A DNA stretch of 64,000 nt from Zootoca vivipara (Eukaryota), in contig NC_083284.1 of assembly GCF_963506605.1 (NCBI RefSeq), positions 35,278,001 through 35,342,000 on the forward strand, read 5' to 3'. This document shows, in pieces, positions 1 to 64,000 of this stretch. A model generated the notes under the pieces. It saw nothing but the letters and a program-made list of their open reading frames with translations, did not search any database and was not told the DNA's origin. The stretch's first letter is position 1. Each line of letters opens with the position of its first letter. The translations under genes and the position numbers were made by a program.

Positions 1-2084
1 CAAGGATGTCTTGTTATGCACTTCTGTTTATTTATTTGCTTATAAGCATTTATAGCCAGCCATTCGTTCATGCTGTCCAAACCCAGGACTGTGGTCTCCT
101 CCTTAACCATGCAGCCAAGAACAAGCCTTGGTTACAGGCAGTGATTAAGGATGAAAGAGCTTAACCACAATCCTGGGTTCAGACGACATGCTAAGCTGCT
201 GTGCTGCACTGAGCTAAAAGGACCAAGGGGGGCTACAGCACCTAGGCATTAGCACATTTGTTACATGAGAATACGAGCAAGAACAATATGTAAGGAGCAC
301 AGAGGTGCGGAATCACTGGCACCTGACAGATCAGTTACAAAGTCATCACCAAAAAGAGCAACAAATAACAACCTAGTTCCATAAGCTCACTGAAATAGGC
401 CACGGCAACATGAATGTCAGATTCATTACAAGAGCAGTTTAAGGACCAACAGAAAGAAGGGTGCACTGACAACCGCCATGCAGAAAACTGAAGCTAACAA
501 TAAGACATCTCAAAAGGCAGTGTATGTACAAGCAGGCTGATGTGAGTAACTAGAGGCATTTTATGCATGTGAAAAGATCACTAGGCATAAAAGCAGCATG
601 GTCATCTTGCAGATTAAGTTCATCTGGAGGCATATATATACTTATTCCTCTTCCTGCCAAAAAGTTATGGGAAGTTGAGTGTTCTTCTGTAGAGGTCTGA
701 ACCTTCTGTGAATTATACTAGAAAATCTTGATGACTGGGAAAGAATCTGGTTGTAGATCAAACATAGGAGTCACAGTGGGCGATAACTAATACAGCCTAC
801 GCACATAACATCTAGTACAGTATACATGAACTCAGATTGCATTGTCAATGATCAGATTTTCTGCAGGTTATTGACTCTGCATGCAGCTAACATTCAAACA
901 TTATAGCTTCAAAATGACATCCAAGAATGTCAGAGATGGGACTGGCATGCTGGGTGGGCAGGAGGATACACGACCTCTTGCTGCCCCCCCCCTTTTTAAA
1001 AAATGTCACTTTGTAACACAACGAAACAATTGCTCATGATACTAGATCTCAAGGTCATCCAAAGGAATTGTTTAGCAACATGTTAAGGATAGAGAAAAGG
1101 AAATACGTATTCACACAATGCCTAATTAATTGATGGAATTTACTGCAACAGGATATGATTAAGTTGGACGACTTTTAAAAAGTCTGGAATCATAGTAAAC
1201 CAACTGAAATTTTAATAACTATATATTTGAGGTTGTGTTTTTAGAACGGTAAAGAAAAGAATTTCTCTCCCAGTCCTGGGAATAAAATTAATGCACTTGT
1301 CAGTTGGAAATAAGAGAAAATATCTGTGTGTAAGTCCCCATTTCGTGTCCAAATATGCAGAACAAAGACACTAAATCAGCTACAAATATTTGAGATGCAG
1401 AACAAAAACACTATAAAAACAGAATCTCAAGGGGATTCTTGTTATTTCTCCTACTCTCTCACATACCTCTAATTTCAAACAAGGCAGCTGCATTTTCTGT
1501 AGTCTTTATAGTGGCAGCATCCTCATAGCCACATGGGGGTAGATTCATGGTTTTATTATATTTCTCTTCACCCATAGAGAATTCTATTTTCCTCCTGCCT
1601 CTCTTCTTCTCATACTCACCGACTCCTGACAGCATTCTCTATTCCAAATGTTTGATTTTCTCTTAGGCACACAAGATCTCTTCCACTGCACCCATTTTTC
1701 TTTCACAGTTACACGTTTATATTGAAGAAATCAAACATTTTACCATTTTCTCTCTCTCTCAAAAAGAGACACGCTTAATGACTTCTAAGCAGACATCTTT
1801 CTTGTAGTTATTTTAGGATTAAAAAAGAATCTAACATATGGTGTCACAGAAAACCCATCGGTATTTATCGCCAGCAACTTTGCCACTCACAAATCAGGCT
1901 GCCCAGAAATGTAAATACTCTGCCTGTGTGAACAAGGTTTCTCTTATACAAATCTCTTACAACAGCTTCACTTTTTCAGCTGTGTCCTATGTCTCAAGGT
2001 CATCCAGAGCCCCACTAACAGAGCAGTCATAACATGTGACACTACTTCAGATTTGTGGGCTTGGGCACCGGAAGAAACAGAGTA

Positions 2085-2325
2085 CAGTGGTACCTTGGGT
2101 TACAAACACCTCGAGCTACAAACACTTCGGGTTACAGACTTTGCTAACCTGAAGTAGTAGCTTGGGTTAAGAACTTTGCCCCAGGATGAGAACAGAAATT
2201 GCACGGTGGTGGTGTCTCAGCAGCAGGAGGCCTCATTAGCTAAAGTGGTACCTCAGGTTAAGAATGGTTTCAGGTTAAGAACGGACCTCCGGAACAAATT
2301 AAGTTCTTAACCAGTGGTACCACTG
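2085..2325. mobile_element. Tc1/mariner (Tigger-like) MITE
   Basis: TIRs cagtggtacc.../...ggtaccactg flanked by TA; same family as 46692-46904 in the opposite orientation. Confidence 0.85.
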
Positions 2326-2912
2326 TACCATGCACCTTCTACACCCCTGCCCCAGAGTATTCATATCCACCAGTGGTCCTGGTTTTATAAGTGTGTTCAG
2401 AAACCAGCAGTTCTCTCCCCGTGCTGTATCAGAAGCCTCTTGCACAATTGTACTGAATCCTCTGGCCTGTTACCTAATGCCCTTGCTTAGCAGTCCAGCT
2501 CTGAATTTTCTATGCAAAAAGATACAAACCAACTAGGACTGGTTTGGACAGAATTCTCACATTGTTCCCACTAGCTGGCCTGCTCCATCTCTTTTATTGT
2601 TAAACCTCATTTTACCGTTAGGCCCTAGATTTGCTTTATTGCACCCGTCCACCATATTGCTACCCTTCTGCTTCTTCAGATGAAACTGAAACTCACAATC
2701 CTGGAACCCTATGACTTCTCAGTGGTGTCTGTAAGCTCTCCTTCTCCCCTCCAACTGCCCATACTAGTAGGGGGAAGGGGGGAGCGAAAAACTCTGACCT
2801 TACAGTTCCAGGAGGGGTGTCTGTACAGATTTGCTGCTAAAATACCATGGGCCAAATCTCAATTGAAACAATATGGGACTTGGTTGTTTTTTGGGGACAT
2901 ACCCCCCTAAGC

Positions 2913-3142
2913 CAGGTATGTCCGAAGTCTGTTTTGGGGACCTAATGTAGCCCGCTGGTTGGTTTAATCCGGCCCCTGTGGCAGTTTATTTCCTGGGATA
3001 AAATCCTTTTTGTTAAAAAAAAACCCTCAACAACTTCAATCCTAAGAAAAGGTCAACAGCTTTGGTTGGCCCTTTCGTCAGCCCTCATGGCCCTTCACTT
3101 CATCAAATCTGACCCCCTTTGAAAAAAGTTTGGACACCACTG
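2913..3142. mobile_element. Non-autonomous hAT element, degraded
   Basis: Ends cagg.../...tttggacaccactg; TSD ccctaagc (2905-2912) / ccctaaac (3143-3150). Confidence 0.7.
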
Positions 3143-4302
3143 CCCTAAACCAAAGGGATCAGAGAAAATGGAGGCAGAGACTGTGCACAGCCATATGTCC
3201 AGCACGTGACAGGAAAAGGGAGATCTTCCACACCCTTTTGCACCCCAGGTGTAAAACAGCAGGAAATCTCCATCACCTTTACTGAAGAAGATGCACACCT
3301 ATGATCCAAAACTGATAATTACACAGAGGTATATAGTCACAGAAGTTGATGCCTATGGTGTGGTTGCAGTGCAATGCTAATAGTAAAGACTTTGTTAAGG
3401 GACCATTCATAACACAAGGAGTGCATAGACACAGCAGCATTGCTTGGTCACATGCATGAGTCAATATACACAGAGCTCTTTAAGAGCATTGATGGTCTTG
3501 TGTACACCAAGCAGGACTTGCTTTCAACGGTGCCTGATATCCAGCACCTCTGCTGAAAAAACACAGGCACAGGAACTGTCTAGTGTTCATTATAACACAA
3601 CTGGGATTAGCATAAAACACTGCACTTGAAGCATTAGAGCCTGTATTTTCTATGGATTATGTTCTTTACAGCACTGGTGGCAGAGGTTTGGCAATGCAAA
3701 TAATACTTATTGCAGGCTTTCAGCTGAGAAATGAGTCATGACCACTGCACTCCAGAGAAACAATATTCAGTAGGAGATTAGACAACTTCTACCACCTTTT
3801 GTGCGTGCAGGAATAATGCACTTTTTTTTAGTTTCTCTCACTAGACCACCAATTTAACACCCTGCCAACTGTCCAATTACTCCTATTCACGGTGAGTTAA
3901 ATGGGTTTCTCTCCAGCCATACACACCTTTCTTTTCTTTTAGTATAATTAATGAAGCTCATCAAAGCCGAGAAAACAAGCCAGAGCACTAGCTACTCACT
4001 GACATGTTAACATGAAGGTTGTGTGCTACTGATCTCTCTGCAGGGTGTTCATGTCGCTAACATGGCATACAAAACAGTGCCAAGTGCCATATGCGGCAGG
4101 AGGGGCACACATTAAGATATTCTGATAAGCTATCAACATAACCTGGAACTCCAGCATGTCCCATATAAGATTGCCCAGTATATGATCACTGCATTGTTTC
4201 TGGGGCTTTACTTCTGGCTGCATCCATTTTTTAAAAATCCCATTACCCTGACAATAGTCACAGTGGCATTGCAGTATGTCCCTTTAGGCATGCCCACTAA
4301 GG

Positions 4303-4304
<2 letters not shown>

Positions 4305-4374
<70 letters not shown>
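4305..4374. repeat. (TC)n microsatellite
   Basis: Perfect dinucleotide run. Confidence 0.99.
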
Positions 4375-4377
<3 letters not shown>

Positions 4378-4690
4378 CCACTTTAGTATCATAGATGTGT
4401 AGGGCACAACAAGGATCAGAGAATGAAGGTTTCAATAATGCACATGCTGTGGAGTATCGCACATTTCTTTGTGGACTGTGTGCCCTGCACAATACCACAG
4501 AAGCAGCACAGGCTGTGTTGTTGGTAGGAACAATTATGCAATTTTCAATCAGCCAAATGAAGAGCAACAGGTTTTTGATACATAAAGAGAGGCTCCCTTC
4601 GTTCCCCGCAAACAACTGCACAGCTAAGCAACTATTGATTCTAGATCAGGCATAGTGCTAAAGAATGAACTCTCTTGCATTGCTCTGTAG

Positions 4691-4801
4691 CAGCCCGTCT
4701 CCAATCCTCCAAATGTTTTGGACTACAACTCCTGGCTGTGCTGACTGGGGGGAGCTGCTGTCCCCCCAAAAATCTGGAGGGCACCAGTTTGGGGAAGCCT
4801 T
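4691..4801. mobile_element. Short palindromic hAT MITE (MER5-like), degraded
   Basis: cctccaaatgttttggactacaact...ctggagggcaccagtttgggga; flanks ctctgtag/ctctatag. Confidence 0.6.
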
Positions 4802-5486
4802 CTCTATAGGAATAATGGCCTCTACGTAGCTTTTAATCTGGCAGCTCTAAAATACATACAGCAACAAGTTTATTGTGAGAGTACAGGTTAGAAGAAATGT
4901 ACAGTAAAGCACAATAAAAGATATTAACCATGCAGTGATATGCCCCCATTTTGGAGACAGTTTCAAAAAGAAGAAAGGAGGGTATTTTTTCCTCTTTTCC
5001 TATTATTGTTTCTATAAAGGACAGAATAAAAGTAAGGTAAGAGATTCTAGCCATCCTTGATTCTCTTTGTTTCCTGATGTAGGGAGAAGAGGACAGAAAG
5101 TGCTTTGTGACTTTAGCTCTATGTTATCAGCAGATCTTTTCCCATCATTGTGAGGAACAATTATTCCTGACTGCATAGGGAGGTCAATCAACAAACATTT
5201 TTCAGGAAAACAGTAAGAGAAAGAAGGGGAAATACATTCCAGATGGAAGGCTACTGTTTTACCTTTCCCACCTAAGCCAATCTTTTCTCTTGTGTGCCTC
5301 TAAATTGGCCCACAGGGACTAGAAAGATCTTTCAATATGGAAACATTAGGGTTCTATTTCTGCTCAGGTCATTTGAAGGTGAGCTAAATGAGATATTGGG
5401 GCAGAGGGTTATGAGGTACAAGTATGGTTTCTTTCTTGAGCTTGTATCAACATTTTACCTTGAAATCAAGGGTTGTTTTTTAAATA

Positions 5487-5823
5487 CAGTGGAACCTCGG
5501 TTTATGAACACCTCGGTTTATGAATTTTCGATTTATGAACGCCGCGGACCCATCTGGAACGGATTAATTCACTTTCCATTACTTTTAATGGGAAAGTTCG
5601 CTTCAGTTTATGAACGCTTCAGTTTATGAACAGACTTCCGGAACCAATTACACCCATGTTTCAGTTTATGAACGCTTCAGTTTAAGTACTTCACGGACCC
5701 GTCTGGAACGGATTAATCCACTTTCCATTACTTTCAATGGGAAAGTTCGCTTCAGTTTATGAACGCTTCAGTTTATGAACAGACTTCCGGAACCAATTGT
5801 GTTCATAAACCGAGGTACCACTG
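5487..5823. mobile_element. Tc1/mariner (Tigger-like) MITE with internal ~105-bp direct duplication
   Basis: TIR cagtggaacctcggtttatgaacac/gtgttcataaaccgaggtaccactg with TA TSD; block cggaccc..ccggaaccaatt occurs at ~5545-5649 and ~5694-5798. Confidence 0.9.
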
Positions 5824-6284
5824 TATTATCTTTTAACTTGTCAGGAACACTAAGATTGCCCTGTTTGGCCATGCTCAGAAAAAGAACAAAGTTTTAAGTC
5901 AGGGTGGGGAATCTCAGTCCCAGGGACCTAATGTGCCCCCCCAGCTCTTTATCTGCCCCTCAAGACTCTCTTTCCTCCCTTGGCCACGCCCTTCACCAGG
6001 CCTGCTCTGAGCACTCCCCAAGTGCTTTTGCCTGGCTGGAATGTGGCCTTGATCTGTGTTCGTGCTTCTTGCTTGCTTGGATGGAGGATGGAGAGAGGAG
6101 TGTGGTGGGTACACACACTTCTGTGTGGTTGGAATGTGGCCTAGTGTACAAAGGTAGATGTCACATCCATTGCTCCGCCCACGTTCTTCTCTAGCCCCGC
6201 CCACTGCCAGCATACAGCCCCGTAACATTGCTATCAGGCTGGAAAAAAAAAAAAGTTCTCTACCCATACATAGTTTGAATTAAT

Positions 6285-6620
6285 GTGTTGGAAGATTTGG
6301 GGCAGACAAAAGAAAATGCTCCAAATCTTCAACACAAACTATGGAATTTTCTTCCACAATATGCATTAATGGCCACCAACTTGGATGACTTTAAAAGAGG
6401 ATTTGGCAAAAAGCACGGGGGGTAAGGCTATCAGCTATGGCTATGCTCTATGTCCATCTGAATGCCAGCTGCTGAGAATCACAAGCGAGAAGAGTGGTGT
6501 TGCCCTTAGGTGCTGTTTGTGGGCTTGCCCATAGGCATAGGGCTGGACACTTTGAGAACTGAATGCTGATGTTGGTGGGCCATTGGCCAGTGATCATACT
6601 GCACCCCTCTTATGTTCCTA
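6285..6620 (+). mobile_element. Degraded CR1 LINE 3' fragment
   Basis: agatttggggcagacaaaagaaa...atggaatt...ggatgactttaaaagaggattt resembles the CR1 ORF2 end; tail cttatgttccta. A similar remnant lies at ~1075-1190. Confidence 0.6.
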
Positions 6621-7588
6621 TTTCACAGATGAGACTACAGTATTCTACAATGAAGCAAATAGCTACAATGTGGGGGAAGGTGCTTCTTCACTTTCACAGC
6701 TGTGGTCTTTAAGGTGATGGACTGCACTATGAACAATGACGTGGAAGAGGACTTGTACATGGATGAGGACAGGAGCACCAATAGCCTCACAATCCACCTT
6801 GTACAGACAGCAACTAGTGGCTCTTGTTTTGGAATCTGCCATGAGCAGAGGATAGTGGTTGTCCTTTATTGGCAAATAAGGTGGACAGGTAAAGAAGATG
6901 ACAAGAGCTCCTGCTTTTAATAATTGTGGAGAGAGGAAATTTCAGCAGGTATGGCTTGCAGCTCAAGCCAAATATTAATCCAAATATTAAAGGTGCAGGA
7001 GCCCTTTGCCCTTTTTCATTTGGCCATCCTATCGGCACCTAAACACATGCCATTGCACATCATTGGCATTGCCACATGGACAAATGAATTGCCAGCATTT
7101 GCCTCACAGCTTGCTCAGGAAAATTACTTACTGTTCTGATATTGTAAAAGTTGTTTGTGCTAGAATTAACAAGAGGCCATCCGTTAGTAAGTCCATAGCA
7201 ACTTTCCACTCCTGAGAGATTGCTCATATCCTTAGAACCCTATTTCCCTCCAAAGCAAAGGCAAACAAGTCAAACATGACTCACTGCACAACTACAAGTA
7301 AATGCCACACTGATTGACCAACTAATGATCAGTGTGGCAAGATATAGCAGCCATTTTGTTCTATACCACAGCCCATGACGCCCATTTTGTCTTATACCGT
7401 TTCACCTCAGCAGCCATTTTGTGTCACGCTATACATCCACGGCAGCCATGTTTGTGGCTGGTGCCCATAGCACACTCTCAAATTCCAAAAGTACCTACTG
7501 ACCTTTGACTTAAGCACACATACTCCCTCTTGGATTTTGCAACAAAGTAATGAATTAAGTCAGTAAAAGAGCATCTGCCCACACTTAC

Positions 7589-9103
7589 CTGACCAAGGGA
7601 GGGAAGTGTTCCATAAGCCATCGTCTGGTTCATCATTCCTTTCTGCTTCATGATAAGCATGCGTTTCTGCTCCTCACTCAAGTGTGTCATTTGAGCCTGC
7701 ATCTGCGGTTGTTGGGGCTGCTGCTGCTGCTGCTGCATGTATGGCATCATGGGATTCTTGCTGGGATTGGCCATCGGTGGAGTCATTCTTTGACTCAAGT
7801 CAGCATTGAAATGAGTCAGAGGTTTAGTGTTGCCATAAGAAAGCATATTGGTTTGTTTGCTCAAGGAGTTTGTACCCAGATTATTTGGCTGCTGACTGAT
7901 CATATTCATGTGGTTTTGAGGGAGGTAGTTATTCATCGTAGTCTTTTGTGGGTTGCTTGCCGTAGGAGGCACTACAGGATTTTGGTTGTTAAAGGCTTGG
8001 GGATACATCATTGGGCTATTTGGTTTGTCTGTACTGTAGGGTCCTCCATAAGGACTAGATGGAGGCCCCACTGGGGACCAGCTAGATGCTTGATTTGGAT
8101 GCTGCTGCTGCTGCTGCTTTTGCTGCATGAGCTTAGCTCGTTGCTGCTGCTGTGCTGCCATCTGTTTAAGCTGTTCGGCTGGAGATAAGTCAGTGCTGGG
8201 CACAGCCACTTGCCCAGGCCCCGGGGCAGCTGTTGTCACTGTTGTTGGATTAATGAGATAACCATTACCCGGTCTTGACTGAGTTTGGCTTGGGGTATGT
8301 GCTTGGTTAGGCGTCTGGGGTGACTGAACCACACAATTTGCTGGTGAGCTGTCAGAGAGTGGAGCTGGGGGCGCACTAGAGACAGAAGGTATGCTAGATG
8401 CTGTAGGGACATTTGAAAATGGAGGACCTGAAGAAGAAGGCCTTACCTGGGGAGACCCAAGAGGAACATGGGCAAATGGAGAGTGAGATGGGTCACTTTT
8501 AACACTTGCACTCTCTTGAATCTCAGTGGCTGGTCTGGGAAATTCAGGCTCCTTTTTCTCTTCAAAGTCTTCATTGAACAAATCTTGTATGTCATCCTCT
8601 GGAACAGTGTTAGCCAGCTCATCTATTAACTCCTGCCACTCTTGATCATTCAGGTTAATGTCTGAAAAAAGTTTATTCTGATTTGAAAGTGATGTGTCAG
8701 AATTGTCCATGCAGCTAGGATCATCCAAGGGTTCTTGTTTTAGCTCCTTGCTGTTGTTGCTGTTGTTGTGCAGGATGTTAAAACTATCCTCAAGCTCTGT
8801 GCATCCATTGATTGGGAGTTTTATCTCTGGAAGTCCACCGTTTTTACCCAGGTCATCCAGACCACCAGCATGAGTTCCACTGTTCTGCAGGGGCAGTGAT
8901 GGTTTTATGTCAAGCTGGTGAAGAGGGGAAATAGAAGGCAAAGGCAAATTATTGGGCAAGCTATTGATTCCCTCAATCCCAGGTACATCCTTCCGTATCC
9001 GCTTGCTGGTTGGGGAGAAGCTACTGTCACAGACGCCATTCTGCTGTTCGCCATTGAGGGGTGAGCGTGCTCCTTCCAACTTTCTCTTCACCGTCTCTTG
9101 AAG
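7589..9103 (-). CDS. MAML3: Mastermind-like protein 3, large internal coding exon (exon 2), 505 codons
   Basis: Translation LQETVKRKLEGARSPLNGEQQNG...KLFSDINLNDQEWQELIDELANTVPEDDIQDLFNEDFEEKKEPEF...AEQLKQMAAQQQQRAKLM...HLSEEQKRMLIMKQKG...LPSLGQ matches vertebrate MAML3 exon 2 as recalled. Acceptor on minus strand is ttttgttctgtttcttcaag|CTT (AG at 9105-9104). Donor is CAG|gtaagt (7588-7583). Length 1515 nt, phase 0-0. The ORF-track start (9127) and tail (7478-7588) are intronic read-through. Confidence 0.96.
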
Positions 9104-12100
9104 CTTGAAGAAACAGAACAAAATCATTCATTAGTCTCTTGCACACACTTCTGCCCTTCATAAACAAAAAACACAAAAAAACACTTTACGCAATAAACTA
9201 TACTCACAGCAAATTTATTATAATTCATAACCTGTATATTTTCTCTCTGTGCCTCATTGGCACACAACGCTCCCCCATCAAGTGCTGAGTATATGGGGTA
9301 TACAATGATAAAGAGCCATGTGGGAGAAAGACAGGAGCCAGGAGGGCAAAAAGGGTATAGCAGTTGGGGGTACGGGACACACAAAGTGTGTTTCCACACC
9401 CTCCTTGAGTGATTTTGCTTGACTGGAATTGTGTCCCTGAACTGCAATAGTGTTTCCTACTGTTATTGATGGAGAAAGGTGTGTATAGAAACCTCTGAAT
9501 TCTGCATGGCTTGAATGCAGCCTATTACATAAAGGCAAGAGTCACATTTGTTTCTCCACCCAATTTTTACATCTGGCCATGACCATCACTGGTAGGTGGC
9601 TGAGGAACGTTTTCCATGAGAGAATATTGGCCCCTTCAGCTGCAAAGGTTCCCCATCCTGGGCTCTATCATCAGTGATGCTAACATAAATTCTCAGTTTT
9701 GATAACTGACATGTATATGGACTGCTACTGCCTTCCAGTGGATTCTTATGTTTATAATCTAGCGGTTGTTATAATCTAGCGGTTGAACATTGGAGCGCTG
9801 CTGGTACAACAGACTTCCATGCATGCAATGGACCTCTCCTGTCCCTTTCAGCCCCCTGCGTACCCTCAAGGCCTCCAAAGAAGGGGTTTTTTTAATTCAA
9901 AGTTTTTGATATTTCTACTATAAAATAATTCCTCTCCCCATTTTCCAGTTACAGAGTTGGTGTTGCAATCTCCATTGGCCATGATTCCCTGTCCCTGCCC
10001 TCACCTGGGACACTGACATGTGTTGCGTTCTGCCTATTCTGGTAACATTTTTATAAAACAGAAGGAAAGGGGGGAAGGGGATTTTTTAAATAATTAAAAA
10101 AACCAAACACAATGTAGATGGGATCTGCTTTCTGCACAAAGTTCTAAGAAATTCTGCCATATGTTCTGAAACACTCTTCTTGTGTAAAGCATTTGTCATG
10201 AGCTAGGCTTGCCATACCTCAGGAAAATCCCTGAAACATTCTAGTTTTCGGATGTAAAGATGGCATTGGGGGGATTTTTGCCGAAGGTGGCTAACATAAT
10301 ATTTAAATAATAAAAATTAGTAATATACCATGAATTTGGCTCAGCTTTCCTTTACCCACCTAGTTTTCTACAGCAACACATACCAGTCTTTATATACTTG
10401 GTGGCAAAGCAAAGGCAGGCCTCTTCTCAATCACCCTCTTGGAAGTGGCACCCAATAAATGTCCTGTATTTGCAGAACCCAATTGGTTCTGCAAATCCTG
10501 CTTCTCAGCTTGCAGCCATTTTGAAATAAGGACCTACATTTTCCCCTCGTTCCCTTGCCTGGGGTAGATAAGGAAGTTTATTGCCACTGTTGCCTTAATT
10601 GTGAGATACCACTATCTCAACTCCCTGGTTTTCCTGCACTGTTTAGTGTCATTCTGCTGAGAGTTACATTCACAAGACAAGACTCAGGCACCAATTCAAT
10701 CCCATTTAAGCCCTTTTAGTACCACTAAAGTGATGGCACACTGGGATGAAAAACAACTCTTCTAATGTGGAAGGAAGATGCTTCAAAAAGACTGTCACAT
10801 CAGTCTGTCTTTTTAACTCTCTTTAAACCCATTGGACAACGTTTTAAGACAAAGCTGGAGAAATGACTTGCAGCTGCAGTCTCTTCCAAATAAGTTTCAT
10901 GCCTCAGATACTGCTGGCTACTTGTTCTACAAAGCATGTTCATACACTCCACTAATAAAATTCTTCTGTTTCTCTGTGAGAAAAAGTGGATTCTATCTGA
11001 TCTGCTTCCTTTTTCTCCTGCTCTTTTGTAGTGCTGAGCTTGGCTACTGCCCTTCCCTTTCCTGTTTCTATATTTTTGAGCCCGTTGCTTTTCCTTACTA
11101 GGGAGTATTATAATCCTTTAGCAATGAGATATGTTAAAGGTAATATAGTCAAGTTTGGTGCTTTTCTACGCATTACCAAGAATGAGGTGGTAGAGTGATA
11201 TGGCAGAATGATGGACGGCAGCACTTCAGACTGCAGGTAAAATACTTTTTTAAAAAATGTGCTTAAACAAACACTTGCCTCTAGTAAAATAAAATAAAAA
11301 GTTTAACCTACCCAGCTCCCTGCTGTACTGATTTGATAACTCTTTTTCTTTCCATGGGGGAACATTCAGAAATATGATTCTCCCACTTGCAGTCTGAAGT
11401 GGAACAGCCCCAAATTGTGTTTGCTACCTCAAACTACTCTTGGATCTGGCAATGTCCAATTGCCTTTTATATTTAGTTTTACAATTTATGTAATAGGTTG
11501 CTATGCAAAATCAATAAACAAAATTAAGCAAACATTCCTTAGCCTGAGGTATTTGGCCCTGTATCCCTACACTGCTTCCACAGGCAAATAACTGTCATTC
11601 TCTCCTTCCCTGGTGCAGTGTTTTTCTCAAATCAGCAACTTCTTCCTGTGGACAAAGTATGCATTCCTAACACCAGAAACCCTTCATAATACATACATAC
11701 TTTACATCAGTTAGGATATGTACAAATAGTGGAGCATCGTCAAAGGTAATTCAGCAAGCAATCGAGACAACTGCTTGCTGCACTGAATAGCCAGCCTCCT
11801 TACAGGTAAAGAGGTGCAGCCGACAACCCCAGTTCAAATCTAGCCTGGGACAGTTGCATAGCACTGAAATGCAGGTGGAATGAGGTCGGCGGAGTTGCTG
11901 CTTTCTTCCCAAGGGAGTGACACATCCTTCGGAAATAGGTTACATTTATTGTTTCTTCCCCTGTCAAATGGATGGTGCATAATGAAGTCTGGTGCTCTTG
12001 TGTGCTTCCCCTACTCCTCTGTAGACCCTCGACTCAGTAACCTTGCAGGTCGCCTGCCACTTAAAACCTAAACATCGGCTGAGCACTTGAGCATTGAAAA

Positions 12101-12537
12101 TGAATTGGGGGATATGATCACTTCTCGTCTGAACAAGTGGGTGTGATGTCAAGGATTAAACTGTGGTCAATTACATTATCACACTTTAAGGAAATAAGAT
12201 GATCAGGTTGCTGATCTCAAAGGTCTCCAATAAATTCCCCAAAACTCCCACTACAGCTTCACTGCATGTCCCTTTACCACATGCCCAGAGGCCAAATGTG
12301 ACCCATCAGGTCTTCCTAACTGGTCCTTCTTCAAGCTGATCCTGCTCCATGCCCTCCTTGGGTGCTTTTGCCTGGCCTTGCTCTCCGATAATGCTGCTTG
12401 CTTTCCTCAGTAGAGGTAGGGGTGTGTATATGGCTTTGGCATGGCTGGAATATAACCTACTATATAAAGATAAGAGTGCATCTCTTCTTTTGTACAAGTG
12501 CCTTTGGTCTCTAGTCTGCAGCCCCTGCCCCCTAAAG

Positions 12538-12812
12538 CAGGGGTCGGCAAGGTTTACCTCGCCTGGGCTGGTTCACTCCAGCGGAGATCCCTCCATGGGC
12601 CGGATCATGCGCGCACACACGCGATTTTCAGCATCCACGCAGAAACAATTTCTGGCGCCACAGAAGCGAGTCCCCGTGTCACGCTGCACCAGTTTAGCAC
12701 AGCGCGCAGGGACTCGCCGAGTGGGCGGCTCAGTTCGGGGGTGGCTCGTGGTCCGGTTAAATGACCCCTGTGGGCCGATTGTGGCCTATGGGCCATAGGT
12801 TGCTGACCCCTC
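12538..12812. mobile_element. Non-autonomous hAT element
   Basis: TIR caggggtcggcaa/ttgctgacccct; perfect TSD ccctaaag (12530-12537, 12813-12820); related to 43230-43563. Confidence 0.88.
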
Positions 12813-13750
12813 CCCTAAAGGCTATCCATCACATAATCTGGCCAATGGGCTGGAAAAGGTTCCCCAGCCTTTCTTTACATTGCAGACACTCCTCAACCGA
12901 AACCAGCTACTACTCCAAATGCAGCTTCACACTACAGAATCTGTAGTTGTTGAGCTTTTTTTAGGGGGAGGGCCTTCTCTTCTTCACCCATTTACCCCAC
13001 TGCTGCAAGGAAATATCAGCTGCTGCCTTACGCAACCAACCTCCGCCTCCACCGTACCGCCCCAATTGCTGGGCCACCCACCACATCTGTCATGCAGCCC
13101 CAAGCAGCATGCCAGGGAATGGCACCACAACACTAAAAAGGTGCCAGAACACACCAAAGAGCTGCTGGAACTCAGTTCCGGTGAGTTCTGGCTGAAAAAA
13201 GCCCTACCACACTCCCACAAACCTGTTGAAAATAAATGTGTGTGAGGTGGGTAGGTGTGTTTTCCCCTCCCTGAAATGAACCAGTGGCTCCATTTGTGTG
13301 TCATGGTAAACCACAGCTAATGGCTTTCACTTTGCTCCTTCCTTAGTGCAAGCAGGAACAACACACAATCCCTAGCTTTGTGCTACATCTAAACCAGGGC
13401 TCTGAAGCCAAGGTTTCTTCTTTGCCTCCCAACTGTGATTTCTTTGGAGTGAAACAAAGCACACCCCTCAGTCTGGACATAACACTAAGCCAATGTTGTG
13501 ATTTGTTGCTCTCATTCATGCTAGGGGAGGAGCGAAACAGGTACAATCTCTGCGTTCACAGTAAACTATTCAAACTATGGATTACCATGACATATAAACA
13601 GCCAAATTCTTGCTTGTGCATGTCATCCAATGCTGCACAAATCAAGTTACTTAAAACTGGTACAAAGACTTTAGCTTTGTTCACAGGCAACAGATAACGT
13701 TGCAGGAATTGGAAAATCTCATGGGAATGGGGGTGCCTTAATTTAATGAA

Positions 13751-13924
13751 TTAAAGATTGAGGGCACAAGGAGAAGTGGACAACAGAGGACGAGATGGTT
13801 GGACAGTGTTCTCGAAACTACCAACATGAGTCTGACCAAACTGCGGGAGGCAGTGGAAGACAGGAGTGCCTGGCGTGCTCTGGTCCATGGGGTCATGAAG
13901 AGTCGGACACGACTAAACAACAAC
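13751..13924 (+). mobile_element. 5'-truncated BovB (RTE) LINE
   Basis: BovB 3' end (aagattgagggcacaaggagaag...gagatggttggacag...catggggtcatgaagagtcggacacgact) with (caa)n tail; 11-bp TSD aatttaatgaa at 13740-13750 and 13925-13935. Confidence 0.92.
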
Positions 13925-15859
13925 AATTTAATGAACATCCATTAGTTTCTATGGATAGGTTACATGTGGAAATAACTGACATCCATTGTTCCCTATGAGG
14001 TGGGGTGCCCTGGAATAGCATTAACCCCCCCCCCAAAAAAAGGGGCAAAGTGTTTTTACTCCAAAAGCAGTAGACTTGGGTGGACATGAGTGAGTATTGG
14101 GTTATTTATATGCTGTAAGCGGAGGAACCTGGTCCTGGGCTAGGAGACCGCTAAACTTTATGAGGCTATTTATTAATAGTCTAAAAAGTATATCTACATA
14201 TTACAACACACATACACACCCACATGCAGACTAGCTCATCTTGGAATTTTCAGGAGGACTATAGTGGGCACACCATAGAGTATCCACTACATAAACAAGG
14301 GAGCACTTAAGGCTGTCGACAGAGCTTTCATCTGCTGCAAAAAGCTGCTCCACTTCATCCCACTAGCAGCAAGTCATTTTTCAGAAGAAATTAGACCAAG
14401 GTGCTGTTGTTATAGCAACAGTCAGAGCCACTTACACAGCTCCCTCCCCCCCCCCAATCTCATTCTGACTTCAGTGGGCAGCTATTTCAATTATGTATAG
14501 GGAGTGACCAGGGCTGCTGCTGTTTAGCGCTTTTATTGCTCCTTCAAAACAAGCTCAGAGGCTGAATTCTCTTTCGGCTTCACATCTGACCATAAAAGTC
14601 AAACAGACTTCATAGCATTTTGTGCCATTTCCGCCCACCCTAAGCTCAGTGGTCAGCAAGACCATAGACAGGGAGGCTCCAATTGTTATCACAGAGCCTT
14701 TAATCTACTGGGCATATAATGGGCATGCTTCCACTAACTTTGCTGTCTTTAAACCACTTCAGGTTCTTCCAGCCGAAAAAATGGCAAACAAGTGCTGACA
14801 GGGGACCAATAACACAACAGAACATCCATTACTTCACAGTACCAAGGAGCCCATGAATCTGCAGAACTGGAGCTCCCAGGAATCTTCTATAATGGGATTT
14901 TGGTTTGACAACATGGACAAGTACAGAAATAATCGAGTGCACCGAGATTGTGGCATTGTAGGTGGTGGAGTAAAAAGGTGCATAGGATTGATCACTGGTG
15001 TGCCTGTATCTTATGCGTGAATAAACAAATACATCCATAAATGCTTCCACTAAGACACAGGTTTGAAGGAAGAACAAAAGGTGCTACATTCTTTATCATC
15101 CCTTGATTCAAATCTCTATTAAAATTGATGTTTCTTATTCTCTGTGTCATTTCAGATGAGCTACGCTGTCATTTGTGCTCAAATGAACTTACATTCCTGC
15201 AGCGATGATTGAGTATTAGGATCACAGAATTGTGAGTCTGGAATGTGTATTGAGGTCAAATACTTCAACCTCTTCACAGGGGAAATATCCTCCATCTAAC
15301 ACACTCCAAAGAGATTAGCAGGCAGCGTCCAGATTATACTGCTCCACAATCAGAAATAAGGAGCAAGGAAGGTGTCTGGACTTTGGGTTGTCTTAACTAA
15401 CTCCAAATTTCATGTAGTCAATGAAACGTGATTTGTCCTTAACAAAGGATGAGAAATGCACTGCCGAATGTCAGATTACTGGGCCAGCTTTTGACTTTTC
15501 TCAGTCATAATCACATGAATATGTGATAAAGGGGAAGGGGATGAACTACCCAATTCATATGCTAAACATTTCTTATGTCATATTTTAAAAATGCTTCAGC
15601 AAAGCAGAAATTGGCTGCATAAACCTACCTCTAAAAAAACACAATGTTCCTTAGACTCCATCTCTGCAATTGGAAGCAAAAGCAAGTGACCACAAGGGTA
15701 GTAAATTATTTCAGATACCGTATTTATGTGCCACCTTTTAGGACAAAGCCCTCTCTAGAGTTTACCGAAATAAGATTTACAACCACAATAAGTTGCAATG
15801 AACAAAGTGTGACAAACACATCAATGAAATCCCTTTAAAGTCAGAATAAAATCATTCAG

Positions 15860-16170
15860 AAAAGGCTTCACAAAGTCTTCAAGGTTTGCATGAAGATTTC
15901 TCAAGAGGGAGATTGGTAGAGTTTTCACAAAAGAGGGTTCCAAACATATGGGGTCACCAGTGAAAAGTCCTTCTCCATAGTATCTGCCCATCTTATTTCT
16001 ACTTGTAGTGGGTCAGAGAATAAGCCCCCTGAAGTCAATAGCAGGTCTTGGGTGGGTTCATTTTGGTGAACGCAGTCCTTCAAATAATTTGGTCCCAGAC
16101 CATTTAGGATTTTAAAAGTAAACACCAGCACTTTGAAATGAGCCTGGAAATGAACTGATAAGAAGCTGAT
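15860..16170 (-). mobile_element. L2 LINE ORF2 C-terminal fragment
   Basis: Translation LVFTFKILNGLGPNYLKD...FSLVTPYVWNPL is typical of the L2/CR1-clade ORF2 C-terminus. Confidence 0.75.
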
Positions 16171-17845
16171 AAAATTTGTGCTATATTTGCCAACCCTCTG
16201 GCCCTATTAGTAGATGCATTTTTACCAGCTGTAGCTTTCAAAATATCTTTAAAATGTAGCTGCACTTATATTGTAGCATAAAGTCTAAAGTACCAAACAT
16301 ACTTAGCATTACATTAGCATCCATACAAGGGGGAGCTCCACATAATGTTGCACCATGGATGCTCCCTGCCCTCTTCCAGAACGCTCCATTTTATCTCTCC
16401 ATTTTACCCCTCTGTTCCTCAAGTGCCTTTGTATGGCTGGAACATCCTTGAACTGCAATAATGCCTCTTGCTTGCCTGAATGAAGGCATGTAGTGCTTGG
16501 GGTGCAGAAACCTATCACTTTTGTATGGTTGAAATGTTGCAGCTGAGACTTATTATGATATGGGTGTGAATTCTGTGGACAATATTAGACTATATATGCG
16601 TCAGCATCCCATAACAGTGCCGGTGTTTTCCATCAGTATTAAAGGGTAGTATTTTCTTTTCTTCATTTTTGGTCTACTTAACATGCAGAAAAGAAGCAAA
16701 CATTAATGTAAACACACAAAATAATAGGTTCTGAAGCAGAGACCAAGAATACAGAGTCCCTTGGGAATGTTTGCAGCAATTACAGGCACAGGTCTAATTA
16801 ATTTTTCCAATACTAAATTATCTGCAAACTCAACTAGACCCCAGCGTAATGATTATGTCAGGGATGAAATTTTGTCATTGGTCTCAGAGAGCTCTGCCCA
16901 CTTCCTGTCTTTGACTTCAGACTGAAATGCTGCCTTGCTCTTTATTTGCACTCAGTTTCCATAGTCACGTCACTTAAAGAAGCAATTTCCCTGCTCATCC
17001 TATTAAAATATACCGGTACTTCTGTTCATAGAGGTGTCTTTATTATGGATGCCCAATGTTTATATCTAGAATATTTAGATAGCGATTATTTCACAAAAAT
17101 AGATGGGGACTTGGCAGTTTATGATCCTCTCTACAATTCCTTGGCAGTGAATTCCATTTCCAATAACAAGACTTACTTTTAACTAAATGGGTTTCAAGAT
17201 TACAAGGTAAACTTTGCATACTTTGAACAGCTGCTGGATTAATATATATGCCACATAATTAAGTGGCTCTTTATTTATGTGAGAGCTCAAGCTGTACATG
17301 GGCTTCACTTTACCCTGTGTGAAGACTTGCCCCTGTAGTTCATATGGATGTATAGGACTCCCAAGATACCCCTAGAAGCAGGGGTATAGAGTCTCCCAGG
17401 GCAGCCCACCCATGCTATGCCATTGCCTCGAAGATATTTAGGGGTTGAAAGGGGAAGGTTAGGGGGAGAACATGTCATTGTGCAGGCAGAAATCCTTGCG
17501 CTGACAAAAAGTTCCCATAGCTCTACATTGGATTCAACCTGGTATCTCCCTGAGTATCATTATTTTTCACACCTAAAAAATGTTACGCAGCAACCTTGAG
17601 GGAACACATGCAGATTGTACACCAAAAAGCAGGAAAAAGGGAAAGGAAGGTCTGTTTATTGACTGGGAAATTGACCACAGAGGCCCTTAGAAAGATGCTA
17701 ACAGCTAACATGCTGGCCACTGTGGAAGTGAACAGCAGCAGTTGGTAGGGCGAGGTCAGTGTGGTGCATAATACAGGCAGTGCCAATCCAGTGCTCTTGC
17801 TGGTGCAATTGCACCATGCAGACCTTACTACCTCCTCACTTCTTC

Positions 17846-18210
17846 CAGGCCCGTCTTAACCACATCTTAACCACATCAAGCGCCGCCCCCCCAACTCACC
17901 GCGGACACAGAGGAGGGACATGGCATGGGCGGGCCGGGCGCTGAGGGTGGGCCAGGCTCAGGGGCGCTGCAGTGGGTGGGCCGGGCTGCCTGTTTGTCCT
18001 CCGGGGCGCCGGTGCCGCCTCCTCCTGCGTGGAGGCCTCTTTGGGGGGGGTGCCGTTTAGCGCCCGGCCTCTTGTCCTCCTTATGCCCCCGACCCAACCC
18101 GCCAGGCTGAGGCCGGGACTCGAACCCGCGGCAGGCGGGCGGGCGGCAAGGAGCAGGGTGGCCGGGCTGTCTGGTGGGTGCAGCGCAGTGCCTCCTGGTG
18201 GCCCGGCGCA
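17846..18210. mobile_element. GC-rich probable hAT (Tip100-like) fragment, one end only
   Basis: Starts caggcccgtcttaacc; abrupt GC/CpG-rich block; no partner TIR or TSD found. Confidence 0.45.
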
Positions 18211-18317
18211 TTTAAAATATTAGTTACAGGTGATCCCAGTTCAAGGTGCAAAATTTAAAACAAAACAATTGAATAAAGCACAGTTAAGAATACACATCAA
18301 CACATTTGAACCACCTG

Positions 18318-18574
18318 GAGAGGCGCCGTGGGTTAAACCACGGAGCCTAGGGCTTGCTAATCAGAAAGTCGACAGTTCAAATCCCTGTGACAGGGTGAGC
18401 TCCCATTGCTAGGTCCCTTCTCCTACCAACCCAGCAGTTCGAAAGCATGTCAAAGTGCAAGTAGATAAATAGGTACCACTTTGGCGGGAAGGTAAGTGGC
18501 GTTTCAGTGCGCTGCTCTAGTTCGCCAGAAAGCGGTTTAGTCATGCTGGCCACATGACCCAGAAGCTGTACGCC
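18318..18574 (+). mobile_element. Sauria SINE (Squam1/POM-type), 3'-truncated
   Basis: gtgggttaaaccacggagcctagg...agcagttcgaaagca...gtgcaagtagataaataggtacc...gtcatgctggccacatgacc. Confidence 0.9.
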
Positions 18575-19409
18575 ATAAAACCTTTTGCTTTTGACAATCT
18601 TAAGAGTGTTTTCTATTTTTTTGTTTTTATTTTGCTTAAAAAGAGCAAAACAACAACAATCCCACAATGGTGTTTTCTATAGCTAGATCTTCACAGTAAA
18701 CAAGATCCAAGGGAAAGTCAGTGTGAGAGTTTACCACTAAAAGTTCCTAAAAGTACAGAGCAGAATCTTGCTTTGTATGTTGTTTTCAGGTGTGTTGCGG
18801 AAATGTACCACAGCACATCCACAAAGTGGGCTCCTGTTAATCCTTACTCTCCTCATTAATGGACTTTCATTTGTATCTTTTCATCCTGTTGTGGTAAAAA
18901 AAAAAAAAAACACTGCTCGGAATAGGTTTTGTCCGTCCAGAGACAAAAGATTTTAGGATTATATTTATGTTGGCAATTAGGTATTTTCCACTCAAAAACT
19001 CTTGTCCTTGCTGCATGCAACAGCCACGTTACTCCCCTCTCCCACATTACATCTTGACCACTATCTAAATTAGCTCTTCAGGGATTTGGAAGCACCTCAA
19101 AACACCTGCTTAAACTGAAAATCTACCTAGAGAAGTACACCCATGCTCCCAAGGTAGAAGCCCTACATTAGCTTTCTGTATTCTCTCATGTCATAAAGGA
19201 GAGCAGCGGTGAGTCTCGCCCCTTTCCCAGGTCACAGTTCCCATTGCCCTTTATGATTTGGAGCACAAGCTGTAGTCCAAACCTGGCACCCTGGAAGGTG
19301 CCAAGTTGGTGATGGCTGCTATAACTCATTGAGGGCAATGGGGACTGCAACACAGAGGCAGAGCTGGTATGTTCTTCATCACCGTGTGAGGCCTTTGGAA
19401 TGCCTAAAC

Positions 19410-19522
19410 CAGGCATAGGCAAACTCACAATTCCCATCATCCCTAGCTAACAGGACCAGTGGTCAGGGATTAGGGGAATTGTAGTCCCAAACATCTGGAG
19501 GGCCAGAGTTTGCCTATGCCTG
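19410..19522. mobile_element. hAT MITE (MER5/URR1-like) with internal deletion
   Basis: TIR caggcataggcaaact/agtttgcctatgcctg; TSD gcctaaac (19402-19409, 19523-19530). Confidence 0.9.
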
Positions 19523-20353
19523 GCCTAAACAGAGCTAGAGCCAGAGCTAGAGTTCTATACAACTGCTACAAGCACCTATTGGCTACGACCTGTAACATCA
19601 TTTCTTTGGCCCAAACACATACTGCTTTGGAAAAGCTTTGAAATCAATTTTTGAAGATATGCACTTTAGTATGTTTGGTACACAGAAGTACACCACTTGT
19701 TGGCAAGCTAGTTTCTCTCTTTCCTCTTTACCTTTGAGGGAGGGAAACACACTTCGTCATGGGAAACCATAGTTATCTTTGTCTATTGCTGTAAGGGACA
19801 GTGATTAATAGAAGATCAGTCTGTTCACAGTAGCAAAGACATGTGCGCTTCTCAGCGGCTTCTTTCTTGCAGCTCTAGAGATGGCCAGTCAAATGGAGAC
19901 AAACACTACAATTCCCTGTGCACAGGTGGCAATTCCATGCATTTAAGAGCCCCCTTCCATGAGTGGTCTTCAGATCATGGCTTCAGTAATGTTTTGATTG
20001 AATAACTGCAAAGGAGCTGCATCTCTGCAGAACTAAGTAACGCCTGAGCAAGGTTTAAGACTGTAATTATGACCACAGCATCTGCTATTCCGGAAATCTT
20101 TCTTATTTTCTTTCAGGGCTAAAGAAGAAAAGAATGAATGGTGTAATACCCAAGCTTTGGTGGGCAGGTTTAGGGGCAAAGTATGTTTTTATCATTGATT
20201 TTCCATTGCTATTGTGAACGCCTTCATGTTTCTGCCTTCTGTGCAGTGTGCAGCTTAGTTTACTTGCTTGAATAATCTGTAACAATTTGCTCTACAGAGA
20301 GGTCTTACTAGTGAGCACCTGGTCTCTGCTTCTGGAAACTGTACTCTCTATAG

Positions 20354-21101
20354 CAGGGGTTCCCAACAAAATTTTCTCGAGGACCCCTCATCGAGCCGCT
20401 ATTGTGACAAGGACCCCCATTACTTCCTAATCCTAAAATTAAAAAGTGAGAGCCAAATTAAGAGTCTTTATATATTTTATATTTATACGTTTTTTATAGT
20501 TACAACAGAGTACTCCATCAGTATACAGTTAGTTTTAATTTTCAGTTCTTAATGAGATGAGTTAAATCTGTCCTTTGAGTCCATTATTTCTGAAATATTA
20601 GGTTCCAAACTTGAAACTTTCACTCTGAAATCCGACTGCATGTCGAGCCGATTCCTATATTTGTTTTTCATGAAACACATGGAACTGTAGCTTCCGCGAA
20701 AAACAACGCTTTGTTTACAAACACTACTGTTTTGCAAAGAGGCAGCGCGCGCCAGGGAGGAGGGAGGGGAATGGAGAAAGGGTACCTGCGCAGTAGCGCA
20801 CAAATGAAGCCGACACGCACAAAGCATCTTGGGGAGGTGAGCATTAGTAGAATGCGCGGGCTGCCTCTTTGCAAAACAGTAGTGTTTGTAAAGCACCACC
20901 TAACGGCATACAGCAGAACTACTGCCTCTATCTAATTCTAGTTTTGCGCTAGACTCTGCTCATGCAGGAAGCGGCCAAAACAAAAAATCTGTTATACGAA
21001 ATATATTTAATATATTTTTTATTCTAATAGCATCTTGCGGACCCCTCTGGCATAGCTCGCGGACCCCTGGGGGTCCCCGGACCACCTGTTGGGAACCACT
21101 G
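20354..21101 (-). mobile_element. Internally deleted Buster/Charlie hAT retaining the transposase C-terminus
   Basis: TIR caggggttcccaac/gttgggaaccactg; TSD ctctatag (20346-20353, 21102-21109). Minus strand ~20695-20549 encodes SYSSMCFMKNKYRNRLDMQSDFRVKVSSLEPNISEIMDSKDRFNSSH*, the end of the hAT dimerization domain. Confidence 0.9.
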
Positions 21102-23861
21102 CTCTATAGCATAAGTGGATCTGTGGATAATTCTGCCGGCAGCTGAGGACTGGACTTGACAGTCTGCTAACTTTATGTCTTCTGTAGGAGGTGGGAATAA
21201 CATTGTCCTTAGATCCATTTTTAAAACCAGTGGTTAGCTCCCCTCATGAAAAAAGGCACTTTACATACACCCAAAAGCAGCTCTGCCATTACTGCCAGAT
21301 TTTGTTGGAAAAAAGAAAAAAAAAGAAACCAATTCTAGTCTCTTTCATCCAAAACAGCCACAGGTGTCACTTGGTTGCCAAATGCCTGCCTGAGGCTCTT
21401 CTGACTTTTGCTTCATTAAGACATGGGCATCAGGCTTCATAGAGCTTTTGCAGCACATGTATATGTTTGGTTCTCTCCTCCCCAACTTCTTGTATTGTTT
21501 TTATATTTTAAGGTTATCATATTATAACTGAAGGCTCATCCACATTTACACTTCTCCTACTGCTTCCCCCTGGGGAAATGTGCTCCTTACCTTGGAACTG
21601 GAAGAAATGTCAATTGGATTTTTCACAGATTGACATTTGCTCCAATACAGCTGTAAAGAGTGGATTTTCCTGAGCAAGTGATGGAGCAAACAGAAAACCA
21701 CTCAAAGCTGTTTCTAGAAAGCACAGGAGAAGTGGAAAACCAGTCGGATCCATGCTTTTTTTCTATGCACAAGACAAGTGAAGTGGGGGCAAGCCTTGAA
21801 TATGCTGCTGTTGCTCTGAGGATGATTTCAATGTTTTGTAAATATGTTGTTTTAAAAAATGATGTAAGCCACTTTGTGGAAAGTCTTACACCCTTGCACT
21901 TTAGCAGAATCCAGAGACCTCTTTCAAAAATTCCACAGTATTTGATTTATGAGATTCCTCCAATGGAGGCCTGAAAACACTCCAAAGTGCTAATTTGTTT
22001 CAGCAGTAGCTTGCATTCATGGAAAGGGAATCAAGCCCATAAGACTACTACTGAAATTAGGACAATGAGAGCAGCATCTGCAGTTGCTAGCATCAGAACT
22101 ATTGTGACTGTTGAATGCAAACAACTTATTTTGTGCTACAAAGGCCACTGGCGGCTTGGTCTTCCAAGTGCCGTTTTAGAGCAAGCCCCAGTGAAGCAAA
22201 TAAGCTGACAAAGCATGTCGAGGATCACAGCCGACAGGCTTTGAAAGAGATGGGGATGCCAAGAGGAAGGGCTTATGTTTGACATTTTTTCCTGAGGGTA
22301 TAACAGAAGCTGTGTGCTCCGAGGAGGATAGCTTCAAGAACATGGACCAGAAGGTCAAACTACACCACAGGAAAAAGAAAGGCATAAACACAGGAGTGGA
22401 AGAGACAAGCATATGGAACATCTCATCTGGTATACTGCCACACCACATAACAATAGGGAAAGGACAGCATGACTGCACCATCATCAAATATATAATAACT
22501 TAAATCTGAAAAATCACAGAATCGGTTCCATTAAGGTGGAAGGATATGAGCCACAGTTCCAAATGCCTTACTTCACGGGTGTCAGAGTCAAGGCCCGGGG
22601 GCCTAATCCGGCCCGCCAGACCTCGTGATGTGGCCCGCTGCCCGCCCAGGGCCGGAACGTTCACTTAGGCACGCCTGTGGTGGCTTTCTTTCCCCTGAGC
22701 TTACGGCGCGCTTTTGTTTTCTTTCTGAGGCTGCCGGGCTCGGGGCTGGGGAGGAGGGGAGAGGGGCGGGCTAGGCTAGCAAGGCGCCGCATTATTGGCT
22801 GGCTGGCGTGACGCTGCCGCCCCTCCCTCCTAACTGGCCCGCCCCTCGCCTCCCTGCTCCTAGAAGGCGGAGCATGGTGCTGCGCCTCTCAGCTGTTTTT
22901 TTTTGCTTCTAGGGGGGGCAGCTGCGGGGGGGAGGAGGAGAGGTTTGACAGGGAGCAGGGAAGGCACGGGGGCTGCCCTTCCTCCTCCCATGCCACCGCC
23001 AGCGTGCCACTGCAGCTGCCCCCCTAGAAGCAAAAAACAGCTGAGAGGTGCAGCAGCCGGAGGAGGAGCAGGAGAAGGTGGACAAGGTCGGGGCCTCTGC
23101 AGCGGTGGCGGCGGCTCCGCGTCCGTCCGTCCGGGCTCCCGTCCGGGCTCCTCGCCTTGCTCCTGGCCAAGACGCGCCCCTCCCTCCCTCGCCGCCTCCT
23201 TGTCCCTCCTTCCTCCCCTTCCTCCGCAGGCTCCTCCTCGCGCCCTGCGCGCGGGCATCTCAGCGGCAGCTGCAGACGCCGCTCCTGCTGCGCTTGCAAT
23301 TGCAAGCAGAGAGGGCTGCTAGCAACGCCTCTGCTTTATTTCTCCACCGCCCCCTCCCTTCCAGGAGCCCGGGTCAGGATCCAAGCGCCACCCAAGACTT
23401 TTCTCCCTCTTTGCTGCTTTCGGGTGAGCACGGAGGATGGCTCCACCTCCTTCCCTCCAAAGCAGCTCCGCTCTGGGAAAAGCGAGCCTGCCCCTCCTCC
23501 CCTGCTCCGTGAAGCATCTCTGCCGCTTGCAAAAGCTTGCTTTTACAAGCTGCGGGGGGAGGGGGAGAGGTTTGACAGGGAGCAGGGCAGGCACGGGGGC
23601 TGCCATCATGAAGAGGAGGGGAGCAGCCCTTAACGATGCTGCTCTTCTTCCTCCCAAGCCACTGCCAGCATGCTCCGCTTTTGCGGTGGAGGGGGGAGGA
23701 ACGAGCAGCCCACCCGCGTTAGCAGCCGCGGTGACAGGAAAAAAGTCGCTTCCCTTAGCTGCTCTTTGTTGAACGGGGCGAGGGGCAGAGAGGGCTGCTC
23801 CAACCCCAAGATACACACAGAGAGCCCTTAAGCTTCTCTTCAACACCTCTTTACTTGCTTC

Positions 23862-23862
<1 letters not shown>

Positions 23863-23899
<37 letters not shown>
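23863..23899. repeat. (CA)n microsatellite inside the hAT element
   Basis: Perfect dinucleotide run. Confidence 0.98.
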
Positions 23900-23900
<1 letters not shown>

Positions 23901-23979
23901 CACTTGAGTTTGTTCAACACCCCCACACCTTTATTTGATTCAACACCCCCCTACAAACGCACACACACACACCTTGATA

Positions 23980-24270
23980 TGGAAGATGGAGCAAGTTTGT
24001 TTTATCCTGCTCTGGAGGGCAGGACTCAAATGAATGGCTTCAAGTTAAAAGAAAGGAGATTCCAAACTAAACATCAGGAATAACCTTCTGGTTGAAAGAG
24101 CTGTTTGTCAGTGGAGTGGTCTCCCTTGGGAGGTGGTGGACTCTCCTTGGAGGTTTCTAAGCAGAGGTTGCATGACCATCTGTCATGGAAGCTTTTGTTG
24201 AGGTTCCTGCATTGCAGGGGGTTGGATTGGATGACCCTCAGGGTCCCTCCCAACTCTACAAATCTATGAT
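23980..24270 (+). mobile_element. CR1 LINE 3' fragment nested in the hAT
   Basis: aatggcttcaagtt..gaaaggagattcc..ctaaacatcaggaa...gggggttggattggatgaccctcagggtccctcccaactcta..ctatgat. Confidence 0.85.
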
Positions 24271-24914
24271 AAAGTGTTAGTCAGCAGCTGCCGCCGATCC
24301 TGCTGCTGAACTGCGTTCAGAGGAGGGGAAAAGAAAAAAGGAGAGTGCTTCTGGGCATGCAGGTCACCTTAAAAGACCACCACATTAGTGCCACGTGGCG
24401 GAGCGGGCACTAAGAAGCTTGTACAGATACAACCGGCCCTTTGAGGGTGACCAAACTGTTGATGCGGCCCCCGATGAATTTGAGTTTGACACCCCTGCCT
24501 TACTTTATCCCTCATTTTATCATCACAACAACACTGTGAAATTGGTTAGACTCAGAAATAACAAGTTTGCCAAGGTTGTAACTTTTTATTATGGGAGAGG
24601 TCTCCCTACAACTCTGGAAAAGTGGCCTGTTTTGCCTTTAGAGCAGCAATTTTAAGGAGGAAAGTTTGTGGGGATGAGAAGTCATTGGTGCATTATTTCA
24701 GGGAGCAAAATCTTATCTGACTGCCTGGTTTAAATAATTACTTTAACTGTGTAACATTTTATGCATTTTAGGTGTGTTTTTTGTGTTATTTGGCTTTAGC
24801 TGCACAAATAAATAATATTTGTATTTGTGTGACACAGGAGGTCAATACTCCTCATTCTTTTCGCACATACATGCTTCTGTTCCCCCATGATTTCCCCATG
24901 AAAACAGCAGGGCT

Positions 24915-25150
24915 GGTAAAGGTAAAGGGACCCCTGACCATTAGGTCCAGTCGCAGACGACTCTGGGGTTGCGGCGCTCATCTCGCTTTTCTGGCCTATT
25001 TATCTACTTGCACTTTGAGGTGCTTTCAAACTGCTAGGTTGGCAGGAGCAGGGACCAAACAACGGGAGCTCATCCCGTTGCGAGGATTCAAACCACCAAC
25101 CTTCTGATCAGCAAGCCCTAGGCTCTGTGGTATAACCCACAGTGCCACCC
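24915..25150 (-). mobile_element. Sauria SINE with internal deletion
   Basis: Reverse strand gives the tRNA-like head and (ACCTTT)n tail; the central ~120 bp is missing relative to the 18318 copy. Confidence 0.9.
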
Positions 25151-26360
25151 CAAATTCCAGCATTTTATGCCTACAATTAGGGTTAAGGGGTCCGCAAAGG
25201 CATTTTTTTCTGGAATAAAAAATCGCAGAAAGGAGCACTAAGCATACATTATATTCCATCCGTTTTCTGAAGTGGCTTCTAAATCGTGTGGAAGCTCAAA
25301 CATAATGTGGAAATTAACAGTTAGGGAAACATGTGAATGTAGCCCTGGATAGCACTATTGCACACCTATAAACCACAGAATGTTGCATTACAGGTTTGCA
25401 GAAGGAGTGAAACAGAATATCGTCCCTTTCTTATTCAGTATTGTACTGGCTTTGCAGTGTATATTCAAAGAATCCAAATTATACCAAAAATGTGGCACCA
25501 CAAGTTGACAAACTTCTAACACAGGAACCTGGAGCCCTAAATATGGAGCCAAGTTAGCATTGCTAATGTAAATTTTAATTTTTCTCATTCAAACATTTGA
25601 CCTCTTTCCACTAGCATCAAGGATGCACACCTCTTATCAACTATTGCGAAGTCTAATATCCTTACTTTTCTTTAGAACAAAAGCTAAAAACACATTTTGC
25701 TGACAAAGGGAAATGCAAAAGAAATGTTAATAAAAACACTACCCTAGCAGAATTTCCATAACCTAGAAAAATGAGTTTGCCCACTGGAGGGCTCTAATAT
25801 TGTTTCAACTACCATAGAAACACATCAAAATGTTGAAACGGAAATTATTTCAATGTATGGGAATAGAGCATTCAAATATGTACAATATACCAAACTCCAT
25901 GGATATGCATACATTTTAATGGAGGTCAGAAGTAATCTAACTGTGTTTTGCACTTCTAATACAAAAGAATGGTTTCTCTCTTTCTTCCAGTTCTTATGAA
26001 TAACTTAATTAAGCATCCACCTGTTAACTTTTCTTTTGCACATTATCATAGAATGTTCACACCAGTGTAACAGAAGCTAAAATAAATTCTTTGTAATATT
26101 TATGCAGCAGTACACAATTTTAACTTGGGGCTTAGGTCTGCTGCTTCATTTTTCAGGGGTGCCAGGCGTTCGTGAACCTGGTGGCCCACCTCAGTTTATA
26201 TGGCTGACAGAGTTGCTCAAGACTGGCTTGTGATCCACATGGCTAGACTTCCCCCTGCAATGAGCACATGCAGGAAAATATCTGCCTTTCCCCAGGACAC
26301 TTTCCTAAACCCCTAAAGAATACAATACACTCACAAATAAAACCAGCACTACCTTTAGAT

Positions 26361-27013
26361 CAGCGTTTCTCAACCGGTGTTTCGCGGCACAGTAGTGTGC
26401 CGCGAGACACCGGCTGGTGTGCCGCGACGTGCGGCGAGGAAAAGGGCACTTTGCATTGCTGACGGACTTCTGGCGAGGCAAGATGGCGCGCGGCACGGCA
26501 GCGCGAAGCTCCTGAGAGCGACCAGCGTGCCCGTGCCACCAGCCTAGCCTCCGGACCGCCGGAACTGCCGCCGGTACGCGGGCGCCAAGAGAGCCCGGCG
26601 GATCGACCGGGGAGCCGCTGGAGGCCCCCCTGCGACCCCACCGGAGCGACACCGAAAGCGCCCGGCTGGAGGATCGACGGACCCCTGGGCTCCACGGCAG
26701 CCGCGTGGGCGTCAGAATCGCCCGGCGGATCAAGCGGGGAGCCGCTAAGGCCCCCCAGCGAGCCCGCCTGCAGCCGGGAAGAGCTCCGAAGCCCGGGACC
26801 TCCCACAACGCGACGGCCCTGCCTCGTCGCCGCAGCCGTCGCCACCCCAGCCGCCCCAGGAGAAGAGGAAAAGGAGGGAGCCCCCCCCCAGGTGAGGGAA
26901 AAAGGGAAAGATAGGGAGGAGAGGGCCCCCCGCCCCCCCAACCCATGGTGTGCTGCGGGATTTTTTTTCATTGAACAAGTGTGCCGTGGCCCAAAAAAGG
27001 TTGAGAAACACTG
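26361..27013. mobile_element. Non-autonomous hAT with CpG-rich interior
   Basis: TIR cagcgtttctcaacc/ggttgagaaacactg; TSD ctttagat (26353-26360, 27014-27021). Confidence 0.92.
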
Positions 27014-27119
27014 CTTTAGATCACAAAATGGGCTCCTCAATCAAACTTGCATGTGAATAATCATAATCACAGCATTCCATTCCAGGCACATGAAACCAGT
27101 CGCAAGGCCTAAATTCTGG

Positions 27120-27420
27120 AATATAGGAAGCTGCCGTATACCAAGTGCGGTCCATTTATCTATTCAGCTCAGTACTGTCTACATCAGTGTTTCCCAAACT
27201 TGAGTCTCCAGCTGTTTTTGGATTACAGTTCCCATCATCACTGACCACTGGTCTTGCGAGTTAGGGACGATAGGAGCTATAAACCAAAAACAAGTTTGGG
27301 AAACACTGGTCTACACTGACTGGCCATGGCTTTCCAGGGTTTCAGACAAGGAAATGTGTGGAGATACTGCCAGGAATCTTTTGCATGCAAAGCAAATGCA
27401 CAACCACAGAGCTAAGGCCC
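27120..27420 (-). mobile_element. tRNA(Ala)-derived SINE with CR1-type tail, interrupted by a MITE
   Basis: ataggaagctgcc..tacc...gctcagtactgtctaca[MITE]ctgactggc...ttttgcatgcaaagca...gagcta. Confidence 0.75.
27185..27308. mobile_element. hAT MITE nested in a SINE
   Basis: TIR cagtgtttcccaaactt/aagtttgggaaacactg; TSD gtctacat/gtctacac. Confidence 0.88.
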
Positions 27421-29647
27421 TTTCCCCTGTTCATGCAACTTTCCCCTTAACAACCACTTTGAGAAGGGAGGGTGGACTAAGCGAGTAAGCATGTCAACCC
27501 TCACTCCTTGACATGGCCTGTCTGCAGGTTTTGTTGTTACTCCAGCATTTTCTGAGGGAGACAGAGGTACAGCCCCCAGAGGCTTCCAGGGTGGCCGCTG
27601 GCTTATTTCAAACAGCATATAGCATCAGGATACAATTATTCAAATAATTCCTGTGCCTTAAGGCTTGACAGGAAACACTTTCCTCTCCCAGTACCATGCA
27701 ATTGCTGTCCCCAAGTCCTGCCATCGGTGCCTCAATAACAGCATGAAATGTAACCTAGGGCAAAGTAACACCTTCTCTGGGGGAAAAGGCATGTTCCATC
27801 TTCCATTTGCCAGGACAAGGACTGGACGGGGGTGAAACGAGTGGGATACAAGTTCACAAATTTTACAAATCTGAACATGTCCGGACTTTGCTGCAGGAAA
27901 ATGCCCTTGTCTGTTCGTTTTTCAAAGTGTCATATGAATGTTCATGCAGTTCAGTGGATAAGTGTTGATTCCTTTACAATACAGAGTATGCTGATTATTT
28001 TCAATAGAACCATGTAAAAATATTTTAAACAGTTCCAGAAACTGTACCAGGCATGGTGCAGCAGAGTGGAATTCACACTACTCTGAACTTTGCAATGCAG
28101 TTCCTCAGTGGATCCTGGAGGACATTCTGCAGCTTCGGGTGGTGCCTCCCATTGGCTCAATGGGCAGGGTCTAAACCTTCTGACCACCTCCCCCAGGGCC
28201 ATCCTGTCTGCCCAGATCAGCCTTGCCTCTTGTTGCCTTTCAACTACTGTACCTTTCAAGCCTCACCTTTTCCCCACTTTTCTTCCAAAAGGCAAGCCAA
28301 GGAGGGACAATCTGGAAGGGACAGGATGGCTCATGCTCCTGGGTGAGGTGGTCTGAATGCCTTAGACCTTGCCTGTTAAGCAAGTGGGAGTTGCCATCCC
28401 CAGCTACATTATGACACCCAGCAAGCGCTAAGAATAGGAATTCATGGTAAGTGTTTCCACTTGTTCTATAACCAGAAAATGCATATATTAGTGAAAAAGG
28501 CATTCTCTTAGGGGAAATTGCCTGCAAAAACATGAGCATTAGTCAAAACTGCATACAAAAATAGAGAACTAAAAATGCTAATGAATTTTCATGTGGATTT
28601 TTTAAAAATAAGAGTTTTCAAATTGCTGCAGAAATCATAAAAGCATAGAATTGTAGGTTGGACAAATAAGCAAGTGGGAGAACCATCCATATTTTCAACA
28701 GCTCTGAAATTATCGTTGGCCATATATACCCTTTGCTAAATGCAATGCAGCTTACTTTAAGAATATACAAAATGTGAAGTCTCCCTTACGTTCGGTATCT
28801 GGCATTCTCATACATTAAAATAAATTTCACTTATGTATATAGCCTTAAACTGCCTTCCTATTTTTTTTTCAGGACTGGGGGAAGGGGAGAGGAAGAGAAA
28901 TCTTGGTATGAAATCATTTCACAACAAACCAAATTTTATAACAGTCCTGAAAGATTAAAGGAAATTTATTAGAAAGTTGGACGTGCTAGTTGGTGCTGCT
29001 TTGACAAACCCAACATGACATTCTTCAGGGTTTTCCTTTTAATTTAAAGTACTATATCAGGCTGATATAGGAAACATTATGGCCTTTTGGCTTCTTGCCT
29101 GAGCAAATAATTATTTCTGCTGCTTAGGAAAAACACCTCCTCTCGCTCCACTTGGTAGCAAAGGGAGATATCAAGGATCTCACTTAAAAACATCCAGGCT
29201 GCTCTTTTGGAGCCCTTCATCCAGTACATGCTAACGCCATTCTGCTGGGAGATTGCTATTCTAACATAATGAGATATTAATGAGCTTTGCACATGTTCCA
29301 ACCCGCAACAGCCTCCCCCCCCTCTTTCCCACAAAACTAGAGATTCTCGTCCTGTTTTTTTCTGACACTGCAGTTGTGCTTCTCTTCCCTTTCTCCCCCC
29401 CCATCCCCGTTCTCCGCCCTCCCTGCCTCCCAGCACTGCTGCACAGTTTGCCTTAAGCTGCCAGCACTAAACAGCACCAAATGGGCTGGCACCGTCTTGT
29501 TTCCTGGCCTAATGGATGCTTGTTTAAACACAGGGGCTGTTTGCATTGCTGCAGCTCACTGCATGTTAAACACAGTCCTCTGAAACCCTACGCCAATCCA
29601 ATAAAGGTATCAGCAGTACAGCGTGGGGAGGCAATTACTATAAGGTC

Positions 29648-29787
29648 NNNNNNNNNNNNNNNNNNNNNNNNNNNNNNNNNNNNNNNNNNNNNNNNNNNNN
29701 NNNNNNNNNNNNNNNNNNNNNNNNNNNNNNNNNNNNNNNNNNNNNNNNNNNNNNNNNNNNNNNNNNNNNNNNNNNNNNNNNNNNNNN
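29648..29787. other. N gap (140 nt)
   Basis: Run of n. Confidence 0.99.
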
Positions 29788-30922
29788 GAGCTAGTGAGAG
29801 CAAATGCACATTGTTAAGAGGGGCTTTAAGCATTTGCCTGTTAGAAATGCCATCTGCTGCATATACCAAGAGATCGGCTCCCTTCTCTCTCTTTCCTTTG
29901 AAATCCTAAAAGATGCAGAGGCTTTTATTTTTTTTAAATTTTATACCGTGCAGCTTCCCCTGCAGGCCTCTCATCAATCTTTAAAACAATTCTCTTCTGT
30001 TAAAGGTCCCCTTTCCAGCTCAATATCATTGTAATATCAAAGGGGTGAGGTAAAGAGATGAAAACCAGAATGACAAAGGACTCGTTATAGATATAGATAT
30101 ATATATCTATATCTCCACCGGCCTATTTTTCAAAGGCTCTCACCCTAATGATAGTCAATATTTGAAGGAATCAGCTCTCCACCTTTGCAGGGCCAGAAAT
30201 CCAGGAAGGGGGAGAAGCTGCATATCAATTCGTTTTAGTTGAGAAACAAAGACATTTCCAATGTGGGGGGGGGCATCCACTTCCTCTGTTTGAAATAGAT
30301 AATAGAAAATTGCGGAAACTGTTGCTTCTTAGTTCCGACTTACTTTAACAGCTTCTAAACCAGGGCTTGCTCCAAAGGACACCTTTGCTGATGAGATGGA
30401 AAGTTTCCCCAAGTGCCTGTCATGGATACATTCATTATGAAGGATTTAGGAGCATAAGACATGCCACACAGAACCAAACCAACAGTCCATCTAATTTGAT
30501 TTCCTGCCTCCAGCAATAGATCCCTCCGCCAGTACTGGCAAGGAAAAGGCAAAATCCCCTCGCCTGCTTCAAATGCAGCCAGCTGGTTTTTACTGTATTG
30601 GTTGATTTCTGCTTTCAAACTGCAGTAGTGATTAGTGGATGTGCCTCGTCTGGCAATGGCAGCTCATTTTTGCCCTGTGGAATTTGGCAGGCCTCTGTGG
30701 TGCCCAGCAGCACCCTGGCTAGTGGGTTCAAACTTTGACTTAAACTAAGTGAAGTACCTCTCACAGCATCATAAATCCAGTGTGATCCAGAGCAGAGGAT
30801 GATGCCAAGTAGGTATTGAACTCAAGCTTGGGGCAGCTTTCTGGAATGCAAGAAGCAGCCCTTTCTGAAAATATTGCTAAGGAGTGCAAATATTTTCAGG
30901 AGTCTGAATCCCTGGTAAAGTA

Positions 30923-31101
30923 CTGTATATTCCTGTGTGACTAACTACTTTTTAACCCAGGAAAATCTTCTCAAAAGTCAGGGATCGTCTTATATGCTGG
31001 GTTGTATTTCTTATACGGCGAGTATATCCCACTATATTTTTAACTGGAAAGGTTGGGGGTCGTCTTATACGCCCAGTCGTCTTATACGCCAGAATATACG
31101 G
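30923..31101. mobile_element. Tc1/mariner-pogo (Tc2-like) MITE
   Basis: TA|ctgtatattc...gaatatacgg|TA with repeated cgtcttatacg subterminal motifs. Confidence 0.75.
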
Positions 31102-32271
31102 TACCAGTAAGAGGAAAAGGCCTGCCTGAAAGTCATACCTAACTTCACATCTTCGGCTCACTCAACTTCCAAAGTTTAGCACTTAAAAAAGAAGATTAAA
31201 ATAATATACAATGGAACGTGATGTACTTGTGATGCTACTGCTGCAAAGGAGATGGAGAAGCAGCTGAGATGTATTGGAGAGCGAACAGAGAGAAAAAGTA
31301 TCTGTGCCCCACAAGCAAAGTCTACAGCAGATGGGACAGAACAAACTTCTGCTGAAGTACTAACAAGAGGAGAAAGACAAGAAAACAAAACGAAATATCA
31401 ATGTCAGATCAAAGCAAAAGGCTTGGAACACAGAGGCCCAGCACTGCAAGGGGTTAGATTTTCCAACACAGATTTGCTTGTCCTTCCATGCTGATGAAAG
31501 TGTGCTGAATTCCCCCCCCCCCACACACACCATGCATTCTAATATAAAGGCTGGGGAAATGGGGACTTGTTAAGCATTAACACATTAACCACTCAATGCA
31601 TTGGTGATCTGTAGCAGTAATCCTTGGCAGGCAACTCTGATTAGGGAAGGTACTCCCTTGAGCTACAGTCTCATGGCCAGAGTAATTTCTTAAGGAATAA
31701 CTCATCTTCCCTGGTTTTCCTTCATGATTCTCACTGTGTAACCTGTGTGCATGGGAAATACACATTTTCCTATTTTACAACATGTATACATCATGAAATA
31801 TGCACATGAACAGGTATAATTCCCAAGGAATAAAAGTATCATATGGATGTTTGAAGTCAAGTAAGGCGGATGATATTTTCCCACCTATTTAATTTTGCTG
31901 ATAGGGTACTTTTTGAGCAAAACTTACTCCTTTGCCTGTGAAAAGGTATGGATAATGAAAGGAAATCATGAGATGTTCCTGATAGGTATTAGCTTTCTGA
32001 TCTGCATTCACTGCATGTGTTCATGTGTGTAACGTCTGTTTGTCAAGTTGGGTTATGCAAAAGTCAAGCCAAAGGCATTAAAAAGAAGATGGGAAGCATT
32101 GCTTGTCTTGCCACTTTTACAGGTGTATATAACACACCGGCATGTGGGAGAGACAAGCACTTACATTGTTAAAAGAGTATAAGACATTTGGAAACACATA
32201 AATGGCCTGACTTCCACTGAAACTGCCCTTGGCAGATCCACCTCTGTTGGTGCAGGTCTGTTCTAATCCTA

Positions 32272-33251
32272 TCCTATATAATAATGTCCAAGTTGTCCCT
32301 GCGTCCAAGCTGTCCCGTGTGTCCCTGGGTCACTGCGCATGTCCCCCAGGGACACAGGGATTGGACAGCAGAGACTGGACACACACACGCGCGCTCTCCC
32401 CCCCCTCTGCCTCTTCCAACCGCCGCTCTCCAGACAGTGCCTCACTGCACTTGCGTTAAAGCGCGAGGAGGAGGAGGCTGCTTCCCCCCCTACACTCCCC
32501 CTAGGCGCCGGCTGAGGGAGGCAGGGCGCGTTGGGGAAGCGAGGGTGGAGGAGGTGAATGGGGGGAGGTTTGTGCCTGTGTGTGAGAGGGAGAGGGCACG
32601 TGGAGGGAGGCGCTCACACCCCTTTATCTCTACCGCCTTTCCCCTGGGCTGAGGGCTCGGGCGGCCGTTGCTGCCGCCGCTGCGCCTCTTTGTGGGGGCG
32701 GAGCCCCGCCGGGCGCCTCTCTTTAGTTCCTTCACTCCGTGACGGGGAAGCGGCGCCGCGGCCCCGGCTTCTCCTATAGCCGAGCGCCAGGGTTGCGATC
32801 TGGCCTTGCCGCTGCTGCTGCCGAGACGCGCTCTGTACCGGGAGCTGAGCCAGTTTCCTCAGGTGACTTACCGTATGCCAGTGTAGGAGTCTGGTTTGCT
32901 GCCGGCGGTGGCGGCTGCCGCCGAGTGCCTGCCCCTCTACACTGAGTGCCTGCCCCGTCGTGGGGCCGCCGCACACCAGGACGAGGCTGCCACCTCCTCC
33001 TCGCCCTCTTCCTGGGGCCGCTTCTCCCCGTGCTCCGGCTCTGACACCAGGCCGGGCCTGCCCAGCAGCGCGCCCCACAGAGTGTAGCTGCTGCCGGGGC
33101 CACTTCCCTCAGCCTGCTGCGCTGGCTGCTCTTCGGGCGGCGGCGGCGGCAAGAGTAGCACATCCACCTGGGCCTGCCCCATCGCCGCCGCCACCAAGAG
33201 GCCGCCACATATGTTCTAGCGCCCGTTTTTAACGGGCTGAAATGACACTAG
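32272..33251 (+). mobile_element. Non-autonomous Helitron with GC-rich captured interior
   Basis: 5' end a|TCCTATATAATAA; 3' hairpin GCCCGTT-ttt-AACGGGC (33221-33237) 10 nt before the terminal CTAG (33248-33251)|t; inserted between A and T with no TSD. The 5' TC could alternatively be 32267. Confidence 0.82.
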
Positions 33252-33911
33252 TCATGTATAAGATGTGTGTGGCAGGGCAGAAGGAGAGTATCCAAGCCAA
33301 AAGTGCAAAGTGGGTATGCTCATGGAGATTCTTGAATCTTCCTCCCTTTCATAGTGTATGCCTTTGAAGTCTGTTGTGAAAGTTAAAAAATATTCAGACC
33401 CAGCCAGGTTACAAGAGAGATGAGCCCAGCTGGGAGAACATCACCTTGAGGGCTACACTGAACAGAGAAATGCCCCTCTTACTTTTTAAATCCACCCCCC
33501 CATCCAACCTCGCACTTGATATGTGATTGGGAAGACTTCCGTTTGAATAAATGTCTGCTGCTATCATACCTGGCTTGGCTCTAAATAGTTTCATTTGCTA
33601 CTATGTTGAAGACCTGATTTGTGGTTGTGTTTATGTCTGCATGAAGCACTATGAAGGCTTTAACAGGGTTCCTGCACCATTAATTAAAACTTCCTGTTGA
33701 AAGGGCTTGCCCATTTTACTGCTTCCACTGGAAGAAGCACATCTACATCTAACCATGTCACTTCTGTAAGAGCCTGTCCAGAAAGAGTACAAACACTAGG
33801 AAGAAAACTTTGTCCTATCAATGCTTTAATTAGAAGTTCGGAAAAATGTAGACTCAAAAAGATGAGGCACACAGTTGCAGTGGGCGGCTTTAAAGAAGAG
33901 GAGATGCTAGA

Positions 33912-34212
33912 CAGGGTCCCCAAACTAAGGCCTGGGGGCCGGATGCGGCCCAATCACCTTCTAAATCCGGCCACAGGACTCAGCATGTTTTTACATGAAT
34001 AGAATGTGTCCTTTTATTTAAAATGCATCTCTGGGTTATTTGTGGGGCCTGACTGGTGTTTTTACATGAGTAGAATGTGTCCTTTTATTTAAAATGCATC
34101 TCTGTGTTATTTGTGGGGCATAGGAATTCGTTCATATTTTTTTCAAAATATGACCCACAAGGTCTGAGGTACAGTGGACTGGCCCCCTCCTGGAAAAGTT
34201 TGCTGACCCCTG
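33912..34212. mobile_element. hAT MITE (OC1/MER30-like) with internal ~60-bp duplication
   Basis: cagggtccccaaact/aagtttgctgacccctg; both flanks contain tgctag; same family as 40149 and 60091 in reverse orientation. Confidence 0.85.
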
Positions 34213-34419
34213 TGCTAGGAGAAAACACGCTCTTGTCTCCTGGGACAGCTAATCAGCAAACGCTCAAGGCCAAGGAAGAAAAAATGTGGACACTCCTTTC
34301 ATTTAAGCAAGAGACTGGATTATCATTAGCTAGGACACAAAACTAGAGCCCTAAAGACTCAGCCTGTAGACTCCAGCAGCTTCTATTCTTCATTTCAGGT
34401 TTCCTCCAATTTTGCAGAT

Positions 34420-34558
34420 NNNNNNNNNNNNNNNNNNNNNNNNNNNNNNNNNNNNNNNNNNNNNNNNNNNNNNNNNNNNNNNNNNNNNNNNNNNNNNNNN
34501 NNNNNNNNNNNNNNNNNNNNNNNNNNNNNNNNNNNNNNNNNNNNNNNNNNNNNNNNNN
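34420..34558. other. N gap (139 nt)
   Basis: Run of n. Confidence 0.99.
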
Positions 34559-36957
34559 ATATGCACAAATACATGAGTCTCCTGCGAGGCTGGGGCTGTG
34601 CCAAGCAAGGAAGGTCCCAGGAGCAGCAACGTGTGGGCTTTTTGCCAAGCTATTCTGATGGTTGAGACTGTCATGATCCCATCAGGACAGCCCATGCCTG
34701 CTAAATATTTGCCTAATCCAATGTGGACTACTCATACTTCGGGTCTTATAATAATAAATATTATTATAACAGGCAGCTCTTGACACTCAATGCTATTCAA
34801 CTTCCTGAGGTCACCCTCAGATTTTGTTTGAAAACAAGGAGTTCAGGCATGTGTGTTGTAGGGTGCTCAGAGAGAGAGAAAAAGAGAGGAATGGATCACC
34901 CGAGTCCCTTTCCCCACAGAGGCTTACAATTCCTGTCCTTGCTGGAAATACTTTTGCAAGAAAACAAACAAACATTGGGTTCCCACAGCTCCTTTTCACA
35001 GAAAGACAGCACATCACTCACTGATCCTTCTGCTCCCTGTTCTTCCTCCAGAGATTCAAATGTTCCTCAAGTGGTAGTGGATACTTCAGTAATATCTTTT
35101 TTTTCTCTTGTCATCCAAACACCGTTATAACATTACAGAGCCAAGTAGCAAGAAAAGTAAAATGGACTGGGCAGAGGGAGAATAACCCTTCAGAACAAAA
35201 CTGAAGAACCACTTTCTGAAATAAGAATCAGAGAAATCAGAGAACTGAATGGCGTGTTGTAGTCTACTCCCAACCACTATACTCAACTGAAGAGTGGAAA
35301 GTTCATTTCATAAAAAAAGGAAGTAGTGATCAGTTGAAGTTAAACATGTCAAAAAAGGAACTAAGTCCACTTCATGTTCGCACCTTCACAGAACAAACCA
35401 GTGCAGCCCATGGTTCAATTCAAGTTCATCCAAATGTTCCCCAACAATCCCCCCCTGCATTTGGAACATTATTATTATTCATATGTTTGATTTATTAACC
35501 AACTTCAAAACCACCATCTCAAAGCAACTTCTATATAAGATCATTAAAAACACAAAAATGACAAATACATTTAAAACAAGAAAAAAAAACCCCTAACCAA
35601 TAGACATTCATGATAAAGACTCATTTATCCAGCTGGGGAAGCCTGTCAGAACAAAAATGTCTTCAGGTGTTTCCAGAATATTCAGACAGAAGGCACCTGT
35701 CTTATTTTGATAGGAGTAGTTGCACTAAAAAGGGGTGTCTTCACACATTACAAAATATCACATGTCATGGCTGTATGCCATGTGCGCCTAAAAGGTGCAA
35801 CACCTTCCCCCCTCTTTTTAAATGTAACATATATGTTACTAGAAGGTCTCCACAACACATGTATAAACAGTGTACGTTTAGTAGGCAGGTATGTGGCCAC
35901 AAGCATTGTGACGTGTGAAGCAGCTCTGATTGTCAAACTTCAGAGAACTTCTCTCAAGACACACTTTTCAGCATCAACCATCTGATGTATAAGAGAGCTA
36001 CCATTATGCAACCGAACCAATGCTTAGAGAGGCATCTCTTGGCTTTGCTAAGTACGGCCCAGGGCTGTACATTAATGTGAACATCTGTTTGATTTTCATT
36101 ATTAATCATTTGTTTTCACTGATGTCCATCCTCCTTAGCAAGCCATTGCCCTTCCCTACACATCACATCTCTATTCACAGCCATATGAACCAAATCAAAT
36201 CAAGCCCTTTTCTCCGGACAAAGCCCTATGAATACTCAGAAGTTTATTAGTAATGACTCCAAGCAAGGGGGTGCTTTAACAAAGCAAATGCACAGAAGGA
36301 AGCTACCATGCAAAGTTCACTGGAAGAAAAATGTTTTGCCCCCTTTTAATGCCATCTTGCTTTATTTGCACCAAGAGGAGAGAAACCTTTCCAGCCCAGG
36401 GGCCAGATTCCCTCAGGAGCAAACTCCCAAGGGCCACATACCATAGCAATGGACAGAGCCAGAGGCAAAAGTGGGCAAAACGATGGATAGGACTCTTACC
36501 TCTGTAGGTCATATTCCAGCCACACACAAGCCAGAGGTTTCTACATCCAAGTCAAGCAAACAGCAGCACCACAACCCAATGTCTTATTTTTGCCAGGCAA
36601 ACACACAGAGAATTGGTGGAGGGAGAGCTCCAAGGGCCAGAGGGCTGCATTTTTCCCTGGGCCTGAGGTCCCAGACTCCTGACTTACACCAAGGAAGACC
36701 TTCTGTACTCCTGGGCAGGGTGGGGGACTACTCTACCTTTGTGAGATAGGCCAAAGGTTTATTTTACCACTCAAACCACATTCAGAGCATTTGAACTCAG
36801 GTCTAGCTGGGGTGACATGTCTGTGGGTAATACCAGGCGGATGCAGGATATGTGCATGTTATTATGTTAAAAGGGCAGCATGTGGAACATGTGCCAGAGA
36901 TACCTGGAATCAACCGTGACCTACAGTAAACTGTAAGTACAGACATGGCCTTTAGAT

Positions 36958-37663
36958 CAGTGATGGGCAACCTTTTGAGCTTGGTGTGTCAAAATTCGCC
37001 AAAAAAACTGAGCATAACTCGGGTGGTGTGTCACTTCGAGAAAAAAACCATAATTTCGCGATATTTATAGTTTAAATAACAAAAATGTATAATTGTAATA
37101 TATTACTGTATTTAATAAACCAAAAACTATTTTTTTAACCAAACCAAACCAAAAACCCCTTATTTATCACAAAGTGCTGTTGTTGAGCTTTTTTGGGGGA
37201 GCTGCTGACCAATGTTGTGGAGGTTTTTCTGGGGGTGCAAAAGTTGCTTTGCTTTTTTGGGGGGGGTGCCCCAAAGCTGCTGCGCTTTTGGGGGGGGAGA
37301 GAACAGAAATAAATGACGAATAATACCTTCGCTGGAACTAACACGCAGCACCGACATAGTCTGCCAAAGGGCCAAAAAACCCAGCACAGAACGGGTTAAA
37401 AATGAATGCTATTACACCCAATCATCGTCTGCCAAAGCGCCGGAAAAAAACATCACAAAGGGTTAAAAAACCAATCTCTGGCTACCGGCAACAACAACCC
37501 AAAAAAGGATCCTGGTTTTAACAGCTTGTAGCTTGAGGAGGAGCAGGAGAACAAATTGGGGGGGGGGGACAACAACAGCGTGAATGGGCTGATAGGGCGC
37601 GTGCCAGCAGTGAGGGCTCTGCGTGTCACGTCTGACACGCGTGTTATAGGTTTGCCATCACTG
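36958..37663. mobile_element. Non-autonomous hAT element
   Basis: TIR cagtgatgggcaacc/ggtttgccatcactg; TSD ctttagat (36950-36957, 37664-37671); subterminal palindrome gcgtgtca-cgtc-tgacacgc. Confidence 0.92.
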
Positions 37664-38817
37664 CTTTAGATAGTGGGCCAAATGACTTGACTGATTCAGA
37701 ATGATGAAGCTTGCACATGAAGACATGCTTTTACTCAAGAACTAGTTTTCTAAGCTTGTCCAAAGCAAATATGCTTTTGACAACATGTCAATGCTTTAGC
37801 ATAAAGTAAAATCCAATATTTGACCCAGGTGAATAGCTTCATGTTAAGATCACACACTCTTCATTGTACAGTAGAGGGTGGATCAAATGATTTTGAGCCA
37901 CATCTTATCAAAGGTATATTAATTCCAAGATGCATGTATATATCTATATCTATATCCTACTACCTTTAAAATCATTTTTCATGCCCAGGTGGCTTAGAAT
38001 CTGCACTTCTTTTTTGTCACCTATTCCCAAATTCCATGCAAGCAAAATACATATAGCTGAAACATAAATTCTGTTTCAATGGTCCGTAACCAGAAAACAG
38101 AAAACAAATATTTTAAAAAGGAGCAGTCCAAGGATATACTAGAATACTTTACTAAAAAAAACTGTTTATCCCCACATACACCCCCAGCAAGCTAAGATGG
38201 GCACTTTATTATTAGTATTATTACATTACAGATTTTAGCCATTCTTAATAGTCCATGTGTCAGGCCATGGCCCCCTCTGCATTTAAAACACATTATAAAT
38301 TATTGTTTGCAGCTTAAATTTTATTCTGCAGGGACTGTGGCAAATGCCACTTATGCAGCTCTTCTGCCCATAAGGTAAACAGCCTGGATAAGATCGCTGC
38401 ACCATGCTAATGGGAGTAATCTTCCAATCCCATAGGGCCAGTTTAAATGGTTTAACTTAGACATGTGAATTTATGTTGTTCTATTATGAGAACTTTGGGG
38501 GGGAAGAGGGGAGTTTTCACCAGGTGACAGACTGCCCTACCACATAATATATCATTAAAAAGGAAAACATCTGGCTGCTTTTTTATGCCAATAACCAGGA
38601 AAAATAGTGAGAGAATAAGTTTTAAATCTATACTGTGGGACGTATTATTGCTCCTATTTTGACATCCTACCTAATTTTCAATTGTCCTTGACTAACATAA
38701 GCGCACACTGAATTTTGTCATTTGTGTGTGTGTGTGTGTTTGTGCGGTTTAAGAAAAAATAAAATAGATATAATTTTGATTTAGTTGGATTGCTCTTTAA
38801 GGCATTGACTCTCCGAT

Positions 38818-39065
38818 GAGCCAGTGTGGTGTAATGGTTAGGAGCAATGGACTCGTAATCTGGTGAACCGGGTTCGATTCCCCACTCCTCCACAAGCAGC
38901 TGATGGGTGACCTTGGGCTAGTCACACTTCTCTGAAGTCTCTCAGCCTCACTCACCTCAGAGAGTGTTTGTTGTGGGGGAGGAAGGGAAAGGAGATTGTT
39001 AGCCGCTTTGAGACTCCTTGGGGTAGTGATAAAGCGGGGTATCAAATCCAAACTCCTCTTCTTCT
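38818..39065 (+). mobile_element. tRNA-derived SINE with L2-type tail (Squam3-like)
   Basis: A box tggtgtaatgg, B box ggttcgattcc, core gggtgaccttgggctagtcac, 3' gttagccgctttgagactcc...(tct)n; near-identical copy at 54277. Confidence 0.85.
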
Positions 39066-39837
39066 GTGGATATCACAATAATAAGCTGCAGCAAGCCCCC
39101 AGGCTTGCATGTCCACAGTTTCTCCTGCATCGCCAAGAGGAAAATTTCAGAAGCTTATACTTTTGCTTTTATTTCCAGGTGGTTGGCATCATGAAGCTGC
39201 TTATGAAGCCTGCCTATGTAAGCTAACCATGTTTAGTGCAAACTATGGGCAGCCTGAGGAGTGTGCAAGCAGACTAGGGGCTTCTTCATGGCTCTGTCTC
39301 AGTTCTGGAACTGCCTCCCTATAAATGTGAGGGTGGTCTTGACCTGGATGGGCTTCTGACACATGAAGGCTTCCTTACTCTCCCAAGCTTGCAGAGGCCA
39401 CATTTAGTTCAACTTAACTTTCTTCTACCTTCTAGCCCTCCTGTTAGATTGTTATGATTCCATTGCTCATTTAATTGTACTTTAATCACTTTCTGTAACT
39501 CCCATTGGAATGTATGGTTTTGACACAAACCACTCTTTGATATAAACAGTATTTTTTAAAAGAAAAAAAGAAAAGAAAAGCAGTATACAATAATACAAAA
39601 TAAATGAATAAACAAATCATGCACACCCCTTGGTTTGGACCAAAAGGGAAAGCCTTTTGTTTCAGACAAAGCAGAAAACCATGGTTTATATAACTGGTAG
39701 TAACTTTTCTGCCATGCTCTTTGAGACTGTGTTAGGAGGAGAAGGGAAGGGAAATGCATGGAAACCTGAGGCTCACATTGGTTCATGTGCATCACAATAA
39801 ACATGTCTGTTTATCAGTAAAGGTATTAAAAAAAAAA

Positions 39838-39910
39838 AAAGGTAAAGGACCCCTGGACGTTTAAGTCCAGTCAAAGGTGACTATGGGGTTGTGGCGCTCA
39901 TCTCACTTTT
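39838..39910 (-). mobile_element. Sauria SINE 3' fragment
   Basis: aaaggtaaaggacccctggacg...ggggttgtggcgctcatctc. Confidence 0.75.
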
Positions 39911-40148
39911 ATCAGTAACACCCTCCCACCTTACATGTGTCCCTTAAAAGGGAAACGTTTGCTAAAGATACACACATGCACACATTCAACAACAATACAG
40001 CACTTATACAGAGCTGCCTTTACTAAGGTGTGTGTTGGAGGGGAGGAATGTAAGAAACAAATACAGGCTGCCATTGGTAAAGAGAACATGAATCACTTCC
40101 TAAATGTGTAGATTCCCTGTTCTTGATTGTGCCCATATTAACATAAAG

Positions 40149-40399
40149 CAGGGGTCAGCAACCTTTTTCAGCTGGGGGCTGGTCCACCATCCCTCAGACC
40201 ATGTGGGGGGCCGGACTTTTTTTGGGGGGTGGTGGTGAACAAATTCCTATGTCCCAACAAGTAACCCAGAGATGCATTTTAAATAAAAGGACACATTCTA
40301 CTCATGTGAAAACACGCTGATTCCCAGACCGTCTGCAGGCCAGATTGAGAAGGTGATTGGGCCGCATCCGGCCCCCGGACCTTAGGTTGCCTACCCCTG
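40149..40399. mobile_element. hAT MITE (OC1/MER30-like)
   Basis: TIR caggggtcagcaacct/aggttgcctacccctg; TSD acataaag (40141-40148, 40400-40407). Confidence 0.9.
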
Positions 40400-41160
40400 A
40401 CATAAAGTGTTCTTTGAAATGAATCAACTTTACTTCTAAATACTTTTTTAAAAAAGGATTGGCATGTTAGCGTTGTAGAGTTGAAATAAGTCAAAAGAAC
40501 ACAGGAAGTTTCCTTACACAAAGTCGCCCCATTGGCAGAAGCTCTGCAGTTTCTGGCAGGCAGGGTCCTGCTCTCCTGGCTCTACCTAGAGACATTGGGG
40601 ATTGAACATAGGACCTTTGGCATCCATGGCAGATGCTCTTCCAGTGAGCTACAGTCCTTCTCCTAAGTTGAGTAGGACAATGCACAAAGTAACCTCTGCC
40701 CCTTACAGATCAACACATATCATCCATATTATGAAAGGCCACAACTGGAGCATGGCTATAAACCCTAGTGCCTCAGTCCAGAAAAGCCTGTATGATTTAA
40801 AACCACAGGGGGAGCCAAAGCAGAGCAGACTTGCAGCTAGCTAATCTTCCTCACATTGAAGGCGGCTTCCTCTGAAAGGCTTGTGACTAAAATTCAGGGT
40901 AGATAACAGTTTATCAGAGCACTACAGCCAGAGAACTAAATTTCAAACTAGCACTTTAAACCAACATTACCAGTTTAAACACACAATGTTTATTTCAGTG
41001 AGCGGAAGGCTGGGAGAAGACTGTAAAACCACAAGGCTGCTATCATTGGCCCTTGAAGGAATCCTTTTCAAATTGCACAAAATCCATGTGTGTCGGAGCT
41101 TTGCTGCTGTTACAAAACCATCGCAAAAATAGCAGCCAAATTCTGCTAAACAAAGTGAGA

Positions 41161-41168
<8 letters not shown>

Positions 41169-41220
<52 letters not shown>
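41169..41220. repeat. (GA)n microsatellite
   Basis: Perfect run. Confidence 0.99.
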
Positions 41221-41222
<2 letters not shown>

Positions 41223-41799
41223 CTTTACAAAAGCAAAGTTTATAGCATGCTATAATTAAGCTCACATCCTGATAGAGGGAGCATGAAGTTTTATTCTAAA
41301 TATAGCAGAAGTCCTCTTTATTGCACAAGTCTCCCCTCCTCCCTCTTTTAAAGTGAAATGTAAAAAATGAGTCACTGATATTGTCAGTGGCCTCCTTACA
41401 ATTTAGATTTACAAAACAAATCAAGAAAAAACTAACTAAAAACAGAAGGCTTTTGTTTCCTCTCTTTTCTTTTTAGCAAAGTGTTACTTTGAGTTTTTTA
41501 AAGGGACAGGCAGATAGGAGATTATGTAGCAGCAGTGCTCAGTGGATCAAACCCCATATATAAATAGCTGAGAATCAATAAATAAAAATAAATAATAATA
41601 ATAAATGTTATCCAAGGCAGACAACTAATCCTGTGCTATAATACTGACACTTTTGGCAGCTGTTTCCTTTGCTGCAATAAACTTTGTATGTGGATGCTCA
41701 GGTGTTCACCATTAATACAGGAAAAATCTTCCATGTGGATTTCCTAAGACTGAAACTTGTCAAAGGGGTGAGCTGCTCTGTGATGATCTGGAAACATTT

Positions 41800-42776
41800 T
41801 CTAGAAAGGTGGCTATGCTAATGCACTAGTGGGCTCAAAGCACACAAAATGGAAGTGACAAAAAAGAGCAACATTAAGGACATGGAGCCTGTTATTGCTA
41901 CAAAGTGCAAGGTTCTTGTGAACCACAAGGGTGGATCCTGCAAGAAGATGCTTGTTGCACTGAGAAAGGCATGGAGCAATGCCTAGCTGCTTGCTAGACG
42001 ATGTACCAGAGCATTCAACTCACTGCTGATAGTAACAACACTCGCAAAATGAACAAAGGCACGAAGACAACCTTTGGACCAACAGTCAGGAAAAACTGTA
42101 GTGCTGTAAACTTTGACGGGAGAGATCACCACAGATCGCAGCAAGCAGATGGAGTGATAGGGCAGGACAGAATCCCAACAGAAGTGCTAAAAGCCAGCTT
42201 CAATCCCCCCCCCATGACACACCTCCACAGCTTTCTCTTGCCGTGTTGAAAAAAGGATCTGTGCCGCAAGACATGTGTCTTCCCAGCATTGTGACCCTCA
42301 AAGAACAGAGACGACTGCCATGATTGTAACAACTCCCATGGAATCTCCATGCTGTGGGGAAAGCCTCTGCCCATGAAGTTCTCAACAGAATACAGTCACT
42401 CACTGACAGGGTCTATCCCAAGTCTGAGCTTCAGAGCTCAGAGGTCAACAGTCAACCTGATTTTCTCACTGCCACCGCTACAGAAGAAATGTCAACAGCA
42501 TAGACACCCCTTGTACATTGTCTTCATAAACCAGATGAAGACCTTTGACCTTCTCAGCCAAAAAGGCCTCTTTACACTGCTCAACCAGTTAGGGTGCCCA
42601 CCTAAGCTCCACAAGATGATTGTGTCCTTCCATGAGAACATGCACTGTACTGTCCATCCTTGGATGCCTTCCCTATAAAGAGTTGGATGAAACAGGGCTG
42701 AGTTCTCGTACCAACTCTCTTTGGCATATTTGTCTCCATGTTGCTCTCCTAAGCCTTTAGCTCAACTGTATTATTA

Positions 42777-42832
<56 letters not shown>

Positions 42833-42985
42833 CTGCCCATCTGACTGGATTACCCCAGCCACTCTGGGTGGCTTCCAACAAAACGTTAAAACACAAAAGA
42901 TCATGTGTACTTCCATTCAAGGAACAGCAGGGGTCTGTTCAACCCGGCCTATCTTCACACACAAAGGCGCAATGGGTTCTTATCA
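41800..42985 (+). mobile_element. Degraded RTE-clade LINE, reverse transcriptase fragment
   Basis: FRAQRSTVNLIFSL..LQKKC...PLYIVFI...KTFDL.SQKGLF.LL..LGCPPKL..MIVSFHENM, then KQG.VL.PTLFGI in another frame: RT domains of a non-BovB RTE, with frameshifts and stops. Confidence 0.85.
42770..42882 (-). mobile_element. L2 3' end with (AAT)n tail inserted into the RTE fragment
   Basis: (att)n at 42770-42828 followed by tactgcccatctgactgg...ccccagccactctgggtggcttccaac. Confidence 0.7.
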
Positions 42986-43229
42986 ATTCCAAAATATAAG
43001 GTTCCAGTCAAATGAGAGATCACATTGCGCCAGGTATTCTAGAACAATCTTGTTTATAGGGAGAAAGGCAGAGTAATTCGTGAAGTGAGGCTACTGTGCT
43101 ACCTGAACAAAAGGCAAGTCTCAACTGGCATAAGTATTGTGTCATTTTCACTAGATTCTACTTTGTGCCTGAGTTAAGTTCAAAGTGTTGGTGTTGGGGT
43201 TTGAAGCCCCAAATGGCCTAGGATTAGGG

Positions 43230-43563
43230 CAGGGGTTTGCAAACGTTTTGTGGCTTGGGCCGGTTCACGGTCCCACAGACACTGCAGTGGGCTGGAGTGT
43301 GTGCGCACACACGCATGCACAAACGCTATTTTTGACGCTCCTTCAGGCATGGAGGAGGCGTGCACAGCTTCCCATTGGCTCCAGGAGCTTCCTGCAGCCA
43401 ATGGGAAGCCGGCCAGCATCGCAGAAGGCGGTCCCCGCTCTGCTCCACGCCAATTTAGCACAGCGCACGGGAGCCAACTGAGCGGGCGGTGGGGGACCAT
43501 GGGCTGGTTAAACAACCCCCATGGGCTGTTTGTGGCCCATGGGCCTTAGGTTGCCGACCCCTG
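43230..43563. mobile_element. Non-autonomous hAT element
   Basis: TIR caggggtttgcaaac/ggttgccgacccctg; TSD gattaggg (43222-43229, 43564-43571). Confidence 0.9.
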
Positions 43564-44129
43564 GATTAGGGTCATAGCAACCCCTTATGTTTAAAGCACT
43601 CTTATAGCACTTTAACAGCCATGGCTTAGCCCTAAAGAATCCTGGGAACTGTAGCTTGTTAAGGATGCTGAGAGTTGATAGGAGACCCCTCACAACACCC
43701 TTAAACTATCAGACCACCACACTACTCTGGGTAAAAATTAAAGTATCCCAGTTTCTACATAGCTTCACCCAAATTTATTTGCTTTTTAATGTCTGCATTA
43801 AACAACAAGGAGTGGCAAAATCAGCAGAAAGCAATAAATGCTATTCATTCATTTTTCTCCAGTCCTGCCCCCCTTTGGAAACAGTAACCCAGCCAGGAAA
43901 GAAGCAACCATACTGTATTTCAGAAAGCATCTCAAAATTTCCAATTTCATCTCTGTGATAGTGGCATGCATAGCATAAGGTCCAAGGCATGGCATAAAAC
44001 AATTCACAAACCACTTTTATGAAGGTTGCTTGTTCTTGTATTGCTGAGAATGCCAGATTCCATTAAAGTAAGCTTCTAGGCCTCATGACTGCCGTGAAAT
44101 ACTTTTCTTTTTCTATCTGAAACATCAAT

Positions 44130-44240
44130 AGATCGTAGAATTCTGGAGTTGGATGGGACCCTGAGGATCATCTAATCCAATCCCCTGCGATGTTGCAATA
44201 TGCAGCTGCCCCATACGTTCTAACCAACTGAGCTAACCAG
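44130..44240 (-). mobile_element. tRNA-derived SINE with CR1 tail, internally deleted
   Basis: Reverse strand reads tagctcagttggttaga...gcaggggattggattagatgatcctcagggtcccatccaactc. Confidence 0.6.
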
Positions 44241-44447
44241 GCTCCAGTGTAATAAAAATAAATAAAACAGCCCATCATTTTTTTTATCAACATACCTATC
44301 AAATCAAAATTCTTCATGTTTGAAGGTTATAGTTTTGATATACTGTATGAATGCTGCATGCTCTGCCTACCAGCTGCAGTGTGACTGTATTAGCCACATG
44401 TTACTAATGTATCCATACTATCTGTAACCTTCTCGTTCGTAACATAT

Positions 44448-45194
44448 GCAGCAGCTAAAAAAGCCAATGCAATACTGGGCTGCATCAATAGCAGTATAGC
44501 ATCTAGATCAGGCATCCCCAAATTGCAGCCCTCCAGATGTTTTGGCCTACAACGCCCATGATCCCTAGCTAACAGGACCAATGGTCGGGGAAGATGGGAA
44601 TTGTAGTCCAAAACACCTGGAGGGCCGAAGTTTGGGGATGCCTGATCTAGATCAAGGGAAGTAATAGTACCACTGTATTCTGCTCTGGTCAGACCTCACC
44701 TGGAGTACTGTGTCCAGTTCTGGGCACCACAGTTCAAGAAGGATACTGACAAGCTGGAACGTGTCCAGAAGAGGGCAACCAAAATGATCAAAGGCCTGGA
44801 AACGATGCCTTATGAGGAACGGCTTAGGGAGCTGGGTATGTTTAGCCTGGAGAAGAGAAGGTTAAGGGGTGATATGATAGCCATGTTCAAATATATAAAA
44901 GGATGTCGTATAGAGGAGGGAGGTTGTTTTCTGCTGCTCCAGAGAAGCGGACACGGAGCAATGGATTCAAACTACAAGAAAGAAGATTCCACCTAAACAT
45001 TAGGAAGAACTTCCTGACAGTAAGAGCTGTTCAGCAGTGGAATTTGCTACCAAGGAGTGTGGTGGAGTCTCCTTTGGAGGTCTTTAAGCAGAGGCTTGAC
45101 AGGCATATGTCAGGAATGCTTTGATGGTGTTTCCTGCTTGGCAGGGGGTTGGACTGGATGGCCCTTGTGGTCTCTTCCAACTCTATGATTCTAT
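44448..45194 (+). mobile_element. CR1 LINE, 5'-truncated, interrupted by a hAT MITE
   Basis: ORF2 C-terminus (..[59 protein letters not shown]) and ctctatgattctat tail. Confidence 0.95.
44509..44644. mobile_element. 136-bp hAT MITE inserted in CR1
   Basis: TIR caggcatccccaaa/tttggggatgcctg; palindromic TSD atctagat (44501-44508, 44645-44652). Confidence 0.95.
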
Positions 45195-45740
45195 ATATTC
45201 TGATTTGGCTGTCAATCACAACAGAAATATAAAGAAGAAAGATATATGTGCTGGTAATTCAAGAGGCTCAAAATGTATCTTGCTTAATGCTGCTCCTCTG
45301 TCCTCCAGTTTCTTATATTCCAATTAACACTTGTAGTTTAAAAAAAAAAAGCAAACTAGAAACTTCTGTATTATACTGTCAACGCCACCCCCACCCCCTG
45401 CATCTAGTATTTTCCAGAAGCCTTCACAAAAAAGCCGGGATAGCATGAATATGTCACAATGAGAACGTTTACCATTTCTCTCCCTGCCTCCCCCCCAAAG
45501 GCAATATTCTTTGTGGTTTCTCCAGTACTGTGAATGCATACCTCTGGTGTTTACCATCAGCAATTTTCAACATGCTGACATGGCTAAAAGTGACCACAGA
45601 GCCGATGCAAGCAAGCTAGAAGGAGAAACACAAGCGGAAACACTATGATCTTTCGACTCAAACTTTGCACTTTTTCGACAGGAACTTAACAAGGTGGCCT
45701 GGTTATCATGGGAGAGGATTCGATTAGTGCAACTTGTAGT

Positions 45741-45742
<2 letters not shown>

Positions 45743-45824
<82 letters not shown>
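45743..45824. repeat. (TC)n microsatellite
   Basis: Perfect run. Confidence 0.99.
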
Positions 45825-45827
<3 letters not shown>

Positions 45828-46691
45828 ACCTTCTTTTTCATTAACCAACAGAGCTTTGTTCCTGATGTTGCTATTTTTGTGGCTGACGCATGCAAAGCTG
45901 TTGGAGGAGGGAGCCATTCCCACTACAAAGGTTATATTTCTTTCCCTGCTGTTGGGGCTCGCAGAAGGGATTTCTTCTCCTTTCCCAACAATCTACCTTC
46001 TCATGCTTTAGATCAGGTGGTTCATCCTGGCACTGTCCTATTCCTCCCCCAAATTGTTTTAAAACAGTATCTTAAAGTCACCTGAAAACTGCTTGTAAAC
46101 AGAAAGAGCAATTAAGGCTGCAATCCTATATCCACTTACTCCCCAGCAAGCCCTTCTGAAATCAGCGAGACTTTGTTTTAAATAGACATATAGGATTGCT
46201 TTGAATATTTCAGAAATATTGATCAGAAATCATTATTTTCTGATTTATAGTTTAAATTATAGAGCTGGGTGATGTTTATAAAACCTATTACTTCAACAAA
46301 AGTCCCCCCCTCTAAATGTAACTAGTAATTTAAGTATTAAACGTTTGTATAAGGCATATGAGAAAGAAATCCATAACCTTTTGGTTTGTGTTGTTCAAAG
46401 ACTCTAAAGTTTCAAACACTCAAAAAGCAGGCCTTATCATTTACTAATGCATACAGTGCAAAAGTAAGTTCATTTTACAAAATGGAAAGTGTTACCCTTT
46501 TGCCTTGTTTTCATTATCAGTTTCATAGCTGCCAAGTTATCCCTTTTTTAAAGGGATTTTCCCTTATGCTGAATAGGCTTCCTCGCGAGAAAAGGGAAAA
46601 CTTGGCAGCTATGCAGTTTACATATATGAGGGATGTAGAACCTGAGACCAGAATGTAGTAGTCTGGGGTCATGGTGGTCAAAGACCCATTA

Positions 46692-46904
46692 CAGTGGTAC
46701 CTCGAGTTAAGAACTTAATTCGTTCTGGAGGTCCGTTCTTAACCTGAAACTGTTCTTAACCTGAGGTACCACTTTAGCTAATGGGGCCTCCCATTAGCCA
46801 CCATGCTTTGCTTCTTATCTTGAAGCAAAGTTCTTAACCCAAGGTACTATTTCTGGGTTAGCGGAGTCTGTAACCTGAAGCGTCTGTAACCTGAGGTACC
46901 ACTG
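46692..46904. mobile_element. Tc1/mariner (Tigger-like) MITE
   Basis: TA|cagtggtacctc...gaggtaccactg|TA; reverse copy of the family at 2085. Confidence 0.88.
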
Positions 46905-47288
46905 TACTATTTCTGCAGGAGGGACCCAACAGGGGCCCTGTCTCCAGCATCCTAGAGCCCCACAATCAGCATGGAAAGAGAGTTTCTTAGCCACTGAGAG
47001 GAAGTGTTCTCACCCTTTGCACTGACTGAAACCAATCAGAATGAAAGGAGGGGAGTCGGCCACTGAGGATCGGCTCCTAGGGTCACTCTGGAAAAGCAAG
47101 AATACCACCCAGGAGAAGTTGCTCTGTGTGTTCCAAAGCACAAGTCACTAAGTTTCAAGAGAATGATGTGCAAGTTCTGCTACATACAATACAACTTTGA
47201 AGAAAGCACAACTTAAGCAACACTGAAAAAGCTACTGGAGCACTCCAAATCCATGTGTATGCACAGAAAATAGTAAATTTAGCTGATA

Positions 47289-49401
47289 CCGTGTTTCCCC
47301 TTTTTAAAGACGTAGTCATTAAGTAAGCCATGGCAGCATTTTTAAGCATTTGCGAAAGATAAGACATACCCCGAAAATAAGACATACCTCCATGCCCTGT
47401 ATGAAAACTAACACCCTCCTTATGGCCACTACTGGGAGTAAGATGTCGCTGAATTAGACTGAGATCCTATTTAAGTGACTAGATTTTGGATTTTAAAAGC
47501 GAGACCGCCGAGCGCCCCAGCCAGCCAGCGGGACCCAGCCAGCCAGCGGGGCCTGGGAAGCGGCTGCTGTTGTAGTGGTGAGCTCGCGGAGCGCCCAGCC
47601 GAGGAGATCTGCCGCCCCACCGGCCGGAACCGACTGCTGCAGAGCGGAGCGCTCCGCAGCGCCGAGCACTCAGAGCGCCCAGCAGCACCGGGCGGAGCGC
47701 TGGAGCCAGCGGCCTCGCCTCCGCCCGGCCGAGGAGACCTGCTGCCTCGCCGTCCGGAGCGGCTGCTGCAGAGCGGAGCGCTCCGCAGCGCCGCCGCAGA
47801 GTGCTCAGAGTGCCCAGCAGCACCGGGTGGAGCGCCGGAGCCAGCGGCTTCGCCTCCGCCCGGCTGAGGAGACCTGCTGCCCCGCCGTCCGGAACGGCTG
47901 CTGCACAGCGGAGCGCTCCACAGCGCCGCCGCAGAGCGCTCAGAGTGCCCAGCAGCACCGGGCGGAGCGCCGGAGCCAGCGGCTTCGCCTCCGCCCGGCC
48001 GAGGAGACCTGCTGTCCTGCCGCCCAGAACGGTTGCTGCAGAGCGGAGCGCTCCGCAGCGCCGCCGCCGAGCGCTCAGAGCGCCCAGCAGCACCGGGCGG
48101 AGCGGCGGAGCCAGCGGCCTTGCCTCCGTCCGGCCGAGGAGACCTGCCGCCCCGCCGCCCGGAACGGCTGCTGCAGAGCGGAGCGCTCCGCAGTGCCGCC
48201 GCCGCGCGCTTAGAGCGCCCAGCAGCACCGGGCGGAGCGCCGGAGCAAGCGGCCGGCCGGCCGGCCGCCAGGAACCAGCTGCTGGAGCGCGCAGAGCGCT
48301 CAGCAGCTCAGAGCACCCAGCAGCGCCGGAGCCAGCAGCCTCGCCTCTGCCCGGCCAAGGAGGCTTGCCGTCCTGCTGCCCAGAACCAGCTGCTGGAGCG
48401 CGCAGAGCGCTCAGCAGCTCAGAGCACCCAGCAGCGCCGGAGCCAGCAGCCTCGCCTCTGCCCGGCCAAGGAGGCTTGCCGTCCCGCTGCTCAGAACCAG
48501 CTGCTGGAGCGCGCGGAGCGCTCAGCAGCTCGGAGCACCCAGCAGAGCCCTCGCCCCTTTCTTCTGCTGTCTGGCCTGTCTTTAAAGGGGCGCAGCGGAG
48601 AAAATGCCTTTAAAGGGTGATCGGAGGGGGATGCGGTGGGAAGATGGGAAGATGGGGGCTTTCTATTTCATTATTTAATAGGGTTGCCATATTTTGCAAA
48701 AGCAAAAAAGAGGACGCATTTGGCAACTCCTGCTTTTAATTATGGATCGCTATGACGACTCTGCCTGTGATAAAGAGGACGTGTCCTCGAAAAAATATGA
48801 GACATGGCAACCCTATTTATATCTATATTTGCTCCATTGGTTAGAGCATGGTGCTGATGATTCTTCATTGCAGAGGGTTGGACTAGATGATCCTTGGGGT
48901 CCCTTCCAACTCTTCGATTCTATGATCATCTGGAGGGACACAGGTTTTCCCATCACCGATGGAGAAGACCTGTGAACCTGAAGACCTGAGAATATAGTAC
49001 TGTACAGCTGGAAGGGGTCCCCCAAGGGCCATCCAGTCAAACCCCCTGCAATTATGCAGAAATCACAGCTAAAATAATCCCCATCAGATGGCAGTCACAG
49101 CTGGAGAAGCCTTGGCCATCCAAACCTGGGTTTTAAAACCTCCCATGTAGGAGAGTCCAAGCTCAATAGCACCTCAGAGCACTGAAATCTTTGTGCATAC
49201 ATTGTATTGTTCTAATACATACAACAGCCTTGTCAGGTAGGACAGAGCTCAGCAGCGCTGCGCGTAGCACACAGCAGCACCCCGAGCCAGCGGCCTGGCC
49301 CAGCCGAGGAGACCATAAGACACCCCACCAAAAATAAGCCACCCTGTGTTTTTTTAACGAAAAAAGTTATAAGACGGTGTCTTAAAAAAGGGGAAACACG
49401 G
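47289..49401. mobile_element. 2.1-kb non-autonomous Tc1/mariner-pogo-type element with minisatellite and composite cargo
   Basis: TIR ccgtgtttcccctttttaaagac/gtcttaaaaaaggggaaacacgg, TA on both sides (47287-88, 49402-03), subterminal ataagac motifs. Confidence 0.88.
47590..48545. repeat. GC-rich minisatellite: ~5 units of 135 bp then ~2.5 units of 111 bp
   Basis: gaggaga anchors at 47601, 47731, 47866, 48001, 48136; aaccagctgctgg anchors at 48273, 48384, 48495. Confidence 0.92.
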
Positions 49402-49440
49402 TAGGCAAGACATGAACATCTTCAGTGATGGATGCATTAC

Positions 49441-49441
49441 A

Positions 49442-49483
<42 letters not shown>
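49441..49483. repeat. (ATT)n microsatellite
   Basis: Trinucleotide run. Confidence 0.98.
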
Positions 49484-49484
<1 letters not shown>

Positions 49485-51232
49485 GGCTATTGTATCATCT
49501 CATAAAAGTGTGTCTTCTTAGAAGGGTGTGTGGCTTTGAGCATCATAAAGGGACCATGCAACTTCTGGATTTGCCACTACATTACTGCCTGTGATGTTCC
49601 AGATGCTACAGACTACGATACCCATCACCCTTGACCACTGGTTCATGCTGGCTGGGGCTGGTGGGAGTTGGAGCCCAACAACATATGAGGGCGACATGTT
49701 CCCCATCCCTCATATATGTCCCCCCACCCACACACACATACAGATGGCCATGTGTCTTACATCTTCTACCAGGAGCCACAAGAGACAGTAGCCCTTTCCT
49801 CTGAGGGGCTCTGCTATCCTGATTGTCAGATTTCTTGTATTTAAAATTTACTGCAAGCTATCCCAAGAGCTCATTTCAAAGGTGGGGTATAAACACCTAC
49901 AAATGAATAAATGTGCTGCTTTATTCTGAGAACAGATCCTATTACGTTAAGGGCGCATGACTCTCCCCAAAGAATCCTGAGAACTGTAGTTTTCAAGGGC
50001 ACCGTGGCTTGTAGCTCTGTGATGTGAAACAACCATTCTGAGGATTCTCTGGGGGAAGTCCAGCATTGGGTGTGCTTTATGGTGTGGATCTGCCCTTAAG
50101 CTCTATGTGCAAAGAAGAAGCAAAAACAACCGAGACCCATGGGACCTTCAAGGCCGATGCATTGATTGAGGCATGGGCATCTGTAGGCAACAGTCCTCAA
50201 ATGCAGGCATAAGACACCCAACTCCTTTCTACAACCAGATTCACCTGTATTAATATTGCATGCTTTGCCGCATGATCCTATGCATATTTATGCAGAAGTA
50301 ATTCACACCAATTTAGATGGGATTTATTCCCATGTAAGTGGTAATAGGAATGCAACCATATATTTTTTACTATAGTTGCCAGGGTTTAGGAGCAAAAGGC
50401 AGGTTGCCATCAAAATAACCCCGATATGCTTCCCAACAGATAAAAACAGTTACCAGCAATATCCAAGTATCACCAGCCAAATTTAAAAACAAGCATGAAT
50501 AGCAGGATTTATACGTCCTGATAGACTTGCTATAAGAGAAACATGTTTTGCAGGCTTCTGAAATTATACAACAAGGCTGCCTGCCTAATATTAATAGGCA
50601 GGTGCTGTCACACTGAAACTCTGACTCCTCTCAAATGTTTGTTTTACAGTTTAACAATCACTGCTTTACAATGCATGCTTCAGGGTATGATTGTATGTTG
50701 GCTGCATGCTGCACTTAAAATGATCACCCATGTTATCTTTGCAGGGAGGTGAACTTCATATGGCTCCTAATGATGCTTCAGTTGGGGCTGGGCTATTTGG
50801 CTCTCACATTATGGTGATGATATTTATTAGCATAGAAATGAGGATCTGGCTAACTCGCTACAGTACTCTGAAAACTATGTTAATAGGTCATCCCAAGACG
50901 TTTTGCTACTAGAGCAGAATACTCCACCATTCCACCCCACCCCCACGGTCCCTTGCTTTTCTCTGCATGGTACAGACCTCTTTATCAGATCTCCACAATA
51001 AACACTGGTGTGTGTATACACTCACTCACTCACTCAATGGTGTGGGGCATCTAACTTGCAATAGTGATTGTGAATACGGCTGAGGGCTGGATATATATAT
51101 TTTATTTATATTTATATGGACAGCTTATGAATATACTGTACATACATATTTAAAGCTCCTTTAATTCCATAAAAGCAGCATCCAATAAACAGATCAGCAA
51201 AGGTTAAAATGACTGGCAGTGACTCTCTAGGG

Positions 51233-51367
51233 CAGGCATCCCCAAACTTCGGCCCTCCAGATGTTTTGGACTACAATTCCCATCTTCCCCAACCACTGGT
51301 CCTGTTAGATAGGGATCATGGGAGTTGTAGGCCAAAAATCTAGAGGGCCGCAGTTTGGAGATGCCTG
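51233..51367. mobile_element. hAT MITE (same family as 44509), inserted in a degraded tRNA(Ala) SINE
   Basis: TIR caggcatccccaaact/agtttggagatgcctg; TSD ctctaggg/cgctaggg. Confidence 0.9.
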
Positions 51368-54276
51368 CGCTAGGGTCTTAGGCAAAGAATATTTCCCTGC
51401 TGTCTCACCCTTTCACTATAGATGCCCATGATTGAATCTGAGACCTTCTGCACACAAAGCATGCCTACTGCTGCTGCAGTTGTTGTAATATTGGCAATAT
51501 GGTGGAAATGAACTTATAGTAGGCACAACAAACACATTTCCCTCCATCCAGGAGAAATCTATCTGGGAAACAAGCTAACATTCAGCCAAGTGTTGTTCTT
51601 ATCCAGAGACCATTTAGCACTTCTACCCAGGTCCTTATAAGCTTTGGCCAAGGGATCACCTCTATCCTTATTTTGCACCACAACTTCTGAAATCAGTCCA
51701 GGACACACTCTTAATAAAACCTTCAGAAGGCCAAACTGGAATATCTTGCTGCCAGTCGCTAGCATACCGTTAGCTCCAGAGCTCTTGCCCCTAAACTAAT
51801 GCTGCATCTCCCAGCGTACTCCATGCTTGATAGTTTGTGAGAGGCAGAAAATAGTAACCTCTTCTCAGAGACATCGATAACCCAGTGCTTATTAGTGGAG
51901 CTTCTAGTAGTCATACAACTTCACAAATTTCAAAGTTACACAATCTCTGATGTTTCATCAAGTAGGTAAGGTGTGCTGTTGCTTTTAAACATCCTTTCTT
52001 TCACAACTACAATTTAAATTCCCCCCAAATTTAAGACAAATAAGGGCAATGCAATAATGATAGAGTCATGAAAGATAATGATTTGCATCTCTCTGAGTGG
52101 CACAGAAAATCATTAATTAGGCATTCAGAGTGTAAGTATATATGTATAAATTAGCATCTATTCATCATTGAAACTGCAATAGATTTTTCATAACGGAATA
52201 TTAACTATGTGAAGAGATTACTAAGGTTTCTGGATGAAGGCATCAGGCAACCGCAACACAAAAGTAATGGGAAATTTAAAAATCTAAATGCTGAAATGTC
52301 ATACCTAAGTGGCTGTCATAACACCGTAGTTTAATACCATTTGCTACAGCCCTGCTTGCTGGAAGAGGTTGCTCCTTTTCTCTCTCTTTTGCATCTCCTG
52401 ATAAGCATAAGAAATATCAGACATTCATGCCTGCTCATTAAGGAGCAGAACAAATCACAATTAGTATTTTAACTTGATAGAGAATACTCAGTCTCTCAGG
52501 CCTTTACATACTTGTCTGAAAAGCAAGGCAGATCTGGAAAGTGGCTGGAGAGAGGGGAATTCAAAGACACCGCTGGGCTGCAAACCAGAATGAGTACCGT
52601 GCGGCATGTTTTATTTAGCCCTAGAAATCCAATCTTGATAATTCAACTGCCACATTGCAACTGCATCAGGTACACAGAGGACAGAACAATCTATCAATCG
52701 CAGGAGAAGACAGAATGGGACAGATCAATGTTGTGTTGAAAAGCAACTCATAGAGTGGCCAATTTCAAGAACGTAAAAAAGATATTCACAAGAAAATAAG
52801 GCAAGCTGGAGACTAATCAAATCCTAGATACTCCTTCAGTAATCAAAAGTTTAAGAATAACTGAGAACTATACTTGACTCTTGGTCCTTCCTAATTAATG
52901 ACATACAGGCAGGTGCCCACATTTGGTAACCTAATCTATTCACAATGGAGACAACGGGGATGTGGATTTATTCTGCTTTCATTCACATGCTGTCTCCAAT
53001 ATCAAGGGGTTACTTTTTCTCCAGGATGCTCTAGTTAGGAACATCTGGACAGAATCTCACACTTTGCCTAAAACCAAACCAGGGCCACATGGGATCCCTC
53101 ATCATAAGATCCCACAGTGCACAAGTAATAAAATAATCCCATGAGGATTGGCAGAGTCAGTCAGCTTCCACACATGCTAAGTGCATGGAGAAATGGGTTG
53201 TAGAGGAAATGTAGTGCAAACAGTTGATCTGCCCTTATGGACTGACTGCCTGTGCATTAGGAGATACTAAGGTGTGGCTAATCTACCCATAAATACCCCA
53301 GAGATTTATTAGCCATCAACCTTCTAATACCACTGTATAGTTTATCAATCTGGTCCAAAAAGTACTTAACCCCCAAATGATTAACATTTTGTGCAAACTA
53401 TTGTCTTTCTTTAATAGTCTCTATGTTCTGACATGTTTCATATTTCATAAGCATTCAGTAGTAACAGAACTTTTTGTTCTTCAGCTGGCCAATTTGTTGC
53501 ATACAGTTGGGCATTTGAGGTTTTAAAAAGTAGTCTGTGAATTGGCCATTTACCGTATGAACAGCCCACACCTAACACCAGCATAGAAAATGGCTTGCCC
53601 TGGGTACATTCTGATGCAAACTTGCCTTTCCTGAGAAAATATAATATTTTATGTTTAAAATAAGGGCAACTTAACCTTGTGAACAGAATGAGCAGGACTC
53701 TTCAAAGACTGTGCCACTGAAGGCTAAGCAAAAATAAAGATTTATGGAAATGTACAAAACATGTGAAGAATAATAGCTCCCTTGTTGGGACAGAAATCAG
53801 CAACAGGAATGTTGAAATAATGTGATCAACAAAACAGAGCTGGCAATTTCAGTGATTGTTAGCATATATGAGCGTTACATAGAAAAATACCAATATTTAT
53901 TCCAGACATAAGGATAGAATCTAGCTGCTGATAACACTCAGGGAGCAAACAACATGCTTCCCCAGGAATTGGGGTAACAGTAGGGTCTGTTCATGCACCA
54001 AAAGTGGTTGCATGGATGTGCAACATGAACTTGAAGGTGTAATTACTCTAAAATGCAGCATTTTAGTGATGAATCCTGAAAAGGCACCTGCTGGCTGCAT
54101 AGCTGATGGCCCAGAAGATCCTGCCTGGTTTGTCACTTCTACTCCTGTGGCTCTGTGCTAACGGGAGGGAAGGTAGCTTGAGAGGTAGCTAGGAACCCAG
54201 GTAACCGATGTGGAGACATCCAGTCCTGGGTCAGGGATCTCTGGATCCGATGGTGCTGCAGTGGAGGTCTTCTCCC

Positions 54277-54519
54277 TGTGTGGTGTAGTGGTTAAGAGTG
54301 GTAGACTCCTAATCTGGGGAACCGGGTTCGTGTCTCCACTCCTCCACATGCAGCTGCTGGGTGACCTTGGGCTAGTCACACTTCTTTGAAGTCTCTCAGC
54401 CCCACCCACCTCACAGGATGTCTGTTGTGGGGGAGGAGGGGAAAGGAGATTGTTAGCCGCTTTGAGACTCATTCGGGTAGTGATAAAGCGGGATATCAAA
54501 TCCAAACTCTCCTTCTTCT
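54277..54519 (+). mobile_element. tRNA-derived SINE with L2-type tail (Squam3-like)
   Basis: Colinear with 38818-39065. Confidence 0.85.
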
Positions 54520-55719
54520 GTGTTCCTCTTCCTCCTCTGAGACAGCAGACCACAGATCTGAGTAGGGCTGGATACTGAGATGTATCTGAAGTATTTTCCA
54601 CCACCTGCTACCTGCTCTTTATAATTGGAGATGTCAAGGATTGAACCTGGGGCCTTCTGCATGCAACGCACAAACTGAGCTATGGCCCCTCCTGTGATCT
54701 TATGATGGTCAGGAACTATAGTGAAGGAGGAGTGGATCCTCTTGCCATTTAGGGCTTATCCACCTTTAAAGTGTCATGTCAGAGTACTTCCCCCACTCCC
54801 AGTGCTTTCACCATGAAAACCCATTCTTTAGTGCTGTATATGAACAAACAGAAATTCAGGTTTTCCATGGATCGTTTGGACAAGGCACCTTAAAGCACAG
54901 AAATGTGCTAGAAATGTGGCACAATAGGGAGTCTGGATAAGCCCTAAAAAAGGAGGCAAATTTTCCCCACAGATCTCATTCAGCATGCTTATGCCATGGC
55001 AGCTGGCAGCTAGAGCTGTGGATGTGATTTTGCTGCAAGTCTCATGGATTTCAATGGAACTCACTTCCCCAAAACATGTGCTTGGATGAACCTGCGATAT
55101 AATAAAGTGTGAGAAGGCACTATTCTGTAGTATCATTGTCAAGATTTAATGAGCAAGGTTAATTGGGAACTGATACGCCCCAACAGGAGAAAAGCTTTGT
55201 GAAAGTTCTTCAAGGGTGTATTTTTTATTATTTGAAGAAAGGTAATTATAATATAAAAGAATTGCACAAAGAGGATGTTCTTTAAATTCCTGTGGTGGTT
55301 GGGGGGGGGGGATGCCTCTGAATGAGCTGCTGCATCTATCCTGAGTAGATGGGAGAGAAAGAGAACAGGAGGCCAAGGGGATTGTGTCACAAGAATATGC
55401 TCCATGTCTTCTGTAGCTGGTAATGGCTTGATCAAATAGCCATTAAACCCCTGGGAAAAAATGCCTTCAAAGATGAAATAAGGGTCTTTGATAGAAGCTT
55501 TGATCAGGATGGAGAGAGTTTAGATATTCAAGGACAAATCCTGCTTTTCAGCACTGGTGTAAGGAACATAATGTCAAGTCTGCCTGAAGAAAAAAAATAG
55601 TGGTTTGGTGGGGGGGCAGTTGTTTCTCAAAGGCATTTGAATCTGGACACAAGTGCATCCCAGTGCCCACCATATTCTCACTGTATTTGAAGGTGGTGTG
55701 CACACACTCCTCCATGCTA

Positions 55720-55852
55720 TTTACTACCCTATGAGGTAGTTTAGGCTGAGAGATAGTGACTAGGCCAAAGTCACTCAAGTGAGCTTCATGGCCCAATGGG
55801 GATCTGAACCCTGCTCTCCCAGGCCTGGTCCAACACTCTTACCACTACACCA
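55720..55852 (-). mobile_element. Old MIR/CORE-like SINE fragment
   Basis: ccctatgaggtag..taggctgagagatagtgact.gcc.aa.gtcac...tgaaccc...taccactacacc. Confidence 0.65.
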
Positions 55853-57139
55853 AACAAATATTTTGCATTGAGGTTACTTAATGGAAACAAGGTTGCCCCA
55901 CAAGATTGTCAGTTGTGCTTTCTGACAACCACCCTCCTCTTTAGATCCACATTTAATTTTCAGTAGCTGTGCAACCATATATGTAAAATCAAGTGGAATC
56001 GCCCTTGTGATTAGTAGGGGTGGGCAATGCTAACAGGACTAAGGTAAGGGTCCTGGCGTCAATATTTGCCGATCTTAAAAAGGTATCTGAATATTGCTTG
56101 GCCTACAGAAGGTTGCTTTGATGAGAAAAGCTTCAAGGCCCAGCTGGCTATCACAAGTCCTCCTTTATGAGCTTCAGAACTTCTTCTGAACTGTTCCAAC
56201 CACAGAAAAAGGAGTTACACAACCTGGTCTTAATTGAAATATTTGCTGCCTGCTGATATGTTCAAACACATCCACCAGATCTTGATTATTCACTGGCAAT
56301 TAAAGCTATTAAGTCAGCAGACAGACAGCAGGTTATTTCATTGTGATTTGACAAAGCCAGCCGTCTTGCTCTCCCCTTCTATATGACAGCACTATAATTA
56401 GCGGTAATCAAATATGATTTGGACTAGGTGTTGCACGCCTGCTTTCTTAGCCAGAAAGGTATCCTGCCGGTTGCATAATCAGGAAACGCACAATTCTCTG
56501 GACAGAAAAGTAGCACAATGAAAACATGAAGACTCAGGGGGAGGGGAAAGCTGAAGTTTTTTTCCCTTCCTCGCTGTGAGTTTACCAGGCAGGTTGCATC
56601 TTGCAAGCTAGACGATTCAGAATTAACCATAAGTTTAATTTCGGTAAGTTATATTTAAGGAAAAACAATTAAGTTAAATTACAAAAGTCTGATCAAATAA
56701 TATTGTGAAATGCGCTAATAAGTATAATTATTCTCCACACAGATATTCTCCGCTTGAGAAGCGCCTGTAACCTCCATTAACATTAATGGGAGCTCTGCTC
56801 ATGCATCAGGCGCAGACTAGAACCTAATAGGGCATTACAGCTTCAAAGTGCTGTACAAACATTAACTAATTACTTCTCATAACCATATTGGATGGTAGGT
56901 GAGGAAGGATTAATAAAACTTGATTCCAGGTGGTATTGGAAATGTACTCTTCAAGAAAACCAGGGATTCACTGTGTTACCACTGCAGCCAGAGCGAGATG
57001 TACTTTACAGGGTGAAAGTTAAAAACATAAAGGCAAGTTGAATGAAAATAATGGTGTTCCTGCCCTGGCTAAGGGGGGACCTTTCTGTCCCAAGGCAGAG
57101 CCTTCTGTCATTCTGAATGTTTAAGGCTAAATCCAGCAT

Positions 57140-57420
57140 AGGCTCATAGCTTAGTGGCAGAGTATCTGCTTTGCATGCAGAATGTATCAGTTTCAAATCC
57201 CAACATCTCCAGGTATATGGTGGTGGTGGTGGTTTTTTGGGGTTGTTAAAAGGTCTCCAAGCAACTTGGATTAAAAACATCAACACAGATTCATAATACC
57301 ATTTTTTAAAATGGCAGCGTTGGAAAAGACTCTAGTCTGAAATCCTACATAGTTGCTACCAGTCAGTACTAAGCTAAATGGACTAGGGACCTGACTCAGT
57401 GTAAGACGGCATCCTATATT
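57140..57420 (+). mobile_element. tRNA(Ala)-derived SINE with CR1-type tail, with internal insertion
   Basis: Head tagcttagtggcagagtatctgctttgcatgcaga...catctccaggta; tail ctgactcagtgtaagacggcatcctat. Reverse-strand relatives lie at ~40540-40632, ~54620-54690 and ~63097-63260. Confidence 0.7.
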
Positions 57421-57751
57421 TCAGCAGAAACCACACAGTCCAACTCAAACCCAATGTATTCTGAGAAATTAGCTCAATATTTCTGCCACTTTGTGCTTGT
57501 CCTTGTGTGTGTGGGTTTTTTTTTACCAGAACAGTATTCAAAAGCTAGAGCACAACATTTTCAAATGAAAACTAGACATCAACTGTAGCAAGTAGTATTT
57601 GGAAATAGTAGATTCATAACCTTCTGGTGCTTGTGACAAAATAATTCATTGGCTTCCAGTCTGTTTCTATATGCAACTTGAAATGCAATTATCACCTTTA
57701 AAATCGTAAATGACTTGGGTAGAATACACTTGTGTATTTGGATGGTTATAG

Positions 57752-58119
57752 CAGCGTTTCTCAACCGCTGTTCCACGCCACACTAGTGTGCCGCGAGACG
57801 CTGGCTGGTGTGCCGTGACGTGCGGCGACGAGAAGGGCGATTTGCATTGTCACGTGCCTGGCGGCCACCAATAAACAGCACTGACCCGCCGGAAAGCAAT
57901 ATTTCTCCTCCTCTTTCCCAAAGCTCAGTGCAAACGAGCCTGGCCAATACACAGCGCTGACCCGCCGAAAAGCAATATTTGGCAAGTGTTTCTTACAGTC
58001 ATAATTATAATATAGGGCGGCACAGAGTTAATTTTTAAAACTTTTTTAATGGTGGTGTGCCTCGTGATTTTTTTCACGGAACAAGTGTGCCGTGGCCCAA
58101 AAAAGGTTGAGAAACACTG
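57752..58119. mobile_element. Non-autonomous hAT, same ends as 26361-27013
   Basis: TIR cagcgtttctcaacc/ggttgagaaacactg; TSD ggttatag (57744-57751, 58120-58127). Confidence 0.92.
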
Positions 58120-60090
58120 GGTTATAGTGTTGCTATTGTTCCTAACAATGTTTACTTGGAAGTAATAATCAATATTTTTTAAGATCCCAATGACATGTGA
58201 GTGCAATTTTTATTCCCTATTATTATGCACATATGTTAATGCCCAAAAACCTGTGTGTTAAATGTAATTTATACATAGTGGTGTTAACTTAAGGCTATTT
58301 GTCTGAAATATTCGGGATATATTATGTCCTCCTCCTGGCAAAGATTTCTTCAAGTTCAAGATGTCTCAACACATTAAAGAGTATTAGAAAAGCATTTCAA
58401 TTAGATGGCAACCTGATCTTTTTAGAGACGTACCTTATTGTCTCATTTTTTATTTTATTTTTTCTAATTATCCTAATACTTCAGTCTTAGAGCAGGTAGA
58501 CAACATATTTGTGAAAACAAAACAGCCTGAACTCAAATCAAGAGTGAAATTAAATGCTGGCAACCTTAACTGCCAAGGTCGGCTAAAGTGGCAACCTCAG
58601 GGAAGGACTGAAAATGTCATCATTTATGATGTTCAAGTAGCCAACACACTCTATTCTAAGCGCTTGTTTACTACAGCAAGTTTCATGATCAAGATCAAAT
58701 TACCTATTATAGCAGGCTCTGATCCCTTGGTGTGAGGGGTGAATTCAGACAACAGTTTCCCCCCCACCAAGAAGCACTGATTTTGGCAGTAGTGAAAATG
58801 AAGGCGGCACTACTAGATTGTCTACAGGAGTCCAGTGAATGAAGGGCTTTGTAGCAATCAAGCATGCAGGGAGGAAAGCTGCACTAATTCACCTTGTCAA
58901 AAAGTAGGCAGCCTTTACAAAAGTTGACCAAGTTTGTCCTAGATCTCTTTTCCCCACCACTTTTAAAGAAATCCAACATAACTACTGTACTTGCATACCA
59001 TTCAGAACAATAATCAAAACATAAGCTGTTAAATGGACAAGAATACAGCAGGGTAACGTATGGGGCATGTGATCTGTTTAAAACAAAACAAAACCTGATG
59101 AGAAACACACAAAATGCATCTTCTGAAGGAAAATGTGTAGCTTTCAAGCTGGTACTTGCCCACTCTGCTTTTTGTAAATATTATGTCATAATGTGACAAG
59201 CAAATACTTCAAATCTGGGAGCATGGGTCTTTTGATTGTGCTGCACTAATACCGTGGTATTTCAGTTGACCTGTAAGACACAATGATCAACTTAAAACAG
59301 TCCACTGGTAGTAGTAAAAAATCCTGTTCGTTTTCTACGGTAATGGAAATAATTCCTATCCTTTTTCTAGCGAGGATGGGAATTTGTCTGTTTCATGTAA
59401 AGATGTTTTGGAGGAGAGACAGCTAAAACTAAAACAGTGGTTCTTTTAACGTTCACAAACCAAAGCTAATTTGATTCATGGAAGTCTTCTGCAACATTGC
59501 AAAGGGTTTGTCTGAAGAGTTTCCTGCACACTGAGAAGGCTACTACCGGTATTGTGTTTTTGTCACCATAAAGGCTAAGCAGTAATTAGCACAAATATGC
59601 TTAGGTGATTCATCCCATCACTATTTCTGCATCCAGCCTAGTTGTGCATAATTTAATACAAAACTACTCTTATTTCACCCTAAATGAATGGAAGATCACT
59701 AAGAGTCAGTATTTCCATGCCTGCATGCTTCCCTGAACAAAACCACCTAACTTCCACCCATCCTCACAATATTGCACATCAAGGAATTAGAACTGCTGGA
59801 AGCATTTGAACTGTAGAAGCTCATCTCAGAAAGTACTGTATGTAGAGTCTTTCCATCTTCCAGCACAAGGCCTTTTAAAATTAGCCTGGATGAGACTTCC
59901 AGTCCCCAACAAACAGAGACCCCTAAGAAAGTTGAATTGGCTGCCATCACTCAATTGTGGCAAAGGGCCAGCTACAAGAACACACACATATTGGAACATG
60001 CCTTCTTTTCAGATGCCCAATGGAATGCCGTCTGGGAATCAAAAAAAAAAAAAAAAGACCCTCTTGCAGCAGTAGGAAATAGATCTACTG

Positions 60091-60341
60091 CAGGGGTTAG
60101 TAAACTTTTCCAGCAGGGGGCCGGCCCACTGTCCCTCAGACCTTGTGGGGGACCGGACTATATTTTGAAGAAAAAAAATGAACGAATTCCTATGCCCCAC
60201 AAATAACCCAGAGGTGCATTTTAAATAAAAAGACACATTCTACTCATGTAAAAACACACAGATTCCTGGACCGTCCGCGGTCCGGATTTAGACGGCGATT
60301 GGGTCAGATCCAGCCCCTGGGCCTTAGTTTGCCTACCCATG
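60091..60341. mobile_element. hAT MITE (OC1/MER30-like)
   Basis: caggggttagtaaact/agtttgcctacccatg; TSD atctactg/gtctactg. Confidence 0.88.
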
Positions 60342-61288
60342 GTCTACTGAGTCCACTACTTAATCCAAATAGGGGGGTTGCCTCTGTTTAGTCCAGGCAT
60401 TATGAAAAAAGTGAGCTGGGAGCATAGGAGCCAACTCCTAGGGGCTGAGGTGTCTTCAGCCCCCCCCCTAAAATATTTGAGTGGGCATACCCCAAAGCTG
60501 ATAAGCATTGCCATTCAGATGGGGTACATGCACCGCATCATATGATCAATTATAAGTTGTGCAGCTTACCCCCACCCCACCCCAATATTTTATTCAAACT
60601 GGCACCCCTGGCTGAGAGGAAATAGAGACTAACAACTACTCTTGGCTCTAGCTATGTCTGCTTGTGCACCTTCAAAATCTTGTCCCTGGCACATTTCTCT
60701 GAATAGTGCTAAGTTAATGCAATATGCAACTTTTATCATCCCCTCATTCCTATTCTTTCCAAGGATGCTATGGAGATGAATTGAGAAAAGTACAAGGCAA
60801 CAGAAAGCAAAAATGTATGCGTGTGCGATTCTTAGCATATCCCATCAGGAAATATGCCTACCGTAGGTGTTAGTAACTGAGAACTAAAATTGGGAGACCA
60901 ACTTGGAGATCTAAGGCTTCATTAAAGAAGAGGGTGGATCTAAAATATTGTTTATAATTTGCAATATTTACAAATGATCAAGTTTTAAAATAGATACTCT
61001 CATAATTGACCCCAGTACTGCCTAGCTCATATCAAAAAATATACTTCTGAATGAAGTATGAATGAATAGCCAGGGTATTTTCCTCTATCAGAGATTATGC
61101 TATGGAGACATAAAATTGCATAGAAATTGTATCAGGGTATTTTTATTCATTTTTTTTAATTAATGAAACTCAAACTGCATACAAACAGAAAAAGCTCTCA
61201 GAGAGCACAATACTGACTCCAGAATACTGCAAAAGCAAATATACCCTCTTTCCAGGATCTGAAGTACGGTATTGTGGGAGCGCGCGAG

Positions 61289-61319
<31 letters not shown>

Positions 61320-62058
61320 TCATATCCATATCCACAGTGTTGCAAACACTCTGCTCCACATGCAACTTTGCAGCTTATTTCAACAACTGGAGATGCATGC
61401 AGAGCAGTGTTTTTTAAAAATGAAACTCCTGCAAATGTTGAACAAAGCTGTTCAGAGTAGAACTGATCTTCACTTAAAGAGTTGAATATGAGTTGATTTA
61501 TAGAACAAAAATAGTTTTAAAAGTATAAATGATCCTCAGGATTTTTCAAGGAAAGGAAGTTTGAGAACTGCTGCCACAGAGCAACATGTCATCCTATCTG
61601 TGATTCGGCTTGTTCCATTTTGACCACTGGCACTGTTATGATTCAGACTTCCTATTTTGAGTTTTGAGGGAGTAAAGTATCAGGTTCTCAGGTGTTTTCT
61701 AGCAATCAGGATCAATCTGTTGGAATACATCTGTACCAAACTTCCACTTTCTATCTACTGTGGAAGTACCTTAACAGTTTTGATATCATTGTATCAACTG
61801 GGAACTAGAGATACAAATTGAAATATTAACATCAAATTCCTTGGTGATTATGAAGGAGACAGAAGTAAACCAGTAATGCTAAAATCCTGCTATAGAAACA
61901 AAAGTATTCAAATTCCAAGAGGAAATTCATGGAACACCCTGGAGATGTGAAAGATGGATACTGCTTAAATATGTTTTGCTCTGTTCCTTGAAATGAGAGA
62001 ATATTGCAAAGGGGCTTGGTTCCAGTACTGTATATTATTTAACTGTAACTCAAATGCC

Positions 62059-62468
62059 CAGGGCCAGCCCAAGATATTTGGGCATCTGAGATGAACCACA
62101 AAATGGTATGTGTGTCCCTGCACTCCCCACCAGGGAAGAAGGGGTGAGTGGAAGAGCCAAATCAACCTTACTCGGCAGCTGAAGTGGGAATCAAAGGCTG
62201 CTGTGTGGGGGAAAGGAGCCTGCTGGGCAGGTTCAGAATCCATGGCACCTGCCATTTCCTACCTAATGGTTGGAAAGTAGCCTTCTATTCACCAAGGGGC
62301 CATTGTAGATATGGCATGGTGGAAGGAGGGGGGCTGTTGAGGAGATGGCAGATGCGGTCGCCAAAGATGCGCCCGGCAATGCATTCCTTAGATGCTGGAA
62401 ATACTGCCCATTTGAATCCTGCTGCCTGAGGCAGTCACCTCACCTTGCCTCATGGGAGGGCCGGCCCC
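62059..62468. mobile_element. Degraded hAT (Tip100-like) element
   Basis: cagggccagccc.../...gggccggcccc ends; TSD not clear. Confidence 0.5.
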
Positions 62469-63862
62469 ATTAAAATCAGAGGTAATTTTGCTCTGAAAAT
62501 GTAAGAAAAGAGAAGGGAAAGTGCAGTAAGAAAGAGGATTTCTATTCCGGGGAAATCATGCACTTACAAACAGCTTTCCTTCCCCCACCACTTTAGTTAA
62601 CTTAGCCAGCATAGTGCCATTAAGGCCAGTTAGCAGATCTTTAGCAGTCACCACACCTGCTTATTACAGTACACTGAATGTGAGTCAGAGCTGGAAAACT
62701 TACAGCTCAAAGGGTAGGAGGTGGAGCAGTGTGTGAAATACATCTGGCAAAGTAATATGATCAGCCTGAGCAATGCCGCCTGCATCAAGACATTGCTAGT
62801 ATCTTTTTGTCACTAATATCAGCTAAAAACAATACTGTAAACCAAAGGACAAACAATTGCTTCTCCACCTCCCCATGTCCTCATCCACAAATTATAGTAA
62901 TTGATTTAGTCAAAGCAGGGGTAGAAAGTTGGGATAGATTACTTTCAATACAGCTTGGCAAAATTGTACTCACCCACTCAATAAGTATATTCCACCACTA
63001 GCTCAACTGCCACCCATGGATGATCAGCCACCCCTACAACGCACACCAATTGCAATGATTCAGATGCTTTTGTTAAAATGAGCAGGGCTATATGAGAACA
63101 TAGGAAGGTGCCTTAAAATGAGTCAGACAACTGGTCCAACTACCGACAACTGGTCCAACTGAATAACAGTATCTCTTCAGGGTTTCCCAGCCCCACCTGG
63201 AGATGTCAAGATTGAACCCATGGCCTTCTATGTGCAAAGCATGTTCTCAGCCACTCAGCTCCCCCTGATTTAGTGCATGATATGATAGATTTGGCTACAA
63301 ATCCCTTGGACAAGTCACTTCCCAACCCTGCAAACAAAAGTATTAATTTATGCAACAACTTTGCAAAACAGGGAAGAATACAAAATGCAATGATCCTCTG
63401 ATCACTTCTGAAAGAACACAAGTGAAGGAAGCCAAGCTTTTATGCCTTTTTCCACAACATGAATTAACATCACCATCTTTAGGCAGAGGAAGCCTCAAAG
63501 TAACTAGAAATGTGTCTGAGGGCACACCTTCATGATATATTACATTAGCCTAGCAACAAGAGCACAAGAACAAAATAATTCTGGGTGTCCATCAAGCTGT
63601 GTTGGTAAATATGTGTGTTACTAAGGCAAAGCTGCTTCATCACTTTTGCCTTCAGTTGTGACCTACAAAACAAATGAAAGTAGGCAAGAAGGCCTGACCA
63701 TTTTTCTCAATACTATAGGCAAGAATTTCAGACAACTCTCAACTGCAAGCACACCATATTCACTGTTGAATCTGTAGCAGAGTGGAGGGTGGTCTGCATA
63801 TAGGATGGAGCTGCATTTCCTTGATAAGCCTACTGTAGGAGGACTACTGAAGAGGGAATGCA

Positions 63863-63899
63863 GTTTGTTTGTTTGTTTGTTTGTTTGTTTGTTTGTTTG
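63863..63899. repeat. (GTTT)n microsatellite
   Basis: Tetranucleotide run. Confidence 0.98.
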
Positions 63900-64000
63900 A
63901 CTTTCAGTTGTACTTGAAACAAGCACTTAGGTGCTGATTAAGTACCTTCCTACCTGCCAGCTATATCTTACCCCATCTTATTATTTTGTTTCCATAACAA

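Follow-up and report, generated by a model that had tools for sequence, protein, structure and literature searches.

The Helitrons of vesper bats capture host sequence at the DNA level with a bias to promoters, 5′UTRs, first exons and first introns, and they do so sequentially, sometimes in antisense, with a progenitor seldom found beside the donor (PMC4224331, PMC4778049); in all of these respects the lizard element described below is similar. Examples from bats include HelibatN3 (NUBPL), N217.1 (TMBIM4, in reverse orientation) and N22 (PMC4224331, PMC4778049). HelibatN3 combines a working promoter, a start codon and a splice donor with more than 1,000 copies (PMC4224331, PMC4778049), whereas the lizard subfamily has five copies, no captured start codon and a damaged native donor, and draws on six donors in 0.8 kb. 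In Xenopus laevis, the non-autonomous copies of a second family, Heli1Xen1, hold 19 captured CDS fragments, 17 of them from 5′ ends, and the cause of this 5′ bias is described as ‘undeciphered’ (Li & Pollet 2025, PMC12001565). Heli1Xen1 is horizontally transferred and has been reported in Zootoca, Lacerta and Darevskia; in the available text of that study, however, capture is analysed in X. laevis and for CDS only (PMC12001565), whereas five of the six pieces in the Zootoca element are non-coding. Elsewhere in squamates, HeligloriaB is described from Anolis, where gene capture goes unreported in the available text (PMC2997563).

Maize Helitrons are also comparable, as several unrelated gene fragments lie between one pair of ends. 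Stepwise capture of multiple genes was reportedly described there by Dong and colleagues in 2011. The capture Helitrons of maize are kilobases long and mostly exonic, whereas the Zootoca pieces are CpG-island fragments of 70-270 bp, in a vertebrate. Our literature search (most subscription papers, Repbase and Dfam lay outside it) found no gene capture by a squamate Helitron. Here we describe such a case, and we are confident of its overall reading: a non-autonomous Helitron with Heli1Xen1-type ends whose interior is a six-piece CpG-island mosaic, likely acquired by separate DNA-level captures, and likely joined by recombination between Helitrons, the copy at this site being likely inert.

A non-autonomous Helitron in a MAML3-like gene

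The window analysed here is a 64,000-nucleotide stretch of Zootoca vivipara DNA, in which a 1-kb rolling-circle transposon within a MAML3-like gene is a non-autonomous canonical Helitron (Helitron1). The preliminary description had recognized a squamate Helitron from an A|TC 5′ end, a terminal hairpin, CTAG|T at 33251 and the lack of a target-site duplication, and each of these hallmarks is present. A|TCCTATATAAT is found at 32272, TC termini occur at 32272 and also at 32267, and CTAG occupies 33248-33251, giving the 5′ TC and 3′ CTRR of canonical ends; there is no target-site duplication, with A before the element and T after it. The left end (32272-32379, plus strand) comprises the TC start, TATATAATAA and a long imperfect inverted repeat, and the first 100 nt of the element fold with a z of -6.6. 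The right end (33205-33251, plus strand) comprises a GC-rich hairpin and CTAG; the hairpin, GCCCGTT-TTT-AACGGGC at 33221-33237, has a 7-bp stem, ends 14 nt before the terminus and folds as DNA at -7.6 kcal/mol (z -3.0; 1 of 200 shuffles equally good). A hairpin followed by CTAG|T of this form occurs once in the 64-kb window and in none of 20 block-shuffles. GC and CpG observed/expected (o/e) are 0.67 and 0.70 in the element, compared with window values of 0.44 and 0.32.

Comparison with an empty site fixes the boundaries of the insertion. Contigs of two other species (organisms B and C) join A32266 directly to T33252 and omit 32267-33251, such that the left boundary lies at 32267 and the insertion is 985 bp long. 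The block had been described as starting at 32272, and a TC end is indeed there, from which the element measures 980 bp (32272-33251), but the insertion extends 5 nt further. These 5 nt (TCCTA, 32267-32271, plus strand) belong to the insertion and form a stutter of the 5′ terminus, seen in two of the 55 elements extracted below (the other being L029). A second Z. vivipara individual, from the one conspecific run examined, has the insertion.

The element is multi-copy and shares its ends with other copies at A|T sites, as anticipated. Its own genome contains five near-full copies (100, 97, 96, 91 and 90%) and many partial matches; the five lie in unrelated flanks on contigs C1, C7, C9, C16 and C17, differ from one another by 2.0-4.0% substitutions, and when aligned all start with TCCTATATAAT and end with CTAG, with A upstream and T downstream. 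We extracted 55 complete elements from loci found by similarity to the window element, a sample therefore biased by its queries, and their target sites are A|T in 52 cases, G|T in two and C|T in one. Genome-wide, 1,976 sites fit a degenerate 3′-end pattern exactly, against none for the pattern reversed as a control, and exact family 3′ ends occur on average once per ~730 kb. The block is thus not a single-copy sequence conserved at the orthologous MAML3 intron site.

The preliminary description placed the block in a MAML3 intron, and the element does lie upstream of a MAML3-like exon. This large exon (7481-9127, minus strand) encodes the MAML1/3 transactivation domain (Pfam MAML1_3_TAD1, TAD2; Atlas protein clusters named MAML3, 0.93), and the element is ~23 kb upstream of it on that gene's strand, probably in intron 1. 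Elsewhere in the window, 47592-48549 contains GC-rich tandem arrays (a 135-bp unit x4.9 and a 111-bp unit x2.5), and each strand there has long open frames. Neither these arrays nor the further CpG-rich blocks at 22501-23500 and 26501-27000 match the extracted Helitrons.

Relationship to Heli1Xen1

A PF14214 profile search gave 24 matches in the genome, eight of them in a 1658-aa open frame with Helitron_like_N and PIF1 domains. The autonomous RepHel element is ~6,580 bp long and has both ends in common with the window element (three of the eight loci were fetched with flanks): the left end is 95% identical to it over 104 nt and the right end 90% over 49 nt. Its protein is annotated in Zootoca vivipara, with near relatives among the matches listed in Hemicordylus, Erpetoichthys and Polypterus, and its 90% protein cluster includes X. 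laevis LOC108706566, the Heli1Xen1 transposase (Li & Pollet 2025, PMC12001565). The Zootoca RepHel and LOC108706566 are 91.9% identical over 1401 aa, well within a threshold of at least 80% RepHel identity when this is read at the protein level, the criterion in PMC12001565 itself being nucleotide. The end motifs of Heli1Xen1 are also present, namely TC and a TA-rich tract on the left and the CCCGTT…AACGGG hairpin with CTAG on the right. By eye, the left end at 32272-32379 is strongly like the Heli1Xen1 left end printed in the supplement of PMC12001565, and the 21 nt just before the hairpin show no difference from a Xenopus copy given there.

Judged by sequence, the element's ends match those of Heli1Xen1-type autonomous elements of Zootoca, which by transposase (91.9%) and end motifs belong to the same family as Heli1Xen1 of X. 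laevis (PMC12001565). The preliminary description, which knew of no such family in lizards, was incomplete on this point: Heli1Xen1 had already been described in Z. vivipara, with capture analysed, in the available text, only in Xenopus (PMC12001565).

Family members also cluster in the genome. On C1, a pair of intact autonomous copies lies in facing orientation at a distance of 17 kb (C1:43682393, plus strand, and C1:43699542, minus strand), and near-identical non-autonomous copies form local clusters at C4:96.66-96.79 Mb, C10:69.63-69.66 Mb and C1:47.64-47.65 Mb. Nested or head-to-tail family copies occur at L007 (C6:31339302 region), L015 and L071, and in L007 CTAG is followed directly by the next TC start.

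Six donor loci

On sequence comparison, the interior of the element is a patchwork in which six pieces each match a CpG-island-like 5′ region, from six unrelated host genes. Six host loci account for 801 of the 980 bp (E 1e-88 to 9e-15) and 26 interior bases are without a donor match; none of 50 shuffles and none of three control islands matched. The interior had been expected to have a non-repeat host match, and it does, but with six loci rather than the single parental locus foreseen for 32400-33210. Likewise, the proposal of a captured host first exon and intron start survives in part, as a portion of RNF215 exon 1 with 21 nt of intron 1 is indeed present, but as one of six pieces. Donors were defined as genome matches without Helitron ends, and each search scored its best 40 candidates, so that closer donors could exist. 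At this depth direct queries with modules A, B and D gave only Helitron copies, and their donors were found via longer sibling pieces. The donors measured, together with a C2 duplicate described below, have GC of 0.63-0.73 and CpG o/e of 0.71-0.89, and 15 of 419 background windows pass GC 0.58 and CpG o/e 0.55. Module orientations are mixed.

Module A (32380-32501, plus strand) matches the CpG island between the head-to-head genes DAZAP1 and GAMT (C6:3927361-3927518; 70% gapped, 11 mismatches, E 4e-19), both named from the best PDB matches of flanking exons, and its source lies ~350-510 bp upstream of the likely DAZAP1 ATG. Module B (32500-32568, plus strand) matches a CpG island on C7 (C7:69276698-69276619; 78%, E 9e-15). 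This island is just inside a candidate first intron, ~27-33 kb upstream of same-strand exons with a GKAP domain (Pfam GKAP E 1.5e-25), and probably belongs to the gene of those exons, which may be DLGAP4. In the window copy, modules A and B are gapped matches of 70-78% identity; sibling elements hold better ones, with module A at 93% to its donor in L110 and ~470 contiguous bp of the C7 island at 84% in L104.

Module C (32582-32762, plus strand) is a sense piece of SLC4A7 intron 1, from +77 to +256 relative to the splice donor (C12:16911147-16911326; 91%); the gene was identified from its downstream exon, whose best PDB match is sodium bicarbonate cotransporter 3 (E 9e-31), and six simple siblings hold a contiguous 600-bp SLC4A7 piece with exon 1 and its donor. 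A degenerate duplicate of SLC4A7 exon 1 and intron 1 (83-89%), without Helitron ends, lies at C9:28745608-28746490 (L103/L126). Module D (32746-32832, plus strand) is a sense piece of the CASTOR1 5′UTR region (C17:19641987 to ~19641905; 91% over 70 nt), and local alignment carries the match on to 32832. The CASTOR1 ATG is at 19641888, and the exon 1 peptide at this donor favours CASTOR1 (E 1.5e-12) over CASTOR2 (0.096).

Module E (32828-32942, plus strand) is DNA from upstream of TRPM3 in antisense (C11:93838-93733, 83%; duplicate at C2:54402022-54401922, 81%). The source lies 1.3 kb upstream of the TRPM3 ATG, the gene being named by a 100% match; the exon-1 peptide searched against Atlas protein clusters gave nothing usable. 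The C2 locus (L047, C2:54401654-54402730) is a 1.1-kb duplicate (82%) of the TRPM3-upstream region, and the siblings' pieces are nearer to it than to the TRPM3 locus, the longer ones being 84-93% identical to C2 versus 78-84% to C11. At the junction with module F, 13 nt (32943-32955, plus strand) with no donor match are a local duplication of 32923-32935.

Module F (32956-33206, minus strand) is antisense to the Helitron and comprises codons 28-110 of RNF215 exon 1 and 21 nt of intron 1 (C17:18554480-18554749; 84% gapped, 13 mismatches). The source exon is 100% identical to Z. vivipara RNF215, and the remaining RNF215 exons follow on C17. This locus is single-copy outside a 314-bp captured stretch, and all 15 other matches nest inside that stretch, which points to one capture followed by trimming. 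The captured piece has short indel states as in Zootoca (33110-33120, minus strand), and it encodes Gly, like Podarcis and Lacerta, at a position where the Zootoca gene has Asp, which may help to date the capture.

Donors of other sibling subfamilies were also observed. A first exon encoding a ZDHHC palmitoyltransferase (L190 1501-1687, C9:58172000-58172186; best PDB match ZDHHC20, E 1e-6) is the antisense-captured donor of an abundant subfamily (L076 type), and two further Helitron-free CpG islands, L234 (C17:12159793-12159950) and L244 (C9:62207574-62207673), also donate to sibling subfamilies. L234 lies just before an ATG whose peptide looks, by eye, like a mitochondrial presequence.

Assembly of the mosaic

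The sibling elements preserve plausible intermediates. Among the 55 extracted elements, 30 match one donor, eight two, eight three, three four, five all six and one none, and simple siblings have long contiguous pieces, e.g. 860 bp of the C2/TRPM3-upstream region. As sibling subfamilies carry the modules singly or otherwise combined, the mosaic was likely built by recombination among Helitrons after separate captures. Two layouts are of particular relevance: L006/L008 have the 5′ end, modules A, B, C and D and the 3′ end, whereas L012 has module E, then a 3′-end remnant, then module F. Older 3′-end remnants precede the RNF215 piece in both L012 and L013. The window element follows the L006/L008 type up to the GCGCTCT that precedes the old terminal hairpin and then continues with module E, which opens with a near-identical 7-mer. 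In a tree built from 12 RNF215 pieces the five subfamily copies fall together (80/87), but none of nine inner branches is strongly supported; the tree was left out of the ordering, and the assembly order rests on common blocks and short microhomologies.

The presence of introns and upstream DNA among the pieces, in both orientations, excludes mRNA intermediates. Retrocopying or LINE-mediated capture was likewise rejected, given intron 1 and upstream DNA and the lack of polyA and a target-site duplication.

For the primary capture step we favour end-bypass over gap repair, which is a real rival. Under end-bypass, RepHel from autonomous copies would mobilize the non-autonomous element in trans, and the primary captures would have arisen when replication of a copy that had landed in an open CpG island continued beyond the 3′ hairpin. 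Three observations are the basis for this preference. First, Helraiser insertion is 6.9-fold enriched in CpG islands, with ~11.7% flank transduction (PMC4778049). Second, old ends precede later modules. Third, one of the six donors has a family member nearby, in RNF215 intron 1, whose 3′ end lies 945 bp from the captured piece in the orientation suited to read-through. This member is 1,206 bp long (C17:18555702-18556907; L011 2723 onward), with a variant 5′ start and an interior unlike those of the 55 extracted elements. Against read-through there, the first 152 bp of the 945-bp gap, the part searched, are found in no Helitron copy.

Alternatively, the pieces might have been gained by double-strand-break or gap repair inside Helitron intermediates, with template switching onto open chromatin and no read-through. 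We regard this as possible, if somewhat unlikely. It would account for the five of six donors that have no adjoining family ends (none within 20-70 kb around these five; none within 70 kb around the DAZAP1/GAMT donor), for the microhomology and the 13-nt local duplication at junctions, for the occurrence of the RNF215 piece in both orientations and on the 5′ side in L040/L044, and for the shortness of the pieces (70-600 bp). However, old 3′-end remnants ahead of later modules (L012, L013) are expected under end-bypass, the suitably oriented 3′ end near the RNF215 piece (945 bp away) contrasts with one exact end per ~730 kb, and read-through has been shown experimentally for Helraiser (PMC4778049). 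A progenitor beside the donor is equally scarce in bats, with three of 29 assessable cases (PMC4224331 section 15).

In the preferred scheme, recombination between copies would have followed the primary captures: an L006/L008-type 5′ half (A+B+C+D) would have switched template to an L012-type segment (E+F) at the 7-nt microhomology just before the old 3′ end. A few million years ago the composite would then have spread to five sites or more, with neutral decay since.

Age and distribution

The invasion of Zootoca by Heli1Xen1 has been dated to 0.58 My from autonomous copies (PMC12001565). Nine of 10 autonomous loci are 99.3-100% identical, in keeping with 0.58 My as the date of the most recent burst and not of the family's arrival. 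In contrast, the non-autonomous copies are 2-4% apart and 5-9% from the RNF215 donor, implying longer residence; the RNF215 pieces differ from the gene by 5.1-8.7%, or by 2.4-5.0% without CpG transitions. At a substitution rate of 2.56e-9 per site per year (PMC12001565), the five copies date to ~4-8 My and the RNF215 pieces to ~5-10 My, the first of these being inflated by CpG-rich DNA. These divergences suggest that the family entered the Zootoca lineage well before the published 0.58 My. In organism B, family ends and the RNF215 and CASTOR1 pieces are far above single-copy flank depth (depth not being copy number), whereas in organism C the donors are at single-copy depth and its contigs, in which a gap is no proof of absence, show no family ends.

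Coding and splice signals at the insertion

The preliminary description read a strong Kozak ATG (33182), an ORF and a consensus donor ACG|GTAAGT (32872/32871) on the minus strand as signals of a captured gene. The ATG and the donor-like site are both there, but they arose after capture and were not inherited, as both are missing from the donor loci. The start of RNF215 lies 27 codons before the captured piece, and the gene reads GCG at the position of the element's ATG; this ATG occurs in all five subfamily copies, and is absent from the gene and from all six other carriers readable by motif scan (for four more loci the scan gave no output). The donor-like site (32866-32875, minus strand) lies inside the TRPM3-upstream module and was created by a 5-nt insertion that is missing from the donor loci L046 and L047 and from carriers L005, L012 and L045. 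It is intact in two of five copies, variants including GTAAGC in L003 and a +1 G changed to T in L004, and the native RNF215 donor, CTG|GTGAGC, has become GTGTGC in five of five.

The ORF also exists, as 81 aa from the derived ATG (32937-33182, minus strand) that keep the RNF215 frame for ~64 codons before a 13-nt deletion shifts it, and a Pfam scan of it found no family. However, it ends at a TAG (32939-32937) 65 nt before ACG|GTAAGT, and because it stops short of the donor, the ATG, the ORF and the donor are not parts of a single coding exon. The GC-rich DNA beyond the donor, formerly taken for the start of an intron, maps instead to other loci on C6, C7, C11/C2, C12 and C17.

Could the MAML3-like gene nonetheless have taken over the window copy by exaptation, as an alternative promoter or first exon? 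The ATG (33182) and donor (32872) share a strand with the MAML exon (9127-7481), which makes exaptation conceivable: a start codon and a strong donor stand in the gene's sense orientation, as in the exon trap of bat HelibatN3, which drives chimeric transcripts (PMC4778049). CpG o/e is still 0.70, and the insertion is present in a second individual. We nevertheless consider exaptation very unlikely, since the ORF stops before the donor, an open ATG frame and an intact donor occur together in none of the five copies, and no RNF215 promoter or transcription start was captured; of the features of a HelibatN3-type trap, the captured promoter and native start are absent (the RNF215 piece begins at codon 28), as is an open frame to an intact donor. 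Weak evidence against it also comes from expression. In ~6% of one RNA run (X21, tissue unspecified), 335 reads were placed, of which five were at least 99% alike, and this sample shows zero depth over 32552-32906, no splice joint at 32872 and no chimeric spliced transcripts from the element. A weak one-strand signal at 32978-33261 is most simply from RNF215 itself. A search of sequencing runs listed no RNA run as a carrier.

In the same RNA sample, the 5′ ends of other family copies are common on both strands over 32268-32409 (depth ~70-100), these reads being mostly less than 95% alike and 93% of them running into other sequence. Relative to RNF215, CpG transitions make up four of 13 substitutions in the window copy and 12 of 20 in L157, a share consistent with methylation. 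On the evidence of ~6% of one RNA run, the window copy is likely an inert, neutral passenger. Finally, the presence of a true first coding exon (RNF215) with 21 nt of intron 1 would fit a single capture from one gene, taking in the ATG, donor and intron start of its first coding exon. The donor map refutes this, however: the source loci lack the ATG and the donor, and the DNA past the donor maps to five other loci (C6, C7, C11/C2, C12, C17).

The autonomous leader and implications

The family itself and the capture of 5′ gene regions by Helitrons (in bats and Xenopus) are already known, as are stacked captures. What is new is the lizard case, with six named donors inside 0.8 kb and intermediates that still survive, together with an older implied residence and an autonomous leader with DAZAP1/GAMT repeats. 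This 5′ leader (nt 124-738) has seven short matches to the DAZAP1/GAMT island (E 1e-8 to 3e-4), whereas of eight other islands only one gave a match, to a short, weak TC-repeat. The DAZAP1/GAMT module is present in 40 of the 55 sampled elements. The leader of one intact RepHel element (L142 4958-5700, C3:101613957 onward) has its DAZAP1/GAMT pieces scrambled and repeated.

Among vertebrates, 5′-end capture by Helitrons had so far been documented in vesper bats and Xenopus; our findings add a squamate. Each of the six pieces was captured at the DNA level from a CpG-island-like region, in line with the CpG-island preference of Helraiser, and the named donors and extant intermediates make the cause of the 5′ bias directly testable. 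A full catalogue of the family is feasible, given ~2,000 copies and eight intact transposase loci of near-identical sequence, and the family may still be active. Insertions of this kind resemble CpG islands and first exons, and annotation can be misled by them. More speculatively, and with rather low confidence, we suggest that after its transfer Heli1Xen1 may have become a collector of CpG islands whose copies trade promoter modules, and whose own leader might have been rebuilt from the DAZAP1/GAMT bidirectional promoter, which would now drive the transposase. If this is true, capture of a host promoter would account for both the onset and the persistence of a transposon's activity after its transfer to a new host.
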